A stretch of 64,000 nucleotides of DNA. Source: Protoeuglena noctilucae. Taxonomy: Eukaryota. This document shows, piece after piece, positions 1 through 64,000 of this stretch. The stretch covers positions 620,001-684,000 of the forward strand of contig OY253683.1 in NCBI GenBank assembly GCA_958009085.1, in the 5' to 3' direction. The position numbers and the translations under genes are program-made. The notes beneath the pieces were generated by a model. The model did no database searches. It had not been told where the DNA came from and worked only from the letters and a program-made list of their open reading frames with translations. The first letter of the stretch is position 1. Each line of letters starts with the position of its first letter.

Positions 1-472
1 TGGTTGCGCATCGTGTTGAATTGCCTCCCGTGACTCTGTAATCGTGTCGTGCTGCGGCGTGTCGTCCATGGACCGCTGGTTGGCCGCTGGCCGCCCTGTA
101 TCGTGATCTTTGATCTGGCGTCGTTCGCCTTACCTCCGTCGGAGGCTTCGCCACGCGGAGGCACCCGTCCTGGGGGCGCAGGGTCAATAATCATGAGCAC
201 TGCAGGGTGAGCGGAGCTTCGCGGGGAGGAAGAGAAAGCCGCTCGAGCGCGCACTGCCTCGAGATGCTGCTGGCGATGACGACGATTGCCGCGCGGACTT
301 GCTGGCGAGCGAGATGGGCAAGCGCACTCCATGACCCTCTTGTGTCTCGGCGCGGGGGGCGGAGGGACGGAAGGGGGCGTATCGCGAGGCCATAAATTCG
401 CTCTTATTCCATGGCAGGCCGCGAGCTCGCGCTACCGTGACCTCGCAGAGATTTCCCACCAGGCTACGGGGA

Positions 473-3400
473 CGATGGTTTGGCCCGGGCTTTCACCGCC
501 CCCACGGCGGCACTGTTCGGAAGGCCGGCGCCGAGCCCACGAGGGAAGACCTCCGTATCATCGGAGGCGAGGGGTGACTCTTCTCCGCCGCTGGGCCAGT
601 CCCCAGCGCGGCGGTCAATTACGCCCCAGTCCAACCGGCCCCAGTACAGCAGGTGGGCCTTGGGGACGCGAATCGCGAACGTATGTATCGACAATCGCGC
701 AGTGGTGGGTCGGCAAGGTCCTTGAAGCCCTCGGTCCGCACGGATGCGGGGGTAGTCGGCGTGCGCCCCTTCACGCACCCGCTGCGATCGATGCGCGCAG
801 CACGACAGAGAGCAAGGACGTCCGAGACGATGAGGACTCGGCGGGACCGTCGGCCCAGGGCAGCGCGAGGGACATCACCCTCCGGGCCATGACCATGCGC
901 CGCCACCGCAAGGCCGATACCATCTTCCGCTCCAAGTTCGGCATCCCGGAGGGGGAGTTATTCCTGGACGAGTACCACTGCGCGCTGCAGAAGAAGATGC
1001 TGATCCAGGCGAGGGCGCAGTCACTCGCACGGCCGACCCCTTCTCGCGCAAGGGGTGCGCGACCCAGGGCTGCTCGCCTCTTCAGCCTTCTGAGAACCCA
1101 CGCTCGTCCCGCTCGCCCCCGCGTGCAGGGCCGCATGTATATCTTCGAGCACTTCGTGACTTTCTACGCCAACATCTTCGGGGTTCAGAAGGTCAAGGTC
1201 ATGGCGCTCAAGGACGTGACGGCCGTGCGCAAGGCCAAGACGCTGGGGCTGCCCAACGCCATCGAGATCACGCACAGGGGCAAGGTCGAGTTCTTCACGT
1301 CCTTCCTGGTGAGAAGGGCCGGGGTTGTCAGGCAGACGCGGCGGCAGGCGTGCATCGGCGGGCGTCCTGCCCAGAGATGCTGGGAACACGCCGTGCCCGC
1401 GATGCTCGCGGTGCGCGTGGGCGTGACGCGCGCCCTCGCCCCCGCAGTCCCGCGACGAGGCGTACCGGGTGGTGTGCTCCGCGTGGGGCAGGACCTCCGC
1501 CTATGCCAAGCTGTACCTGGGAGCCCAGGCCCTGGGGAGCTCGCCTTCGCTCGACTTCCCCGCGGGGTCCCAGCCCCGGGCGTCCGCGCTGGGCACCGCG
1601 GGCAGCCAGGAGGGGCTCCTGCAGGGTGGGCTCTCCTCCGTCGCGGCCATGGCGGCTGCCCTGGCCCACGGCGAGACAGACCGGGTGAGGAAAGGACGAT
1701 GCCATGCGAGAAGACGCATTGAGTGACTGACGGGCGAGAGGGTGCCAATAAACTCCCGTGGTTTGGGCGGTGATGCGACTGCGGCCGAGCGGCGAGTTTG
1801 CCTGCGTGGTCCTTTGCAGGAGGACGAGGACGACGAGGGTGACTCGACGCAGAATCTGCGGTGGGCGCCCCAGCACGGGCAGCCGCCCCCGCCCCGCGAG
1901 GAGCTCAAGAGCATCGCCACGTCGACGCTGCAGTGCTCGGCGGAGACGGTGTGCAGCAAGTTCCTCAGGTGAGGGGCCAGCATGCCTGGCGCGAGTGGTA
2001 CGCACGTGATGGCGGTCGCTTGGCAGGCTTCGTTTGCACTCGTTTGATGCGCTCATGGGACCCGTCACGTCCCTGCTTGCCCCTCCCTCTCGCAGCTCTG
2101 AAAGTGGCTTTTGGGAGAAGCTGCATCACGAGTTCGGCGACACGGACGTAACCCTCTCCGACTGGCAGCACGACGCCGAGCTGGGCATGGTGCGTTCGCT
2201 GGAGTTTGTGCGGCACCTGGGGCGCGTGGCCATGGGCCCGGACAAGACGCGGTGCTCCCAGACACAGAGGTGCGCGGGGTGCTGGGAGGCGCAGAGGTTG
2301 CTGGTGACGCGGGTGCCTGACATCACGGCGCCCGCTCGCGTCACGCAGGTGCCGGCAGTACCTGACGGGTGAGGGTGGGGCGGTGGTGCTCTTTGAGACG
2401 GAGCAGGAGATGATGGACATCCCATTCGGCGACACGTTTAAGGTCGTGTTGCGTTGGGAGTTCCACCAGCACGACGAGTCGGTGCCGGAGGTGAGGTGGA
2501 CCGCGGCAGGTCGCAGGGCGCTGCGCAGGCGATGGCCGCATGGAGAGGCCGCGTGTTGTTGATGGCACGCAGACGAGCGTCTCAATCATGCTGGGCATCC
2601 CCTTCAGCAAGAGCTGCTGGGTCAAGGGCATGATCGCCAGCCGCACGACCACGGAGGTGACGGAGGCGACCCAGAAGGTCCTGGGAATCATGGCGGAGGC
2701 CATCGCGCCCCCGCGGCCCGAGGGCACGGCGTCCAGCAAGGCCCGGATGCTGCAGGAGTTCAAGAAGACAGTCACGCAGCGCGTGCAGGTGCGGCACGAC
2801 GCCATGATGGCTGCGGTGCACGAGCCCAGCGTCCCTCGCCCCGCGCCCCATCCGCGGCATGCTCGTGCTTGCAGGGCAGCACCGATGTGCGCGCGCTCAT
2901 CGCCAAGATCCCCTCCGAGTACCGGACGGACGTGATGCGCATGCTGGAGTTCACCGTGGACCAGAGCCTGACGCCCGACATGGTGCGGCACGTGCGCGAG
3001 GGGGGCGTCTACGGACTGGTGGCCGACGGCGCCGACCTGGTCCTCTCCACCCTCTCCTGGGTCCTCGCCAGCCTTTTCCGCCGGGTGAGTTGACACGCTG
3101 GCTCTTTCACCTAGGACGCTTACTGGATGGCTTGGCCGCCATCCGAGCGGCGCATGGGGTGACAGAGGTTGCACCCCCCGGTTGCGGCCAGTGTCACTTC
3201 CTTCCCTCTTCTGAGCTGTGAGGGGCGCGCACTCATCTCTCTCTCCTCCCCCGCAGCCCATGGTGGGCCTCAGCTTGTCCCGGGAGGACCTGGCGCAAGT
3301 CATGGGGGCGTTGCTGCAAGGACTCGTGCTCCTGCAGTCGTCCATCTTCCTCGTCATGTTCTTCTTCTGGGGCTGGCGACTGCAGGGGGGCTTCCCCCAC

Positions 3401-3677
3401 GCGCCCCCGGCCCTCTTGCAGGTGGCGCCCTCGGCCGCCTGCGAGGCCCACGCCGCGCAGCTGCAGGCCTTGACCAGGTGGGGGCCGACACTGTGCCTGA
3501 TGATGCGCCGCATGGCCGGTGTTTCTGATACCGCAGACGTGACGTGACAGCCTGTTGGTCCGCAGGGAGGTGGCGGATCTCCACCGCTTTGTGGCCGCCC
3601 TGGCCGAAGCGCAGCCGACCCTCGTGAAGGCCATCGCAGCGGCGCTCAACTTGGACCCCGCCGTGCCGCACGCCTAA
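473..3677 (+). CDS. GRAM + VASt (StART-like) domain protein, VAD1/GRAMD1-like sterol-transfer family; multi-exon, start codon uncertain
   Basis: GRAM motif FRSKFGIPEGELFLDEYHCALQKKMLIQ|GRMYIFEHFVTFYANIFG (intron 1009-1128). VASt-like exons follow (QEMMDIPFGDTFKVVLRWEF; GIPFSKSCWVKGMI), then a hydrophobic C-terminal segment (LLQGLVLLQSSIFLVMFFFWGW). TAA at 3675-3677, TGTAA at 3708. Confidence 0.8.
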
Positions 3678-3707
3678 CATCACGCCCGGCGCGGGCCCAG
3701 CCATGCC

Positions 3708-3712
3708 TGTAA
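3708..3712 (+). terminator. TGTAA chlorophyte-type polyadenylation signal of the GRAM/VASt gene
   Basis: TGTAA lies 30 nt after the stop. The same signal follows other genes (31681-31685 on +; 40964-40968 on -). Confidence 0.6.
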
Positions 3713-3824
3713 TGACGGCTGCGTGATTTCGCCACCCCAGTTGCCGTCTGGACATCGCAGCCGCGCTGGTGTTGATGGTGTGGTCTGTCGGGTGAAACTA
3801 CAACCCACTGAAACAACAACCCGC

Positions 3825-6800
3825 TGTCAATGCTCTGTCAACACTCCACGCGCCAGTGGAGTAGCAGTGGAGTAGCCGCCACTACACCCTCGTCAACGTG
3901 TACATGCCCCGAGACGCTGCTGACAAAGACTACGTCCTTTCCACCCTCCTCCCTGACTCCTCGCATCCCACGTGCTCGGCCTGGTCCTCATGGGTGGGGA
4001 CTGGAACATGGTCATCGCAGCCGACATGGCAGCCTCGTCCTCGAACCACCAGTCCACCTATGAGGTGCAGACAACCCTGCGAAAGAAGCTGCAAGCCCAA
4101 ATCGTTGTCCTGGGCCTCATTAATGCCGGGGAGCAGAACCACAACAAGTTTTTTGCAGTCCCCACGCGCCGAGACATGGCGCAAGACAAGTCGAGGAAGA
4201 ACCGACCGACTTCGTTTCGACGTCCCTCGGAACCAGCCCGTTGAATTCCGTACGGAACGCTCTGATGCCACCGCTCGCATCCACTCTGCCAACATTGCCC
4301 TCTCTGACCATGCCCCTGTGCACATTTTCCTGCGTGACACCCCCCGCACCGCTCGCCGGCACCCCGCCAACATCCACCCGCACGCTTCCTTCCTTGTTAA
4401 GGAGATCCGCCAGCAGATCAAGCCTCTGCAGGAGGCTGCTGTGTCCTCTGCCATCCCGGCCCACCCTGGGCCAGCCGCTCCCCCCAGCACCGCCAAGCGC
4501 TGGACTCAGCAGACAGCCAATGCCATCCAGGAGATCGCCCGGCACTGGTACGCTTACCAGTCCCAGTATATCAACCAGCGGAAGCAGCAGCTGCGGCTTC
4601 TGCGGGAGCAGTACTTTGCAGCTGTGCGTGACGGCGAAGATGCCACTGCGTTCTGGTCCCAAATCCTCGAGTACTACCAACATGCCCTCGCTTACCTCGA
4701 CCGGCAGAACAAGACCCGGTCCTTTGATGTGCCGGCCTCGGCTCTCCCCCATGCCCTCCAGCCTGACAGAGATAAGCCCTCCCCGCCAGTCACCAGCGTC
4801 AGAGACGCTGACGGCCAGCTCCTCTCCTGCCCTGGTCGAGGCTACCCTCGTGGACCACTTTGAGACGGTGGGGCGCTCCACACCCCGCAATCCAGCTGCT
4901 CAGCACCACGTGCTGGAGGTCCTCCAGAACTCTGGGCGCACGCTCACTCACCAGGAGCAGCAGAGCATTGATGCCACCATCACTACAGAAGAGGTCCTTG
5001 CGGCCATCCACTCCTTCAAGCCTGACAGCGCCACGGTGCCCATGGGCTTGCCTACTGGCCTGTACCAGCGCTACGCCCACCTCTACGCTCCTCTCCTCAC
5101 TCTCCTCCTCAACACCATCCATCAGACGGGTTTCATGCCTGCCTGCTTCCTCAACAGCACCGTTACCCTCATTCCTAAGCTCCCCAAAGCCACGGACTGC
5201 AAGCCCTCGGACTTCCGGCCCATCTCAGTCAATGACGTGGTCTACCGCGTCCTCGCTAAGGTCCTCAACTCCCGGCTACGCCCCGTCCTTCAACGCATCA
5301 TCCCCCTCAGCCAGCAGGCCTTCATCAAGGGCCGATGCATCTCGCGATGCGTGTACCTTACCCGCGCCACCCTGGAACTCCTCGACCAGTCAGACGAGGG
5401 CTGCTTCATCATCTTCAATGACTTCGCCAAGGCCTATGACACGATGGACCGGCCCTTCTTCAGACGCATCCCTGAGACCCTGCACATTGCCGATACGTTC
5501 TGCACCTGGTCATGCACACCCCCTCATCCACCTACCAGCTCAAGCTGGGTCACGGTCTTAGCCGTGGTTACAATGTCTCCACGGGCATCCGCCAGGGCTG
5601 CCGGGTTGCCCCCTCCCTCTTCATCCTCGTGGCACTCGCGCTCCATGAGCTGGTCGCTTCTCAACCTTGACATCAAGGGCCTCCCGGCTCCAGGACCCAA
5701 CAAGCCTCTATGCTTTCCGCACCGATGAAAGGCTAGCCCAGGAGAGCCTCATCAGCCAATTTGCAGACGACACCGAGTTCGTGCAGGCCACGGTGCAATC
5801 CATGCACAACTTGTTCCATGCCCTGGATACCTTTCACCTGGCAACTGGTCTGCGCTCTAATCCCGCCAAGACGTACATCATTCCCGCTGGAAAGTGGAAC
5901 ACGGACCCAGCAGCGCTCCACCTGCACCTCACTGCTGCCCAGGCCCAGGGCCTCAATTCGCTTGTCTATGACCATGCCCAGCAACGCTGGAAGCTCGATG
6001 GCTACTGGATTACCCCGCCTGGGGGAGAACCAGTAGCGCCAGTGAAATACCTGGGCACGCTCATGGGGCCCGCTGGGATCGTCCCGACCGACTACTCATC
6101 CTTCATGGCAAGCATCTATACACAACTCCTTCGCCTCCGGCAACACGATATCCCACTGCCTCATCGATGGAAGATTGTCAAGACGTTCGTGCTGTCACGC
6201 CTCATCTATGCGACCACGCACTGCCCCATGGACTCCTCGCCAGGGAAGCCGGGTGCCCTGCTCCTTCGCTACATCCAGCGCTACGTGCTCACGGAATCCC
6301 CCAAAACGCAACGGCTCCCGCCTGAGATTGACAGGAACGAGCTGTACCACCCCGTCAGCCGGGGCGGCCTCCAGGCCCAGCATGTGCCCTTTCACCAAGC
6401 GGCCCTCCGCTTCAAGATGATCCAGCTCCATGCGTCGGGGGCGGACCCCCTCTTCTCCAATGCCATCCACCAACACCTCGTCAGGTCCCTCAAGTACAAA
6501 GCGACGGTCAAATGTGATGGCCAACGCTATGAGACGACGCTGTACATCCCGGTGAGGCCCCACATCTGTGCTCTGACAGCCAAAGACTGGGCGGAGCTCA
6601 CGCCCACCCCCCTCACTCGTGACCTCTTCAGCGCCACCCAGATGCTTCCTCCACCACAGCCATACGCCAACCCACCCACCCTGAATGACCTGTGGGTCCA
6701 CCTGACTCCAATGCTCCGAGCCCCGCTTCTCTCCAACCCACACAACCCTCTCTCCTTCCCTGCCAACTTCGTGCACAGCCGCTCTACTAACCCCACCCAC

Positions 6801-8240
6801 CAAAGGCTGCTCCTTGATGCCACGGCTAGAGATATCTGGGCCGCCATCATCCCAATCCTCGAACCTCTCCAACGGGCCTTCCCGCTGGTCTCGTCGCTCA
6901 TCATCCCTCGTGCCTACAACGGCCGTCTGGGACTCGTGACGATGTACTGACGACCCTCATGGTCCCTGCCCTGGGCTTTTATATGGCCAGGCAGATCCGT
7001 CTTGACCTCGTTTCTGCCCTCTCCGCCCACCTCCGCCTCAACAGCCCTGGCCGCCCTGGGCTCCCCGCCAACGCCTGGTCTGATATACGTGGACCCACGG
7101 TCTTGTCTGTCTTCCCTCATGACTTCCTCCACCGCATCTCTGGGTTTCGGGCCCAGGGGTGGTCCCACTACTTCTCCATGCATGGCCACTCCCTTGGCCA
7201 CACGTACCACTCTCTGGCATCCATTACCCCCTAGGCCCATCACAGGGCCTTCGTGGTTGCAAAATACTCGACGGACAAGCTCTGCCCGGGCCTGTTAGAG
7301 GACAGCTCTCCCCATTTGGCATGTGCTGCGACTGCCGCCCTGGCACGCCCCCAGGCTAACCCCGCTCACCTGGCCGCCACCTCCACGGCCTGGCCCACCG
7401 TCACTGACCGGTTGCCTACCTATTCTGACCTCCAGGGCAAGCCCTGCCCCCTCTGCCTTGAGTGCCGGCACGTCCCTCCATGATCTGGCAGAGTCCTGCC
7501 GCACGGCCCAGGTCGTGTGGCCCTCCGTCTTTTAAGCCACCTCTCTCCTGGCAGACTCTCAACCGATACATTGTCCAGCCCCCCGTGGGGCCGGCCTCTG
7601 CCCTGACCGTGGCACCCCCACTACGCTCCTCCTCCGCATTGGCGCCACCCATGCCAGCTCCGACCTCCTCAGGTCCCCCGCTTGGCGTCTTCTGTGGTCT
7701 GAGACTCTCCATGCCCTCATCACCGCGCGCCGCTACTGGCGCACAGGCCATCCGCTTCCGGATGCACCCCCCATGCTGCTCCTTGACCCACCCGATGCTC
7801 CAGCGTTGGCACGGGCCGCTCGCATTGTCTCCTACGCCGGCCACAGGATCTCCTCTGCCATTGCCTGCCACACCCGGCTGGCTTCCCCGGTCGTGGCTTC
7901 TCTGCTCCACGGCCTCTGTGATCCTTCCCTTCCACCTGGCGTCTACTTCATGGCTCTGGCTCTCTCTGTCACTCAGGCTCTCTTTGCTTCCTTCCCTCCT
8001 CCAAAGCCGCCGCCCCCCCGTCGTCGTCCTGTGTTGAGCCGGGGTTAGGGGGCTTGTTGGGGTAGCATTTCGCTCCAACGCACTTCAGCTCGGCGGCCCT
8101 CATTCTTTATTCTACGATCCCGAGATGGTTCTCGGGTCCTCTTAACCTTGTGCTCGGGCGGGGCCTACATCTTCTGGCGGGTAGGGTCATGAGGGTTCCC
8201 TACCCGTTCTCTTCTGTTGAATCTTCACTGGCAAAAAAAA
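3825..8240 (+). mobile_element. Degenerate, 5'-truncated non-LTR retrotransposon (LINE, L1/Tx1-like): APE endonuclease, reverse transcriptase, C-terminal Cys/His region, short poly(A) tail
   Basis: APE motifs (NVYMP, LMGGDWNMV, SDHAPV). RT motifs (TLIPK, DFRPISVNDVVYRVLAKVL, QQAFIKGR, DFAKAYD, QFADDT near 5760, VKYLG). CPLC..C..H near 7445. Intronless, C-rich composition, ORF broken across several frames, A-run ending at 8240. Confidence 0.92.
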
Positions 8241-8357
8241 GCTGAATCTGTGTTACCAACCCCTTCCCATCGACGCGCCAGCCTCCTGTGCCGTCGCCAC
8301 GGCTGCGCTGCCTCTGCCTTTGCCAATATTACGCACCTGCAGTTCGTTGGGTTCGCA

Positions 8358-10487
8358 ATGGAGGAACAGGACCGGATGAGCGCGCGACACCCCGCCGCTC
8401 GCCCTACGTTCGATCCGGATGTCTCGGGCCAAAACGAGACGTCATGGATGCAACAGAGGGCCTGGGAGACCCCTCTGAGGGACGCCAGGTGCATTGCCGG
8501 CCGCAGCAGGAGCGCCAGGGCGTGTATCGGTCGTTCTTCCGTGCTTGAGAACACATTGTCACATACGTAGTGCTTGCAGGCCAGGAGAGCCCGCCGGCCG
8601 GGAGGAGGCCGCCGAGGAGGCACCCCGAGGTGCAGGCGTGTTTCGCGGCCAGCGGGTTCTCACGGAGGAGGAATGGGTCGCGTCCATGGAAGCTATCATA
8701 GAGCGTGACTATTTTCCAGAGTTGCCGAAGCTGAAGGTGCAATTCCGCAGCGACTGTCGTCCCGCGCTCCCGTGTTCCGCTGTGGTCCATAGGCGGGTTC
8801 GGGCCGCCAGCGACGTCATCCCTGGCTCCTCTCGACGCAGAATAAACTGGAGTGGCTCCAGGCCGTGGGTTCCCGCGACCCGGCGGCCATCCTAGCCGCG
8901 CAGACCAACATTCTCAAGCGCCGGGCGGGGATGGCGACGCCCGCGATCGACGCTGGGCCGGGGCGACTGGTGGGGGACGCCACGCCGGCGCTGGGTCATG
9001 GAGAAGCGGGCGAGGGGTGCGCGGGCCCCGGGGACGCGGTCCCTGCGGCCCCGGCCATGACCCTGGACCAGTTCGTGCACTCGCACACGTCCGAGGACAA
9101 CGCGGCATTCCACGCCATCATCGACAAGGAGGACGCGCGTCGGCGCGTCAAGAACGCGTGGGCGTGGAACCCACGGGGTCTGCCTGCGCCCCCGGCGCGC
9201 GTGACCGCCGCCCTCCCCCGGCCCGACACTGCTGGCCAGCCACGGCTGCTGGAGGGCCCAAAGGCGCCCGCGCCTGCTGATCCCTCCGGTGAACCCCCAA
9301 GAGAAGTGCGGCTTGCTGTGCAGAACGAGACCACCCTGCTAACGCCAGACCAGGCAAGGGACTCCCGGAGTGCATGCGCCCAATGGGCCCTTTGCCCTGC
9401 GTGTGCCCTGTTCTTCTATCCGACTCTCCTGTTCGGTTCGCTTCCTGCAGGCCAAGCAGCTCGCCGAGGTCCCCAGTGGCGACCGCGCCGGGTTCAACCG
9501 ACTCCTGGACTACACGGTGCGCAGCCGCCTGTACTACGACACGAGCCAGCAGGTGGCGCTCCCGCTGACGGAGAAGGACTGGGAGGCGCGCGTCCGGGTG
9601 AGATTCAGGCTGCGGCACCTTGTGGGCCAAGGACACGTCACTGCGTCACTGCCATGCAAGTACAGGAGGGGCACGCAAGGCTTCATGTGCCATGCATGTT
9701 CCCCTGGCTGCAGGGCCCTCCCCGCGAGACGCACCCGGAGAACACCCGCCTGGCGCCGTTGGACGCCCCGGGCACCTCTTCGGCCACCACTCCCGGCATC
9801 GGGACACCGTCGACGACCGCGGGGGCACCCACACCCAGAGGAGGACCCGGGGGTGGCGGGGTGGGGGCTGGGCTGGGGCCGGCGGCGGGTCCCGGGGCGC
9901 TGCCGACGCCGACCATTGTGCCCGGCGGCGGGGGCGAGGAGCCCATCATGACGTGGGGCGCGGTGGTGGGGACGCCGCTGGTGGTGCGGGAGAGCGACAT
10001 GGACGTGGACGTGGGGCGGCCGGGGGCGGGGGAGTACAAGTGAGATGCTCGCGAGAGTATGCGTGTGTCAAGGGTGCAGCTGGCGCAGGCAGTGACAGCT
10101 TGGCCCATGGGCGGTCGCAGGATGCCGAGGAAGCTGATGAAGGACGTGGTGGGGGAGGTGCTGGCCAATGCGACGGCGCACAAGCGGCAGGGCAAGGGGC
10201 TGGGACGCGGGGCGGCGGGAATGATCCCGCGCTCTCTGGCAGGGTCGCCGGCGGGGGGCGTGCGCAAGACGCCAGCACTGTCGGGTGCGGCGCATCGCCT
10301 GGCATCGAGCCTGCGGCGGGGCACTCCGGCGGTGGACGCGGCCCTGCGCGCGACCTACCGGGGAGGGGCGACGCCGACGCCGGCCAGGCGTGGCGCAGGG
10401 GCTGCCCAGACGCCAACGGTGGCCCCGGGGAGGGGTGCGGGGGGCGCCACGAGCAAGGACGTCACAGACGGCTTGCTGAACCTGTAG
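8358..10487 (+). CDS. ESS2: Splicing factor ESS2/DGCR14 (Es2 family) homologue; multi-exon
   Basis: VLTEEEWVASMEAIIERDYFPELPKL, MTLDQFVHSHTSEDNAAF, PIMTWGAVVGTPL, C-terminal VTDGLLNL*; in-frame splice junctions. Confidence 0.9.
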
Positions 10488-10839
10488 TTGAGACGAAAGT
10501 TTCCTTGCACTTTGGCCCCTTTGCGTGTACCCTCCCCTTTTTTCTCTCGTCTCTTGAATCCTCATGGGCATGAAAAGGGTGTGCAATGGCTCTGGACGTT
10601 CCTGAGCTAAAAATCACGATGATCAAGAAGCTGGGTCGGAATGGCACACGGGCAGGATGCCACGGGCTGTCGGCAAGGGGAAAAAACGGGGCACAACCTT
10701 CTAGACAAAATCGCCGTCGCGAGCCCTGTGGATGTCCTCCTCCGTGGGCAGGGATGTTCTCTCTTTACCGCTGCAAGGCACAAATAAGACGGAGTGTCAG
10801 ATGCAGCAGCGCCTGCGCGGCTTCTGCGCATAAGCAGGG

Positions 10840-13800
10840 TTAGCCGCCCCACCTCTGCGTGCGGCGCTCTTGCAGCGATGCTGAGACATTGACGCGTGTC
10901 CGGTCCGCGTCGGCCCCCGCGTGTCCCGTGAAATGCTCCAGCGCGTCGCTCTCTGCCCCGGGCCTGGCCATGCGCGGCTCGGGCACAGGGACGGCCGACG
11001 CGGCCAGCACATCCATGGGCAGGCCCGATCGAATCGGCTGCAGGCGCTCGCGAGAGAGGTCCGACTGGAGGCCACGGAAGGAGGGCTTGGCACGCTTGGC
11101 ACGGACCTGATCCTCGAGACGTGCCAGGTACTCCTCGTTCTGGTCGGCCGGGCTCTGCGGGCACGCAGCGGGGAGAGCAACGCTCAGAGCGGACACGGAC
11201 ACGCCGAGCCCCTTTCATGCGCACCCGCTCATGTGGCAAGGCCTCACCTGCGCTTGGGCAGGAAACACCGTCGCTGAGCTGGGCCGGGACCTCTGGGTGG
11301 ACCGGGGGGCTGACTGGGCGCGGGCGGGCGTGCGGGGCTCGGGGGGCGCGGACGGCGACGCTGAGCCGACCGGGAAGCCGGCAGGGAACACCGCGCCACC
11401 TGCGGGGGACAGTTGCGGGATGTCAAGCACAACGCCCGCAAGCACCCAGCTTCACGAGGTAAGCGCAAGCGCCCTCACTCTTAAAGATGACGGGGGGCAG
11501 CGCCCGCTCCTCGCCCTGGCTGCTGCCGGCAGTGTCGCGGCGCTCGGGGAGCCACCCGCTTCCGGGGCCGTCCCGCGTTGTGAAGGAGGACGCCGAGGTC
11601 ATCGACACGCGGCGGGAGGACATGCTTATGAGATGCGCCTCAGACCCTGCGTTGCTGACCTTGTGGGCCCTCCACGGAGCCCCGCGCGCCCCTGCGCCGT
11701 GGGGCGTCTCCACGTCCAGGGGCGCAAAGGCCCCCGTGGCCTCACTGGCGAAGTCCTCGGACCGGTACTTGTCCTTGGCCACGGTCTCCCACTTGCGCTT
11801 GCGGATGGCCTGCACCTGGTACGCCGCAAAGCCCCCGGCCGCCGCCAGCACCACCGCGGCAGCGGCTGGGCCCACTACGACACCAACCCCGGCAAAAGAG
11901 CCCGCTGCAGTCTCTTGCACCGCGGATGGGGGCTGGGGCCCCGAGGGGGACGCGGGCGACACCGTGCCGTCTGACGGCGCGGGCCCGGCGCTCCCAGGCT
12001 TGGCCGGCACGGCCTGGCTGGGCTGGCTCGCGCCGGAGGAGGAGCTGTCGTGGGCCGGGGGATCGGCTGGGCCTGCGGGTTGTGACTGGGCAGCAGCCGG
12101 AGTTGCGCCAGTGCCAGCGCCAGGCCCACTTTGCGGGGGGGTTGCGCCTGCCGGCTGGGGCGCCGGGGTGGGGCTGGCCACGGACAGCGACACAGTGGTC
12201 TGGTTGGCACCCACGCTGGTGATGCCGGCGTCCGTCAAGACGTTGGGGTCTGTGGCGACGATCTCCACGCTGACGGCCGTCCCGTTCGTGGCCTGGGCAA
12301 GAGCGCCCGACAGGCTGGCGGCCGCCAGGTTGGCGAGGGCCTGCGCGACCGTCACGGCCGGGGCCTGCGTCGGGGCCGGGGTGGGTGCCGGCGTGACCCC
12401 GACCATGACCTGCTGCTGCGTGATGCTCTGGGCTTGCTGCGCGTATGCCGCCTGCAGCTGCTGCTCCTGGGCCTGGGCCGCGGGGTTGTTAGCGATGGCG
12501 GCCTGGGTGGAGGAGTCCACGTTGCCAGAGGTGTCGAAGGTGCGGGGCGGGAGAGGCTGGGAGCTGGACGCCGCGCTGTCCGACACCTCAAGCGTCACGG
12601 CCGTCCCCGTCTGCCCCAGCCGCCTCCCGCGGCCCTTGTCCGCGACCACCGACACGACTCGGATGCGAGACTTGTCGATGTTCAGGAGCTGCGCCACGTT
12701 GGTCACGAAGTTGTCGGCGTAGAACTCGTCCACCGACACCGCCAGCCTGACGCTGACCTGGATGACGCGCTCCGTGCGCACCTCGAAGTTCCCCGGTCCG
12801 ACCATCTTGGCGTAGAACGTGGTCGTCGATTGGTCCCAGAAATAGGACGTGCCGTTCGAGTCGGCCACCGTGGGCGGCGCGTCCAGGGGTGACAGTCGCA
12901 GCTGGCCTGGCGTCCACATGAAGCGGCGGTACGGCTCAAAGTAGTCGATCTCCACGGCGGTGGCCGCCCCGGCAGCGGCGTAAGGCATCCACACGCGCAG
13001 CATGCGGGGGGGCGTCCCCGTGAAGCTGATCTTGACGCTGGACCCCGTGGGCACGTACGTCCAGAACGTCGACAGCCGCTTCTGACACGTGTACGCGAAG
13101 CACCACCCATGGTCCATGGCGGATATCAGGACGTCAGTCTGCCCCTCGCTTTCAACGAACACCGGGGAGACGTTGCGGTCCTCGGAGTCCGCGTCCAGGC
13201 TCTCGATGACCATCAACTGCATGTCTCCGGCCACGCCGTAGGGCGCCGCGGACGTGGGGGCCACGCCCGGCACGCACTGGTAGGCCTGCCAGGCAGGGAC
13301 GAAGAAGCAAGGGCCCCCGTTGCCGCCCGCGGCGTGGTCTCCGCTGACGAGCCCGGCGTGCGCGGTGGTGAACTGCGCGTCCGACGGTGCCTCGCCCAGC
13401 GCTGGCACCAGGTGGTCCTGGTCGAGGGAGAAGGCGCGCACGTCCGACAGGAAGGTGCCCGCGACAACGCTGCCGATCACCCCCGTGAGAGAGCCGTCGA
13501 CGTCGTTCCACTGCACGTGGCGGGGCCCGGAGCAGTTGAGGTTGATGACCGTGCCGTCGCTGCGGGTGTACGTAGCCTCCCCACAGTCGTTCTCGTTACG
13601 CCAGGCGGGGTTCATGTCGTAGTGCTTGAAAAGCCCTTCGGGTGTCACGGACACGAGCGTCGACTGGCGCAGGGCCGTGGGGTGGAAGGCCTCCGGATTG
13701 AGCGGGTGGTTGGCCAGGGCGTGGGTGGGGAGAACGCACGCGGCGTTGGTGGCGCCGTAGAAGTTGGCAAAGGTCGTGTTGTAGTAGTCGGTGCGGCCCT

Positions 13801-16800
13801 GGACGATGTTGTAGCCCTTTAGATCGTCCCAGGGCTTGTGGTCCGGGCCGGGCGTGTAGGCGAGCGCAAACACGGCCCCCACGGCGCCGACCACGGGCTC
13901 GGGCGCCCCGGCGATGTTCTGCTGGTAGGACTGCCTCGAGAGCATCTGGTGGCACTCGGGCTGGGCGTTGTTCGTGCACATGGCGCAGGCCTGGTCGGAC
14001 GAGCGCCCCACGAAGAGAGAGTCCCTGACCTCGACCGTGTGGGCGTCCGTCATGGCGCCCCTCACGAGCGGGAGGAGCCCCACGTGCATGTGGTCCAGGA
14101 ACTTGAGGCCGACCAGCTTGAGGTCCGAGTCGATGCCGCGCATCGTGATGAGGCCAAAGTCCCAGTTGCGGTATGCCGTGAGGTCACGCACGTACACGCA
14201 GCCCGTGTAGCCGCGGTTGAGCACCACGCCCGCCAGGCTGCTGTGCACCACGTTGCCCCGCACGGTCTCTTTCCCGTCTGCCTCGTTGCAGTCGCCTCCT
14301 ACGGTGACGAGCGCAAGGAGAGCACGCTCTTTGCACTATTCACCACCCACGCCACCCACGCCATCCGCAGCTGAGCCTGTCGAGGCACACGCAGCGAGCG
14401 TCGACCAGACGCGCATGTCGCTGCTCGCTCACCGGCAATCCAGAACCCCGCGCGATCCGATCCCGCCGCCACGTTGTCCGTCACGACGTGCTGCCCCGGG
14501 AACTGGAGGTCGAAGGTGGCGGGGAGGTCGATGTCGAAGCCCGACTTGCCCGCCACCACCTTCTGGGTCCCGAGCGCCAGGTTGCGCTGCACCACGGCGC
14601 GGCGGGCCCCGTCCCGGACCACCAAGGTGCTCTGGTCGAAGCTGCCGAGAAGCACGTTGTCCTGCACTTGGATGCCCACGGCGCTGGCCTCGACGGACAG
14701 GCCGGCGTCCATCGCGTACAGCACCGAGGACCCGCGCAGGAAGGCCCGAGGGTTCTGGGGGTCTTCGTTCACGACGTCCAGGAACCGCACACACGGGCGC
14801 TCGAGGCCCGCCTGGCCGCAATACGACACGGTCAGGCCTGACAAGTGGGCCGTGCTCGTCTTCCCCGCCACGACGACCTGCGCCCCGTAGCGCTCGTACC
14901 CGAACACCGTCCGGGGGTCCTTCATTGGGAACTGCGTGCTGGCGTCCACGGAGCTGACCGTCACGCTGCTGGCCGACACGACCGCCACCTCCGCGGACAT
15001 GTCGACGGTCGTGGACCCAAACGTGACCTTCCTGGCCTCGTGGCGGTACTGCAGGCCCAGCTTGAAGGTGCCGGCCGTCCCAAACACCTTCAGCTGCGTG
15101 CCGGCGCTCGTCTGCACGACGTCCGAGATGCTGGCACGCTCCCACTGGTTGCCGTTGTATGAGGTCGAGGTGATGATGATGTCGTCGCCCACGACCCAGC
15201 CCGTCACCGTCTCGGCCAGCTGGATGGTCGTCGGCTGGTAGGTGTCCGGGTTGGCCTCCACCGTGGCGCCCAGCTTGACCCAGCGCTTGGCGGCATGGCG
15301 CCCGTAGATGCTGATGGTGCCGCCCTCGGTTGCCGCCAGGAACTGCGGAAAGCGAGAGGAGCGTGCTTTAAGCAGGGCAGGCGAGTGGGTCAAGAATGAC
15401 AAGCCTGGTCCCACACGCGCGCACCTTGTCTCCGATGACGACGTCGTTGGTGATGGCGTATGAGCTGATGTTGTTCCGCGACCCGTACAGCAGTACCTGC
15501 GCTCTCCCTGGGTACGGCGCATCCGCGGTGCCGATGGTCAGGACTCCCGTGAAGCGCACCAGCACCCGGCTGGCGACCAGCTGCCGATTCCCGCCGTCAA
15601 AGGTGAGCTTCCCCTCGATGGTGACCTTGCCCAGCTTGGCCGTGTTGATGTCCAACACCATGTCCCACCCGTTCGGGATGACCACGTCGTCCCCCGCCTT
15701 GGGCACGTAGCCGTGCGGCCACACGGTGGGGTCCGACCACCGCAGCTTCCCGGCCCGGAAGTCCGCGGGGGCGGCCGGCTGGTTCGCGCACCCGCTCTCG
15801 GGGCACGCGCGGGCCTGCACCAGGAGAGAACCGCCCTGGTCGCCCGTCACCAGCATCCAGTGCTCTGTGCTGCCCCCCGCGTCGCGCGTGGTGTCGTAGT
15901 ATTGGCTCCCGTAGGACAGCGGCGGCTGGGCCAGGGGGTCGGGCATCTCGGGGAGCCGGGGCGCCCCGTCGTAGCCGTTCACGTTGAAGTGGTCGAGGAC
16001 ATCGGCATGCATGGTGACCACGCGCACCCATGCGGCCGTCCCCAGCTCGTCGACGTGGTGCAGCTGGTACTGCACCGGGTCGACGCGGGCGGGCGTGGCC
16101 CAGGAGAGCTCGTAGTCCCGGCCAGCCACGATGGTGAACTGGTACCCCGAGGCGTTGTAGTCGGAGAACTCAACCGCGCTCGTCAGCCCCGTCTGCACGT
16201 CCTGCACCACCAAATTCTCGTAAAAGAGCGACGCAGGCAAGTGGCTGTTGAGCATGAAGCGGCGGAAGACGAGGTCGGCCTTGCAGATGCGGCCGTCGAA
16301 GTAGCGCCAGCACTCGTCCTCCCGCATCATGCCGTTGTCGGCGTGCAGCGTCATGCCCGCCATCCCCAAGAAGCTGCCGTCCGTGTCGAGGAAGATGCCC
16401 TGGTGCGGCCACACCCAGTCCTTTGCCAGCACGGTGGCGAGGCCCGGGGTGGGCGTGGGGCCAGGCGTGGGCGTCGGCCCTGGCCCCGCGAGGAGGGCGT
16501 CGCCGGCGCTGACGTCGTAGGGCAGAGCTGCCGGGGGCACGAACGTGGTGCGGGCGAGCGCGGTGTGGAAGCCCCCCTGCCTGCTCTTGCACTTGCCGCA
16601 GTGCTCGAGCGCGTGGAAGGAATTGCTGGCGCCGGGGGCCGTGCCCGTGAACCCGTACCACGTCACGTTGGCGACGGACATGAGCGACCGGAAGTCGGGG
16701 GCCTCCATCGAGTTGGCGATGAGGCCGCGGATGCCGCGGGAGGAGTAGGTGGCGTCGATGGGGTCCACCCCCTCGGCCGCCGACCCTATCGACCCGGCCA

Positions 16801-19800
16801 GCGTGCGCGCCACGATGGTCGCTCCGTCGACGCCCGGCATGTCCTCCAGCGCCGTCGTCGTCCGGTTGCGGTAGTCGATGGTCCACGTGATCTCCATGCC
16901 CCCTCCGTCGTCCTTCCCGTTGACCAGGTGCGCCTTCGGCCCCCACCCGTTGTCGAATATCGTGAAGTCCAGGAACCGGATGAGCCCTATTTGCGTCGCG
17001 ACCGAGCCCTTCATCCCGTTCTTGTACCCGCGGTAGTCCCTCAGCATCGCGGGGACTTTGGTCTTGCTGACCTTCTGCCCCGTAGTGCTGCAGGGGTTGA
17101 CCTCGGGGAACCACTCGGGGTGGATGCGCAGGCCGTAGAAGATGTTCGAGTGGCTGCTGTTACCCTCGAAGGCCCCCAGGGACATGAACTTGGGGCACAC
17201 GGACGTCGTGAAGCTGGGGCCAGACGGGTGGTCGTCGAGCCGGAACCAAAACCCGTACGCCATGCTCCCTCCCGCCGCATTGTTGTAGTAAAAGTTGTAG
17301 GAATTTGTTATCCAAAAAGTGGCGGGGGTGGTGTCCGTGTTGAGGAGCGAGAAGCTCTGCCTCGTGTAAATCCCCAGGTTGTGCTCTGCAGGGGTTCAGA
17401 GAGTGGGCCTAGAGCTCAGCACGATGGCACCCACGTGCCACCCATCTGGCACTGCGGTTGACCTATATGAACAAACATCACTCAGTGCAGGCGGCAGTGG
17501 GCCTCACCGAAGGTGTTGGACACCTCCACGCCGTCCTCCAAGAAATACGTGTGGCCCATGACATTGAACGCGACGTTGTTCGACACGTAGACGCCGTGCG
17601 TGCCGTGGACGGTGACGGCGCGGTTGTACGTGTGGTGGATGGCGTTGTCCTCGATGAAGGACAGCGTGTCGCCTTGCAGGTGGAAATGGATGGGATACCG
17701 ACCCAGGCGAAAGGCCTGGCCCGCGTTCCGCACCTCGACCCCCTTAATCACCACGTTGCTCTTGGGCATGCCATCGACCACCACGTTGTACCGCCCGTGG
17801 ATGCCGTAGCGCTGCTCCCACTCCGCGGGGTTAGCCGCGTGCGCCAGCATGTCGCCGAAGTTGTAGTGCGAGTGGATGGTGATCACGGCGCCGTACAGCG
17901 TGCGGGCCGAGTCCTCGTCACCCTGCACGACGACGTTACGCGTGAAGTTGCCGACCTCCGCACGCATGTCGAGCTGGCTGCCGTTGTGCCCAAAGTACCC
18001 CCGCGGCGTGGGACTCAGCGCCTCCCCCGTGGCGGCGTCCACCACGATGCCCAGGTGCGTGAACTGCAGGGGCGCCTGCAGCTCCACGCGCGAGTAGGGC
18101 CCCGAGGGGTCGTCCGCCACCACCGTCACCGACGCCACGGTGCACTCGTCGTACTCGTACGGCAGCACGGAGGAAGACGCCACGACGACCATGTCGTCCG
18201 CATCCCACCCCACAGCACCATCCACGACCAGGTAGGACTGCCCCGGGCGGGCCGTCTCGATCAGCCGGGTCCACGTCGGCGTCTTGGGCGCCCCCACCAG
18301 CGACAGGGTGCCTGATCGCACCGCAATCGACTTGGCGCCATAGTCGGGCAACTCCTGCGAGTCGGGCGTCCCGTGCATCGTCACGGTGGCGCGCCCCAGG
18401 AAGGGCTCGTCCTCCGTGCCGATCGTGAGGTTGCCGCCGTTGAGCAGCACGTGCGTGGCGTCCAAGGATAGCTCGGCGGCCGTTGGGTCGAAGGTGAGGT
18501 TGCCCTGCAGCAGCACCGCACCCAGGACTGGCGTGGACACGTCCAGAAGCACGTTGTACCCCTGGGGGATGAAGACACTGTCGCCCTCCTTGGGCGGATC
18601 CTGCCCGCCCCACGTGCTGGGCCGGCTCCACAAGTCGACATACTCGAATGCGACCTGGCTTGACGGGTCCGTGAGAGCCAGGCCCTGCCCCGGCACATGC
18701 ACCTGAACGGTCAGCTTACCCCGCGGCTTGGGCCTCGGGTCGCCCGTCACGCACGTGACGACGCCGTCGGTGTCCCCCGGCTGGATGTCCGTGCAGGGGG
18801 TGTCGCCGATCAGCACCGCGTCGGCGCCGCTGATGCCGGACCCCGTGAGAGTCACGAGCGTGCCCCCCTCGGAGCTGCCCCGGGAGGGCTCGATGGATGT
18901 AAGGCGAGGCGTGGCTGAATCTGTCACCGAATAGACCGCCCCCTGTCCCGCCACCTCGACGGCTTGGAAGGCACCCAGGGCGCTGGTCCTGAGTGAGACG
19001 GTGTAGTCACCGAAGCTCTCCGCGGGGTCAGTCGTGCACGTGATGGTCGTTTCAGTAACGGCAGTGACGGCGCAGGCAAAGGGGGACGGCGTGGGTGCGG
19101 GTGTGGAGGCGGCCCCGGGGGCTGCTGTGGGAGTCGGGGTAGATGCACTGCCGGTGGCAGTGGGAGTCGTCGGAGTGGAGGTGGGAGTCGAGGTGGCTAC
19201 CGGGTTCAGCATCACGGCGACCGCGCTGACGTCGCCCGCAATCCACCCCGTCCCCGTCTCGACGATCTCGTTGCCCCCCGCCAGAGACCCGGCCAAGCTA
19301 GGCCCCACACTCGTCACGGATAGCGGCACCGTGACGGCCAGGGCGTTACTGAGGCCGATGGGGGCGTAGGACACACGTAGGTCGAAAGACCCGGCCGGGA
19401 GCGCAGGGTACGTGAAGGAAAGCACGTACTGCTCTTGCCCGCCCACCGTCTCTGAGGCGATGGAGACCCCCGATGCCTCGAACGGCGCCTGCGTCGACCA
19501 CAGCGCCGCGCGGCCTGAGTCCGTGGCCTCCACAAACACGACGCCGTAGTTCGAGGAGGTGAGGATGGTGCTGGGGTCCGTCACGGCAGGCGGGGGCGTG
19601 AGGACGACCTTCATGGTTGTGGGTGACGAGGAGGTGAGGGTGAGGGGCGAGTCGGGGTGGCTCGCGATGACGGGGGTGTGCGGGCCGTCCCACGTGAACA
19701 TCGCCGCCCCGCTCGTCGCGTGGAGGGCGGTTGAGCCAGCCGCGTTGCTGATGGCGACCGTGGCGGGGGCGGCAGACACCCTGCCACTTTGCGGGCCCAG

Positions 19801-22800
19801 GTAGCACTTGAGCTGCGTGAAGGTGACCGTCCATGGATCGACGGCGCACGGAACCGCACCAAACGTCACTGCTGCGTCGCCCGCGCTGTTGCTGTCTGGG
19901 AATCCGAACCCAGTCAGCGTGACCCAGACACCGTAGAGGGACCCGTGGTTGGGGCTGATGCTCGTAACCACCAGCTGCGTGGAGATGGAAGTCGCGTTGG
20001 CCAGCCCCTCCCCCGCCACATCCACCGTCACTGCAAAGACGCCCGCGGGCAGCGGCGGGGGCGCGCAAACCAGCTGCGTGTCCGAGCTGCTCGCGGCGTC
20101 CAACGCGCAGGGCTTCCCGCCCACCGTGACGGTCACGGCGCAGTTGGCGCAGTCGCCAGGCACGCTGAGCCCGCGCCCCACCAGCACCACCACATCCGTG
20201 GCCGACCCCAGGCCCCCGGCCCTGGCCGCCGCCTGCACCTGCGCGGGGTCCGCCAGCTGATCGGCCGTGAAGGTCCCTGCCAGGACCGCCGCAACGTCAG
20301 GAGTCTCCGTGGCGCTGTACACCGCTGCTGCCGTGGCGCCCGCCGCGCTCTGCGCCAGTCGCCGCGCGTGCGCCCGGGCGTTCCATGCGTCCGTCTCAGC
20401 GGCCAGAGCGCTGGGGAACGCCTGGGCCGCCACGTCGAACGCGGCGGAGGCGCCCCCGGACGTGACATACACCGCCGTGGGCCACCCCGGCGCCACCGCC
20501 GTCAGGTGCGTGGGCGGGATGTCCGCGAGGGCCGTGCCCGCCGGCGTCTGCCACCGCGCCCGCATGCTGGCCAGCCCCGTGCGCTCCTGGTACTGCACGT
20601 CCACCCGCACAAACGCGGGCATTGGCGTCGTGTAGCTGAACTGGTTGCTCCCGGCCGCCTTGTCGCCCGTGCGGTACTGGAGCGCCCCGTCAAACGTCAC
20701 GCTGCAGAGGTCGTCGCAGTCGAAGCGGAACAGGTACTCGCCCTCCTGGTCCAGGTACACGTACGTGGACAGCAGCCCCGCAAAGTAGTCCACCTGGTTG
20801 ATGGGAGAGCCCGAGCCCCAGTTCAGGCTGAGGGACGCCTCGGCGGTGACCAGGCCGGCCGCGACGGTCGACAGGTCGGCAAAGTCCGTCAGGCCCCACT
20901 CGAGTGGATAATACGACGCCACCACCACGCCCGCGGCCGCGCCAGTCCTGCACTCGAGCTCCGCGGCCGTCACGGCTGTCACGGGGCACGGGATGGGGCC
21001 AATGAAGACGGCATTGTCGGCAGTCGCAGGGGCGAACCCCGCGCCCGCGCCGCTCACGTCCGCCGTGAGCTTGAGGCGCAGGCCCCCGTGCATGGACCCG
21101 ACCGGCGCCAGGGAGCCCGTGTCGGTCTCCGCCACCGCCGTCACCACCGTCTGCACCTCGAGGGCAAGCCCGCTGCCCTCGTCGCCCATCACGGCCATCT
21201 CCCCGCTCGCCGTGTACACGACGACGGGGTGCGTGCCAGGCGGCAGCTGCGGCGGCACGCAGACGAGCTGGGCCGAGCTCGTTCTGGCGGCGTCGACCGC
21301 GCACGGCTGCCCGCCCAAGGTGACGGTGTTGTCGGCGCCAAACCCCGTCCCCGTGAGGGTGATGGCGGTGTCTCTCGGTGGGGCGATGGACGGGGTCGCC
21401 AGCGCCTGGGCATAGATGGTGCCGCTTTGGACGTAGGCGAAGGAGCAGTCAGCATCGGAACCCACGCACACCGACCGCGGCGTCTGGTCGGCGCCCCAGC
21501 ACTGTCGGCGGCTGAGGTCTGACAGCCCCGACGCGCACGTGACGATTTCCACGGCCCCCGGGTTCGTGGGCAAGTGCACGCAGTTACGCGCCGTGGCGTC
21601 GGTGGGGGAGGCGTCGGCCGCGCAGTGCGCCCTGCGTGCGAGGGAGCACTCAGCATATCAGCATAGAGATGCGGCGCGAGCTCGGGAAGCCGTGCTAGCG
21701 CCCCAGCATCCACTCGCACCGCGTCAGGCAGACGAGCTGCGTGAACGACGACTCGGCCTCCACCAGGTCACACTCGACCTCGCCCGACGGGAAAGTGGTC
21801 GATACGGGCACGCGCACCATCACGACGCTGGTGAGGCCGTCCGCGCTGGCGCCATTCACCGCAAAGCCCCACCCGCTGACGGTGACCTTGGTCAGCCCCG
21901 CAAGCGTCCCCGTGGCAGGCGTGACGGACGACACCTCAATGGCAACATGCACCGTCTGAGCCGCCCTCACGACCACCGCGCCGGTACCAGAAGCCACCGT
22001 CACTTCCAGGGAATACGTCCCGACCATCATGGCCGGAGCGGGCAGGGTGAGCGTGAAGGTGCCATTCCCGTTGTCCGCCGACCCCGTGATGGTCAGGTCA
22101 TAAGCGGGCACGTCCGCGGGGCTCCCGGCGACAGGGACGAGGCGCGGAGATGAGATGGCGTCCGCCGACGACGCGTCGGCGACCGTGGCGGTGAGCGTCG
22201 TGGGCGCGCCCGGGAGCGTGGGCGAGGAGCGGCCCGCTGAGAGGTCCGTGGCTGACCCCGAGGCCGCCGTCAGGGCTATGCCGGTGACGGGCCCCACCGA
22301 CGGCTGCGCGGTCGAGGCCGACAGCTGTGCGGGGAACGTCTCCGTCTGCGACCACCCCAGCAACCGCCGACGCGTCTCGAAGCCCAGCATGGGGTCCGCG
22401 GACGCGTCTGTGCCAGTCATGGTGACGGCCAGGTTATAGATGGACCCGTCCTGCAGCGCCGTTCCGTCCATGAAGCACGTGAGCGTGGTGGCCGTGCAGG
22501 CCTCGACCGCGCACACTGCCACGGCGTGCGACGAGGTCGGGTCGACGGCCGTGATGGTGTGGGCGGCGCAGTCAGCGGCGTTGAAGCCCGAGCCCGTCAA
22601 CACGAGCCGGGTGAGGGACGCCGGCGAGACGGCCACGGGGGCGAAGGACGTCAGTTGAAGGACGGACAGGGTCAGAGTGGCAGAGGCGGGGTTGGAGAGC
22701 CGCGCGTCGCCCAGGGATGCGACGCCCAGGCGCACGACATGCAGACCGGCGGCGCCTCCGGACCCCACCGTGCACACCACTTGCGCATCCGACACCTGCG

Positions 22801-25800
22801 TCGGCACGCAAGCAGCCCCGCCGATGTCGACGCGCACTGCGGCGGTGTCTGCCCCGAAGCGGGAACCCGTGAGGGTGATGGTGTCGCCGGCGACCACCGA
22901 GGTGGTGCCGTCCGCCTTGGCGGCCGTGTCGACGACCGGGGTGGCCGCGGCCGAGGGCCAGAAGGAACAGTTGACGCCGTCAAGGCATGGCCGGGCGCGG
23001 GCGTGGTCCACCACGATCGACACGGTGTTGGGAGAGGCGGACGGAGCGCGGAGGAACTCCTGCGGGATGGGTCTGTGGAGCAAGGAACGGCGAGGGTGCA
23101 TGACAGAAGGACCTGGCAGCTGCCGGAGTGGCACTGTCCCTCGTGGCAGTCAGCAGGTTACTCGCCTGAACAGCGCGGCCTTGTCAAACACCGCCGTGGC
23201 AGAGGCGGTGACCGTCGCGTTCTCTCCCGTCAGCCCCCTCGGATCGACAGCAGGCGCGTCCAGCGCACGCGGCACCAGCACCGGGTCGAGGGTGATCGTG
23301 TACGTAAACCCCGTTCTGGCGCTGCCAGAGAGGGTGGTAACGGAGGCGGCACCGCCCGCGAAGGCCGGGATGCCGGCGTTGAGGAGGTCGGCCAGGGATC
23401 CGGGGCTGGCCGTGGCGGGGACGACGACCTGCGCCCCACCATAGCTGAGGGTGAACTGGCCGCCGAGCGGGGCCGAGTTGGGTGTCATGGTTGGGTCGGG
23501 CGTGGCCACGCCTGTTCCAGTGGTGCAGTCGGGTGACAGGGTAGTGCCTGCCAGCTGCGCGGCGATGTCTGCGTTGGTCGGGTCGAACTCCACTTGCCAC
23601 TGTTTCCCCGTCGCGGCGCCGCTCGCGTCCTTGGGAACGGTGATCGACACACTGGGGGAAACCGGGGACAGAGAGGGTCAAAGACAACATGGCCTTGCAA
23701 CCGAGCAAGATTCGTTAGGCCCATAGAGCACGCTCACTTGACGACGTTGACGCCCGACCACGTCTTGATAGCCGCCGCCATGTCGCTGGTGCTCGCCGCG
23801 ACATCGAACTGGGCAGCGACGAACATGTTGATGCCCTCGTTCACCACGCACACGTTTCCAGCCAGACTGGTGCCCGTGACCACGATCGTCAGCTTGGCTC
23901 CAAAGTAGTCGGCGCTGACGGCCACCTGGTGCACGTTCGGCTGGCTGTTGGCGACTGCCTCGGCGCTCGGCATCCGCACCCCCACTTGGCCGAGGTCGCC
24001 CCCGCCGCCCTGCTGGTACACCAGGTCCAGCAGCACAGCCTCGCCCGCGGATGACGAGACCGGCGCCGACGCCTGCGACGGGTACTTGTCCCACTGGTTC
24101 CAGCTCGTCCAGCAAGGGACGGTCGCCACGGGGTCTGGCGCGTACGCCCACCCTCCCTGGGCGGCAGCGTCGGCGCGGGCCAGGTACAGCGCCCCGGAGT
24201 CGTCCGTCGATGCGAAGAAGGTGGAGTCGCCAGCGACGGGGGCCACGAAGAAGGACCGCAGCCGAGCCGCATAGTTGGTCTGCCCTGCCGTGAAGGCGAA
24301 GGCCCCGGGACGCACGCCGGACTGGGACACGTCCGGAGACGCAGCGCCCGAGCGGATGGCGGCGAAGTCGCCCGGGCCCTTCTGCATGTGTTTGTGGAGG
24401 GACATGTCGTGAGTGTGGCTCACAGTTAACATAGCGGGCGGCCGCAGTTCACGCTACGCTCTCACCCCTGGGTATATTTCGACCAGGACGCCCTGCCCGC
24501 CCGGGTGGTACCCGTCCATAGCCACGTCTTGGGCAGCGTCTGCCAGACTCGGCGTCAGGCACACCACTTGGGTGTAAGAGGTGGACTGAGGGGCGCAGGT
24601 ACGTCCCCCGATGCGCACGTCGAGCATGGAGAGCGCCTGGGGGTCCAGCAAGGGGTCAGGGAACCCCTGCCCGGTGATGGTGAGCAGCGTGGAGCCGGTC
24701 AGCGACCCCGTGTGGGGACTCAGGGCGTCCACCTGGGGCGCCACCGCCAGGAGATAGGGCCGCGAGTCCGCCGTGTAGTATGCCTGGGACAGGTCCAGCT
24801 GCGTGGCGCCCATGCCGCCCTGGCTGCCCACGAACACCGCCGAGACGTCCTTGGCCCCTGCCGGCATCGCGTTGGCCACGCCCTCTGGGCCCGCGTTGCC
24901 TGGACCAATGCCGCCGGGGAGGTCACAGATGACGAAATAGTCGTTGCTGCGACCAAGTGGGTTTAAATTGGGTACCTCTAGCGCATGCACAGGTGGTGCC
25001 AGTCCTGTGCCACCCGCATGCTCACCCGTCAATGCCCATGTTGGCCGGGCCGCCTGCGCCGCCCCCGTCCGGCAGAGAGCACACGAGGCCCCCGACCGTG
25101 ACGACGGAGACCTGGTCAGTGGACGTGAGGGTCAGGCTGCCATCGGCACGGCTTCCGCGCAGAGTGATGGCGTCTCCCGGGTGTGCCACGGCCGGCTCGA
25201 CCGACGAGAGCGTGGGGGTGCGGGAGGGCGAGTAGGTGAAGGACTTGAGGACGGCTGCAGGGACAGGCGCACGTGCATGCAAACGTGAGGGTGGACACAA
25301 GGAAAGGTGGTCCTCAGCCTCGAGTCCGTGAGCATGCGCTGGGGGCAGAGGGCGGACCCAACATGTTGCGCAGACTCACCAGCGTTTTGTGTGTCGCCGT
25401 TCACGACCACCGCGATGGGATAATTACCAGGGACTTGCGCAGGGGTCGTATCGCAGACGATCTGTTGCGGATTGCAGTAGAAGTCGATGACCTTGCACGG
25501 GTACGGACCGATGGTGACCTGATTCGAGCTCATATACGAATCGCCCTCGAAGTTATCGCCCGAAATGGTCAACCTGCAGGCCAACGTTGCTTTTAGACGC
25601 GCTGTGAGCACGATATGGCCCGGGTGTCTCGCGATGGGGCCTGCGCCAGCTGGCTGGCAACTTGGGGGCGCCCCCGTCGGCCCAGATGGGGCGATCCCTC
25701 GCACCTGGTGCCTCCCGCCATCGACCCCTGTAGATCGGAGACGCTGTAGATGACCGGCATCGCCTGCCCATGCGCCGTCGGCGCAAGCGAGCCCACCGCA

Positions 25801-25850
25801 AGTAGCGCCGCGGCCCATCCTAGGCCTCCGACGGCCAGCGCTCTCCGCAT
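10840..25850 (-). CDS. PKHD1L1: Fibrocystin-L (PKHD1L1/PKHD1)-like giant type-I membrane protein, estimated ~4,500 aa: signal peptide, many IPT/TIG repeats, two PA14-like domains, two G8 domains each followed by parallel beta-helix repeats, TM helix, cytoplasmic tail
   Basis: Signal peptide MRRALAVGGLGWAAALLAVGSLAPTAHG. IPT motifs (SIEPSRGSSEGGTLVTLTGSG). G8 starts YVDLWSRPSTWGG..P.EGDSVFIP and LRWSDPTVWPHGYVPKAGDDVVIP. AGQAFRLGRYPIHFH, HHTYNRAVTVHGTH, MDHGWCFAYTCQKRLSTF. TM near 11820-11890. Last exons 11399-11248 and 11154-10840 join in frame. Confidence 0.88.
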
Positions 25851-26312
25851 CCCAGCCCGCTCCTATGGATTGCGTCTACAAATATAGTCAGCTGGATAGT
25901 CAGATGGTCTGCTGTGATTCACGCTCGGATGCAAGGCGCGCATCAGAACACCTTTCTGAGCGCCGCTCTTTTAGCGAAGTTTAGGCCCGTTACGAGCAAA
26001 GCTGCCCTTGAGATAGCAAGAAAGCAACAGCAAACAACCGGTTGAAGGCCCCGCACGCCATGCATCGGCCGATGAGCCGGCCTGGGGCGCAGGAGGAGGG
26101 CTGCCCCTCGCCAGACCCCACGGAAGCGTGCCACGTGGCAACAGCAGCACGTTCGTCGCCCGCCGCCGCCCCGCGCCGGTTACCAGCACCCTGGCGTCTG
26201 CATCTTGTCGGCACCACGTCGATGGCAGGCTTTCTCACTCCCGTGCACACACTCCGCAGCCCCGTGCACACATCGATGCGTGCTCCCGGAAAGCACGCGA
26301 AACGCCCAGACC

Positions 26313-27123
26313 TCAGCCCTGCCCAGCCAGGCTCTCGACGATGTGGACGATCTTCTGCGACCAGGGCCAGGCACGGTGCGCAGCTCGCAGGACCAGGAAC
26401 GCGCCGTCACGTGCACTGCCTGGGCCTCACCCGCTTGCTTGCCTCCAACAAGTCTTCCATGTCCAAGCCCCGCTCCTCCACGTTCGACAGGCAAACGTAG
26501 GCCTCAACAACCTTGGTAGGCCTCAGGTTGAGGACCTGCAACACCTCTAGCTTGGTGAGGCCCAGCGCGACGAGCTGGTCCCGGGCGGCCGGAAGGCGCG
26601 CCATGGCCTCCGGCCCGGCATCCACACCCCTCCTGCGCACCGAAAAGGTCTGCAGTGAAACCACATCTCGAACGCCACACACGCCCTCACAAGCTAGAGG
26701 AAACGATCCCATGGAGCGCGGCCCTCACTTTTCAAGGTACTCGGCCACCTGCCGCTCGATGGGAGACGCCCGACTGCCTTCTTTCAGCGTGTTCACTGCG
26801 CCCCTGCGCGAATGGGGCGGATGATTATTTTGCTGCGCGGCTTTCTGCGTGCAACTCACGGCTAACCGTGGCTCGTGCGGCGGCGCAGTCGGATTGGCTT
26901 CACGCACATACCTGTCCTTCAACAGCTCCAACACCTCCGCGTCGGTGAGAAGGAACGCCTCCTTGCCCAGCCTGCAGCGTGCAGAGGACGGATTCAGCTG
27001 TGTGCCGAGCTGAACGCCGAGACGCGGTGAGCCATGACCTGCCGCAGGTCCCCAGGAAAATGTCAGCGGCGCTGCCGGGTGTTCAGAAAGACGCGCACCC
27101 GCCGCATGCACTCACGGTTTCAT
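26313..27123 (-). CDS. RPC17: RNA polymerase III subunit C17 (RPC9/CRCP, Rpb4 family)
   Basis: Spliced MKP|LGKEAFLLTDAEVLELLKD...PIERQVAEYLEK...LTKLEVLQVLNLRPTKVVEAYVCLSNVEER...KIVHIVESLAGQG*; the LTK.E.LQ..NLRP motif is typical of C17. Confidence 0.85.
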
Positions 27124-27480
27124 CGTGGAACTCCTCCGCTCATGGGACGGCTCACCCCGGCGGGGCAGGCCATGGGGAACACCAGGAGGGAGCCCCGAAG
27201 AAGTGGAGGCGCACGCCCAGGGGTGAAAATCCGAAGCAACGTGAGACTTGCGCTCGACACCGGGGTCTCTACCCAGCCCAAGCCGCCAAGGCTTCTACAG
27301 CGGGCCGCGGGCCCTGCGTTGCATGTTGTCAGGTCGACTGCTTGCCGTGACCGGCACTCCGTGTCGAGAAGCCTTCTTAGATTGACGCACCCGGCATGCG
27401 ATGCCTGCGTGAGGGCTCCGGGCCCTGCCGATGGCGTGCGTGGTGGTCCCCATGTGAGCAACAGCATTTCATGTGACGAG

Positions 27481-31643
<4,163 letters not shown>

Positions 31644-31945
31644 CACGTGTGCGCTCGCTTCCACAGCGTGTAGCCTAGCGTGTAAGCTAGGCTGCATGGG
31701 CTGACTGTTACCGTGCACCCAGACAACTGCTGACTTGTCCGGAGATGTTGGTTTGTCTGTGGCCCACAACCCTATGCTAGCTCGCCGTGTTTTTCCTTGA
31801 TTCATGACCATCTCCCGCCTATGGCCCGTTGAGCGCCGCGGCCTTTTAGATTGTTCGCCAACGAAAGTTTGCTTTTCCATTCGTTCAAGTTACCCGACCG
31901 TGATGGACGCATCGCGAAGTGTCGCGCGATCAAGACCAGATGTGA

Positions 31946-34900
31946 TCAAGACCAGATGTCGCGCACGTACCGCCCCTCCCGCGTCATCCCCGCCAGGTAT
32001 TTCCCGGCCTTGGCCTCGTCGCCCAGACTCGAGTGCCCGACAAGGATCTCCACCAGGCACCCGTGCACGTCCCGCGCCATCTTGGCACCGTCCCCGCACA
32101 CAAACACGTACGCCTGCCTCTCCACCACCAGCTCCCGCAGCCGCGCCGCGTCCTGCGCCATCAGGTGCTGCACGTAGACCTTCTTCTTGGGGTCCTCCCG
32201 CGAGAAGGCCACGCGCAGGGACGTCAGCGTGCCGTCCTTGGCAAAGGACTCGAGGTCCGGGCCGTAGAGGTAGTCCTCCGAGCGACTCCTGCGTCGGGGG
32301 GATGCTAGCCATCGGTAATGGCAGATCGCAGCCACGAGGGCGGGCGCGGGGCAGACGGGGAGCGAGCGCAGGGTTGATTGGAGGTGGCGGCATCGTGGCT
32401 GCCACTCGCAGTAAGCAAGCTGAGTGCACACTGCAGGTGGAAGAGCTATGCGGATCGGAGCTCTCACCGGCAGCCAAAGTAGAGCCACGCCTCGCCGGCC
32501 TCGGTGCCGCGCCCCTTCGATTCCTGCAGCCTCGCCCGCCGCTCCTGCAGGAAGCCGCGGAAGGGGGCCACGCCTGTGCCGGGCCCCACCATGACCCAGG
32601 GGCGGGAGAGGTCGCTGGGGACGCCGAAGGAGCCGCCGGGGCGGATGTAGATGGGGACGCGGGTCGACTGCGGGCAGAGGCGACGAGCCGGTCAGAGCCG
32701 TGACAGTGGCTTGCACCAGCACGGTGGCCGCCTATAATAGAGGGTCGTTGCGTGCCATAACTTCCACCGCCCCGCTCACCTCCTCCAGCCGGACACGGTC
32801 GAGCCAGTTGGACGCCACGCCGCGCCTGCCCGCGCTGTAGGGCGAGTCGAACTGCACGACGCTCAGGGCGACCTCAATGGCACCGGGGCGCGCGTGGGGC
32901 GAGTTGGCCACCGAGTACATCCGGGGTGCCAGGGGTGGGAGGAGGGTGAGGAGGAGCTCCAGGGACGGGCGGCAGGAGGGGAAGCGCTCGAGGAGGTCCA
33001 GGAGGGAAGCGCGGGCTTCGAGCACCTACAGGAACGCGAGGGCAGAGACGGTCAGAGGCGCAGTCATGTCATCGCGTTCATCCCATTCCACGTGAGCTCG
33101 ACATGAATGATAGCATACAATGCGTTTCTCTCATCACCCCCTTCACCTGGACGCGGTAGTGGTCCCTCCCGCCCCGGCTCGCCATGAACCGCAGCGTCCG
33201 CGCCTCCCCCGCGTCACCGCACGCCCCGGCAAGCCCCGCCAACACCGTCTTGCGCGCGGGACTCGTGAAATCGATGTTCCGAGTGAACAGCTCCCCCACC
33301 GTGGCGGGCGTGGGCAGGTGCGAGGGCGCGGGGGCCCCGTCTACGCCGCTGAGGGCCACGGCCCGGTCGCCCTTCAGGCCCAGGCGGCTCAGCAGGCCGG
33401 CCACGTCCCGCGGGTCGTTCTCGGCCCGCACCGCCACCGCGTCCCCCGGCGCGAAGGTCGCGTGGGACCCCTCGATGTCCAGCGCCACCGCCAGCACCCG
33501 GCGCCACTCGGGGGTGCCCTCCCGGCGGGCCTCCGCGGCGGCCGTCGTCAGCACGGAGCTCTCTGCGGTCAGCGAACGTGCTTGGCAGTGACGCCTCTGC
33601 AGACAGGCTGCCATCTCACGTGCACAGCAGGGTGCCACCATCCGGTACCTCGCCTGCGATGCGGGCGTAGAAGGGACGCTCCGCCGAGTACTTGCCCTCC
33701 TCGTCCACGTGCCGCAGCTCCGCGTCCGTCGGGCGCTCGGGGACCTCAGAGGCGGGGACGTCGCGGACGCGCACCGCCACGGCCGGGGCGGCCGGCACCC
33801 CCTGCAGCTCCACCGAGGCGGGGCACGTCCAGGCGAAGTTGTCCACGCCGCCCACGTCGCCGTCTTCTGCCGGCGCCTTCTCCTCCTTCGCAGGCGCGGC
33901 CTTGGGTGCCGCCGCGGGCGCCTCCTGCCCCGCCACCGCGGCCTTCAGGGGCTCCCACAGGCCCTCGATCCACGCGTCCACTGCGGCGGTAAACGGATGC
34001 CTTGCTCAGCTGCGGAGAGGCGAGGCAGTCAGAGCCGCGCGCACCCCGCAGCTCTGGCCGCACCCGTGTCGTCGATGCCCTCCACCTCGTCGGCCTCCCC
34101 GTGCCGGTAGAAGGGCGTGGCGCCGAGCTCCACGAACCGCTCCCGGAGCGCGCGAGGGACGTTGAGGAAGCGGGTGTAGTTGGAGTCGCCGAGGCCGAGG
34201 GAGCAGAAGCGGACGCCGGCGAGCTTGTCCGACGAGAGCGTCCGCTTGCGCAGCGCCGTCCAGAAGTTCGCGGCGTTGTCCGGCGGGTCGCCGTCCCCCG
34301 TCGAGGAGGCGACGAAAACCACGACGGGGTACTTGGTCGCGGCGAGGGCGCCCACGTCCACGTCGTTGAAGGCCGCCACCGTGTTCTTGATCCCGCGCTC
34401 GTCCGCCTCGGACCCCAGCAGCCGCGCGATCTCGCGGGCCGTTCCCGTCTGCGAAGCGTACAGGAACGCGACACGCCGGGGGGCCGCACGGGCGCTGGCG
34501 TCGCGCTGCGAGCGGATCTTGGCCAGGATGGCCGCACTCCCTGCGTGCGGGGACGGAGGGCCCTCGGGATCCGCGCGTGCCCCGCAGCGGAGCAAAGCGA
34601 TAGCATCCGCGCGCGGGGAAGCGGCGAGCGCGACCCCGATCTCCGACTCGCGCGCGCCACGCACCCGTCAGGGCCACCGGCGCAGGCTGCGCATCCGTGG
34701 TCATCTCGGCGGGCTGCTCCGGGTTGCGGATCCCCGCGGCGATGAGCTTGGCCTGCAGGCGCTTCTCGTTCTCCTCGCGCCTGGCCCTGTTCTCCGCGCT
34801 AGCGTCGCCCCAAATTTCCTCGGCGACGTCGACGGGCGAGTATCCCTCCAGAAGGCCCGACCGTTTCAGGAGCTTGGCCCCGAAGTACGCAAAGACCGAC

Positions 34901-35010
34901 CCGAAGATGAAGGGGCCGAGGCGGAGCAGGAACTCGCCAAAACCGGGCACGAGAAAGACGCCGAGGAAGACGAGGACCCAGGGGCGCTCGCGCGTCCAGG
35001 CGATGAGGGG
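31946..35010 (-). CDS. MTRR: Methionine synthase reductase-like diflavin (FMN/FAD/NADPH) oxidoreductase; 5' exon(s) upstream of 35010 unresolved
   Basis: Flavodoxin motifs [89 protein letters not shown]-terminus RYVRDIWS*. Confidence 0.8.
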
Positions 35011-35730
35011 CTGGAGGGGAGCGATGGTGATAGAGAGTCACCGCAAGGAGGGCGCAGTAGCGAATGTGGGGCGCCGGAGTGGCCGCGGAGAACGCACGCG
35101 CCCCAGCAAGGTCCCTTGCACCAAGCTCTGACGGTTGCGCGAGGTCGCGGAATCATGCGCGTGCGACGCGTGCGCACTCGAAGAATGAAGCAAGGAAGGA
35201 GCGCGGCGCCGTGCCATTCGTCCAGATGCCTCAAGAAGGGCGCAAGGCTTGCGGACTCGCCTGGGAGGACCGGTACAGCGTCCAGGGCAGCCGGAACAGG
35301 TTATCCAGCTGCTCATCGAGCCTGTCTGCCACGTGGGCCATGGCTCCTAGCTCCCCGCGCACGCGGCGCGGCGCCCGGCAGGGAACCGCTTCGCCCGGAC
35401 CGAACCCACGCTTGCTGGACTGAGGGTTGCGGTTCGGTGATCAGAGATGCGACAATAAGTGCATCCTGGGGCAGCTTGGTCCCGCTTTGAGCACGTCCGG
35501 GTTTGCCCTATGTCGGGCAGCGCGAGCGGAAGGGCCTCGGGAAGAATGGACCCTGCCCGCAGTGTTCATGACATCGACCACGAGGCTCATAGGCAAGGCA
35601 TCGGCATATTAGCCACTCACTGAGCAGCACCCCGATCCCACGTGACGCAGAGTCGGTCCCGCACAAAGCGGCGGGTACTGTGTCGCAGCCATGGCGGGGC
35701 CAGGCATGAAGGGGATGCTGGACGGGCCAG

Positions 35731-36371
35731 ACCGCCGCCGCTCGCGGTGGAACCCGCGAGTCATCGCAGGCGAGCGCTCCGGTGCCGGCGAACGAGGCGG
35801 TGGCGGATGCTGCACGGGTCCTGTCGAGCAAGTCTGCTTCTCCTTTGCTTCCTGCAGCCATCGCCGCTGCCGTGGCGCTCGCGCTGGCCTACTACTTCGC
35901 CGTGCATTATGTCCATACGCACGTCAAGGCGAGCGCGCGAGTGCGACATGTATAATGGGCTTCTGAGGGGCCTGCGCTTGAGTGTATGTCTCGAAGAAGC
36001 CACAGGCATTGCGGATAACGATGAGCTTCATTGCACGTGCCGCCGCAGGTCCGCAGAGAGGTCATGATGATCTACCCGCCGATGACGTTCGTGTTCCTCG
36101 TCTTCATGCTCCCCTTCATCATGTTCGCCTCCTACTCGAACGATTTCAAAGACGTGAGTCTCCTGCACGGGGCCAGGAGCCCTCTAGTGGAAAAGGTGTC
36201 ACAACTCTTCCCAGGGCTGCGACTTCGTCCTTTCCGCAACCTGGCCCTTCACCACGCGTGCCCTCGCAGAACGTGAACCCGCTCTACCCGCCCCACTACT
36301 GGTTTGTGTTCCGCAAAACCTACAGGGCACTGCTCGCCAACAACATGAAGGTGTCGTCCAAAGACCTCTAG
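35731..36371 (+). CDS. Small hypothetical membrane protein with two hydrophobic segments; start unresolved
   Basis: In-frame exons ...LLPAAIAAAVALALAYYFAVHYVHTHVK|VRREVMMIYPPMTFVFLVFMLPFIMFASYSNDFKD|NVNPLYPPHYWFVFRKTYRALLANNMKVSSKDL*, with strong C/G third-position bias. Confidence 0.6.
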
Positions 36372-36441
36372 CTCTAGTCGCGCGTCGCTGCTCAAACTGT
36401 CCTGGAACGATGCGCTAGCACGTCGAATCACGTCCGTCGCG

Positions 36442-38394
36442 TCAGGTCAGTCGGTCAGGCTGGACCCGCATCCCCGCCGCGCCCCGGGGCTTGGCGGCGG
36501 GCATCTCCGGGCTCCCCCGCGCCTTGCCCGGGACCCCGGCCTTAGCTGCAGACTCCACCTTGCGGAGCTCGTCCTCGTACGCCGTCTCAGACAGAGCCAC
36601 GGCCGTCTTGACGCCGTCGTACACCCCGAGGCGGATGCCCTTGTTGGGGAGGTTCTTGATGGCGTTGGGTACAAACCCTCGGTAGAGGCCCCGGACGCCC
36701 TCGGAGGAGAGCGCGGCCGAGAGCACCGCCAGGACGCCCACGCCCTCCTTGGCCATTTGCATCTGCCGGCGGATGGTGTCCAGCGGGTAGCACACTGCGG
36801 GCACACGTCATAGCGATGATGACACGATACCTAGTCATGAGGTCATTGCCAAGCCAGGGCCTGACCCGCAATGTAAGGGGCACTTGTCCACGCCCGGGGC
36901 TCACCTGATGTGGCGAGCAGTGCTGCCATGAAGCCGCGGGCAAAGGAGGGGACCTGTTGCGGCAGCGAGTCGAAAACCCCCAGCTCGATGGCCATGTAGG
37001 GTGCGATGCCGAGGACGGCGGGGCCCACGCCACGGTAGAAGGCGGGCAGGCCTCCGTCGCGCACGATGCAGCGGCAGGCGGAGGCAAAGGACGTGGCGGA
37101 GGGGTCCACTGCAAGCACACGCAAAAGTGGGCGATTCTGCATAACAATACACACAGCGTCATTCGCTTGTGCGTGGACAAGCTGCTCTTGAGATGACAGC
37201 CGTCCGGCGCATGCGGCCCTCACCGGCCATGCGCAGGCGCAGCGTGTCGAGGGGGTAGGTCGCCAGGGTGCTGACCATGCCGGCGAGGGCCCCGGCAAGC
37301 AGCTTCTTCTTCACGGGAAGCTCCCCCGTCTCCTTGTCCGTCAGAAGCCCCTTGAAGACATCGTAGGAGTAGAGCTGCGCCGCCGAGTAGGGCAGCACCC
37401 TGAGAGCCCAAAAGATGTATTATCAAGCGTGCATGGGCACGTGAACATGAACAACCGCAATTCACTGGCTCTCGCGGGAAACGAGGGGCCCGCCCAAACC
37501 CATCTCGCTAACATCGTGCCCTCACCGGACCACCTGGGCCATGTTGCCACGCCAGTACCCTAGAATGCCCTCCTGCTTTCCAATGGCGATGAACGCCTGC
37601 AGAAGCGACCCTGACGCAGCGGCGGCGGCCAGCTTGCCACCCTGCACAAACACGAGACACTCGGGACGGTCGGATACACGTGGGGCTCATGCAGCTTAGC
37701 AGCCACAGCGTGTCAGCTACAAGATGTCAGCCCCCGATCCTCTCACTTCAAGCCCGCCCTTGACTTGCAGGAGAAGCTTGAGTCGATCGAAGGGCGCGGT
37801 GGCCGTCTTGCCCAGAGCCCCAGCCACAGCACCGGCGGTGAACTTGAGAGCCTCCTTGTTGACCTTGGCGAGGACAGCATCCGGGCGGTGGGTCAACAAG
37901 TACCCCACGGATAGGTCGCCGGGCCGGGAGGACGTCGGTGCCAGCGCTGCAGGCACGGGCACCACGGGCAGCATGGCATGCGCCGAGAGAGCGCAATCGA
38001 GCGAGATAGTACAAGCCGGTGCACGCAGCCCTTTTCTCGTATTCCGTGCGCACCTGCCAGGGCCGGATGGGCTGAGGCGAGGCCGGCTACGAACGCAGCC
38101 GCGCTCTTGGCCAGCTGGGAAGCAGTGGCCGAGGCGGTAGGGACGCCACATACGCGGCGCCCGGGCTTTCCACGCGACCTGCAAATCAACTTAACTCCAG
38201 CCAAACGCGACGCACCCGCTGCTTCCCTGCAGGCTCGCGAAATGGGGCAGGCACTTGGCGCTCAGGGCATCCGCTCGCCGGCGCGCGTCTCGGCCGCGCA
38301 AGGCGAAGAGGCGACTCCAGCAGAAGCCTATGATGCAGTAAGATATGTTGAGCGAGCTCCGCGGCTCCCCAAACGCGGGAGAGCTCCGGCACAT
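36442..38394 (-). CDS. Mitochondrial-carrier-family protein, plastid TAAC/PAPST (ADP/ATP or PAPS/PAP carrier)-like; start uncertain
   Basis: Three carrier repeats (TAPFDRLKLLLQ, TYPLDTLRLRMA, CYPLDTIRRQMQ). GYWRGNMAQVVRVLPYSAAQLYSY and GLYRGFVPNAIKNLPN resemble plant TAAC/PAPST. Confidence 0.8.
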
Positions 38395-38936
38395 GCAAAG
38401 CAATTCGCGTTGTTGAAGGTGGTCACCCGTGGCTGGAGCAGGCGTCACCGCCCCTCCCGACGTCACGCAGGACCATACTGTCCGTTTGCTGCTGTACGGC
38501 GAACGGCGCCATGCTTGCGAGCCGCCGGATGCGTGCGGACGCGTGAGTCAAGACGTCGGCGGCTCTACCAAGGAAGAAGTGGCTGCGCGCGAAAGGAGAC
38601 GGGCTGCGGTATATATCACAGTGCGACTAAGACAGCAGCATAGTTGCGGTAGTTCCGGGCTCTTTCAGCGACTCGTTGCGGCAATGACGCACGGCGCTGG
38701 CGCTTGGCGCTCAGCCACGGCGCTGGCTGAGTCCGTCTGACGACAGGCCGCGTCTGGCCGGCCGCGCGCGGCTCTGCTGACAGACATGGGTTTGAATCCG
38801 TCGTGAGGGACCTCTAATCAGGCGGATCCCAGCTCAGCTCGCGGAGTTGGCCAGGCCTCTCCTCTTAGCTGCCATCGGGCACTCGCGTCCGACAGCACGC
38901 GTTTTGTAGGAGCTGGAGAGAGGAAGGGGGGGATAG

Positions 38937-40844
38937 ATGAGCAGGAAGGGAGATCAGGCAGCGGAGCTGCTGAACGAGGGCAACGTGTGGTCGGATGAGG
39001 GGGCCGCGGCGCATGGACACGTCCCCCCGGGCAATGGGACGCATCAAAACCAGGTGAAGTTGCGAGGGGCGTGGTGAAAACTCACCGCTCGGGGGTCCCC
39101 GCGCCCCGCGGTGCTCGCACAGCGTGGGGCGTCTAAGACGCGCCCCTCCGCCGCGCTACCAAAGCGTGCGACGCCCTCCTCTTGGTCTCAGGCCGGCGCA
39201 TGGGGACAGCAACATCAGACAGCTCCTGGGAGCCTGCCCTTCGAGCACAACAACTACAACCAGGCACGATTCCGCAGCGCTGTGCCTAGCCCGTCCCCCC
39301 GGGCGCGCCGCTGAAGATCTGCCGTCGAGCGTTGTGTCTCCACTTCCATGTCTGTCTGGTCAACTGCACCCGGCCTCCCATCCCTGCAGGACGTGGGCGG
39401 CAGGCTGGGCCCGGCACCGCCCCCCGGCCCCTCGGGCCCCAGCATCCCCTCGAACCCCAGCGCCGGCAACCTGGTGACGCCGCCGCCGGCCCAGGACGGG
39501 CAGCGTCCCAAGGACGACAAGCACTACGGCATCTTCAGCATCGAGCGGTACCGCCAGTCGTTTGACGTGGACACCTCGGACGTCATCAAGCGCATGCTGG
39601 CCTCGTCCGTCTTCTTCTGGCGCAGCGACTTTATCGAAATGACGCAGGTGAAGCGGCCATGAGTACTACTGAGCCGACGAGGTGGTCAGCGGGGGCATGC
39701 CTGCAGCGCGCGCATGGGTGAGCTGAGTAGTAAGCCTTTTTGCTGCGATCGCGCAGGACAACCCGGACCTCTACGGCCCCTTCTGGATCGCCTCCACGCT
39801 CATCTTCGTGGTGGCCGCCGTCAGCAACCTCGTGTCCTACGCCAACTTCCGCCGCACCCACCCCACCAGCACCCACAGCACCGGTAAGTGTTTGGCGCCA
39901 ACTGCCCGCTGCTTCTCCACGACCCGTGTCTGCGTCATTGTCAAGGAATGACAATGACGATTGCGATTACCAAGCAACACTTGCTCTCTGCGGCAGCTGC
40001 CTCGCACGCCATGTGCTGCCCCGCCCCTCTCGCCTCGCAGGGTCGAGCGGCCAGGAGCAGCTGTGGTACCTGGACACCAACAAGGCCGTGGCGAGCATCT
40101 TCATCTTCTACGGCTACGTGTTCCTCGTGCCCCTCTTCTTCTGGGTCGCCTTCCGCATCTTCAAGACACGGCTCAGCGTCGTGCAGACGGCATGCATCTT
40201 TGGGTGAAGGGCTGCGGCGGCCTTACTAGGCAATGGAGTGGTCACACTGGTGCTCAGCATCATCCCATTGACCCCTGCTGACTGCCATAACAGCATTTGT
40301 CCACATTGCCACCCCTGCAGGTACTCCCTGGCCATCTTCATCCCCGTGGGCTTCCTCTGCGCCATTCCCTTCACGTGGCTCCAGTGGCTCATCATCCTCC
40401 TCGCCTTCTGCTCCACCGCCTGGTTCCTGGCAAGGAACTTCAACTCCCACATCACGCAGGCGGCCGCCCAGGCGCAGGCCATGTTACAGGGACGGCTATC
40501 GGAGAAGGCCCTGCGCGCCCTCATCACGCTCATGGGTGAGGCGGGGGGGCATGCGTAGCATGGGACCTGCAGCTCGGCCCGACACTCCGACCTGATGTTA
40601 GCACTCTGCGCCTTCACTCCCAGCATCATGCTGCTGCCACTACTTCCCCATGAACCTGCTTCTGCCCCCCGCCTGCTGACCATAGGTATTCTTGTTCCCC
40701 GCAGTGCTCATCTTCCACCTGGGCCTCTCCCTCGCCCTCGGCTTCTATTTCTTCCACTACGCTCGCGTCTCGTCATCGCCCTCCCCCTCCCCCTCACCCA
40801 CCTCTGCGCCACACTCCGTGCCGACCCCCACGCCCAAGCACTGA
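38937..40844 (+). CDS. Yip1-domain protein (YIPF1/YIPF2 type)
   Basis: FSIERYRQSFDVDTSDVIKR, NPDLYGPFWIASTLIF, YGYVFLVPL, G|YSLAIFIP; multiple TM helices. Confidence 0.88.
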
Positions 40845-41036
40845 CGGGCGCCCGTGCATCTGGCGCAGAATTTCAATCGCGCCCATCGATTGCCAACTGG
40901 CATGGCACAAGACAAGTCCGTCCCAGTAGAGAGATCGAAAACCGAACACGTCGTGTTCACAGTTTACAACAAGACAAACGCGACTGCGCCTCACGAATGC
41001 AAGCGTCTCACTAGCCATCGCCCTCATCGCACTCTT

Positions 41037-44000
41037 CTAAAACTGCAGCTCGTAAGCCCCAGCCTCGCCATTCTCGGACCCATCCGACCCACCCTCACTC
41101 CCCTCTGCGTCCTCCCTGGCCCCCTCCCCACCTCCATCCCCACCCTGCAACCCACGCCGCTTCTCCTCCCCAGGTCCATCTGCCCCCGCATTCCACACCG
41201 CACCGCTCCCCGCACCCCACTGCGACACAAGCCCCAGTTGAGAGAAACCTCCCCCGCCAAACCCACCCTGCGTGAACCCCAGGCACTGCGACGCTGCCCC
41301 AAAGCGCGGAGGGCTGGGCGGCGCAGGCGCGTCCTGACGAGCCCAGCCCATGCGGCGTGCCTGAGCGCGCCCCTCCACCCTCCGGACGTCGCTCTCGCCA
41401 GTGGTGCGTTGGCCCTGGTTGGTGCTGACGGGGCCACCGCTGCCGGTGGGGCCTTGCGGGACGCCGGTGGCTGGCAAGGGGGTGACGTAGGTGGGGGCCT
41501 GGTTGACCGCGCGACGACGCTGCGAACAGGGCAGAGGTGAAAGAGGACCTCGCATGTTGCTGGGAGACAAACTCATGTAACAGTTTCCAGCATAATCAAT
41601 AGCACAGCTTGTCGCCTCACCTCTTGGGCCAGCGCCCTCCGCATGGCCGCCTTTCCCAGCACCGCACGCGGGGCCGCTGTCGGCGCATCTGCAGCCGCCG
41701 ACGCTGCAGGCGCCCCTGCATGCGCGTGGCTTGATGCAGGCCCCGACACACCCACGTCTGGTCCTGAGCTCGCTCCCCTGTCCGGGCCGCCAGATCTTCC
41801 TCGGATGGCATCTGGCGAAACGTCTGGCGATGCCCCCGGGCCCTCAGAGCTCCCCCGCAAACGCTTGACCGCGTCAGTCCCAGCTTTGGCATCCACAGCC
41901 GCATCCCCAGCACCACCTTCCTCGTCTCGAATGCGCTTCGAGACTCCTCTGCCCTCGGCACGTTGCTCCACCCCACTGCCGCTCGCCTCTCGCAGCCCTG
42001 AGCTGGTCGATCCACATCCTACGCTGTCCATTGTCGGCGTACCTGACTCAGGACTCTCCATACGCAGGCTCCCTAGCCCCGCCACAGATCCAGAGCCCCC
42101 TGCTGTCGCCCCACCCCCCGGGGAGGCGTCTCGAGGCCCTGTACCCCTGCCGGCCTCTCTCTGGTCGCCTCGGCCGCCGTCCTGTGACTGTAACTGCGCA
42201 TCCGGTGCATAATCTCGACGGACGCTCCCAGCAGCCAGCCTTGGCGAGGGCACCGGAAAGGATGGCTCCTCCGACCCATGCGGGCTGTCCACCGCCCTGC
42301 GCATGCGCCGGCCCACACCCGCCACCGCATCTTTTCTGAATGCAAACGCGTCAACACCGATGGGGTCCGTCGCCCCCGACTCCTCCTCCCCGCCACGCCC
42401 GTCCCGGCCGCGTGACGGAGCCTGCGTCAGGTCCACAAGGCTCCCTGCGTCCGGGGATGGCCCCGCACTCCCCGGGGCCCCAGACCACGCCTTGCGCAAC
42501 ACAGCCCCACGCGCCCCCGCGGCATCCCGCGCCGCCGCCCGACGCCGCCGCCGCAGCGTTCGCGACTTCCCCCGCCCGTCGCTGCCACCCCCTCCGGTCG
42601 ACACCCCCGCACCACCCCACGCCCCGCTCCCCGTCGCCCCCCCGGTCAGAGCCGGCGTGCCCTCGGTGTAATCGACTTCGTCGTCATCTGCCATGAACGA
42701 GTCGTCCATGTCATACTCGCTGCTCTCCAGCCCCGCTTGCACCCCCGGCAACGCAACCCCGTCCCTGCCACCCGCCCTGCCGTGCGCAGCAAGGGCCAGG
42801 GGCATTGGGCCCGAGTCCAGCCCCGGTTGTGTGTCGCAGACGTCAAAACGCCTGGTGCGGATGGCGCGGATGCGCTGCAGGTAAGCCAAGGCGTCGTCAG
42901 ACTCTGGCGTTTGCAGCGCACGGCCGGAAGGGCGCGAGTCGGTGGCGGGGGAGGTGTGGTCGTCTGGCACGACGAAACTGACACCGCCGTCCTCGTCCTG
43001 GCCATCGCTGTCGTCGTCGTCCTCTCCCTCCTCATCCTCAGAAGCCTGTCAAGGGATGAGACGAGGAGGAAGACGATGAGGTGAGCGTCATGGCGGCTGT
43101 CAGGGACGACAGGGTGGGTATGGGGCAGGTGACTGTCGGGGTGGTTGGCTCTGGGGCGCAGCTACGGGAAGCGGCGCTGTTGGGCGGTGGCTACGGACAG
43201 GCAGGTATCAGAGAATCTGAAACACGCAACAATACCCATAACAACCCTCACCTCCGCCTCCACATCAAAGAAACGACGCGTGAAGTCCGACGCCCGGCGC
43301 CGCTTAGGGCCTCCCCCATGCCCAGCCCCACGCGGCCGCTTGCCCTCCGCCGCGTCTCTCTCAGCCACCCTGCGCCGGTCGGCCACTGTGCTCGCCAGGG
43401 CTGTACCCGGCCCTGACCCAGGCGCAATGCCAGAACCGGGCGTCGCGTCATCGACACCACCGCCGCTACCACCGCCACGCCTGGCCCCACCGGACCCTCC
43501 CACCGCGCCCATCCCCGATGCCCCGGACTCCGGCGTGTCCTCGATGACAGCCGCCCACTTCCTCCTCACCCCCAGAGCCCCCCCGTAGCTGTCCGGGGTC
43601 ACATGCACTTGGTCCCTTGGTCCCACGCCCACTGCGCAGGGTGCCTGCCTATTCGGCGTGGCTGCTGCGACCGGCGTGGCTGCTGCGACCGGTGTGCGCT
43701 CCGCTGGGGGCGACGAGCCCAGGGCTGCCCTTCCACCCACAGCAGAGGTGGCTCTGATGACCTGGACGCTGCTGGGAGTATCGACACCCACCAAGCCACC
43801 AGGCAAGGCCTCCCTGTCTAAGCACGCCGGGTTCTCCAGACAAGAGTCGCCATCTTGCAGTGTGACCGGCACGCAGGCAGGCGTCTCTGACGGGCCACCC
43901 GTGCGCGCAGGGTCGGTGCATGGAGTGCCCCCCCCGTCGCCTTGCAAGGGCCCGTCTGATGCGACGCCCGTCGTGCCCTCAGCAGCGCCTGGCGAATGCA

Positions 44001-47000
44001 AGGCCTCAAGGACGCCTGCGCCGCCACTGCCATTGGCAACCACCCCTGGGGTCTCGACCCGCGTATGGCTGACTGCACCGTGACCCAGTGCGGGAGGCGT
44101 GGGCGGGGCGCTGCCTACCCCGCCCGTCGGGTCCAGCACCACCCCATCCCCGCCACTCGGCCCGTCTGTGACACAGACGTCGCCCTGCCCCGGCCTCTTT
44201 TGCGACGACCCTGGGGTGCCAGGCACCTCCTCAGGCACCCCTTCTCCACCCCACCCCAACGACCCGAAGCTCCCCACCACTTCAGACCCGACGCCAGACG
44301 CGAGGCAGGGAGGGCTGCCGATCTCAGAGCCAATCTCCTCGTCTGCCCCCACATCGCCCGCCAAGCGCGACAGTCCGACAGTGCTAGTGATGGGGGCCGA
44401 AGCAGGGCTCCCCAGCGCATACGCAGGTTCCACGAGGGGTGACCCAGTAATGCCCTCGTGCCCAGCCACGGCTGGCCCTCGGATCTCTGACTGTGCAACA
44501 CCAGCCGTCGTAGTGGCTGGGTCTGCCCCATCACGTGACCCGCCAGCGCCACGTGCTGCATCCAGCCCTGCCCCACACGGCACCCCCACCGCCCCTCCCC
44601 GTCCCCCCACGCCAGCGCCGCTGCCCGGGCCGCCCCCCGCATCGCCCACCCCACGCACCCCCATCGCCTCTGACCCCTCTACCGTACCCAGCCCCACGTT
44701 CGGGCATGCACCAGACGCCCCCACCGCATCTGACCCTTCTATCACGCCCAGGCCTTTGTCTCCCACTGCCGCTTCCTCCCCGTCAGAGGCCACAGGCAGG
44801 GCCCCCACCGTATCGAGCCCATCCCACGCCACCCCATGCCTCACATCCCCCGCCCCGGGGCGAGAGGGCAGCCCCGACAGCGACAGACCCGGGAGGCTAT
44901 ACCCGCCGGGGTCTGGAAGACCCCTCAAGCCGACGAAAAGCTGCTGATCCGCGCCAGCTTGGCCGTGAGCGAGCCCCGCATTGCCAGGCGCTCTGGCCAC
45001 ACTGCCCCGGCCCCCATCCTGAGCCGCCCCTTGTGCCGACTCTAAGCATCCGCTAGCAGTTCCCAGCCGATCGCCACTGCCGCACCCAGGCCTCTGTTCA
45101 CCGTGAGGCTGACCCCTGTCACACGAGGCGTCTGCCTGGTTGCTCGCGGCAACGTGCTCTGCCTCTCTGCCCCTCTCCTTGACCCGCACTGGGGTCTCAT
45201 CCAGCGCCGGCGTGAACCGCAGCTGCAGGGGCGTGATGCCCGCCGCTGCCCCGCCCAACACACCGCCGCTGCCACCCGCGCTCAACTGCCACCCCACGTC
45301 AGGCCCCGACCACTCGCAAGCCCGCCCAAGCCCCACTGCCGTGCCCGATGCAATCCCCGCAGCCCCGCTCCAGCCAGCACGTGCCTGCCCCTGCCCTCCG
45401 CACCCACCACTTGCCACCATCTCAACCGGTCCCTGACTGGTTCCCTGCACCCCTTTTTCTACCGCATGACCATCGCCTGCCCCGTCGCCCACCCTGTCAC
45501 TCCCCTTCTCGCGTCCCAAACGCCCCTGGGAGCACCCCTCGCCATCCTCCACCGCCGCCCCCGCAACTCCCCCCACACAACGCCCCTGCGAGCCGCCAAA
45601 TGTGCTCCCCACCGACTCGTCCCGGAGCTGCCTGGGCCAGTCGAGCCCCAGCGCGTCCCTGCCCGCCCCCTGTGCCGCTCGCATGCACCCCACAAACGCC
45701 ACTGTCTTTGTCGACGGCAGGAACACCGACGGTCCCTGCTGAGCCGCGGCCCCCATCGCAGGGAGCTCCCCGGGTGCGCGCGGGCCAGGCGCCGCCACGC
45801 TCCGCGGCAGCAGCCGGGTCTGTAGGGCGGGCCACGCGCAGAGCGAGGGGCGGAACCGCGTTGACCCAGCTGCCGTGGCCGCAGCACGGGGCACCCCACC
45901 GCCACCATGGCTACCACTGGCACCACCGGTGCTGTTCTTTGCACCGGCGCTGCCCGCGCGCTGCCCCCCGTATGCCTTCAGCACCTGCGCCTCCCCCGCC
46001 GTCATCTCTGTGGCAGGGGCGGCAGGGGCGGTGCGGCCGCGTCCCTTGGCGGGCTTGGCGGTGCTGGGCGGCTCTTGCACGTGGTTGCGCAGGAAGGCGA
46101 GCCGCATGGAGGCGCGGGCGTCGGGGGGCAGGAGTGCGGGGGAGGAGCGCGCGAGGCCGACGTCGGTGGCGGCGCGGAGGCGCTCCTGGAGTGAGGCGAA
46201 GGACTGGCGGCGATCCATGAAACGATCGAACTCTGCTCCCTCGGCCTGCAAGGGCGGTGGAGTGAAGCTGTGGTGTGTGAAGCTGTGGTGTGTGAAGCTG
46301 TGGTGGCTTGCCATGAACAAATCCCCTGCCTGTTGTTGACATCCACGACAGCATCAGCACCGCTCCCTGCACGTGTTATCGCCCTCACCAGGATGTACAC
46401 GACCCTCCCCGGCCGGTGCCGCCCCGTGCGCCCCATCCGCTGGATGTTGCGTGTGGGCGACGTGGTGCCGTCAAAGCACAGAATGAGGTCCACGTCTGGG
46501 ATGTCCAGGCCCTCCTCGGCAATGCAGGTGGCCACGAGCACGTTCAGGTCACCCGCGCGGAAGCTGGCCAGCGTGGCCTTTTGCTCGTCCTGAGATGAGG
46601 GGACACGAGTAGGGTGGGGTGTTGAGAACGAGCAGGTATGGCCTGGCCCGTCGCTCGTTCGGGTGCCATCCGTGCTAACCCCACATGTAATGAGCCGTGC
46701 TGCACCCAAGGTGCCATCCCAGCAGCTCTCACCTGCGTCATTCCCCCGTCCCCCGTCTGCCCAACGAACCGGCTGGCACGCACGCCAGGCACGGCCGCAA
46801 CGCAGTTGACGATCTCGGCCACGCTGTCCTTGCGGGACGTGAAGACGATGGCACCCGCACGGGGAGCGCCGTCGCCGGGGTCGGCGGCGAACTCATGCAG
46901 CAGGCCCAGCAACACGCGGAGCTGCGGGGGATGGGAGGGTAAGGATAGGGGTGATGTTAATAGGCCTGCTCGACTCTTCGACTCGCACCGTCGTCATCCC

Positions 47001-49882
47001 CACCTGCCCAAGCACCGCACACCCCACACACGACCGCATCGCACCTCCCACCCCCACCCTGCCCCTTACCTTGGGATTCTCGGCCTGGCTCTCACTGGCC
47101 TTCCGCAGCGCCTCCTTGACCGCGGGGAAGTCAGGGTAAGCCTCGTGGATGGTGCGCATGGCGTAGGCAGCAGCCGCGTCAGCCCCCACACCCCTCGCGG
47201 CGCCCGAGGGCGCGTACAGCTTTGGCCCAAGGTAGTTCCAGGCGTTGCGCGCCCCGTACGAGGCCAGGAGCTCCCTGGTGGTGGCCAGCACGCGCCCCTG
47301 CCGCAGCACGTGCAGCACGCGGGTGCGCTGGGGGCCCTGCAGGGCCGTGCCCAGGTCCGCCTCTGCGGACTGGAATGCCGCGGGCGCCAGGTCGTCGCGC
47401 ACCGGCAGCTGCAGTCCGTGACGGTTCGCCTTCTTGACCACGGAGGCCAGGGCCTCCCCCAGCTGACCCAGGACCCGCGTCAGGGTCGGGTCCGCGGCCA
47501 CCCGCAGCACCCGCACGTCCTTCCCGTGCACAAACGGCGCCACCTGGGGGTCCGACGCGGTGCGGATCTCGAGTCGCTCTGCGCGGAGGTTCCTGTGGTG
47601 GAAAGGCGAGGGTCGGGGTGTCAGGCGTGACCCTTTATCGATTCCAGGGGTGCCCTGATGGGTGCAGGGGCGGTCAAGCGCGCAAAAACACCGGAGCTGC
47701 CATCGCAGCATGTCATGTGCACCGTGGTCTAGCCCACAACTGACGCACTCGACGCTCGAGGGTCATATCATGTCATGCCCAGCAGCGTCGGATGCTGACC
47801 CCTCCACCACTCACGCGACGACCTCCCGCACGCTCTCGATGGTCTGGCCGGGGGTGGCCGAGAGTCCGAGGATCCGGAATCGCGCGCCGCGCTCGACGAC
47901 GAGCTGAGCGACGGCGGAGACGGGGGCGTTGCGGCCGACGGCGCGGTGGCACTCGTCGACCACCAGGAGCGCTAGGCGGTGGGCGGGCACGGCGCCGGAC
48001 CGCACGTCGGCCTCGAATGCCTGGGGCGTGGTGAAGACGATGCGCGCGGCGGCCCACTGCTGGGCGCGCGCCTCGCTCTGCACGGTGCCCGTCAGCTCAG
48101 CCGTGTCGTGCTTGGGGATGCCCAGCACGTGGAGGCAGGCGCGGCGCTGCTGGGCCACCAGGGGCCGCGTGGGGGCCGTGAAGACGAGCAGCGCGGTGGG
48201 GAACCACCGGTAGAAGTTGTACATGACAGCCGCGGCCACGTGGGTCTTTCCAAGGCCGGTCGGGAGGCTGATCACCGTGTTGGCAAACAGCGCCGACTGT
48301 GGGGGTGGGTGGGGCACGGGGCGGGTATCGGATACCAACGGACTGCTGTGAACGGCATGGAAGATAGCGACCTCCAGTAACGGCCTCGCCTGGACCAAGT
48401 GGAACTGGTAGTCTCTGACGGGCGGGGACGTGGGGTATACCCAGTGCCTGGCGCGGCCCAGGTGGACGGGGACCTGGGGAGGGTCGCCTGGCCCCGAAGA
48501 CCACAGCTTAGCAACATCCTTCGCGTCCCCTGCAAGCGGAACGGCGGCAGTGATGCGTCGGCGTGACGAGTGCGCATGGCGGCTGTGCTGTGCTCAGCCA
48601 ACCGCAGCCACTCACCACGCAAGTCCTCCATCTCCCACAGACCGTCCACGACAAACGACCGGTCACCCACGCGCAGGCTCTCCTCCCCGTGGCTCCCCCG
48701 CACTGCACCGTCGGACCCCGCCACGCCCCCTGACCCGCCGCGCCCACCTGCCTCGCCGCTGCCTGGCGTTCCGTCCCCCGGCCCCGCTGCTCGTAATGGC
48801 GCTTTCCCATGTAACCTATCCACCACGGCCTGCACCCCCAAGCCCTCGCGGCCCTCCCCACGAGCGTCGTCCTCATCCAGCGATCGCGGGCACTCCAGCT
48901 GCACCACCCGCACGCCAGCCATGAAGTCCCCTGCCGCGTCGCCCGAGTCCGCCCCGATGTCCGCCACGCCACGCGCCACGGGCGCCGCCGCTGTGCCCCT
49001 CCCGCTCCCTCCGGCGCCGAGAGCCACGCGACACTGGGCCACGATCGCCAGCGAGTCACCTGGCACGCTCGCCACCCCACCGCTGCCCCGGTGAGCTGGA
49101 AAAGCCGCCTGCCGAGGCACCACGGGGCCTCCCATGGGCTGCCCGGCTGTCGTGCCATGCATGGCCGGTGCTGCGAGGGGCGCCGTGCCACCCGCCAGCC
49201 TCGTCGCCAGCGGCTCCTGCGAGAGGGAAATGCCCTCCCCGGAGTCATCTGGGGGAGAGCCGCCGCGCCGGTTGCGAGGGAACCCCCCCGACTCGAATCC
49301 CGACGTCTCGATGGGGTCACGGTCGCTGGCAGGGCCCTCGCCAGGTGGGGCGTGCGCAGAGCGGAAGGACCAGCTGGTGGAGACGGTCTCCCACGTGCTG
49401 CTTGGAGCTGCGCCGGCATCGCGAATTCCGCTCGCTAAGGGCAGCGGTGCGGCCGCAGGGCGGGCGGGCGCAGAGGTGGATGGCGCCGGTTCAGGTCCAG
49501 ACTGTCCTGTCCGCGCGGGGCGCCGGTAGGGCACGTCGAGCTGGGAGATTGCTGGAGCAGCCTGTGGTCGGGCTGACACACCGGCGAGGCGGCCAGCAGA
49601 CGGAGCCGCGCGGGGGCCCTGCTCCGGCACCTTTGGCAGATGCCTGACCGCGGCCTGCGAGGAACCCCGCACGCACATGTTCTCTACGGGGTGAGAGCCG
49701 GCTCGCGGGCGGGGAGCGCGAGGAGGCGCGCAGGGTCTGACCGCTCTGCACGCTGGGCACCTGTGCGGCAGCGGGGGCTCCGCAGACCACGACGGGCGCA
49801 CGGGCCTTTTGCTGGTGTGCAGCCACCGCCCTGTCGAGCATCGCGAGGTCCGCGTCATCCCAGATGTCCTCGGGGCCCATCA
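41037..49882 (-). CDS. FANCM: FANCM/Mph1 DEAH-box DNA translocase with a long low-complexity C-terminal region
   Basis: WVYPTSPPVRDYQF, ALFANTVISLPTGLGKT, VMYNFYRWFP, LLVVDECHRA, RILGLSATPG, FVGQ, NVLVATCIAEEGLDIPDVDLI, IQRMGRTGR. MM3-like FFDVEAE|ASEDEE...SFV motif. TGTAA on minus strand at 40968-40964. Confidence 0.9.
46262..46306. repeat. Intronic 15-bp tandem repeat x3 (gtgaagctgtggtgt) in FANCM
   Basis: Direct inspection. Confidence 0.85.
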
Positions 49883-50351
49883 TGCTAGTGCGAGGCGTCG
49901 GCCTGACGGCCACAACAAGAGCTGCCGCGAGTTATGCAGGCAAAGCACCCATTGCCAGAGACCCTGGCATGCCTTCCGCGGGCCGGCACGCCTTGTGGGA
50001 CACGAGACACATGCTTCGAAGCGGCGGGGCAGGGAGACGCGCTGCCGCCATCACCCTGCGTCCCTGGCAACGGCACTCGCTCGCATGCTACCAAATAACA
50101 CTTGGCTCGCATGCTGAGTTGTCCTGTGCTGCACTTTTTGCAAGAGGTTCAGCACACTTTGCGACAAGATGCTCAGTCGCTGGCCCGCTTGCACCTATCA
50201 TACAGAAGAACAGCTGCTCCAATTGCTGGGAACGTCACTGTGCTTCCAGAATGACCTCTCTCCGCCTCATCCCTACAGCCCTCCCTGCGCACCGCCCGAG
50301 GGCCCTGAGGCAAGCGGGAGCTGGCGTGGAGATCTTTCTTGCTTTCGGAAT

Positions 50352-50980
50352 ATGACTGGGTTGGAGGTTAGCATCTCGGCCGCTTGTACGATCCAACGTG
50401 GGGTCAACAACCCGCTGCGCAGAACGGTCCCCGCGCGGCTCCGGGTGGCCCGTCCGGCCCGCACGCGCTACTCCACCGAAGGGAGGGCCGACGGGACGTC
50501 ATCGTCCAACCAAAGGGCCCCGTTTGACGTGGACAGGGTGCTCCTGTGCTTGCTGGACGCGAACCCTAATCTTTCGGAGGGGATGCGCGAGAGCCTGGTG
50601 GCAGCCGCAAGGATCGCGGGCAAGCGCAAGGTCATCCTCCTCTCGGCAGGCGGCGGGGACATGTCTGAGGTGAGCAGGGTGCCCAGGGTGCCCCCACAAA
50701 GCACCTTCCACTCAAGCACTTAGGTCTCCTCGCTTTGAGCCTTCCGCAGAGGGACGGGAAGGCTTTGCAGGCGCTGGAGCTGATGGGTTGCCACGACGTG
50801 GACGTCGTGCGGCAGTCGGTGCCGGCGGGCGAGCGCCGCAGCGAGGTCATCATCGGGGAGGCCGCGGACTCGCACGCCGCCGACATGGTGGTCATTTCCT
50901 GGGAGATGGTCCACTACCACAACATTAACGCCAACCTCCTGGCCGAGTTCGTCTCGTGCCCCGTCCTGTTGCTGCCCTAG
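50352..50980 (+). CDS. Plastid-targeted universal-stress-protein-like (adenine nucleotide alpha-hydrolase fold) protein; 2 exons
   Basis: Arg/Ser-rich transit-like N-terminus; LLDANPNLSEG; IGEAADSHAADMVVIS...INANLLAEFVSCPVLLLP*. Confidence 0.7.
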
Positions 50981-51066
50981 ACTGTCCTCTTGATCAGGGT
51001 CATCGCACATCTGCTCTCACTTAAACTTTGCACTTGAACGCGGCCACTTTTATAGAACAAGTCGCG

Positions 51067-51555
51067 TCACGCCAACAGGAGGTCGTAGTGGTTGCCCTGA
51101 GTGTAAAGGAGGCGCAGGGGCTTGCGCGCCTTGTGGCTCTTGCCCTTCTTCTGGTACCGCTCCCCGTACTTCTGGATCGGGACAAAGCCCTCCCCGGTGC
51201 CCTGCTCGGACTGCGACAGATATACGAAGATGGGCGTCCGGAGGAGCTCGGAGAGGCAGTGCAGCTCGGGATCCCCGCCCCAGAAGGTGGGTGTGAGAAG
51301 ACATGGGCAGTACTGGCTCAGAGGGGCGTCGACCTCAGCGGACTTGACCGCTGCCCGGAACTCTGCCCGGGGCTTCCCCCGACACAGGGTGTCGTACACT
51401 GCCTCCCGCAGCAGGTCCGCCTCGTGCGTCTCCTCCGGGCCCATCAGCGACAGGCCACGGGCGCGGGCCAGGCCCTGGGCAATGGCGCGGAACATGCAAC
51501 GGCCGTCCCCGGCAATCTGCGGCAGCAGGTAGCGTGCGGGGTTATCGGAGTGCAC
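51067..51555 (-). CDS. OTU-domain deubiquitinase (plant OTU3/OTU4-like); domain exon only, 5' exons to ~51840 unresolved
   Basis: IAGDGRCMFRAIA (catalytic Cys), WGGDPEL, LLYTQGNHYDLL (catalytic His). Confidence 0.85.
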   Translation of the reverse strand: MHSDNPARYLLPQIAGDGRCMFRAIAQGLARARGLSLMGPEETHEADLLREAVYDTLCRGKPRAEFRAAVKSAEVDAPLSQYCPCLLTPTFWGGDPELHCLSELLRTPIFVYLSQSEQGTGEGFVPIQKYGERYQKKGKSHKARKPLRLLYTQGNHYDLLLA

Positions 51556-52437
51556 TGGAAGGGGCAGGGCAGCAGTGCACGGGCCCCACTCGCCTTGTAG
51601 ACCCTCAGACGCTCTGACGGGGCTTTGCTGAGCTCAAAGACGGGATTCAGCAACCGCGAAGACTGGACCGTGACGCTCGCAGTGCATCCTGCACCCCAGC
51701 CTGTGCGAGGCGGATGGATTATGCCGTGGCTGCCATGGCGCAGCGGCCCTCGTCCATGGCTCGTGGCCCGCGCAAGCGGTCCGTAGCCCAGCCACCATCG
51801 TTCAATAGCACCTACCTCCTCGCATCGACAATGCATCCGTTGAGCCCGCGTCATCGCTGCCGGCCGGAGCCACAAGCCACCGCGGGGCCTTAACGGTGCA
51901 AAACGCCACCGGCATCCGGGTCACGGACACGGACAGCTGGCGGCCAATGCGATGGACAGAAATCCCTCGTCAAAGTCGTCGCAGAGAGTCGACGAGCGCG
52001 AGGAGCTGCTCGGACTACCGCGAAAGGAATGCAGCGGCGTTGTCCAGCTACTGAGCTCGATTGAGCGGTTTTCCAGACACACAAAGGCACCCAGACTTAG
52101 CTGGTCAACTGCACGGCCACGAATTTTGCATCGCCAGGTCCCAAGCTCGCGTGCAAGGGGTGACGTGCCGTTTCTGATGCCAGTGACGGGCCTGGCATGT
52201 GCTGGCTGTCGATGTTTGGGGCCGCCGCGGCTGTCGCCTCAAGCGCATTCCTCTCGCCGTGCCCGCTGAAGTGACGGAGCTGCCAGGCTTGCGGTCTCTG
52301 GTCTGCCCGCCCCCTTTCGCGTCGGTTCACCTGTAGGTCGGCGTGGGCCGGGGCGGAAGCGCCGGGCGCCTGCTCCGCGCGGCGGGCTCACCCTTGCCCT
52401 TGTCGGGGCCGTTGGGTGTCGGCTGGTCCCGGCGCCG

Positions 52438-54324
52438 ATGACGACCGAGGTCAAGAAGACGTCCCGCATCACCCTCCGCACGGGGTTCGGGCCGCAGCCG
52501 CTTTCGACCAAGTCGACGCAGCCGGCTTACGGCTTCGGCTCATCGGTCAGGGAGGCGTCGCTTCGGGTGAGTCTCGCTCCCGTCCCTGGGTGCTTTGCGC
52601 GGGGACGGCTTGGGTCCCCCCCAGCCAGCCCTAGCTGCGCGTCTCCTGGCCCGCCAGCGGTGCGAGCGCGTCCTGATTCTCAAATCAAGCTGTCGCATCG
52701 GCTGTCCGCTGCGCATTCGGCCCGTTCCGCGCCGTCGTGCCTCTTGCTCTCTCCCGGGCGCGAACCCGCCTCGCCAGGCCCCGAGGAGCACTCGCGGCCA
52801 GTTTACTGCCTCATTTCGGGCGCGTTGCTGCGTTTGTGAGGGCGGTGTACCTGCGATTTCGCCCCAGCGCGGCTCCCGCCGGCGTGGCCGAGAGCATGTA
52901 CTTCCGCCAGAGCAGCCTCGGCCTCAGTTGGCCCCGCACCACGTTGGCCGTGCGCCCGATCCATTACCTGCCCGAACCCCTCCGCGTGCCAGCTGCCCGA
53001 CCCCGCGCCTCCTCTCCAGACGCCCCCAGATCCCTGCATCCGTGCGCCACGGCCTCTCGCCCTCGTCCCCGCTCACCTTGCCCTCCCACCGTCGCATCCC
53101 CTCGACTGACGCTCGCTCTGTGCTCCGTGCGACTTGTGCGCGCCTCCCCCGCCCGCAGCAATACCTCTCGGCTGACCATGCCAAGGTCATGAGCGGCAAC
53201 AACTCGCAGGGCCCCATCTACCGCGTTCTCTCCGCCATGGGGCACCAATCTGAGTCTACCTATAAGACCGCGCCCATTAACTCCTTCGGTACCGAGCCCA
53301 GGCTCCCTAAGGTGAGCATTCGCGGATCGCACAGCGATGAGCATGCCCCTCGCCCCCCACAGCACATCACAAGTATCCTCGCGCCTCTTTCCGTGCAGCC
53401 CCCGAACCGCCAGGTCCCCGGCCCGGGCACTTACAAGGTCCCGTCGACCGCCTACGGGAGCCAGGTGGTGTCGGCCGTGTCCACGGCCCCCCGCATCGTG
53501 TTTGGGTCCTCTACGCGCGACCAGGCCATCAAGGTGTACCAGGAGGACGCGGACAAGGCGTTTTTCGGGCTCGGATCCCCCGGACCGTGCGCCTACAAGA
53601 CCACGTCCATGCTGGGGAGGCAGGTGGGTGTCGCCGGCATCATTGCGAGACGCGCTCTTGCGTCATGGGGGTTCCCGTGGCGTCCAGCGGCCGGGGACCG
53701 GGTGAGATGGGCAATTGGTGACTCCACCGCAGGTGCTGAGCAACAAGGAGAGCGCGGGCGCGGCCAAGATGGGCAAGAGCGACCGGTTCAAGTACGACCA
53801 CGTGCGGAGGGCGCTGGAGATCCCGGGGGCCGGGCAGTACTCGCAGACGGTGGCCGTGGGGAGGCAGTCCCTGTCGAACAAGCGCACCATGCCGGCGGCC
53901 AAGTTCGGCACCAGCACACGGGACCGCATGAAGAAGGTCTTCATCTCCCCGGTGAGGGACCACGAGGCGTGTCGTGATAGTGACAGCCAGGTGCATGGCC
54001 GTAGGACGACATCTGCGGCATCGTGGAATGGAGAAGAGCGTAGCACACGCCGCTATGGGGGGAGGGACTGGCTTGGCCGGGCAGCTGGGGTGGCCTGCCA
54101 TGCGTGTGCTGACGAGGTCTCTGGCACTGCACTCCTTGCAGGAGCACGAGAAGGGCACGTACGGGGAGAACTCCCCTGGCCCCGTCACGGCCGAGATGCA
54201 CAGCTCCATCGGCCGGCAGACGCTTTCCCGCAAGGCCACGAAGCCGTCCTGGGGCTTTGGGCATGCCGAGCGCAAGACGGTGCAGGTGTCCAACACGCCC
54301 GGGCCGGGCGCGTACTGGGCATGA
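52438..54324 (+). CDS. SHIPPO/ODF3-type PGP-repeat protein (axonemal microtubule-associated family)
   Basis: Repeated units VPGPGTY, SPGPCAY, IPGAGQY, SPGP, TPGPGAY, most followed by S.GxQ..S and P..xFG(T/S)xxR. Confidence 0.8.
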
Positions 54325-54869
54325 GTCAGGACGCAGATTCCTGCCTGGCCCGCATCTCTCTCTTCTATCGCCGCCTGGCCTCGTTGCTGCAGGCTGCGGC
54401 CGCATTGCCTGGCTGCCCGGATTGCCAGCCGCCCGCGCTTGTGTTCCGGTCGCATTTCTGCCGCGCCGGAGAGGGCTCGTTTGAACAGGGTAGCACGATG
54501 TCACGATACGCACAGCCCTGGAGGCTCCAGAGCTTGATGGGAAGTGCTGGCTCTCGGGATCACGAGGCGCAAAGAGGCCGATAGAAACGGAGCAACACGC
54601 GAGGTCCTATGTCTGGACTAGGTTAGGGTACGAGTGAGAAACTGCGCAAAGAGACAACAGATCCAGCCCCGCAACTGAAGCATGCGTCCTGCCGCCACAC
54701 ACGCGCGCCCGCAAAACGCGGGTGGGAAAGAACTTGCGGTGGGCGGTTGAGGGCCGGGCCTCAGGAACGAATCTATGACGAAGGGGACGACCGAAGGAGC
54801 AAGACTAGGTCGTCCAGCACACAAACGGTGACACGTGCTGTCAGCGTGGATCGTGGGGTGAGGGTGTCG

Positions 54870-57800
54870 TCATTCAAAGACCCTGGCCAACTCCTCCATC
54901 AAGCTGCGGGCAAAGCGAGGCGGGTGCTGAGGTCTCACTCGACCGCGAAGGGGATGGGTTAGTGTGAACGGCGATCAGGGGCGCTGTGCCAGGGCGACAT
55001 TCGCTCGATGGAGGTGCAAAGCCCGCTCGCGGCTCACCGCAGTCGCTCCCCGAACTTGTGGATGCCCAGGTGCGTGACGAGGACCTCATCGAACAGGCGC
55101 GGCTCCTGCGCCATGCGCCACAGCCCCGCCAGCGCCGTCCCGTTGATGGCGTGCTCTTGGAACGTGTCGAGGTGGTCTTGCAAGCCGCAACGCACCAGCC
55201 ACTCCGCCACCTCCTCCTCGTCCCACTGGTCCGCGCGTTCTGCGGCGCGGCAGGTGGGGTAGAGGAGATGAGATGGGGGTTGTGGATACGGTGCTTATCC
55301 AGACAACTGTGCACCCTTCTGTTCCGCCACGACCAGCCTGTCGATGTGATACAAGCTTAACATGTTCATCACCATCGTGGCCTTTCGCCTAACCAACGTC
55401 GACCATCCAAACACCCAATCCCAACCACGACCACAGCCGCCCCTCACCGATGTTGCCCTTAGACGCAGCCGTCGCGGAGATGAACTTCTCGGTCTGGCCC
55501 AGCAGAGCCACGTCCCCGATCTCCTTGAGGAGGCCCTGGACGCGCTGCGGCACCTCCCTGGTCGTGCTCATGTTGAAGTACAGCTTGGTGCCAAGCAGAG
55601 CGCCCAGCCATCCCGACGGGCGGTAGTCGGATTCCATGAGCAGCGGAATGATGCGCTTCTTCTGCTGAAAGGCGTACTCGGCCTCCGTGCGGCACGCCTG
55701 CGGTGGAGGGCGGCACGTGGGGTGGTGGGCTGGGTCAACAGCTCAGTATCGCAGGGCTTACCAGATACAACCATCCATGCCCCGCCCACCAGCCCCTTCC
55801 GCTCACCTGGGACTCCTTGTACCTCTTCGACACGCACACGAGCACCACGGCCGACCTCTCCACGGCGTCTGCCATGGCCTCGAGGGTAGACCCGGACATG
55901 CGATCCACGTCCATCCACGTCCGGTACCCCGCCTTGGCCAGCTGGTTGCGGACTAACAGAACCTGCGAGGGCGTACATGCAGATGAGGGGATTGAAACAG
56001 GCAGTTTCAGATTCCAATTGTAAGGTCTGCGCCCATGATTCATTCTTAACCTCTCCCCACTCAGGTCGTCACGACCCCACGCCCTGCGCCCGGCAGCGTC
56101 CCCCTCGCCTTCTGCTGCGATCCCCACTCGTACGACAGCATGATGTGCTCCTCCTTGGCCACCCCGTCCGACCCCGCGAACCGCCCCGCCTCGAACATCT
56201 GGTCCACGTCCTCCTTGAGCCCCAGCGTCCACAGCGCGCCCTGCGACGCAGTCATGACGACACCCATCAGGTGACTACACTAACTGTAGATTGAGAGGAT
56301 ACGTGACGTGCTTTCGACAGTATATGCAAGGTAGATCCGCAAGGACTGACTGGGCACCGGCAGCGCTCATCATGCAGCGTAGCGATGTGCGGCCCCGCGT
56401 CCCTTCCGGCAGCTCCCTTGGGCACTAACCGGACTGCCCCGCTTCATGCGAGGCGGGCAGCGGGGCAGCGAGCGTCGCTCTGGCCCCGATAAAAAAACCA
56501 GGGAGCGTGGGGTCGCGTCCCCCGGTGGATCGAAGGGGCAACGAAAGGGGACATGAGGAGTCAGGGTTGCATATGGAGAGACGCAAGAGGCACACAATAC
56601 CATACGCGCACCTCGACTGCCTATTTGATCCTCTCTGAACAGCAACCCAACAGCCCATGGCATCTCATGGCACCCACGCACCTTGGCTGCCTCCTTGGTC
56701 CTCCCCGACTCGGACGTGCGCCAGACCTCCCTCAGCGCATCCACGACCCCCGCAGACGCGATGATCTCCCGGCGGCACTTGTCGTTGAACGCCAAATTCC
56801 ACAGCGCCATGCAGACGTACCTGGCGGGACAGGGAGGCAAGTTACATAGGAACACAGAACACCTAGCCCTAACATGGAGTTTTGAATCACCGCTCGCCCC
56901 ATTAAAATCATCACGCACGTCTACTGCCACCGCCCCTCACCGCTGCGTCCGCTCGTTCTCGTGGTGCCGCACGAACAGCGCCTGGCCCAGCACCTCCACG
57001 CCCCCCGCCTCCAGCACCGTCTCCTTATTCGCATCTGGCACGCTCAGCGCCGACAGACCCATGGCCAGCTTCCACACCGTCCAGAACGTGCCGTACGCCA
57101 TCCGGCCCTCCACGGCCGCGCCCAGCACCTCGATGATCTGACAGACTAACGTCTGGTCCAACACGGGCACACCCTGCGCCCCCTCGTCCTTCCCCACCAG
57201 GCACGCCAGGGCCACGGCGCTGTTGATGCGCGTCGCGGGGTCCTGGGGGAACGAAGGGGGGTAAGCTTGCTTAGGTGCATTGAGCCAGGCAAAGGCATGC
57301 GTCGTGTGTGCATCTGAAGTGCTTCATCATGCCACCCACCCTCCGCAGCATGCCACCCTCCCTGGCTCCCGTGTACTACCACCGACAGCCTTACCTCTCC
57401 TCACATACGCCAATCACAGCCCCAAAATGCTCCCCGCTTCCCCCAGTCACCTTGTCCTCCAGCAGCTTCCCCAGCGCATCCACGGCCCCCTATGCTCCCC
57501 TCACAATCACCTTGTCCTCCGGCAGCTTCCCCAGCGCATCCACGGCCCCCTATGCTCCCCTCACAATCACCTTGTCCTCCAGCAGCTTCCCCAGCGCATC
57601 CACGGCCCCCATGGCCTTGAGTCGGTCGTGGAAGGCCTCCCCGTGGCACATGTTGCGCAGCACCCCGGCCGCGCGCGCCTTGACGGACCCCTGCGTGCCG
57701 TCCTGGAGCTCCCGAGAGTAGGCCGGGTCGTCGCTCATCATGAAGAAGACCAGGCGGGGGAGCACGCCCGACTCCATCACGTCGTTGTGCACCTCCCTGG

Positions 57801-58576
57801 GGACAGACAGGAGAGGAGAAGGTAAGGATGCAAAGTGCATTTGGAACATGCAAAGGATTCGAACTTAGTACCATCGATCTCTACCGAGTTAGGCTCGACG
57901 GCACAAAGGCACAGCAAAGGGTGGGTGCGGTGCGACACGCTAGGCTGCCATGCTGAGATGCATGCAACTCACTCATTGAATGCCACGACGGCGGAGAGGA
58001 GGAAGCAGAGCGCCGCGGTGAGCTCCACGGAGGGGTCCGAGGACAGCAGGTCCCTCGCCACCTGCAGGCCCCCGGCCTTGACCACGCTGGCGGCCGTGGC
58101 GGTGTTGCGGTAGCAGAGGATTTGGAGGGCCTCGAAGGGCGCGGGGTCCCGCATACGCGCACCGACGTCCAAAAGGCTCTGAATCGAGTCCGTCGCGAGC
58201 ACCTGCGGCGCCAGAGAGCACATGGCACATCGATCGCCAAACGCGCCCGCTGCCACGCGCCCGCCAAACGCTCCCAGCGGCCCTCGCCTTCCCCTGCATC
58301 TGCCTGATGTTCTTGGCTTTCGTGTTCACGGCCGTGCGGATCAGGTCGCGGATGTTGCGGGCCGCCTCGACCGTCTCGTCCCCGCCCGTGCTCCTCCCCG
58401 GCCGCAGGTACTTCGCCCAGTCCTCCAGCAGCGCGAGGTGGTCCACCTCTTCGAAGCGGTCAATCGCTGCGAGGGCCGGGCAGTGCGGTCCCCTTGGCGA
58501 CGTCCAGAAGGTGGGTCGAGCAAGCGCACGTGCCCGCGTCTCGTGTCCAAGGCGCTTTGAGCAGCCACTCACCCAT
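54870..58576 (-). CDS. ARM-repeat - TIR (TIR_2) - SAM domain protein (SARM1-like domain set, different order); 10 predicted exons; alternative upstream ATG at 58657
   Basis: ARM motifs (AAGVLRNMC, MALWNLAFND, KEAAK|GALWTL). TIR: HIMLSYEWGSQQK|VLLVRNQLAKAGYRTWMDVDRMSGSTLEAMADAVERSAVVLVCVSKRYKESQ|ACRTEAEYAFQQKKRIIPL...GWLG. SAM: WDEEEVAEWLVRCGL...FQEHAINGTAL...LGIHKFGERLR|LMEELARVFE*. Confidence 0.85.
57447..57610. repeat. 2.7 copies of a 60-bp tandem repeat comprising an exon 3' end plus donor site in the ARM-TIR-SAM gene
   Basis: tcaccttgtcctcc(a/g)gcagcttccccagcgcatccacggccccctatgctcccctcacaa repeated with period 60. Confidence 0.92.
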
Positions 58577-59222
58577 CTTGCCCTTGCGCTGGACATGTTT
58601 CGCGAGAGTGGACAGCTCTGGGATAGATTCCTGGGCCTGCAGGCAGCGGCGACGCATCTTCCCCGAGGCTTTGGCCGTGCGCGGTGCCCCCTGCCCAATC
58701 CACGAGGCGAGCGACGCATGACCTCGCGGCCGGGCCCCATACGCACCGTATGCTGTTGCTGGGGCTCGGCGTGATTCCGGACGGGCCGCCGGGCGCGAGG
58801 ACAGGGCGACTTGGAAAATCCTAACCCGGCACCGCGGGCGCCGAGCCCTCGGGCTACCAACGACATGTCCGCGGCTGCCTGGGCGCCGATCAAAACTATT
58901 TCAGCTGCCTACGTCTCTCGCGAATAGTTTCCCGCTCTCAGAAAGACTGAAAACGGCTCCGGATCACGAGCGTGTGCTATGTGGGAACAAACCCTTGCCC
59001 ATCACTTGCAGTGAATAATTGGACGCGCGATGCCTGGAATGCGGCTTCAACCGAGCCTCCCGCCACGCCTGACAGACGTCTAGGGTATCCGTCCACATGG
59101 TGCCAAGGGCGCGCTCAAATGCCCTCACTAGTCCCACCACAGACGATATACGGGCCAGCAGCAAGCCAGCGACGCTCCCAGGGCCAGGCCCAACTCTTCC
59201 GATGCACAGCAATCTCGACATG

Positions 59223-60118
59223 CTACCACATGGCGCGCTTGACCGGCTTGGCACCGATCCCCGTGTCGAGCAAGCCGTGCATGCTCGGCGGGGCGTCGGG
59301 GGAATCCTCCGGGCGGCCGTACATGTCCTGCTCTCAGCGAGGAAAACGTGCATGAAGACCCGCACTTGCAAGGGCTCGTGGGGATCCCCGGAGCTGTGCC
59401 AGCAGCTGCGAAGCGCTCGCCTGAGGGGTCATGACGCCCAACTGGCCAGAGATCTGCTCCAGGCCGAGCTTGGAGCTGGGCAGGCCGAAGCCCGGCAGGC
59501 GCATAGGCCGCGAAGCGATCTGCCGCTCAATGTCCAGACGTGCGGGCAGCGCAGAGCCGTACAGCTGCCTCATAGGCATGCCGCCCGATATCTCCAAGTC
59601 TTGCTGCAGGCAAAGGGGCATGTGGGCAGCACCGTGGCGTGGCGGCCGCGGGCTCAAAAGGGACCCGGCGTCAGTCTCACGGTCTGCGCCCCTCCGCCTG
59701 AGATCACGCGATACATCGACAGCGAAGGAGCGTCCCACGCACCTTGGCATGAGCCTTGACGATGTCCTCGACCGGGTGCGACGTGCTGGCCGACTCCTTG
59801 AGCGCGGGGAGGCCGTTGCGCAGGACGTCGACAGGCTCGCGGAGGAAAGGAAGCGACGGCGTCGATCCGCTGGTCCCGGTCGCCTGCGGTGGCGCGGGGG
59901 CGAACGGTCGAACCACGACGAGCGAAGAGGACTTGTAGGCGCCGCTGGCGGCCTCCTCCCGCACATCCTGTCACGCATACAACTCATTGGCCCACAGGCA
60001 TGATGGGGAAAGCCACGGGAGGGGCGCGCAGAGCGGCGCTAGACTGCATCGAGGCAATTGCGCTCGTGCGGCCAGGGACGCCGCGTCATGCCGCCCCATG
60101 GCCCCTTGCTCGCACCAT
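59223..60118 (-). CDS. POMP: Proteasome maturation factor POMP/Ump1; first exon probably ATG only (uncertain)
   Basis: DVLRNGL...SHPVE, MRQLYGSALPARLDIERQIAS...RLPG..LPSSKLGLEQISG, DMYGRPEDS. Confidence 0.82.
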
Positions 60119-60511
60119 GGTGACGACGTGACGCAATAGATGCGGTCACGCGCGTGGAGGCCGGACAAGAAGCGCTGGCACGTGGAAACGTTGGAGAGTT
60201 TCAGGTGTGCAAATGTGCAAATGCAGTGACGCCACGAGGATGACAACGCGTCTGCTACCTGTTTGCGATGCGCAAGCGGGAGGGGCGCCGGATGCGGCGG
60301 TCACGCGGCTGTCCAGCGGTGACACCGCCACGATGTTGATGTCAGGGCAAGCGATGGCTCGACGCCGCTGCTAGCGATTGCATCGGCCATATTTCATACG
60401 TCTGCCGATGGATGCGTAGCTGGCAGCGAGCCTGCGTCCTCGTTCCTCACAGGCAGGCCCTGATTGGTCACTTCCGTTAGCCAGGTGCCTCCAGTCGAAA
60501 TTCGAGCCGTC

Positions 60512-63062
60512 ATGAGTGCGAGAGGGGCATGCTTAGCATCCGCATCACCGCGGGTGGGGCCGCCCCCGCGCTTGTGCGACCGTGCGCAACACGGCACGGC
60601 CTTCACACCTCCTCGCGCCTTTTCACGGATCTTTGGCGAGGACATGGACCCGTCGCTGCTCATCCCCGAGGAGAGTAGGTGTGTGGCTCTCTCCAAACGC
60701 CCTCAGATGTCGCGTCTGGCTCCAGGCTGTGGATGCCGAGCACGCGTCCCTGCTCAGGCAGCTGCTTGCACCCACTGCAACAGTGAGGCTCTCTGTGCGC
60801 TGCAGTGAGTCGGTGTCGAAGCAGTGGTCGACGGTGGAGGACCACGTCGGGCGGACCCCGCTGGTGCGCCTGAGGCGACTCAACCCGAACCCTTCCAACG
60901 TCATCCTCGCGAAACTGGAGGGCAACAACCCAGCTGGGTCGGTGAAGGACCGGGCAGCGGCGCAGATGATCATGGAGGCCGAGAGGCGGGGTGTGATCCA
61001 GCCGGGGGACACGCTGATCGAGGCCACGTCCGGCAACACGGGCATCGCCCTGGCCATGATGGCTGCGGTGCGTGGGTACCGGCTGAAGCTCATCATGCCC
61101 TCGAACATGACGGAGGAGCGCAAGGCGTCGATGGCCGCGTACGGCGCGGAGCTGGTGGAGGTCGGGCCGGGGCAGATGGAGGCGGCACGAGGTGAGCGGG
61201 CGGGGTGAACAGCGAAGATGAGCGGTGGCTCACGGAGGTACATCACAACACACCTGATGCACCTACCACTCATCATGCGAAGCTGACTGTCGTCGCAGAC
61301 TTGGCGCTCCAGATGCAAGCGGAGGGCCAGGGCATCGTGCTGGACCAGTTTGGCAACCGGGACAACCCCCGCGCACACTACCGGGGCACGGGGCCCGAGA
61401 TATTGGACCAGACGAACGGGCGCATCACGCACTTTGTGTCTTCGATGGGCACGACAGGTGAGCGTCTCTGATGGCCGAAAAGCAGCGGTTGGTCGTCATT
61501 GTGTCGCATGCTGGCGCAGCGTGCCTCGCCTTGCGCACAGAGAATATCTGACGGACCTCTCACGCAGGGACGGTCACGGGGGTGTCCATGTTCCTCAAGG
61601 CCAAGAACCCGGACATTCAAATCGTGGGCCTGCAGCCCAAGGACGGCAACATCCCAGGCATCAGGCGAGCTGGGAGGGGTGGCCTTGGGGTCTGTCTTGG
61701 GGGCATGCGCTTCAACTCAGGGCGAGCAGTGGATGGAGAGAGAGAGACCCTGGTGTCTTAGGACATGATTGCTTTCACACACTTCACCGCGTTCGCCTGA
61801 CATGTACACGCGGCTGCCGAGCAGGCGGGCTGCCATGCCATGCACACCGTCCCTCTCTACCCACATCGCTCTCCGCTCGCGTTTTGCTCCGCAGGCGGTG
61901 GCCCCCGGAGTACCTGCCTTCCATCTTTGAGCCCGAGCGCGTGGACCGCGTCATGGAGATCACGCAAGGGGAGTCCGAGGAGACGATGCGGGCCCTGGCT
62001 CGCAAGGAGGGCATCTTCGCGGGGGTGAGTGCTGAATGGGACGAGGGTCAGGGGTGTATGTGTGATGATCATCAGTAGTAGAAGCTGTACTGAGTAACTG
62101 TACTGAGTGCTTTAGATAATATCATCAGAAGCCTGTGTCCGTTCCTGGTCCTCGGTTGCGCAGGCTGGCCCGACTGTCTGCGCCTGCGTCTCAGAGCCTG
62201 GTGTACATTTCTCGTATGATGAGTGCGGTAGTGCCATGCTTTACACAATGACGGACCGTGTTCTCAGGTGTCGTCGGGAGGGGCCATCTCCGCGGCCCTG
62301 CGCCTGTCCGCTGAGGTCGACGACGCCGTCATCGTGGTCATCGTGTGCGACCGGGGAGACCGGTACCTCTCCAGCGGACTCTTCTCCTCTGAAGCCGCCA
62401 AGCACGACCCCAGGTGACACTGGCGTGATGGAAGGGTCGCGTCACTCTCAGCGGTTGCGGGTGGTGGTTGTGCACGCTCCCAGGCGACAACGCATCTCAA
62501 CCCTTCTAAGCCTCTCAATGATGACAGCTCGTTGGGTGTCACCGCGCAGGCCCACGGGCGTGGAGACCTTCGCGTCCTCTCTCGCGCGCATGTCCGCGTA
62601 CCCGGCGCCCCACTACGTCCTCTTCACCACCGACATCGACCCTCAGACGCAGCAGCTGTGGTGCCCCGACTGCGCGCGCAGCGTCGACGCCGTCCGGGCG
62701 GCTGTCTGGGCCACGGGGGGGACGCTGCTTGAGGCCAGCGTGGGGCAACGGCCCGCATGGAAGAGCCCAGACCACCCCTTCCGGTGAGGGGCACGGGGCA
62801 GCTGGGCAACGGTGGCATGAGAGCTGAGCAAGCGTGGCTCATGTAGGGGCACGTCCCATCACCGGCGGTGGCTCGCAGGCACCTCCGGGGCTTTGAGATC
62901 AAGGGCGTGCCGACGTTGGTGCGGTGGGGCGTGCGCGAGACGGGGGACGGGGAGATCCTGGCCCGCGTGCAGGGGCCTCTGGAGAACGCAGCAACCGAAG
63001 CGGAGGCGGCGCGGGTGGCACAGGAGTTTGTGGCACGGACCAAGGACCTGCGCCTGGACTGA
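60512..63062 (+). CDS. cysM: Cysteine synthase B (CysM-type, PLP-dependent) with transit-peptide-like N-terminus, predicted to be fused to a C-terminal TRP14/TXNDC17-like thioredoxin
   Basis: [13 protein letters not shown] (PLP Lys codon 60945-60947), [66 protein letters not shown]. Intron 62414-62549 joins in frame to ...YVLFT...WCPDC (62659-62673)...[15 protein letters not shown]|...KGVPTLVRW. Confidence 0.85.
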
Positions 63063-64000
63063 TGGGGCCCGTGCGTGGGCTTTGGTTTAGGTCATGCACT
63101 TTCCTCTCTGCGCTTTTGCTAGCTCTTGGATTTGCTTTTAGCTGGAAACTTGCTCTGGCTCATCTACATGCCGATGGCTTGGCGCGCTATTGTGGAACGT
63201 CCACCGCTTTCGAAGCGATGAATCGGGCTGTCCATCCATGCGTTTGGAGCCGCATTGGGCCCCTGACTGCGGTGCTCTTAGGGTACCCCTGGCTGTCAGC
63301 CGCGTTTCTTCAGCCAGGTTGGCTCCGCGCATCGCGGACAGACACTGGCCTTCGGAGTGATTGCTAGGCAGGCAGCCATGCAGGGCGCGCTTGCGGAGGA
63401 AGGCTCCAATGCCTTCCCGGAGGGGGACGCAGCCGGCAGTACAAGGAACAGCCCCCTGAGCGGGTCTTCAGCCCGGAACATGATGCCGGCCAAGGACGCC
63501 ATCTTGGAAGAGGAGGCGATGAAGGCGAGCTGCCGCGCGGAGGGGACGGGCACGTTTGATTGGGAGTTTCAACTGGAGCCCTGGACGCGGCGAGGCGTCG
63601 CGCGGGGCTTCCGTCGCACGATGGCATTGTCTTCGCGTTCAGTTTTGTATTTATATTTCCCGGCCGTATCTTGGGGCCGGAAAACCCCGTCGCCGGCCGC
63701 CGTTCGCGGCGTTGTTGCCTCGGCCCCCTTCCGGGGCCTCCCTCAGCCACGGCTGGGTCTCTTGGCGCTAACATCCATTAATCTGCGTGAGAGATAGCGA
63801 ATAAGCCCCCCGGATCAATGGCCGGGCCCAGGGATCTCGGGAACTCGGCGGGCAACAACAGGGCCCCCCCGCCGCCCCCGGAAGTCCCGCACTTGCTCGC
63901 ACGCGGCCCGCCACCCGTGCAGCGCCCGTGCATTGCGATCCCACGGCTTTCATGCGTGCCGCAGCCTGTGTGGATGGCCCTTATCGCGGCTGGCCGATCA

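Follow-up and report, generated by a model that had tools for sequence, protein, structure and literature searches.

Does one stretch of the minus strand of a chlorophyte contig encode a single protein that joins ARM repeats, a TIR domain and a SAM domain, and, if so, is that protein a relative of SARM1? An earlier note, made from the letters of the 64,000-nucleotide stretch analysed here (the window; Protoeuglena noctilucae, contig OY253683.1), had placed a SARM1-like ARM-TIR-SAM gene there with an intact TIR glutamate. What it observed (motifs, domains, glutamate codon) is confirmed; its interpretation is supported in part. At this locus lies one expressed nuclear gene, which belongs to a chlorophyte alga and encodes an ARM-TIR_2-SAM protein. 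This finding is solid, and the gene itself is known in kind through orthologues in the databases.

A single spliced gene

Spliced metatranscriptome contigs from two samples give a minus-strand transcript of 12 exons and 11 introns covering 54472-58999, these limits being those of contig coverage and not fixing the true 5′ and 3′ ends. All exons, and so those for ARM, TIR and SAM whose linkage had been left for RNA to check, lie on one spliced molecule (X9 record 18, 2566 nt; X10 record 2, 2433 nt). Nine of the 11 introns are listed directly as joints in the contigs. Introns 3 and 4 are deduced from contig coordinates: 699 nt equals exons 2-5 (64 + 179 + 230 + 226), with a 230-nt piece at 57972-58201. 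Introns 3 and 8 are GC-AG, with the donor GCGAGG in both. Run X3 (0.99 of the sampled words of the stretch; run type not on record) spans the introns without a break and has none of these joints. The parts are as follows.

54472..58999, minus strand: transcript (X9 record 18 and X10 record 2; exon table); the 3′ UTR extends to about 54472
58747..58866, minus strand: exon 1, coding part, residues 1-40, from the first in-frame ATG (58866-58864); within the basic, acid-poor N-terminal extension; the 5′ UTR reaches at least 58999
58573..58636, minus strand: exon 2 (joints 58466|58573 and 58635|58746)
58288..58466, minus strand: exon 3, followed by an 85-nt GC-AG intron (donor GCGAGG), from contig arithmetic; junction collinear with orthologues
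57973..58202, minus strand: exon 4, ARM region (X10 record 2, piece 57972-58201)
57571..57796, minus strand: exon 5, ARM region, with a Pfam Arm match (Pfam, RNA contigs)
57447..57610, strand not assigned: 60-bp tandem repeat (repeat scan, RNA joint)
56941..57242, minus strand: exon 6, ARM region (Pfam scan, RNA contigs)
56682..56820, minus strand: exon 7, ARM region, motif ALWNLAFNDKCRRE (RNA contigs, orthologue alignment)
56109..56240, minus strand: exon 8, end of ARM, linker and first TIR strand (HIMLSYEWG), joint 55961|56108; followed by a 146-nt GC-AG intron (donor GCGAGG)
55807..55962, minus strand: exon 9, mid-TIR (WMDVDRMSGSTLEAMADAV to YKESQ) (Pfam TIR_2 E = 1.3e-8, RNA, family HMM)
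55448..55697, minus strand: exon 10, remaining TIR (begins ACRTEAEYA) and linker (Pfam, RNA, family HMM)
55683..55685, minus strand: GAG codon of Glu521, putative catalytic glutamate (translation, alignment to TIR-1 and Cat1)
55038..55239, minus strand: exon 11, most of the SAM domain (SAM_2 E = 1e-7, RNA contigs)
54870..54903, minus strand: exon 12, coding part, last SAM helix and TGA stop (54872-54870) (translation, RNA contigs)

The transcript has an intron (58637-58746) and an upstream exon beyond the earlier model. Because the ORF stays open up to the ATG at 58866, the first ATG of the RNA contig, the protein has 677 aa instead of 617. Of the span first given, 54870..58576, the stop stands; the start given, 58576, corresponds to a second ATG in frame (58576-58574), coding residue 61 in exon 2, four bases ahead of the donor. 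No stop interrupts the spliced ORF, which can be aligned over its full length with orthologues of 674-676 aa; the BLAST alignment to the Pedinophyceae orthologue begins at residue 22. In the tandem repeat (2.7 copies, 98% matches), the final 40 nt of exon 5 are duplicated along with the donor and the adjoining 20 nt of intron; of the duplicated donors, the RNA uses the first (joint 57241|57570). The neighbouring genes (SHIPPO-repeat, UMP1) gave no lead to function.

That a neighbouring ARM gene and a TIR-SAM gene were read as one, or that the locus is a pseudogene, is largely refuted: short TIR-SAM-only database entries (P0011, P0013) and RNA taken from assembled contigs rather than single reads could suggest it, but those entries derive from contigs of ~1 kb, runs from two samples each yielded the same full-length spliced contig, the ORF is uninterrupted and full-length orthologues are collinear.

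Domains and family

The protein consists of an N-terminal extension (~60 aa), an ARM/HEAT solenoid (about 61-427), TIR (452-578), a flexible linker and a C-terminal SAM (603-677). Pfam scans, run on single exon-bearing ORF pieces of the window, recovered all three domain types: TIR_2 (E = 1.3e-8, 35.7 bits, cutoff 28; second piece E = 2.6e-3), SAM_2 (E = 1e-7) and SAM_1 (E = 4e-6), and Arm (E = 2.4e-4, 21.5 bits, cutoff 20.6; a second match, E = 0.004, fell below cutoff). All six scanned orthologues had TIR_2 (E 1e-19 to 6e-22) and Arm, and four had SAM. The TIR motifs quoted in the earlier note (MLSYEWG, WMDVDRMSGSTLEAMADAV, YKESQACRTEAEYA) are all present in the minus-strand translation, which carries the family pattern MLSY..W...Q / W.D.D.M.GSTLEAM / YK.S..CR.EAEYA / GWLG. 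With the whole window translated in six frames, a family HMM hit this gene only (E = 1.6e-32 on exon 10, 2.1e-27, 6.8e-13), with no second TIR-SAM in the 64 kb. NB-ARC and LRR families were absent by Pfam from the window pieces and from 16 scanned relatives; on this count the protein is not a plant-type TIR-NLR (TNL) receptor, a class that has an NB-ARC/STAND ATPase and LRR beside the TIR.

The database matches did not include the protein of the window itself (best 76% identity, on exon 10). For this reason folds and most searches were done on relatives (P0001, P0003, P0011), and the AF2 models are those of P0011 and P0001 (pLDDT 85.6 and 86.5).

By alignment and tree, the gene is an orthologue within a conserved eukaryotic ARM-TIR-SAM family, corresponding to TIR 'Clade 10' of a 2026 atlas (PMC13142454), whose passages on clades 10-13 of eukaryotic TIRs describe them as uncharacterised. 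The family is already in public databases, and the gene is an orthologue of known entries rather than a discovery of a new kind. Its nearest relatives are the metagenome proteins P0001 (65% identity) and P0002 and a Pedinophyceae protein (54%, full-length); identity to six Volvocales proteins is 46-50%. Named orthologues are Pedinophyceae sp. YPF-701 P0003, Gonium pectorale GPECTOR_3g203, Volvox carteri VOLCADRAFT_103968 and Chlamydomonas reinhardtii XP_001689753.1; BLAST alignments to named chlorophyte orthologues run at 46-54% identity over 497-664 columns. The tree groups the window protein with P0001 (98), then P0002 (96), then Pedinophyceae (99), with Volvocales as the neighbouring clade (100); these are FastTree local SH-like supports only, and several long branches are flagged among the animal rows. 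UniRef names the chlorophyte orthologues automatically as 'ADP-ribosyl cyclase/cyclic ADP-ribose hydrolase'. A literature search found no papers naming the Chlamydomonas, Volvox or Gonium accessions.

The gene is no peculiarity of one alga, being conserved across chlorophytes and also found in Amoebozoa. The expectation of similar architectures in invertebrates was borne out as well: a taxonomic survey, as had been proposed, places members in chlorophytes, Amoebozoa and marine animals (sea urchin, ascidian, nemertean). Of 138 new representatives at 50% identity, 76 are ARM-TIR-SAM, the commonest architecture for TIRs of this kind, and Physarum has many paralogues of it. Ostreococcus (two species) and Micromonas (three species) have one row per species in the published atlas table, which may be down-sampled (PMC13142454). 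The 'group 18' of Toshchakov and Neuwald, described as lower metazoans plus seven chlorophyte TIRs (PMC7075850), would by its taxa be this same family.

The TIR, its glutamate and a possible role

The TIR is complete. VIA-align of the P0011 model gives a TIR fold, with Z 14-17 against solved, NAD-cleaving TIRs including SARM1 (rmsd 2.1-2.4, 118-129 residues aligned, identity ~20%); the SPARTA match has Z 16.9 (rmsd 2.1, 127 aligned) and the SARM1 match Z 15.6 (rmsd 2.2, 121 aligned, 21% identity). In sequence, the likeness to solved TIRs is remote: a single-sequence search against solved structures yielded marginal matches only, and a 7-row TIR profile did slightly better (best Cat1, E = 7e-4; TIR-1, E = 0.011).

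The glutamate codon is where it was first read: GAG at 55685-55683 encodes the glutamate in C-R-T-E, numbered 521 in the 677-aa model. Weak matches (E 7e-4 to 0.04) align it with the glutamate in 'hkE' of C. elegans TIR-1 and in 'wdE' of Cat1, putting it at the predicted catalytic position. It is kept in 209 of 211 relatives and invariant in two alignments (65/65 and 70/70 rows), and in a relative's model it falls in helix 63-74, i.e. helix alpha-C. Its place in the pocket follows from that alignment and helix position, the models being of relatives (P0011, P0001). CRTEAEYA is identical in the chlorophyte orthologues. The TIR is the most constrained domain: domain by domain it is 72-82% identical to Pedinophyceae (82%), Gonium and C. 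leiostraca and 50-55% to urchin, ascidian and nemertean, against 14-19% for ARM. A strongly conserved TIR (about half of the residues identical between alga and sea urchin) is coupled in this family to SAM and ARM.

Among assayed eukaryotic TIRs, most of those bearing the Glu cleaved NAD+ to cADPR-type products; 154 TIRs were tested, and the legend of Figure 3 has 'ARM' among its domain abbreviations (bioRxiv 10.64898/2026.04.20.719644). The atlas passage on TirD notes that some Glu-carrying TIRs are inactive and others active without it (PMC13142454). Our literature search found no published enzyme assay for any ARM-TIR-SAM family member.

We consider it probable, with some reserve, that the protein is a regulated, Glu-dependent NAD+-cleaving enzyme, clustered by SAM and regulated by ARM, within a conserved family. 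The TIR would cleave NAD+ through Glu521. TIR enzymes require self-association to build the active site, and the SAM domain would provide that clustering, with the ARM solenoid as a regulatory or partner-binding module. The logic would be that of SARM1, carried out by unrelated or reshuffled parts. Many chlorophyte members have a transit-peptide-like N-terminus, which may indicate residence in a plastid or mitochondrion. Of 63 full-length members, 26 have a basic, acid-poor N-terminus, compared with 9 of 1192 control windows; the other 37 lack this presequence character, and many non-chlorophyte members, including that of sea urchin, begin with an N-myristoylation-type MG motif. Judged by its composition, the N-terminal extension probably positions the protein at or in an organelle.

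The locus offers a clean, RNA-verified gene model for one unstudied eukaryotic TIR clade. If activity and organelle or membrane tethering hold, Ostreococcus, Micromonas and Chlamydomonas, with their single-copy genes, would be a tractable entry to the function of the clade. A broader version can be put forward only tentatively: ARM-TIR-SAM may be an ancient pan-eukaryotic NAD+-cleaving switch that arose independently of SARM1, follows the same logic, acquired lineage-specific N-terminal tethers and is the sole TIR of Ostreococcus and Micromonas. Were it the sole TIR, these tiny transformable algae would be a minimal system, a TIR enzyme in a cell with no other TIR signalling.

As to the role, bacteria, plants and animals all use TIR enzymes in immunity and programmed death. 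We favour a conserved stress or signalling switch over a classical pathogen receptor. An antiviral or immune cell-death switch of non-NLR type, in which ARM senses a cue (e.g. a giant virus), SAM clusters the TIRs and loss of NAD+ kills the cell, is in our judgement unlikely. It draws on the established action of bacterial, plant and SARM1 TIR enzymes in immunity and death, on the many Physarum paralogues, which resemble expanded immune families, and on expression of the gene in natural marine communities (metatranscriptome contigs). TIR genes of the haptophyte G. huxleyi are differentially expressed in virus infection and resistance (PMC12489294). However, infection data for the family were not found, and the best 10 of 131 literature matches contain no mention of 'TIR domain' and nothing linking TIR domains with prasinovirus hosts. 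Slow evolution in chlorophytes, together with one gene per listed Mamiellophyceae species (in a table that may be down-sampled), is unlike the usual fast-evolving, diversifying immune receptors; SARM1, for its part, is likewise described as conserved and typically one per genome (PMC7075850).

A non-catalytic scaffold, with the TIR used for protein-protein assembly as in MyD88 and TLRs and with ARM and SAM recruiting partners, we regard as improbable. Many animal TIRs are indeed adaptors, and close matches by structure include the TIRs of MyD88 and Hydra TRR-2 (Z 14.9-16.6). But the near-invariance of C-R-T-E-A-E-Y from amoebae to animals is not explained by a pure scaffold, and scaffold-type TIRs of TLRs and IL receptors are described as mostly lacking the Glu (bioRxiv 10.64898/2026.04.20.719644).

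SARM1 and other known systems

The description 'SARM1-like' holds for the list of modules and fails for their order and the number of SAM domains: SARM1 proteins are ARM-SAM-SAM-TIR, whereas in this family the order is ARM-TIR-SAM and there is only one SAM. Strictly speaking, the protein is no relative of SARM1, and the likeness is one of design, not of descent. True homology, the whole ARM/SAM/TIR protein sharing ancestry with animal SARM1 and the domains having been permuted, is very improbable. In its favour, sequence searches of solved structures rank SARM1 and TIR-1 first through the SAM (E 0.02-0.07 with the TIR-SAM fragment, where a weak TIR stretch is also matched; E = 1.1e-3 with P0003). 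The SAM is 31-32% identical to that of SARM1 over 75 columns and is related to it, with Shank SAM domains scoring alike. In addition, the protein atlas gives SARM1 clusters feature scores of 0.91-0.92. In the structural comparison once suggested, a Foldseek search with the full-length model has full-length SARM1 in third place, but at a TM-score of only 0.24.

Against homology, overall sequence matches to SARM1 are limited (SAM E about 1e-3 to 0.07; TIR weak, E 0.011-0.13), the family TIR profile ranks Cat1 and a SEFIR protein above human SARM1, and SPARTA and the Hydra TRR-2 TIR score structurally at least as high as SARM1. The ARM of SARM1, which carries an NMN/NAD+ allosteric pocket, is not matched among the best 60 of 128 sequence matches for P0003, whose ARM matches importin-alpha, Vac8 and designed ARM proteins; by these matches the ARM looks generic. 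The published phylogeny assigns the orthologues from Volvox and Gonium (here P0022 and P0019) to Clade 10 and SARM1 to Clade 8, which sits inside a bacterial lineage (PMC13142454). Placement outside the SARM1 clade relies on that phylogeny (PMC13142454) and on the family profile ranking.

Compared with known systems, the window family shares with SARM1, dSarm and TIR-1 the same three module types, the catalytic Glu at an aligned position, the TIR fold and a recognisably similar SAM. SARM1 also has an N-terminal targeting-like segment, as the window family appears to have. It differs in its two SAMs, which form an octamer ring, against one C-terminal SAM here, in its TIR clade (8 against 10) and in an ARM with no relation detectable among those 60 matches.

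SPARTA (TIR-APAZ, short prokaryotic Argonaute) is the best structural match of the family TIR and Cat1 the best sequence-profile match. Both are oligomerisation-activated NAD+ degraders; they differ in being bacterial, with other partner domains and ~20% identity, a likeness at fold level only.

One C. reinhardtii TIR is described as an active enzyme that makes 3′cADPR, with catalytic Glu E264, and that groups with dinoflagellate, chytrid, thraustochytrid, haptophyte and bacterial SLOG-linked TIRs (bioRxiv 10.64898/2026.04.20.719644). It is most likely a different protein from the C. reinhardtii ARM-TIR-SAM orthologue, whose Glu is residue 337 in a model of 496 aa and which falls with animal TIRs. 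Closest of all are the chlorophyte orthologues, which have the same architecture and length as the window protein, in several cases share its basic N-terminus, and differ from it at the species level only.

Gene structure and transcription

GC content is 0.61-0.70 around the ARM-TIR-SAM gene, in a window that is GC-rich, and a chain of open frames runs along the minus strand from 54870 to about 58900. Splice sites were set by eye and with a script, and then compared over 53500-60000 with contigs from three metatranscriptome runs and from X3, a sequencing run whose type is not recorded and in which 0.99 of the stretch's words occur. A single spliced molecule spanning 54472-58999 is present in two RNA contigs, record 18 of metatranscriptome X9 (2566 nt) and record 2 of metatranscriptome X10 (2433 nt); the two belong to different samples within one study. 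Nine of the 11 introns appear as contig joints in all three RNA runs, except that the joint 56239/56681 is found in X9 and X10 only; no X3 contig carries any of these nine joints, and introns are contiguous in X3 (record 10, 53819-57163). Introns 3 and 4, the other two, were deduced from contig coordinates; in X9 record 18 the 699 nt between the pieces 58746-58999 and 56939-57241 equal exons 2-5 (64+179+230+226), and X10 record 2 has a 230-nt piece at 57972-58201. These are assembled contigs rather than single molecules, and chimeric assembly is a formal possibility, yet the same structure was assembled twice. Since ARM and TIR-SAM exons lie on one spliced contig in both X9 and X10, the test for separate transcripts leaves standing the earlier note's proposal that they belong to one gene.

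The stop end proposed for that gene, 54870, holds; the proposed start, 58576, is probably not the true one, and the transcript runs further upstream. An additional intron (58637-58746) lies upstream of ATG 58576, followed by an exon out to at least 58999, and the frame is open up to ATG 58866, the first ATG of the RNA contig, for a product of 677 aa versus 617. Alignment is end to end with orthologues of 674 and 676 aa. The BLAST alignment to the protein of Pedinophyceae sp. YPF-701 begins at residue 22 of the 677-aa model, which favours the upstream start; a further point for it is an out-of-frame ATG (58596-58594) in exon 2, 20 nt upstream of 58576; with initiation at 58576, this ATG would start a short overlapping frame.

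Features in and around the ARM-TIR-SAM gene
52571-54490, plus strand: spliced SHIPPO-repeat (sperm-tail PG-rich) gene, downstream of and convergent with the TIR gene
55689-55730: 19-bp GC-rich tandem repeat across the intron 9/exon 10 boundary
55963-56108, minus strand: intron 8, GC-AG, donor AAG/GCGAGG
57447-57610: 60-bp tandem repeat, 2.7 copies, 98% matches, repeating 40 nt from the end of exon 5, its GT donor and 20 nt from the start of the intron
58203-58287, minus strand: intron 3, GC-AG, donor AAG/GCGAGG
~59035-60038, minus strand: UMP1 proteasome-maturation-factor gene, upstream of the TIR gene
59327-59419, minus strand: contig joint reading as GC-AG, in the UMP1 gene

GC donors seem to be common in the Protoeuglena noctilucae genome. 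Exon 5 ends in three tandemly duplicated donors, the first of which is used in the RNA. Copies 2 and 3 of the 60-bp repeat are intronic, with an in-frame TAG after each; X3 contigs break within this repeat, and X3 depth is doubled there. One high-depth X3 contig (445.8) joins 55219/55672 and 55700/56220 with just 23 nt on the shorter side, and these joins are probably short GC-rich words common to other loci, not a variant of the gene. The SHIPPO RNA contigs stop within ~20 nt of the 3' end of the TIR gene, and only ~35 nt separate the end of the UMP1 gene, on the upstream side, from the RNA contig of the TIR gene; neither neighbour suggests a functional link.

Domains, relatives and N-termini

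Every motif quoted in the earlier note is present in the minus-strand translations, and the codon it singled out, GAG 55685-55683, is the Glu of A-C-R-T-E-A-E-Y-A. On ORF pieces of the window, Pfam finds TIR_2 (E=1.3e-8, 35.7 bits, cutoff 28; 2.6e-3 on a second piece), SAM_2 (1e-7), SAM_1 (4e-6) and Arm (2.4e-4, above cutoff; a second Arm at 0.004, below cutoff). A search with exon 10 returned full-length relatives with the same Pfam content, and 65 relatives were retrieved with the Pedinophyceae protein as query. Named relatives come from Pedinophyceae, Gonium, two Volvox species, Astrephomene, Chlamydomonas leiostraca, C. reinhardtii and Haematococcus, the green-algal ones bearing 'ADP-ribosyl cyclase/cyclic ADP-ribose hydrolase' as their automatic UniRef name. 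Proteins of nemerteans, a sea urchin, an ascidian and a bivalve are related at a greater distance. The Pfam order is Arm or ARM_ARMC5, TIR_2, SAM in four of six relatives and Arm, TIR_2 with no recognised SAM in the other two.

With the database relative P0001 the window protein shares 65% identity, and with the Pedinophyceae protein 54%. FastTree groups it with P0001 (98), then P0002 (96), then the Pedinophyceae protein (99); the neighbouring clades are one of Volvocales (100) and one made up of 38 unnamed marine rows (100). Several of these 38 have N-termini that are, by eye, identical or nearly so to Micromonas commoda or Ostreococcus rows of the table in the 2026 eukaryotic TIR atlas; this clade is therefore Mamiellophyceae, while the window comes from a different chlorophyte. 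P0011, a TIR-SAM fragment, was compared by phmmer with 1.84 billion cluster representatives and matched 4506 of them at E<=1e-3, of which 2012 reach <=1e-10 and 258 reach <=1e-30. Among the best 150 were 138 new representatives; typed with family HMMs built in this analysis, they comprise 76 ARM-TIR-SAM, 24 TIR-SAM (median 274 aa, mostly fragments), 20 ARM-TIR, 16 TIR only and 2 other. The 996-aa model of Volvox carteri VOLCADRAFT_103968 (P0022) has DFP (PF04127) ahead of ARM-TIR-SAM, and some unnamed rows are called 'phosphopantothenate-cysteine ligase', JGI names following DFP; the Volvox arrangement looks like two neighbouring gene models fused, not a true architecture.

In the excerpts of the atlas used here (PMC13142454), the Volvox carteri protein (996 aa; DFP, Arm, TIR, SAM_2; sequence start as in P0022) and a Gonium protein (590 aa; Arm, TIR, SAM_2; our P0019) are labelled Clade_10; the authors call clades 10-13 common, confined to eukaryotes and uncharacterised. 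By word match, 'Clade_10' occurs 408 times in its supplementary file 1; the 14 Clade_10 rows listed include ARM/HEAT-TIR-SAM proteins of Physarum (many paralogues), Paramoeba and Vexillifera. Exactly one row each for this protein is found for Ostreococcus mediterraneus, O. tauri, Micromonas bravo, M. commoda and M. pusilla, in a table that may be down-sampled (PMC13142454). The window gene is a new member of a catalogued yet uncharacterised family, known to databases and to one atlas.

With a presequence criterion of at most one D/E and at least five K/R in the first 35 residues, a basic, acid-poor N-terminus is found in 26 of 63 full-length members, versus 9 of 1192 windows taken from other parts of these proteins. 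The qualifying rows are the window protein and 25 rows of the tree's two green-algal clades, including Pedinophyceae, Astrephomene and C. leiostraca; Ostreococcus tauri and Micromonas commoda rows in the atlas excerpts have N-termini of similar look (PMC13142454). Among 125 Met-started members with at least 300 aa ahead of the TIR, 28 have an MGxxx[S/T] start of N-myristoylation type, versus 20 of 2703 internal Met; these rows, which include the sea-urchin protein (stored family examples are P0069, P0082, P0104, P0133, P0167 and P0203), are separate from another 25 whose basic N-termini resemble transit peptides, the named green-algal rows among them. The MG...S/T pattern follows the N-myristoylation pattern of PROSITE. 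Judged by composition, lineage-specific N-terminal signals may tether the family to membranes or organelles, as both kinds of start suggest.

The TIR domain and its glutamate

The Glu column is invariant (65/65 and 70/70 aligned rows), and 209 of 211 relatives have E; the remaining two show a T and a gap. P0011 (241 aa) was modelled with AF2 from a 70-row alignment, with a mean pLDDT of 85.6 and a disordered linker at 136-156. The TIR of this model was compared by Foldseek and VIA-align with SPARTA TIR-APAZ (Z 16.9; 127 residues aligned at rmsd 2.1), Hydra TRR-2 (Z 16.6; 118 residues at rmsd 2.4), human SARM1 (Z 15.6; 121 residues at rmsd 2.2, 21% identity), MyD88 (Z 14.9), RUN1 (Z 14.3) and AbTir (Z 14.0); the near-tied scores indicate a TIR fold, but not one that is specifically SARM1-like. 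By sequence the family TIR is remote from every solved TIR: with a 7-row family profile, E is 7e-4 for Cat1, 0.009 for a SEFIR protein, 0.011 for C. elegans TIR-1, 0.054 for RPS4 and 0.13 for human SARM1. The family 'rtE' is aligned over 'hkE' of TIR-1 and 'wdE' of Cat1, whose Glu residues are the catalytic ones of those enzymes. In the P0011 model the Glu lies in helix 63-74, right after strand 51-55. Its predicted placement in the catalytic pocket is supported by alignment.

Identity to the window protein, by domain
Pedinophyceae: TIR 82%, ARM 50%, SAM 42%
Volvocales: TIR 72-75%, ARM 41-42%, SAM 34-48%
Mamiellophyceae-type: TIR 51-55%, ARM 28-33%, SAM 24-29%
Urchin/ascidian/nemertean: TIR 50-55%, ARM 14-19%, SAM 16-29%

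Judged by these identities, the TIR is by far the most constrained domain.

Proposed mechanism and comparison with known TIR proteins

TIR enzymes cleave NAD+ with a conserved Glu and require TIR-TIR association for activity; SAM domains commonly self-associate, and ARM solenoids are of a class that binds peptides or ligands. Here a flexible linker joins the TIR to the SAM, and a long ARM solenoid lies ahead of the TIR. This arrangement, with a near-invariant Glu in a highly conserved TIR, leads us to propose that the SAM would cluster TIRs, that clustered TIRs would cleave NAD+, and that the ARM may restrain the enzyme or couple it to a cue; the output could be either NAD+ depletion or a signal molecule. 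In the excerpts used of a 2026 preprint (bioRxiv 10.64898/2026.04.20.719644), most tested Glu-bearing eukaryotic TIRs make cADPR-type molecules in E. coli, and one Chlamydomonas TIR (E264), which groups with dinoflagellate, chytrid, haptophyte and bacterial TIRs, makes 3'cADPR. That TIR is probably not the Chlamydomonas ARM-TIR-SAM orthologue, whose Glu is at 337 of a 496-aa model. One gene per listed Mamiellophyceae species and slow evolution in chlorophytes fit, in our view, a conserved switch in stress, death or signalling better than a pathogen receptor that diversifies; the antiviral role suggested earlier is neither supported nor excluded. The original observation is confirmed, with a longer 5' end, and its interpretation is supported in part.

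Against solved structures, the full-length Pedinophyceae protein matches SARM1 through the SAM alone (E=1.1e-3), and its ARM matches designed ARM proteins, importin-alpha, Vac8 and PF16/SPAG6. For the TIR-SAM fragment, SARM1 and TIR-1 are the top sequence matches, again via the SAM (E 0.02-0.07) and, faintly, via another stretch within the first TIR strands. The SARM1 and family SAM domains are 31-32% identical over 75 columns; SAM domains of Shank reach similar scores. With the full-length P0001 model (pLDDT 86.5), full-length SARM1 ranks third in Foldseek at TM 0.24 and rmsd 23, so the parts are common and their arrangement is other. The decisive outside evidence is the atlas, which in the excerpts used places SARM1 in Clade 8, inside a bacterial lineage, and the orthologues of the window protein in Clade_10 (PMC13142454); 'SARM1-like' therefore describes a likeness of design, not membership.

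What the first reader, a model, noticed from the sequence alone, without database searches (positions are those of the whole stretch)
60512..63062. CysM-TRP14 fusion: candidate single-polypeptide thiosulfate-to-cysteine (S-sulfocysteine synthase + reductase) system
Seen: the last CysM exon ends ...KHDP AG|gtgaca at 62413, and the acceptor cgcag|G at 62549 continues in frame as [15 protein letters not shown]...WCPDC...[22 protein letters not shown]. Only 136 nt separate the two parts. The ATG inside the exon (62590) would remove the first TRP14 helix; in-frame ATGs inside the predicted intron (62518/62521) would leave only ~100 nt for a promoter. Established: enterobacterial CysM condenses O-acetylserine with thiosulfate to S-sulfocysteine, which separate redoxins (NrdH, glutaredoxins) reduce to cysteine plus sulfite. 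TRP14/TXNDC17 (WCPDC) is a cystine and persulfide reductase. Inference: the fusion couples synthesis with reductive release of cysteine, probably in the plastid, as a Rosetta-stone pairing of a bacterial enzyme with a eukaryotic redoxin. I do not know of a characterised example but cannot exclude one.
Basis: partly seen in the sequence, partly recalled or inferred. Interest (0 to 1): 0.88.

Follow-up and report, generated by a model that had tools for sequence, protein, structure and literature searches.

The report
Cysteine synthase fused to TRP14 redoxin
A marine alga really does splice a bacterial-type cysteine synthase (CysM) onto a small TRP14-type redox domain to make one protein, and the same unstudied fusion is conserved in many green algae, some dinoflagellates and a few fungi, which suggests a built-in way of releasing cysteine from the sulfur-bearing intermediates that CysM makes.

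Summary
RNA contigs from three marine metatranscriptome samples (one study) all carry the 62413|62550 GT-AG joint. One 1732-nt contig spans 60420-63199 with all seven introns removed, giving a single 500-codon ORF. Without splicing, the CysM frame stops at TGA 62415-17, so the fusion in this genome depends on intron 6.

The N-terminal part is a true CysM. Every exon scanned matches the CysM equivalog best, and the domain is 82% identical to a relative that passes the cutoff. The C-terminal part is a TRP14/TXNDC17 domain with WCPDC.

The fusion is a conserved family, not a one-off: 25 of the 120 best long CysM relatives carry PF00291+PF06110. They include Coccomyxa, Trebouxia, Tetraselmis, Nephroselmis, a Cladocopium cluster and Gonapodya. 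In five other genomic loci the junction lies inside an exon, once in an intron-free ORF. All fused CysM domains form one group in a tree.

The function, reductive release of cysteine from S-sulfocysteine or a persulfide adduct, remains inference. Eight full-text searches that could have shown a description found none. Plastid targeting cannot be judged.

The parts
60420..63227 (+). Minimum extent of the mRNA (outer ends of the RNA contigs; these are not mapped transcript ends)
   Evidence: table 8: X1 contig 60420-63199; X3 contigs 60424-... and ...-63227; X4 to 63184. There is no ATG between 60420 and 60512.
60512..60678 (+). Exon 1: start codon and N-terminal extension (about 55 residues, Arg/Ala/Ser/Pro-rich; possible organelle presequence)
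   Evidence: No Pfam hit. The first 40 residues hold 6 Arg, 0 Lys, 1 Asp and 0 Glu.
60806..61191 (+). Exon 2: CysM N-terminal half, with the PLP-lysine motif SVKDR (60939-60953) and the TSGNTG loop (61026-61043)
   Evidence: PALP 2.7e-37; CysM equivalog NF008735 is the best hit at 191.4 bits; motif coordinates.
61299..61457 (+). Exon 3: CysM
   Evidence: Joint; best NCBIfam hit is CysM at 81.7 bits.
61568..61664 (+). Exon 4: CysM; ends inside the IPGIRRW motif (61651-61901, split by intron 4)
   Evidence: Intron 4 (61665-61894) is GC..AG: the joint reported as CA..CG with 6 ambiguous bases resolves to GC-AG at cut +3.
61895..62024 (+). Exon 5: CysM
   Evidence: best NCBIfam hit is CysM at 52.4 bits.
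62268..62413 (+). Exon 6: CysM C-terminus (CDRGDRYLS 62346-62372) and the first half of the linker (...KHDP + AG)
   Evidence: best NCBIfam hit is CysM at 57.5 bits, reaching profile position 295/296.
62414..62549 (+). Intron 6, the 136-nt intron that creates the fusion. The donor is ccccag|GTGACA, the only one of the 7 donors without G at +5. The intron contains TGA 62415-17 in the CysM frame, and ATG ATG at 62518/62521 in the TRP14 frame
   Evidence: Removed in RNA contigs of X1, X3 and X4 and present in the DNA contig of X6; boundaries; not repeated elsewhere in the window.
62550..62783 (+). Exon 7: linker end and TRP14 domain first part, with WCPDC at 62659-62673
   Evidence: PF06110 3.7e-11, 43.2 bits against a cutoff of 23.1; human TRP14 1wou 2.2e-5 with WCPDC aligned.
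62879..63062 (+). Exon 8: TRP14 domain second part (cis-Pro motif GVPTL 62904-62918) and stop codon 63060-62
   Evidence: Joint 62783|62879; aligned with relatives; the Pro is invariant in 28 of 28.

Best explanation
The locus is one nuclear gene of a GC-rich marine alga. It has eight exons and one mRNA, and encodes one 500-residue protein made of three parts: a short N-terminal extension, a complete bacterial-type CysM (O-acetylserine sulfhydrylase B), and a complete TRP14/TXNDC17-type thioredoxin-fold domain with a WCPDC dithiol. These points are shown here. The proposed mechanism is inferred. CysM forms the PLP-aminoacrylate from O-acetylserine and adds thiosulfate, giving S-sulfocysteine. 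The tethered TRP14 domain attacks the S-S bond with its first Cys, releasing sulfite and forming a mixed disulfide with cysteine. The second Cys then releases free cysteine. The oxidised domain is re-reduced by a thioredoxin reductase, or by glutathione in the WCPDV members. The released sulfite can go on through sulfite reductase to make a second cysteine. The fusion arose once, from a proteobacterial-type cysM joined to a eukaryotic TRP14. It is now found in chlorophytes, dinoflagellates and monoblepharid fungi. In this genome an intron sits exactly at the domain junction; in the five other loci examined it does not.
For: A single spliced mRNA is shown. CysM identity: all four exons scanned in frame match the CysM equivalog best. 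The domain is 82% identical to P0163, which scores 504.9 against a cutoff of 413 for CysM and falls below the cutoff for CysK. The model of P0163 superposes on E. coli CysM 2v03/2bhs at rmsd 1.4 A, TM 0.95-0.96. The PLP Lys motif, the TSGNTG loop and IPGIRRW are present. The first Arg of that last motif aligns with Arg210 of Salmonella CysM and is kept in 28 of 28 members. TRP14 identity: PF06110, 1wou, and the six best fold matches of the domain model are all TRP14 proteins, with ordinary thioredoxins about 10^4 worse in E-value. Conservation: 25 of the 120 best long relatives carry both domains, and 5 of 15 metagenome loci carry both parts, each with the junction inside one tblastn segment. 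The fused proteins form one side of a branch (SH-aLRT 90). The nucleophilic Cys is kept in 26 of 28 and the cis-Pro in 28 of 28. Chemistry: thioredoxins and glutaredoxins reduce S-sulfocysteine to cysteine plus sulfite in E. coli, and the sulfite is re-used (PMC3528435, abstract). TRP14 is the rate-limiting cystine reductase of animal cells (PMC11217419, abstract start). An independent lead is that the nearest ESM Atlas clusters to relative P0001 are three bacterial PALP+Glutaredoxin fusion clusters of 98-139 members (score 0.89, sequences not seen). The full-length AF2 model has pTM 0.86 and mean pLDDT 89.6, which suggests a fixed domain arrangement.
Against: No activity was measured, and no thiosulfate transporter or electron donor could be looked for because no genome is held. 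In one recent study thiosulfate was the least preferred of three sulfur donors for five microbial cysteine synthases, including E. coli CysM (PMC13188885, section 8). Four of 28 members have WCPDV (no resolving Cys), and 2 of 28 (Hyaloraphidium, Raphidocelis) have lost the site but kept the domain, so catalysis by a dithiol cannot be the whole story. A Cys in the linker (DPxPC) that many relatives have is Thr in the window. RNA evidence comes from contigs of a single study, which cannot show a minor unspliced form. The position of the CxxC relative to the CysM active site could not be measured because no model coordinates are available.
Confidence: 0.45

Rival explanations
1. Same architecture and same logic, but the physiological sulfur donor is a persulfide (glutathione persulfide or polysulfide) and not thiosulfate. 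CysM would make a GS-S-cysteine mixed disulfide or cysteine persulfide, and the TRP14 domain, a cystine and persulfide reductase by family, would release cysteine.
For: PMC13188885 (abstract and section 8): E. coli CysM and four other synthases formed GS-cysteine from GSSH plus O-acetylserine, with higher affinity than for thiosulfate, and the product needed a two-electron reduction. TRP14 reduces cystine (PMC11217419, abstract start), and protein per- and polysulfides are reduced by the thioredoxin and glutathione systems, with TRP14 named 49 times in the text (PMC4737208, search listing). Mixed disulfides of cysteine are closer to TRP14's known substrates than a thiosulfonate is.
Against: The CysM-specific Arg of IPGIRRW is invariant in 28 of 28. 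From recall, this residue is linked to binding of the anionic thiosulfate. Independent bacterial CysM+Grx fusions fit either donor. The GSSH work is a single recent in vitro study.
Confidence: 0.2
2. The TRP14 domain is a redox switch or sensor that turns CysM on or off (for example with light or oxidative stress) and does not act on the product.
For: Two of 28 members keep the domain without any CxxC, and 4 of 28 are monothiol, which suggests a role that does not need dithiol catalysis. The high pTM of 0.86 suggests stable docking on the CysM domain.
Against: No conserved Cys pair was seen in the CysM domain that could serve as a target: the only invariant Cys in alignment A2 is in CDRGDRY. 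The nucleophilic Cys, the cis-Pro and the WK.P.HP.R substrate-side loop of TRP14 are conserved as in catalytic TRP14s. Known TRP14s are small-molecule disulfide reductases, not regulators (PMC11217419).
Confidence: 0.15
3. The redoxin domain is a general tethered cystine/disulfide reductase that keeps newly made cysteine reduced, or is now mainly structural. There is no specific coupling to an S-substituted intermediate.
For: TRP14's documented activity is cystine reduction (PMC11217419). The family also includes tandem TRP14 proteins and TRP14 fused to other enzymes: aminotransferase P0135 and peptidase M24 C-terminal region P0134. The domain therefore seems to be a portable module.
Against: In the material searched here the TRP14 fusion was seen only on CysM-type sequences. 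All 28 fused sequences form one group next to CysM, and each of the three fused relatives scanned (P0001, P0002, P0163) falls below the CysK cutoff. This is the isoenzyme known for making products that need reduction.
Confidence: 0.1
4. Two separate proteins: CysM ends at TGA 62415-17, and TRP14 starts at ATG 62518, either from its own promoter or as the second cistron of a bicistronic mRNA. The joint would then be a minor or artefactual splice.
For: Both ORFs are complete on their own: the stop is at a position equivalent to the end of bacterial CysM (profile 295/296), and the Met lies about 10 residues ahead of the TRP14 fold. The donor GTGACA is the weakest-looking of the seven.
Against: All three RNA runs assembled only the spliced form, and X1 depth over the intron bin equals exon-only cover. 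The linker ...DP[R/K/Q]P... is conserved across the joint in relatives. Five other loci, one of them an uninterrupted 473-codon ORF, encode the two parts as one reading frame.
Confidence: 0.03

Closest known systems
Enterobacterial CysM (cysteine synthase B, OASS-B; PDB 2bhs, 2v03, 2jc3) working with separate Trx/Grx/NrdH
   Same: The N-terminal domain is a CysM by equivalog model, by sequence (64% identity to a Salmonella CysM) and by fold. The two-step logic, S-sulfocysteine synthesis followed by redoxin-dependent reduction to cysteine plus sulfite, is the published E. coli pathway (PMC3528435 abstract).
   Different: Here the redoxin is covalently fused, belongs to the eukaryotic TRP14 family rather than Trx/Grx/NrdH, and the gene is nuclear, intron-bearing and carries an N-terminal extension.
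Human/animal TRP14 (TXNDC17; PDB 1wou, 7xq3, 1v9w)
   Same: It matches PF06110 and has WCPDC, the cis-Pro and the WK.P..(F)R loop. The six best fold matches are TRP14 proteins.
   Different: Animal TRP14 is a free 14-kDa cytosolic protein reduced by TrxR1. Here the domain is the C-terminal part of an enzyme, at 24-26% identity to solved TRP14s, and some family members are monothiol or have lost the site.
Plant-type APS reductase (APR), a reductase domain fused to a C-terminal thioredoxin/glutaredoxin-like domain (recalled; no call)
   Same: Also a sulfur-assimilation enzyme of plants and algae in which a bacterial-type catalytic domain is fused to a C-terminal redoxin. As I recall, that redoxin resolves an enzyme-bound S-sulfocysteine and releases sulfite, which is the same bond chemistry proposed here.
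   Different: In APR the thiosulfonate is on a protein Cys, not on free cysteine. The redoxin is Trx/Grx-like, not TRP14, and the catalytic domain is unrelated to PLP enzymes.
Arabidopsis CS26, chloroplast S-sulfocysteine synthase
   Same: A eukaryotic phototroph enzyme that makes S-sulfocysteine from O-acetylserine and thiosulfate (search listing only: PMC3813922, PMC4300907).
   Different: CS26 belongs to the plant OASTL/CysK-like lineage, has no fused redoxin, and is discussed as a signalling rather than an assimilatory enzyme.
Bacterial PALP+Glutaredoxin fusion proteins (three ESM Atlas clusters, 473-503 aa, mostly Pseudomonadota)
   Same: A cysteine-synthase-type PLP domain joined to a thiol-disulfide redoxin in one chain of about the same length. 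One cluster is automatically named 'Cysteine synthase B family protein'.
   Different: The redoxin family and the domain of life both differ. I saw only cluster summaries (score 0.89, below the 0.9 mark), with no sequences, domain order or literature.

Membership tests
CysM / cysteine synthase B (NCBIfam NF008735, TIGR01138) | Fold-type II PLP enzyme (Pfam PALP) | tested here: met
   Window exon 2 matches PALP at 2.7e-37 and exon 3 at 4.4e-7.
CysM / cysteine synthase B (NCBIfam NF008735, TIGR01138) | Scores above the curated cutoff of the CysM equivalog models and below that of CysK | tested here: inconclusive
   The spliced window protein could not be handed to the scanner. Four of its five CysM exons each match CysM best and sum to 383 bits against a cutoff of 413, with exon 4 unscored. 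The closest relative P0163 (82% identical in this domain) scores 504.9/413 and 452.3/394.2 for CysM and 271.5/350.95 for CysK. P0001 and P0002 behave likewise.
CysM / cysteine synthase B (NCBIfam NF008735, TIGR01138) | Catalytic residues: PLP lysine (SVKDR), Asn loop (TSGNTG), phosphate loop (GTTGT), and the CysM-type IPGIRRW loop with the Arg210 equivalent | tested here: met
   All are present in the spliced translation and aligned to Salmonella CysM through P0001. The Arg is kept in 28 of 28 family members. The role of Arg210 in thiosulfate binding is recalled, not from a call.
CysM / cysteine synthase B (NCBIfam NF008735, TIGR01138) | Uses thiosulfate to form S-sulfocysteine | not testable with these tools
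   This needs an enzyme assay.
TRP14 / TXNDC17 (Pfam PF06110) | Match to PF06110 above the gathering score | tested here: met
   Window exon 7 alone scores 43.2 bits against 23.1. Relatives score 47-69 bits.
TRP14 / TXNDC17 (Pfam PF06110) | WCPDC active site and the cis-Pro of the thioredoxin fold | tested here: met
   WCPDC lies at 62659-62673 and GVPTL at 62904-62918. WCPDC aligns to that of human TRP14 1wou.
TRP14 / TXNDC17 (Pfam PF06110) | TRP14-type fold rather than classical thioredoxin or glutaredoxin | tested here: met
   The test was done on the domain of the closest relative (L001:3974-4420, pLDDT 94.8). Ranks 1-6 are TRP14 structures (E 8e-8 to 3e-6, TM by target 0.64-0.76), and thioredoxins start at 1e-3.
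TRP14 / TXNDC17 (Pfam PF06110) | Reduced by thioredoxin reductase; reduces cystine or persulfides | not testable with these tools
   This needs biochemistry.

The most novel reading that the evidence does not exclude
TRP14-type redoxins are the dedicated reductases of S-substituted cysteines (S-sulfocysteine, cysteine mixed disulfides and persulfides). This fusion would then be a self-contained module that turns thiosulfate plus O-acetylserine into cysteine plus sulfite. It would have been built once from a horizontally acquired proteobacterial cysM and a host TRP14, and later passed among green algae, dinoflagellates and monoblepharid fungi. If so, thiosulfate or zero-valent sulfur is a real sulfur source for marine phytoplankton, and free TRP14 of animals may be the missing S-sulfocysteine reductase.
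Probability: 0.35. Interest if true: 0.8.

Novelty: new variant of a known kind. Interest (0 to 1): 0.66.

Why it matters
In bacteria the step after CysM, which is who reduces S-sulfocysteine in the cell, is still attributed loosely to several thioredoxins and glutaredoxins. A conserved natural fusion is a Rosetta-stone pointer to a specific partner and gives a single recombinant protein on which the whole thiosulfate-to-cysteine conversion can be tested. It also points to an untested substrate class for TRP14, whose known role is cystine reduction. It suggests that marine algae can assimilate partly reduced sulfur. Finally, it documents a bacterial gene that became a spliced eukaryotic fusion gene and then moved between distant eukaryotic groups.

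Tried and rejected
- Whole-genome search for other cysteine synthases, TRP14 copies, transporters and reductases: no genome is held for this window.
I did not try it elsewhere.
- Earlier notes of this scan: none on this genome and none on a CysM-TRP14 fusion. The hits were E. coli cysM intergenic notes and CysM-CysRS fusions, which are not relevant.
- The representative library search with the 78-residue TRP14 exon listed no full-length fused protein among its 150 best. Such proteins probably sit in clusters represented by CysM sequences. It did give fragments that span the junction.
- Pfam found nothing for exon 1, for the 47-residue stretch of exon 6 that was scanned, or for exon 8 on their own.
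- My NCBIfam scan of exon 4 used a wrong frame and returned nothing.
- Introner or repeat origin of the seven introns: each intron matches only itself in the window.
- The bicistronic or two-gene reading was considered and rejected.
- Literature: the eight full-text searches that could have shown the fusion found no paper on a cysteine synthase fused to TRP14/TXNDC17/DUF953 or on a dedicated S-sulfocysteine reductase. The library lacks most subscription journals, and no InterPro architecture search was possible.
Full report
**What is in the sequence.** The window is GC-rich (61-72% in 2-kb steps) and the region has eukaryotic exon-intron structure. Unspliced, the CysM frame reads ...KHDPR and then TGA (62415-17). 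The TRP14 frame also has in-frame ATG ATG at 62518/62521. Two complete, separate proteins were therefore a serious alternative, and the proposed donor (AG|GTGACA) overlaps a natural-looking stop.

**RNA evidence.** A run search found marine metatranscriptome runs holding about half of the sampled words of the stretch, as expected for exons only, and DNA-type runs holding all of them. I laid three RNA runs (X1, X3, X4; three samples of one study) and one DNA-type run (X6) on 60000-63900.
- Each RNA run has a contig with the joint 62410>62547 (cut +3, that is 62413|62550; GT..AG; 136 nt skipped).
- X1 has a single 1732-nt contig covering 60420-63199 in eight pieces, with no differing letters.
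- X6 has a colinear contig (60602-63745) and none of the seven joints.

Joining the eight pieces gives a 1503-nt ORF of 500 codons. Six introns are GT-AG. Intron 4 is GC-AG: the joint listed as CA..CG with six ambiguous bases resolves this way. Intron 6 has the only donor lacking G at +5. There are two limits. The RNA data are contigs from one study. Contigs also drop rare variants, so a minor unspliced form, which would encode a stand-alone 362-residue CysM, is not excluded.

**Identity of the two halves.**
- *CysM half.* Exons 2 and 3 match Pfam PALP. All four CysM exons that I scanned in frame match the NCBIfam CysM equivalog NF008735 best (191.4, 81.7, 52.4 and 57.5 bits) and CysK worse. 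The spliced protein itself cannot be given to the scanners. Its CysM domain is 82% identical to relative P0163 and 64% identical to a Salmonella CysM. P0163, P0001 and P0002 pass both CysM equivalog cutoffs and fail the CysK cutoff. A model of P0163 superposes on E. coli CysM (2v03, 2bhs) at rmsd 1.4 A and TM 0.95-0.96 by target. The PLP-lysine motif, the Asn loop, the phosphate loop and the CysM-type IPGIRRW loop are all present.
- *TRP14 half.* Exon 7 matches PF06110 (TXD17-like Trx) at 43.2 bits against a cutoff of 23.1. It also matches human TRP14 (1wou) with WCPDC aligned. A model of the same domain from the closest relative (pLDDT 94.8) has TRP14 structures as its six best PDB matches. 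Ordinary thioredoxins are about four orders of magnitude worse in E-value.

**The fusion is a conserved family.**
- A search with the TRP14 exon among longer proteins found two proteins with PF06110+PF00291.
- A search with a 255-residue CysM part of P0001, restricted to proteins of 448 residues or more, listed 120 proteins, of which 25 carry both domains.
- Named fused members are Coccomyxa sp. Obi and Gonapodya prolifera (both labelled 'cysteine synthase B'), Trebouxia sp., Tetraselmis striata, Nephroselmis pyriformis and Gonapodya sp. Cluster mates add Stichococcus sp. and the dinoflagellate Cladocopium sp..
- Local BLAST found a TRP14-like tail in 28 of the 121 long proteins. This includes Hyaloraphidium and Raphidocelis, where Pfam no longer sees the domain.
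- Fragments from the representative library also span the junction.

**Genomic evidence from other loci.** A scan of metagenome contigs with a TRP14-plus-linker alignment gave 15 loci.
- Five of them (L001, L002, L003, L009, L011) carry CysM and TRP14 parts colinear on one strand.
- In all five the residue that corresponds to the window's splice junction lies inside a single tblastn segment.
- L001 is an uninterrupted 473-codon ORF (nt 3002-4420, 74% GC) that aligns with residues 35-500 of the window protein at 70% identity.
- The other ten loci showed only a TRP14 match in the DNA held. Four of these had less than 1 kb upstream.

The fusion therefore does not depend on splicing in relatives, and the intron at the domain boundary is peculiar to the window's lineage among the loci seen. 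The seven window introns are not repeated elsewhere in the window.

**Phylogeny.** I built a quick maximum-likelihood tree of 103 CysM domains (291 columns, LG+G4, SH-aLRT only).
- All 28 fused sequences fall on one side of a branch (support 90). One gain suffices, and 0 of 500 label shuffles do as well.
- This group sits next to a group that contains enterobacterial CysM.
- The window groups with P0163 and P0189 (99).
- The monoblepharid fungi sit inside a 20-row clade otherwise made of green-algal and unnamed sequences (95).
- The Cladocopium-type sequences form the other subclade.

Two caveats apply. The non-fused rows are only proteins of 448 residues or more, many of them probably mis-called fusions, so bacterial diversity is poorly sampled. 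The root is arbitrary.

**Active-site conservation in the family (28 rows).**

| Feature | Count |
|---|---|
| WCPDC | 18 |
| WCGDC | 4 |
| WCPDV (no resolving Cys) | 4 |
| Site lost | 2 |
| cis-Pro kept | 28 of 28 |
| First Arg of IPGIRRW kept | 28 of 28 |

The linker motif DP-x-P follows the CysM end in 14 of 28 rows. Many of these have a Cys directly after it, but the window has Thr.

**Structure.** The full-length model of P0163, built with the 27-sequence family alignment, has mean pLDDT 89.6 and pTM 0.86. For a two-domain chain this suggests a defined arrangement of the domains. I had no coordinates, so I could not measure where the CxxC lies. No PDB entry covers both domains: the best query TM is 0.60 to 0.63.

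**Mechanism.** Shown here: one mRNA, one ORF, an intact CysM and an intact TRP14-type dithiol domain, conserved together. From papers:
- E. coli CysM makes S-sulfocysteine from thiosulfate. Thioredoxins and glutaredoxins reduce it to cysteine plus sulfite, which is re-used (PMC3528435, abstract).
- Five microbial cysteine synthases, including E. coli CysM, also accept glutathione persulfide, giving GS-cysteine. This product likewise needs a two-electron reduction. Thiosulfate was the least preferred donor in that study (PMC13188885, abstract and section 8).
- TRP14 is the rate-limiting cystine reductase in animal cells (PMC11217419, abstract start).
- In CHO cells, S-sulfocysteine is handled through a glutathione mixed disulfide and glutaredoxin (PMC10482334, abstract).

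My inference is that the fused domain reductively releases cysteine from the S-substituted cysteine that CysM makes. I put the general idea at about 0.65, split into thiosulfate/S-sulfocysteine (0.45) and persulfide/GS-cysteine (0.20). A purely regulatory role (0.15) and a general or structural role (0.10) remain open, mainly because some members are monothiol or have lost the site. Separate proteins are very unlikely (0.03). An independent lead for coupling is that the nearest ESM Atlas clusters to P0001 are three bacterial PALP+Glutaredoxin fusion clusters. I saw only summaries at score 0.89, below the tool's 0.9 mark. From recall, plant-type APS reductase offers a precedent: a fused C-terminal redoxin domain that resolves an S-sulfocysteine, there on the enzyme itself.

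**Targeting.** The first 40 residues hold 6 Arg, 7 Ala, 6 Pro, 4 Ser, 1 Asp and no Glu, which is presequence-like. Relatives have N-terminal extensions of very different lengths. No predictor was available, so plastid versus mitochondrion versus cytosol cannot be decided.

**Novelty.** Eight full-text searches that could have shown the fusion were run. Their terms combined CysM/cysteine synthase/O-acetylserine with TRP14/TXNDC17/DUF953/glutaredoxin domain, plus 'sulfocysteine reductase' wording. They found no description of this fusion. The two papers that mention both TRP14 and S-sulfocysteine do so in unrelated passages. The library omits most subscription journals, and I could not query InterPro. 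The proteins themselves are already in public databases under generic names, so this is an uncharacterised family and not an unseen one. I rate it a new variant of a known kind: the CysM-plus-redoxin pathway made into one chain with a TRP14-type redoxin in eukaryotes.

Noticed in passing
window 61665-61894: Intron 4 of the gene is a GC-AG intron (catcag|GCGAGC...CCGCAG|g). It is removed in RNA contigs of all three RNA runs. It splits the CysM-specific IPGIRRW motif between the two Arg codons.
   Followed up: partly
window 60115-60250: RNA contigs of X1, X3 and X4 map 136 nt here and continue for 255 nt that do not lie on the laid stretch (loose end at 60115). This is the terminal or internal exon of a neighbouring gene, only about 170 nt from the 5' end of the fusion transcript contig (60420).
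   Followed up: no
window 62428-62787 (protein P0009): The protein collection holds a 119-residue 'protein' identical to this stretch. It is a prokaryote-style ORF call that starts inside intron 6 and stops at the TGA overlapping the intron 7 donor. It is not a real product according to the RNA contigs.
   Followed up: partly
P0172, P0171, P0168 (Gonapodya, Hyaloraphidium) in the tree: The monoblepharid fungal copies of the fusion form a clade (97) nested inside a green-algal/unnamed clade (95). This suggests transfer between algae and these fungi. Hyaloraphidium has lost the CxxC, and both Gonapodya have WCPDV.
   Followed up: partly
L001:3002-4420: The closest relative of the window gene (70% identity over residues 35-500) is an intron-free ORF on a 74% GC contig, whereas the window gene has seven introns. 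The four intron-bearing relatives share an intron near window residue 426-433, not the window's positions 362 and 440.
   Followed up: partly
P0135, P0134, P0003: TRP14-type domains occur in other fusions: a class I/II aminotransferase with two TRP14 stretches (597 aa), a peptidase M24 C-terminal region with TRP14 (247 aa), and tandem double to quadruple TRP14 proteins. The aminotransferase case is a second PLP enzyme-TRP14 pairing.
   Followed up: no
one search list (P0230, P0235, P0255, P0257 and others): Other long CysM-type proteins carry a hexapeptide-repeat (serine acetyltransferase-like) domain and are labelled S-sulfo-L-cysteine synthase by one source. Others carry NUDIX or CysRS domains. 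Some may be gene-call run-ons.
   Followed up: no
window 62406-62553 and relatives: The linker after CysM is conserved as DP-x-P, followed in many relatives by Cys (DPQPC, DPRPC, DPKPC, DPGPC). The window has Thr there. In the two non-fungal WCPDV members (P0159, P0160) this linker Cys is present, so it might substitute for the resolving Cys.
   Followed up: no
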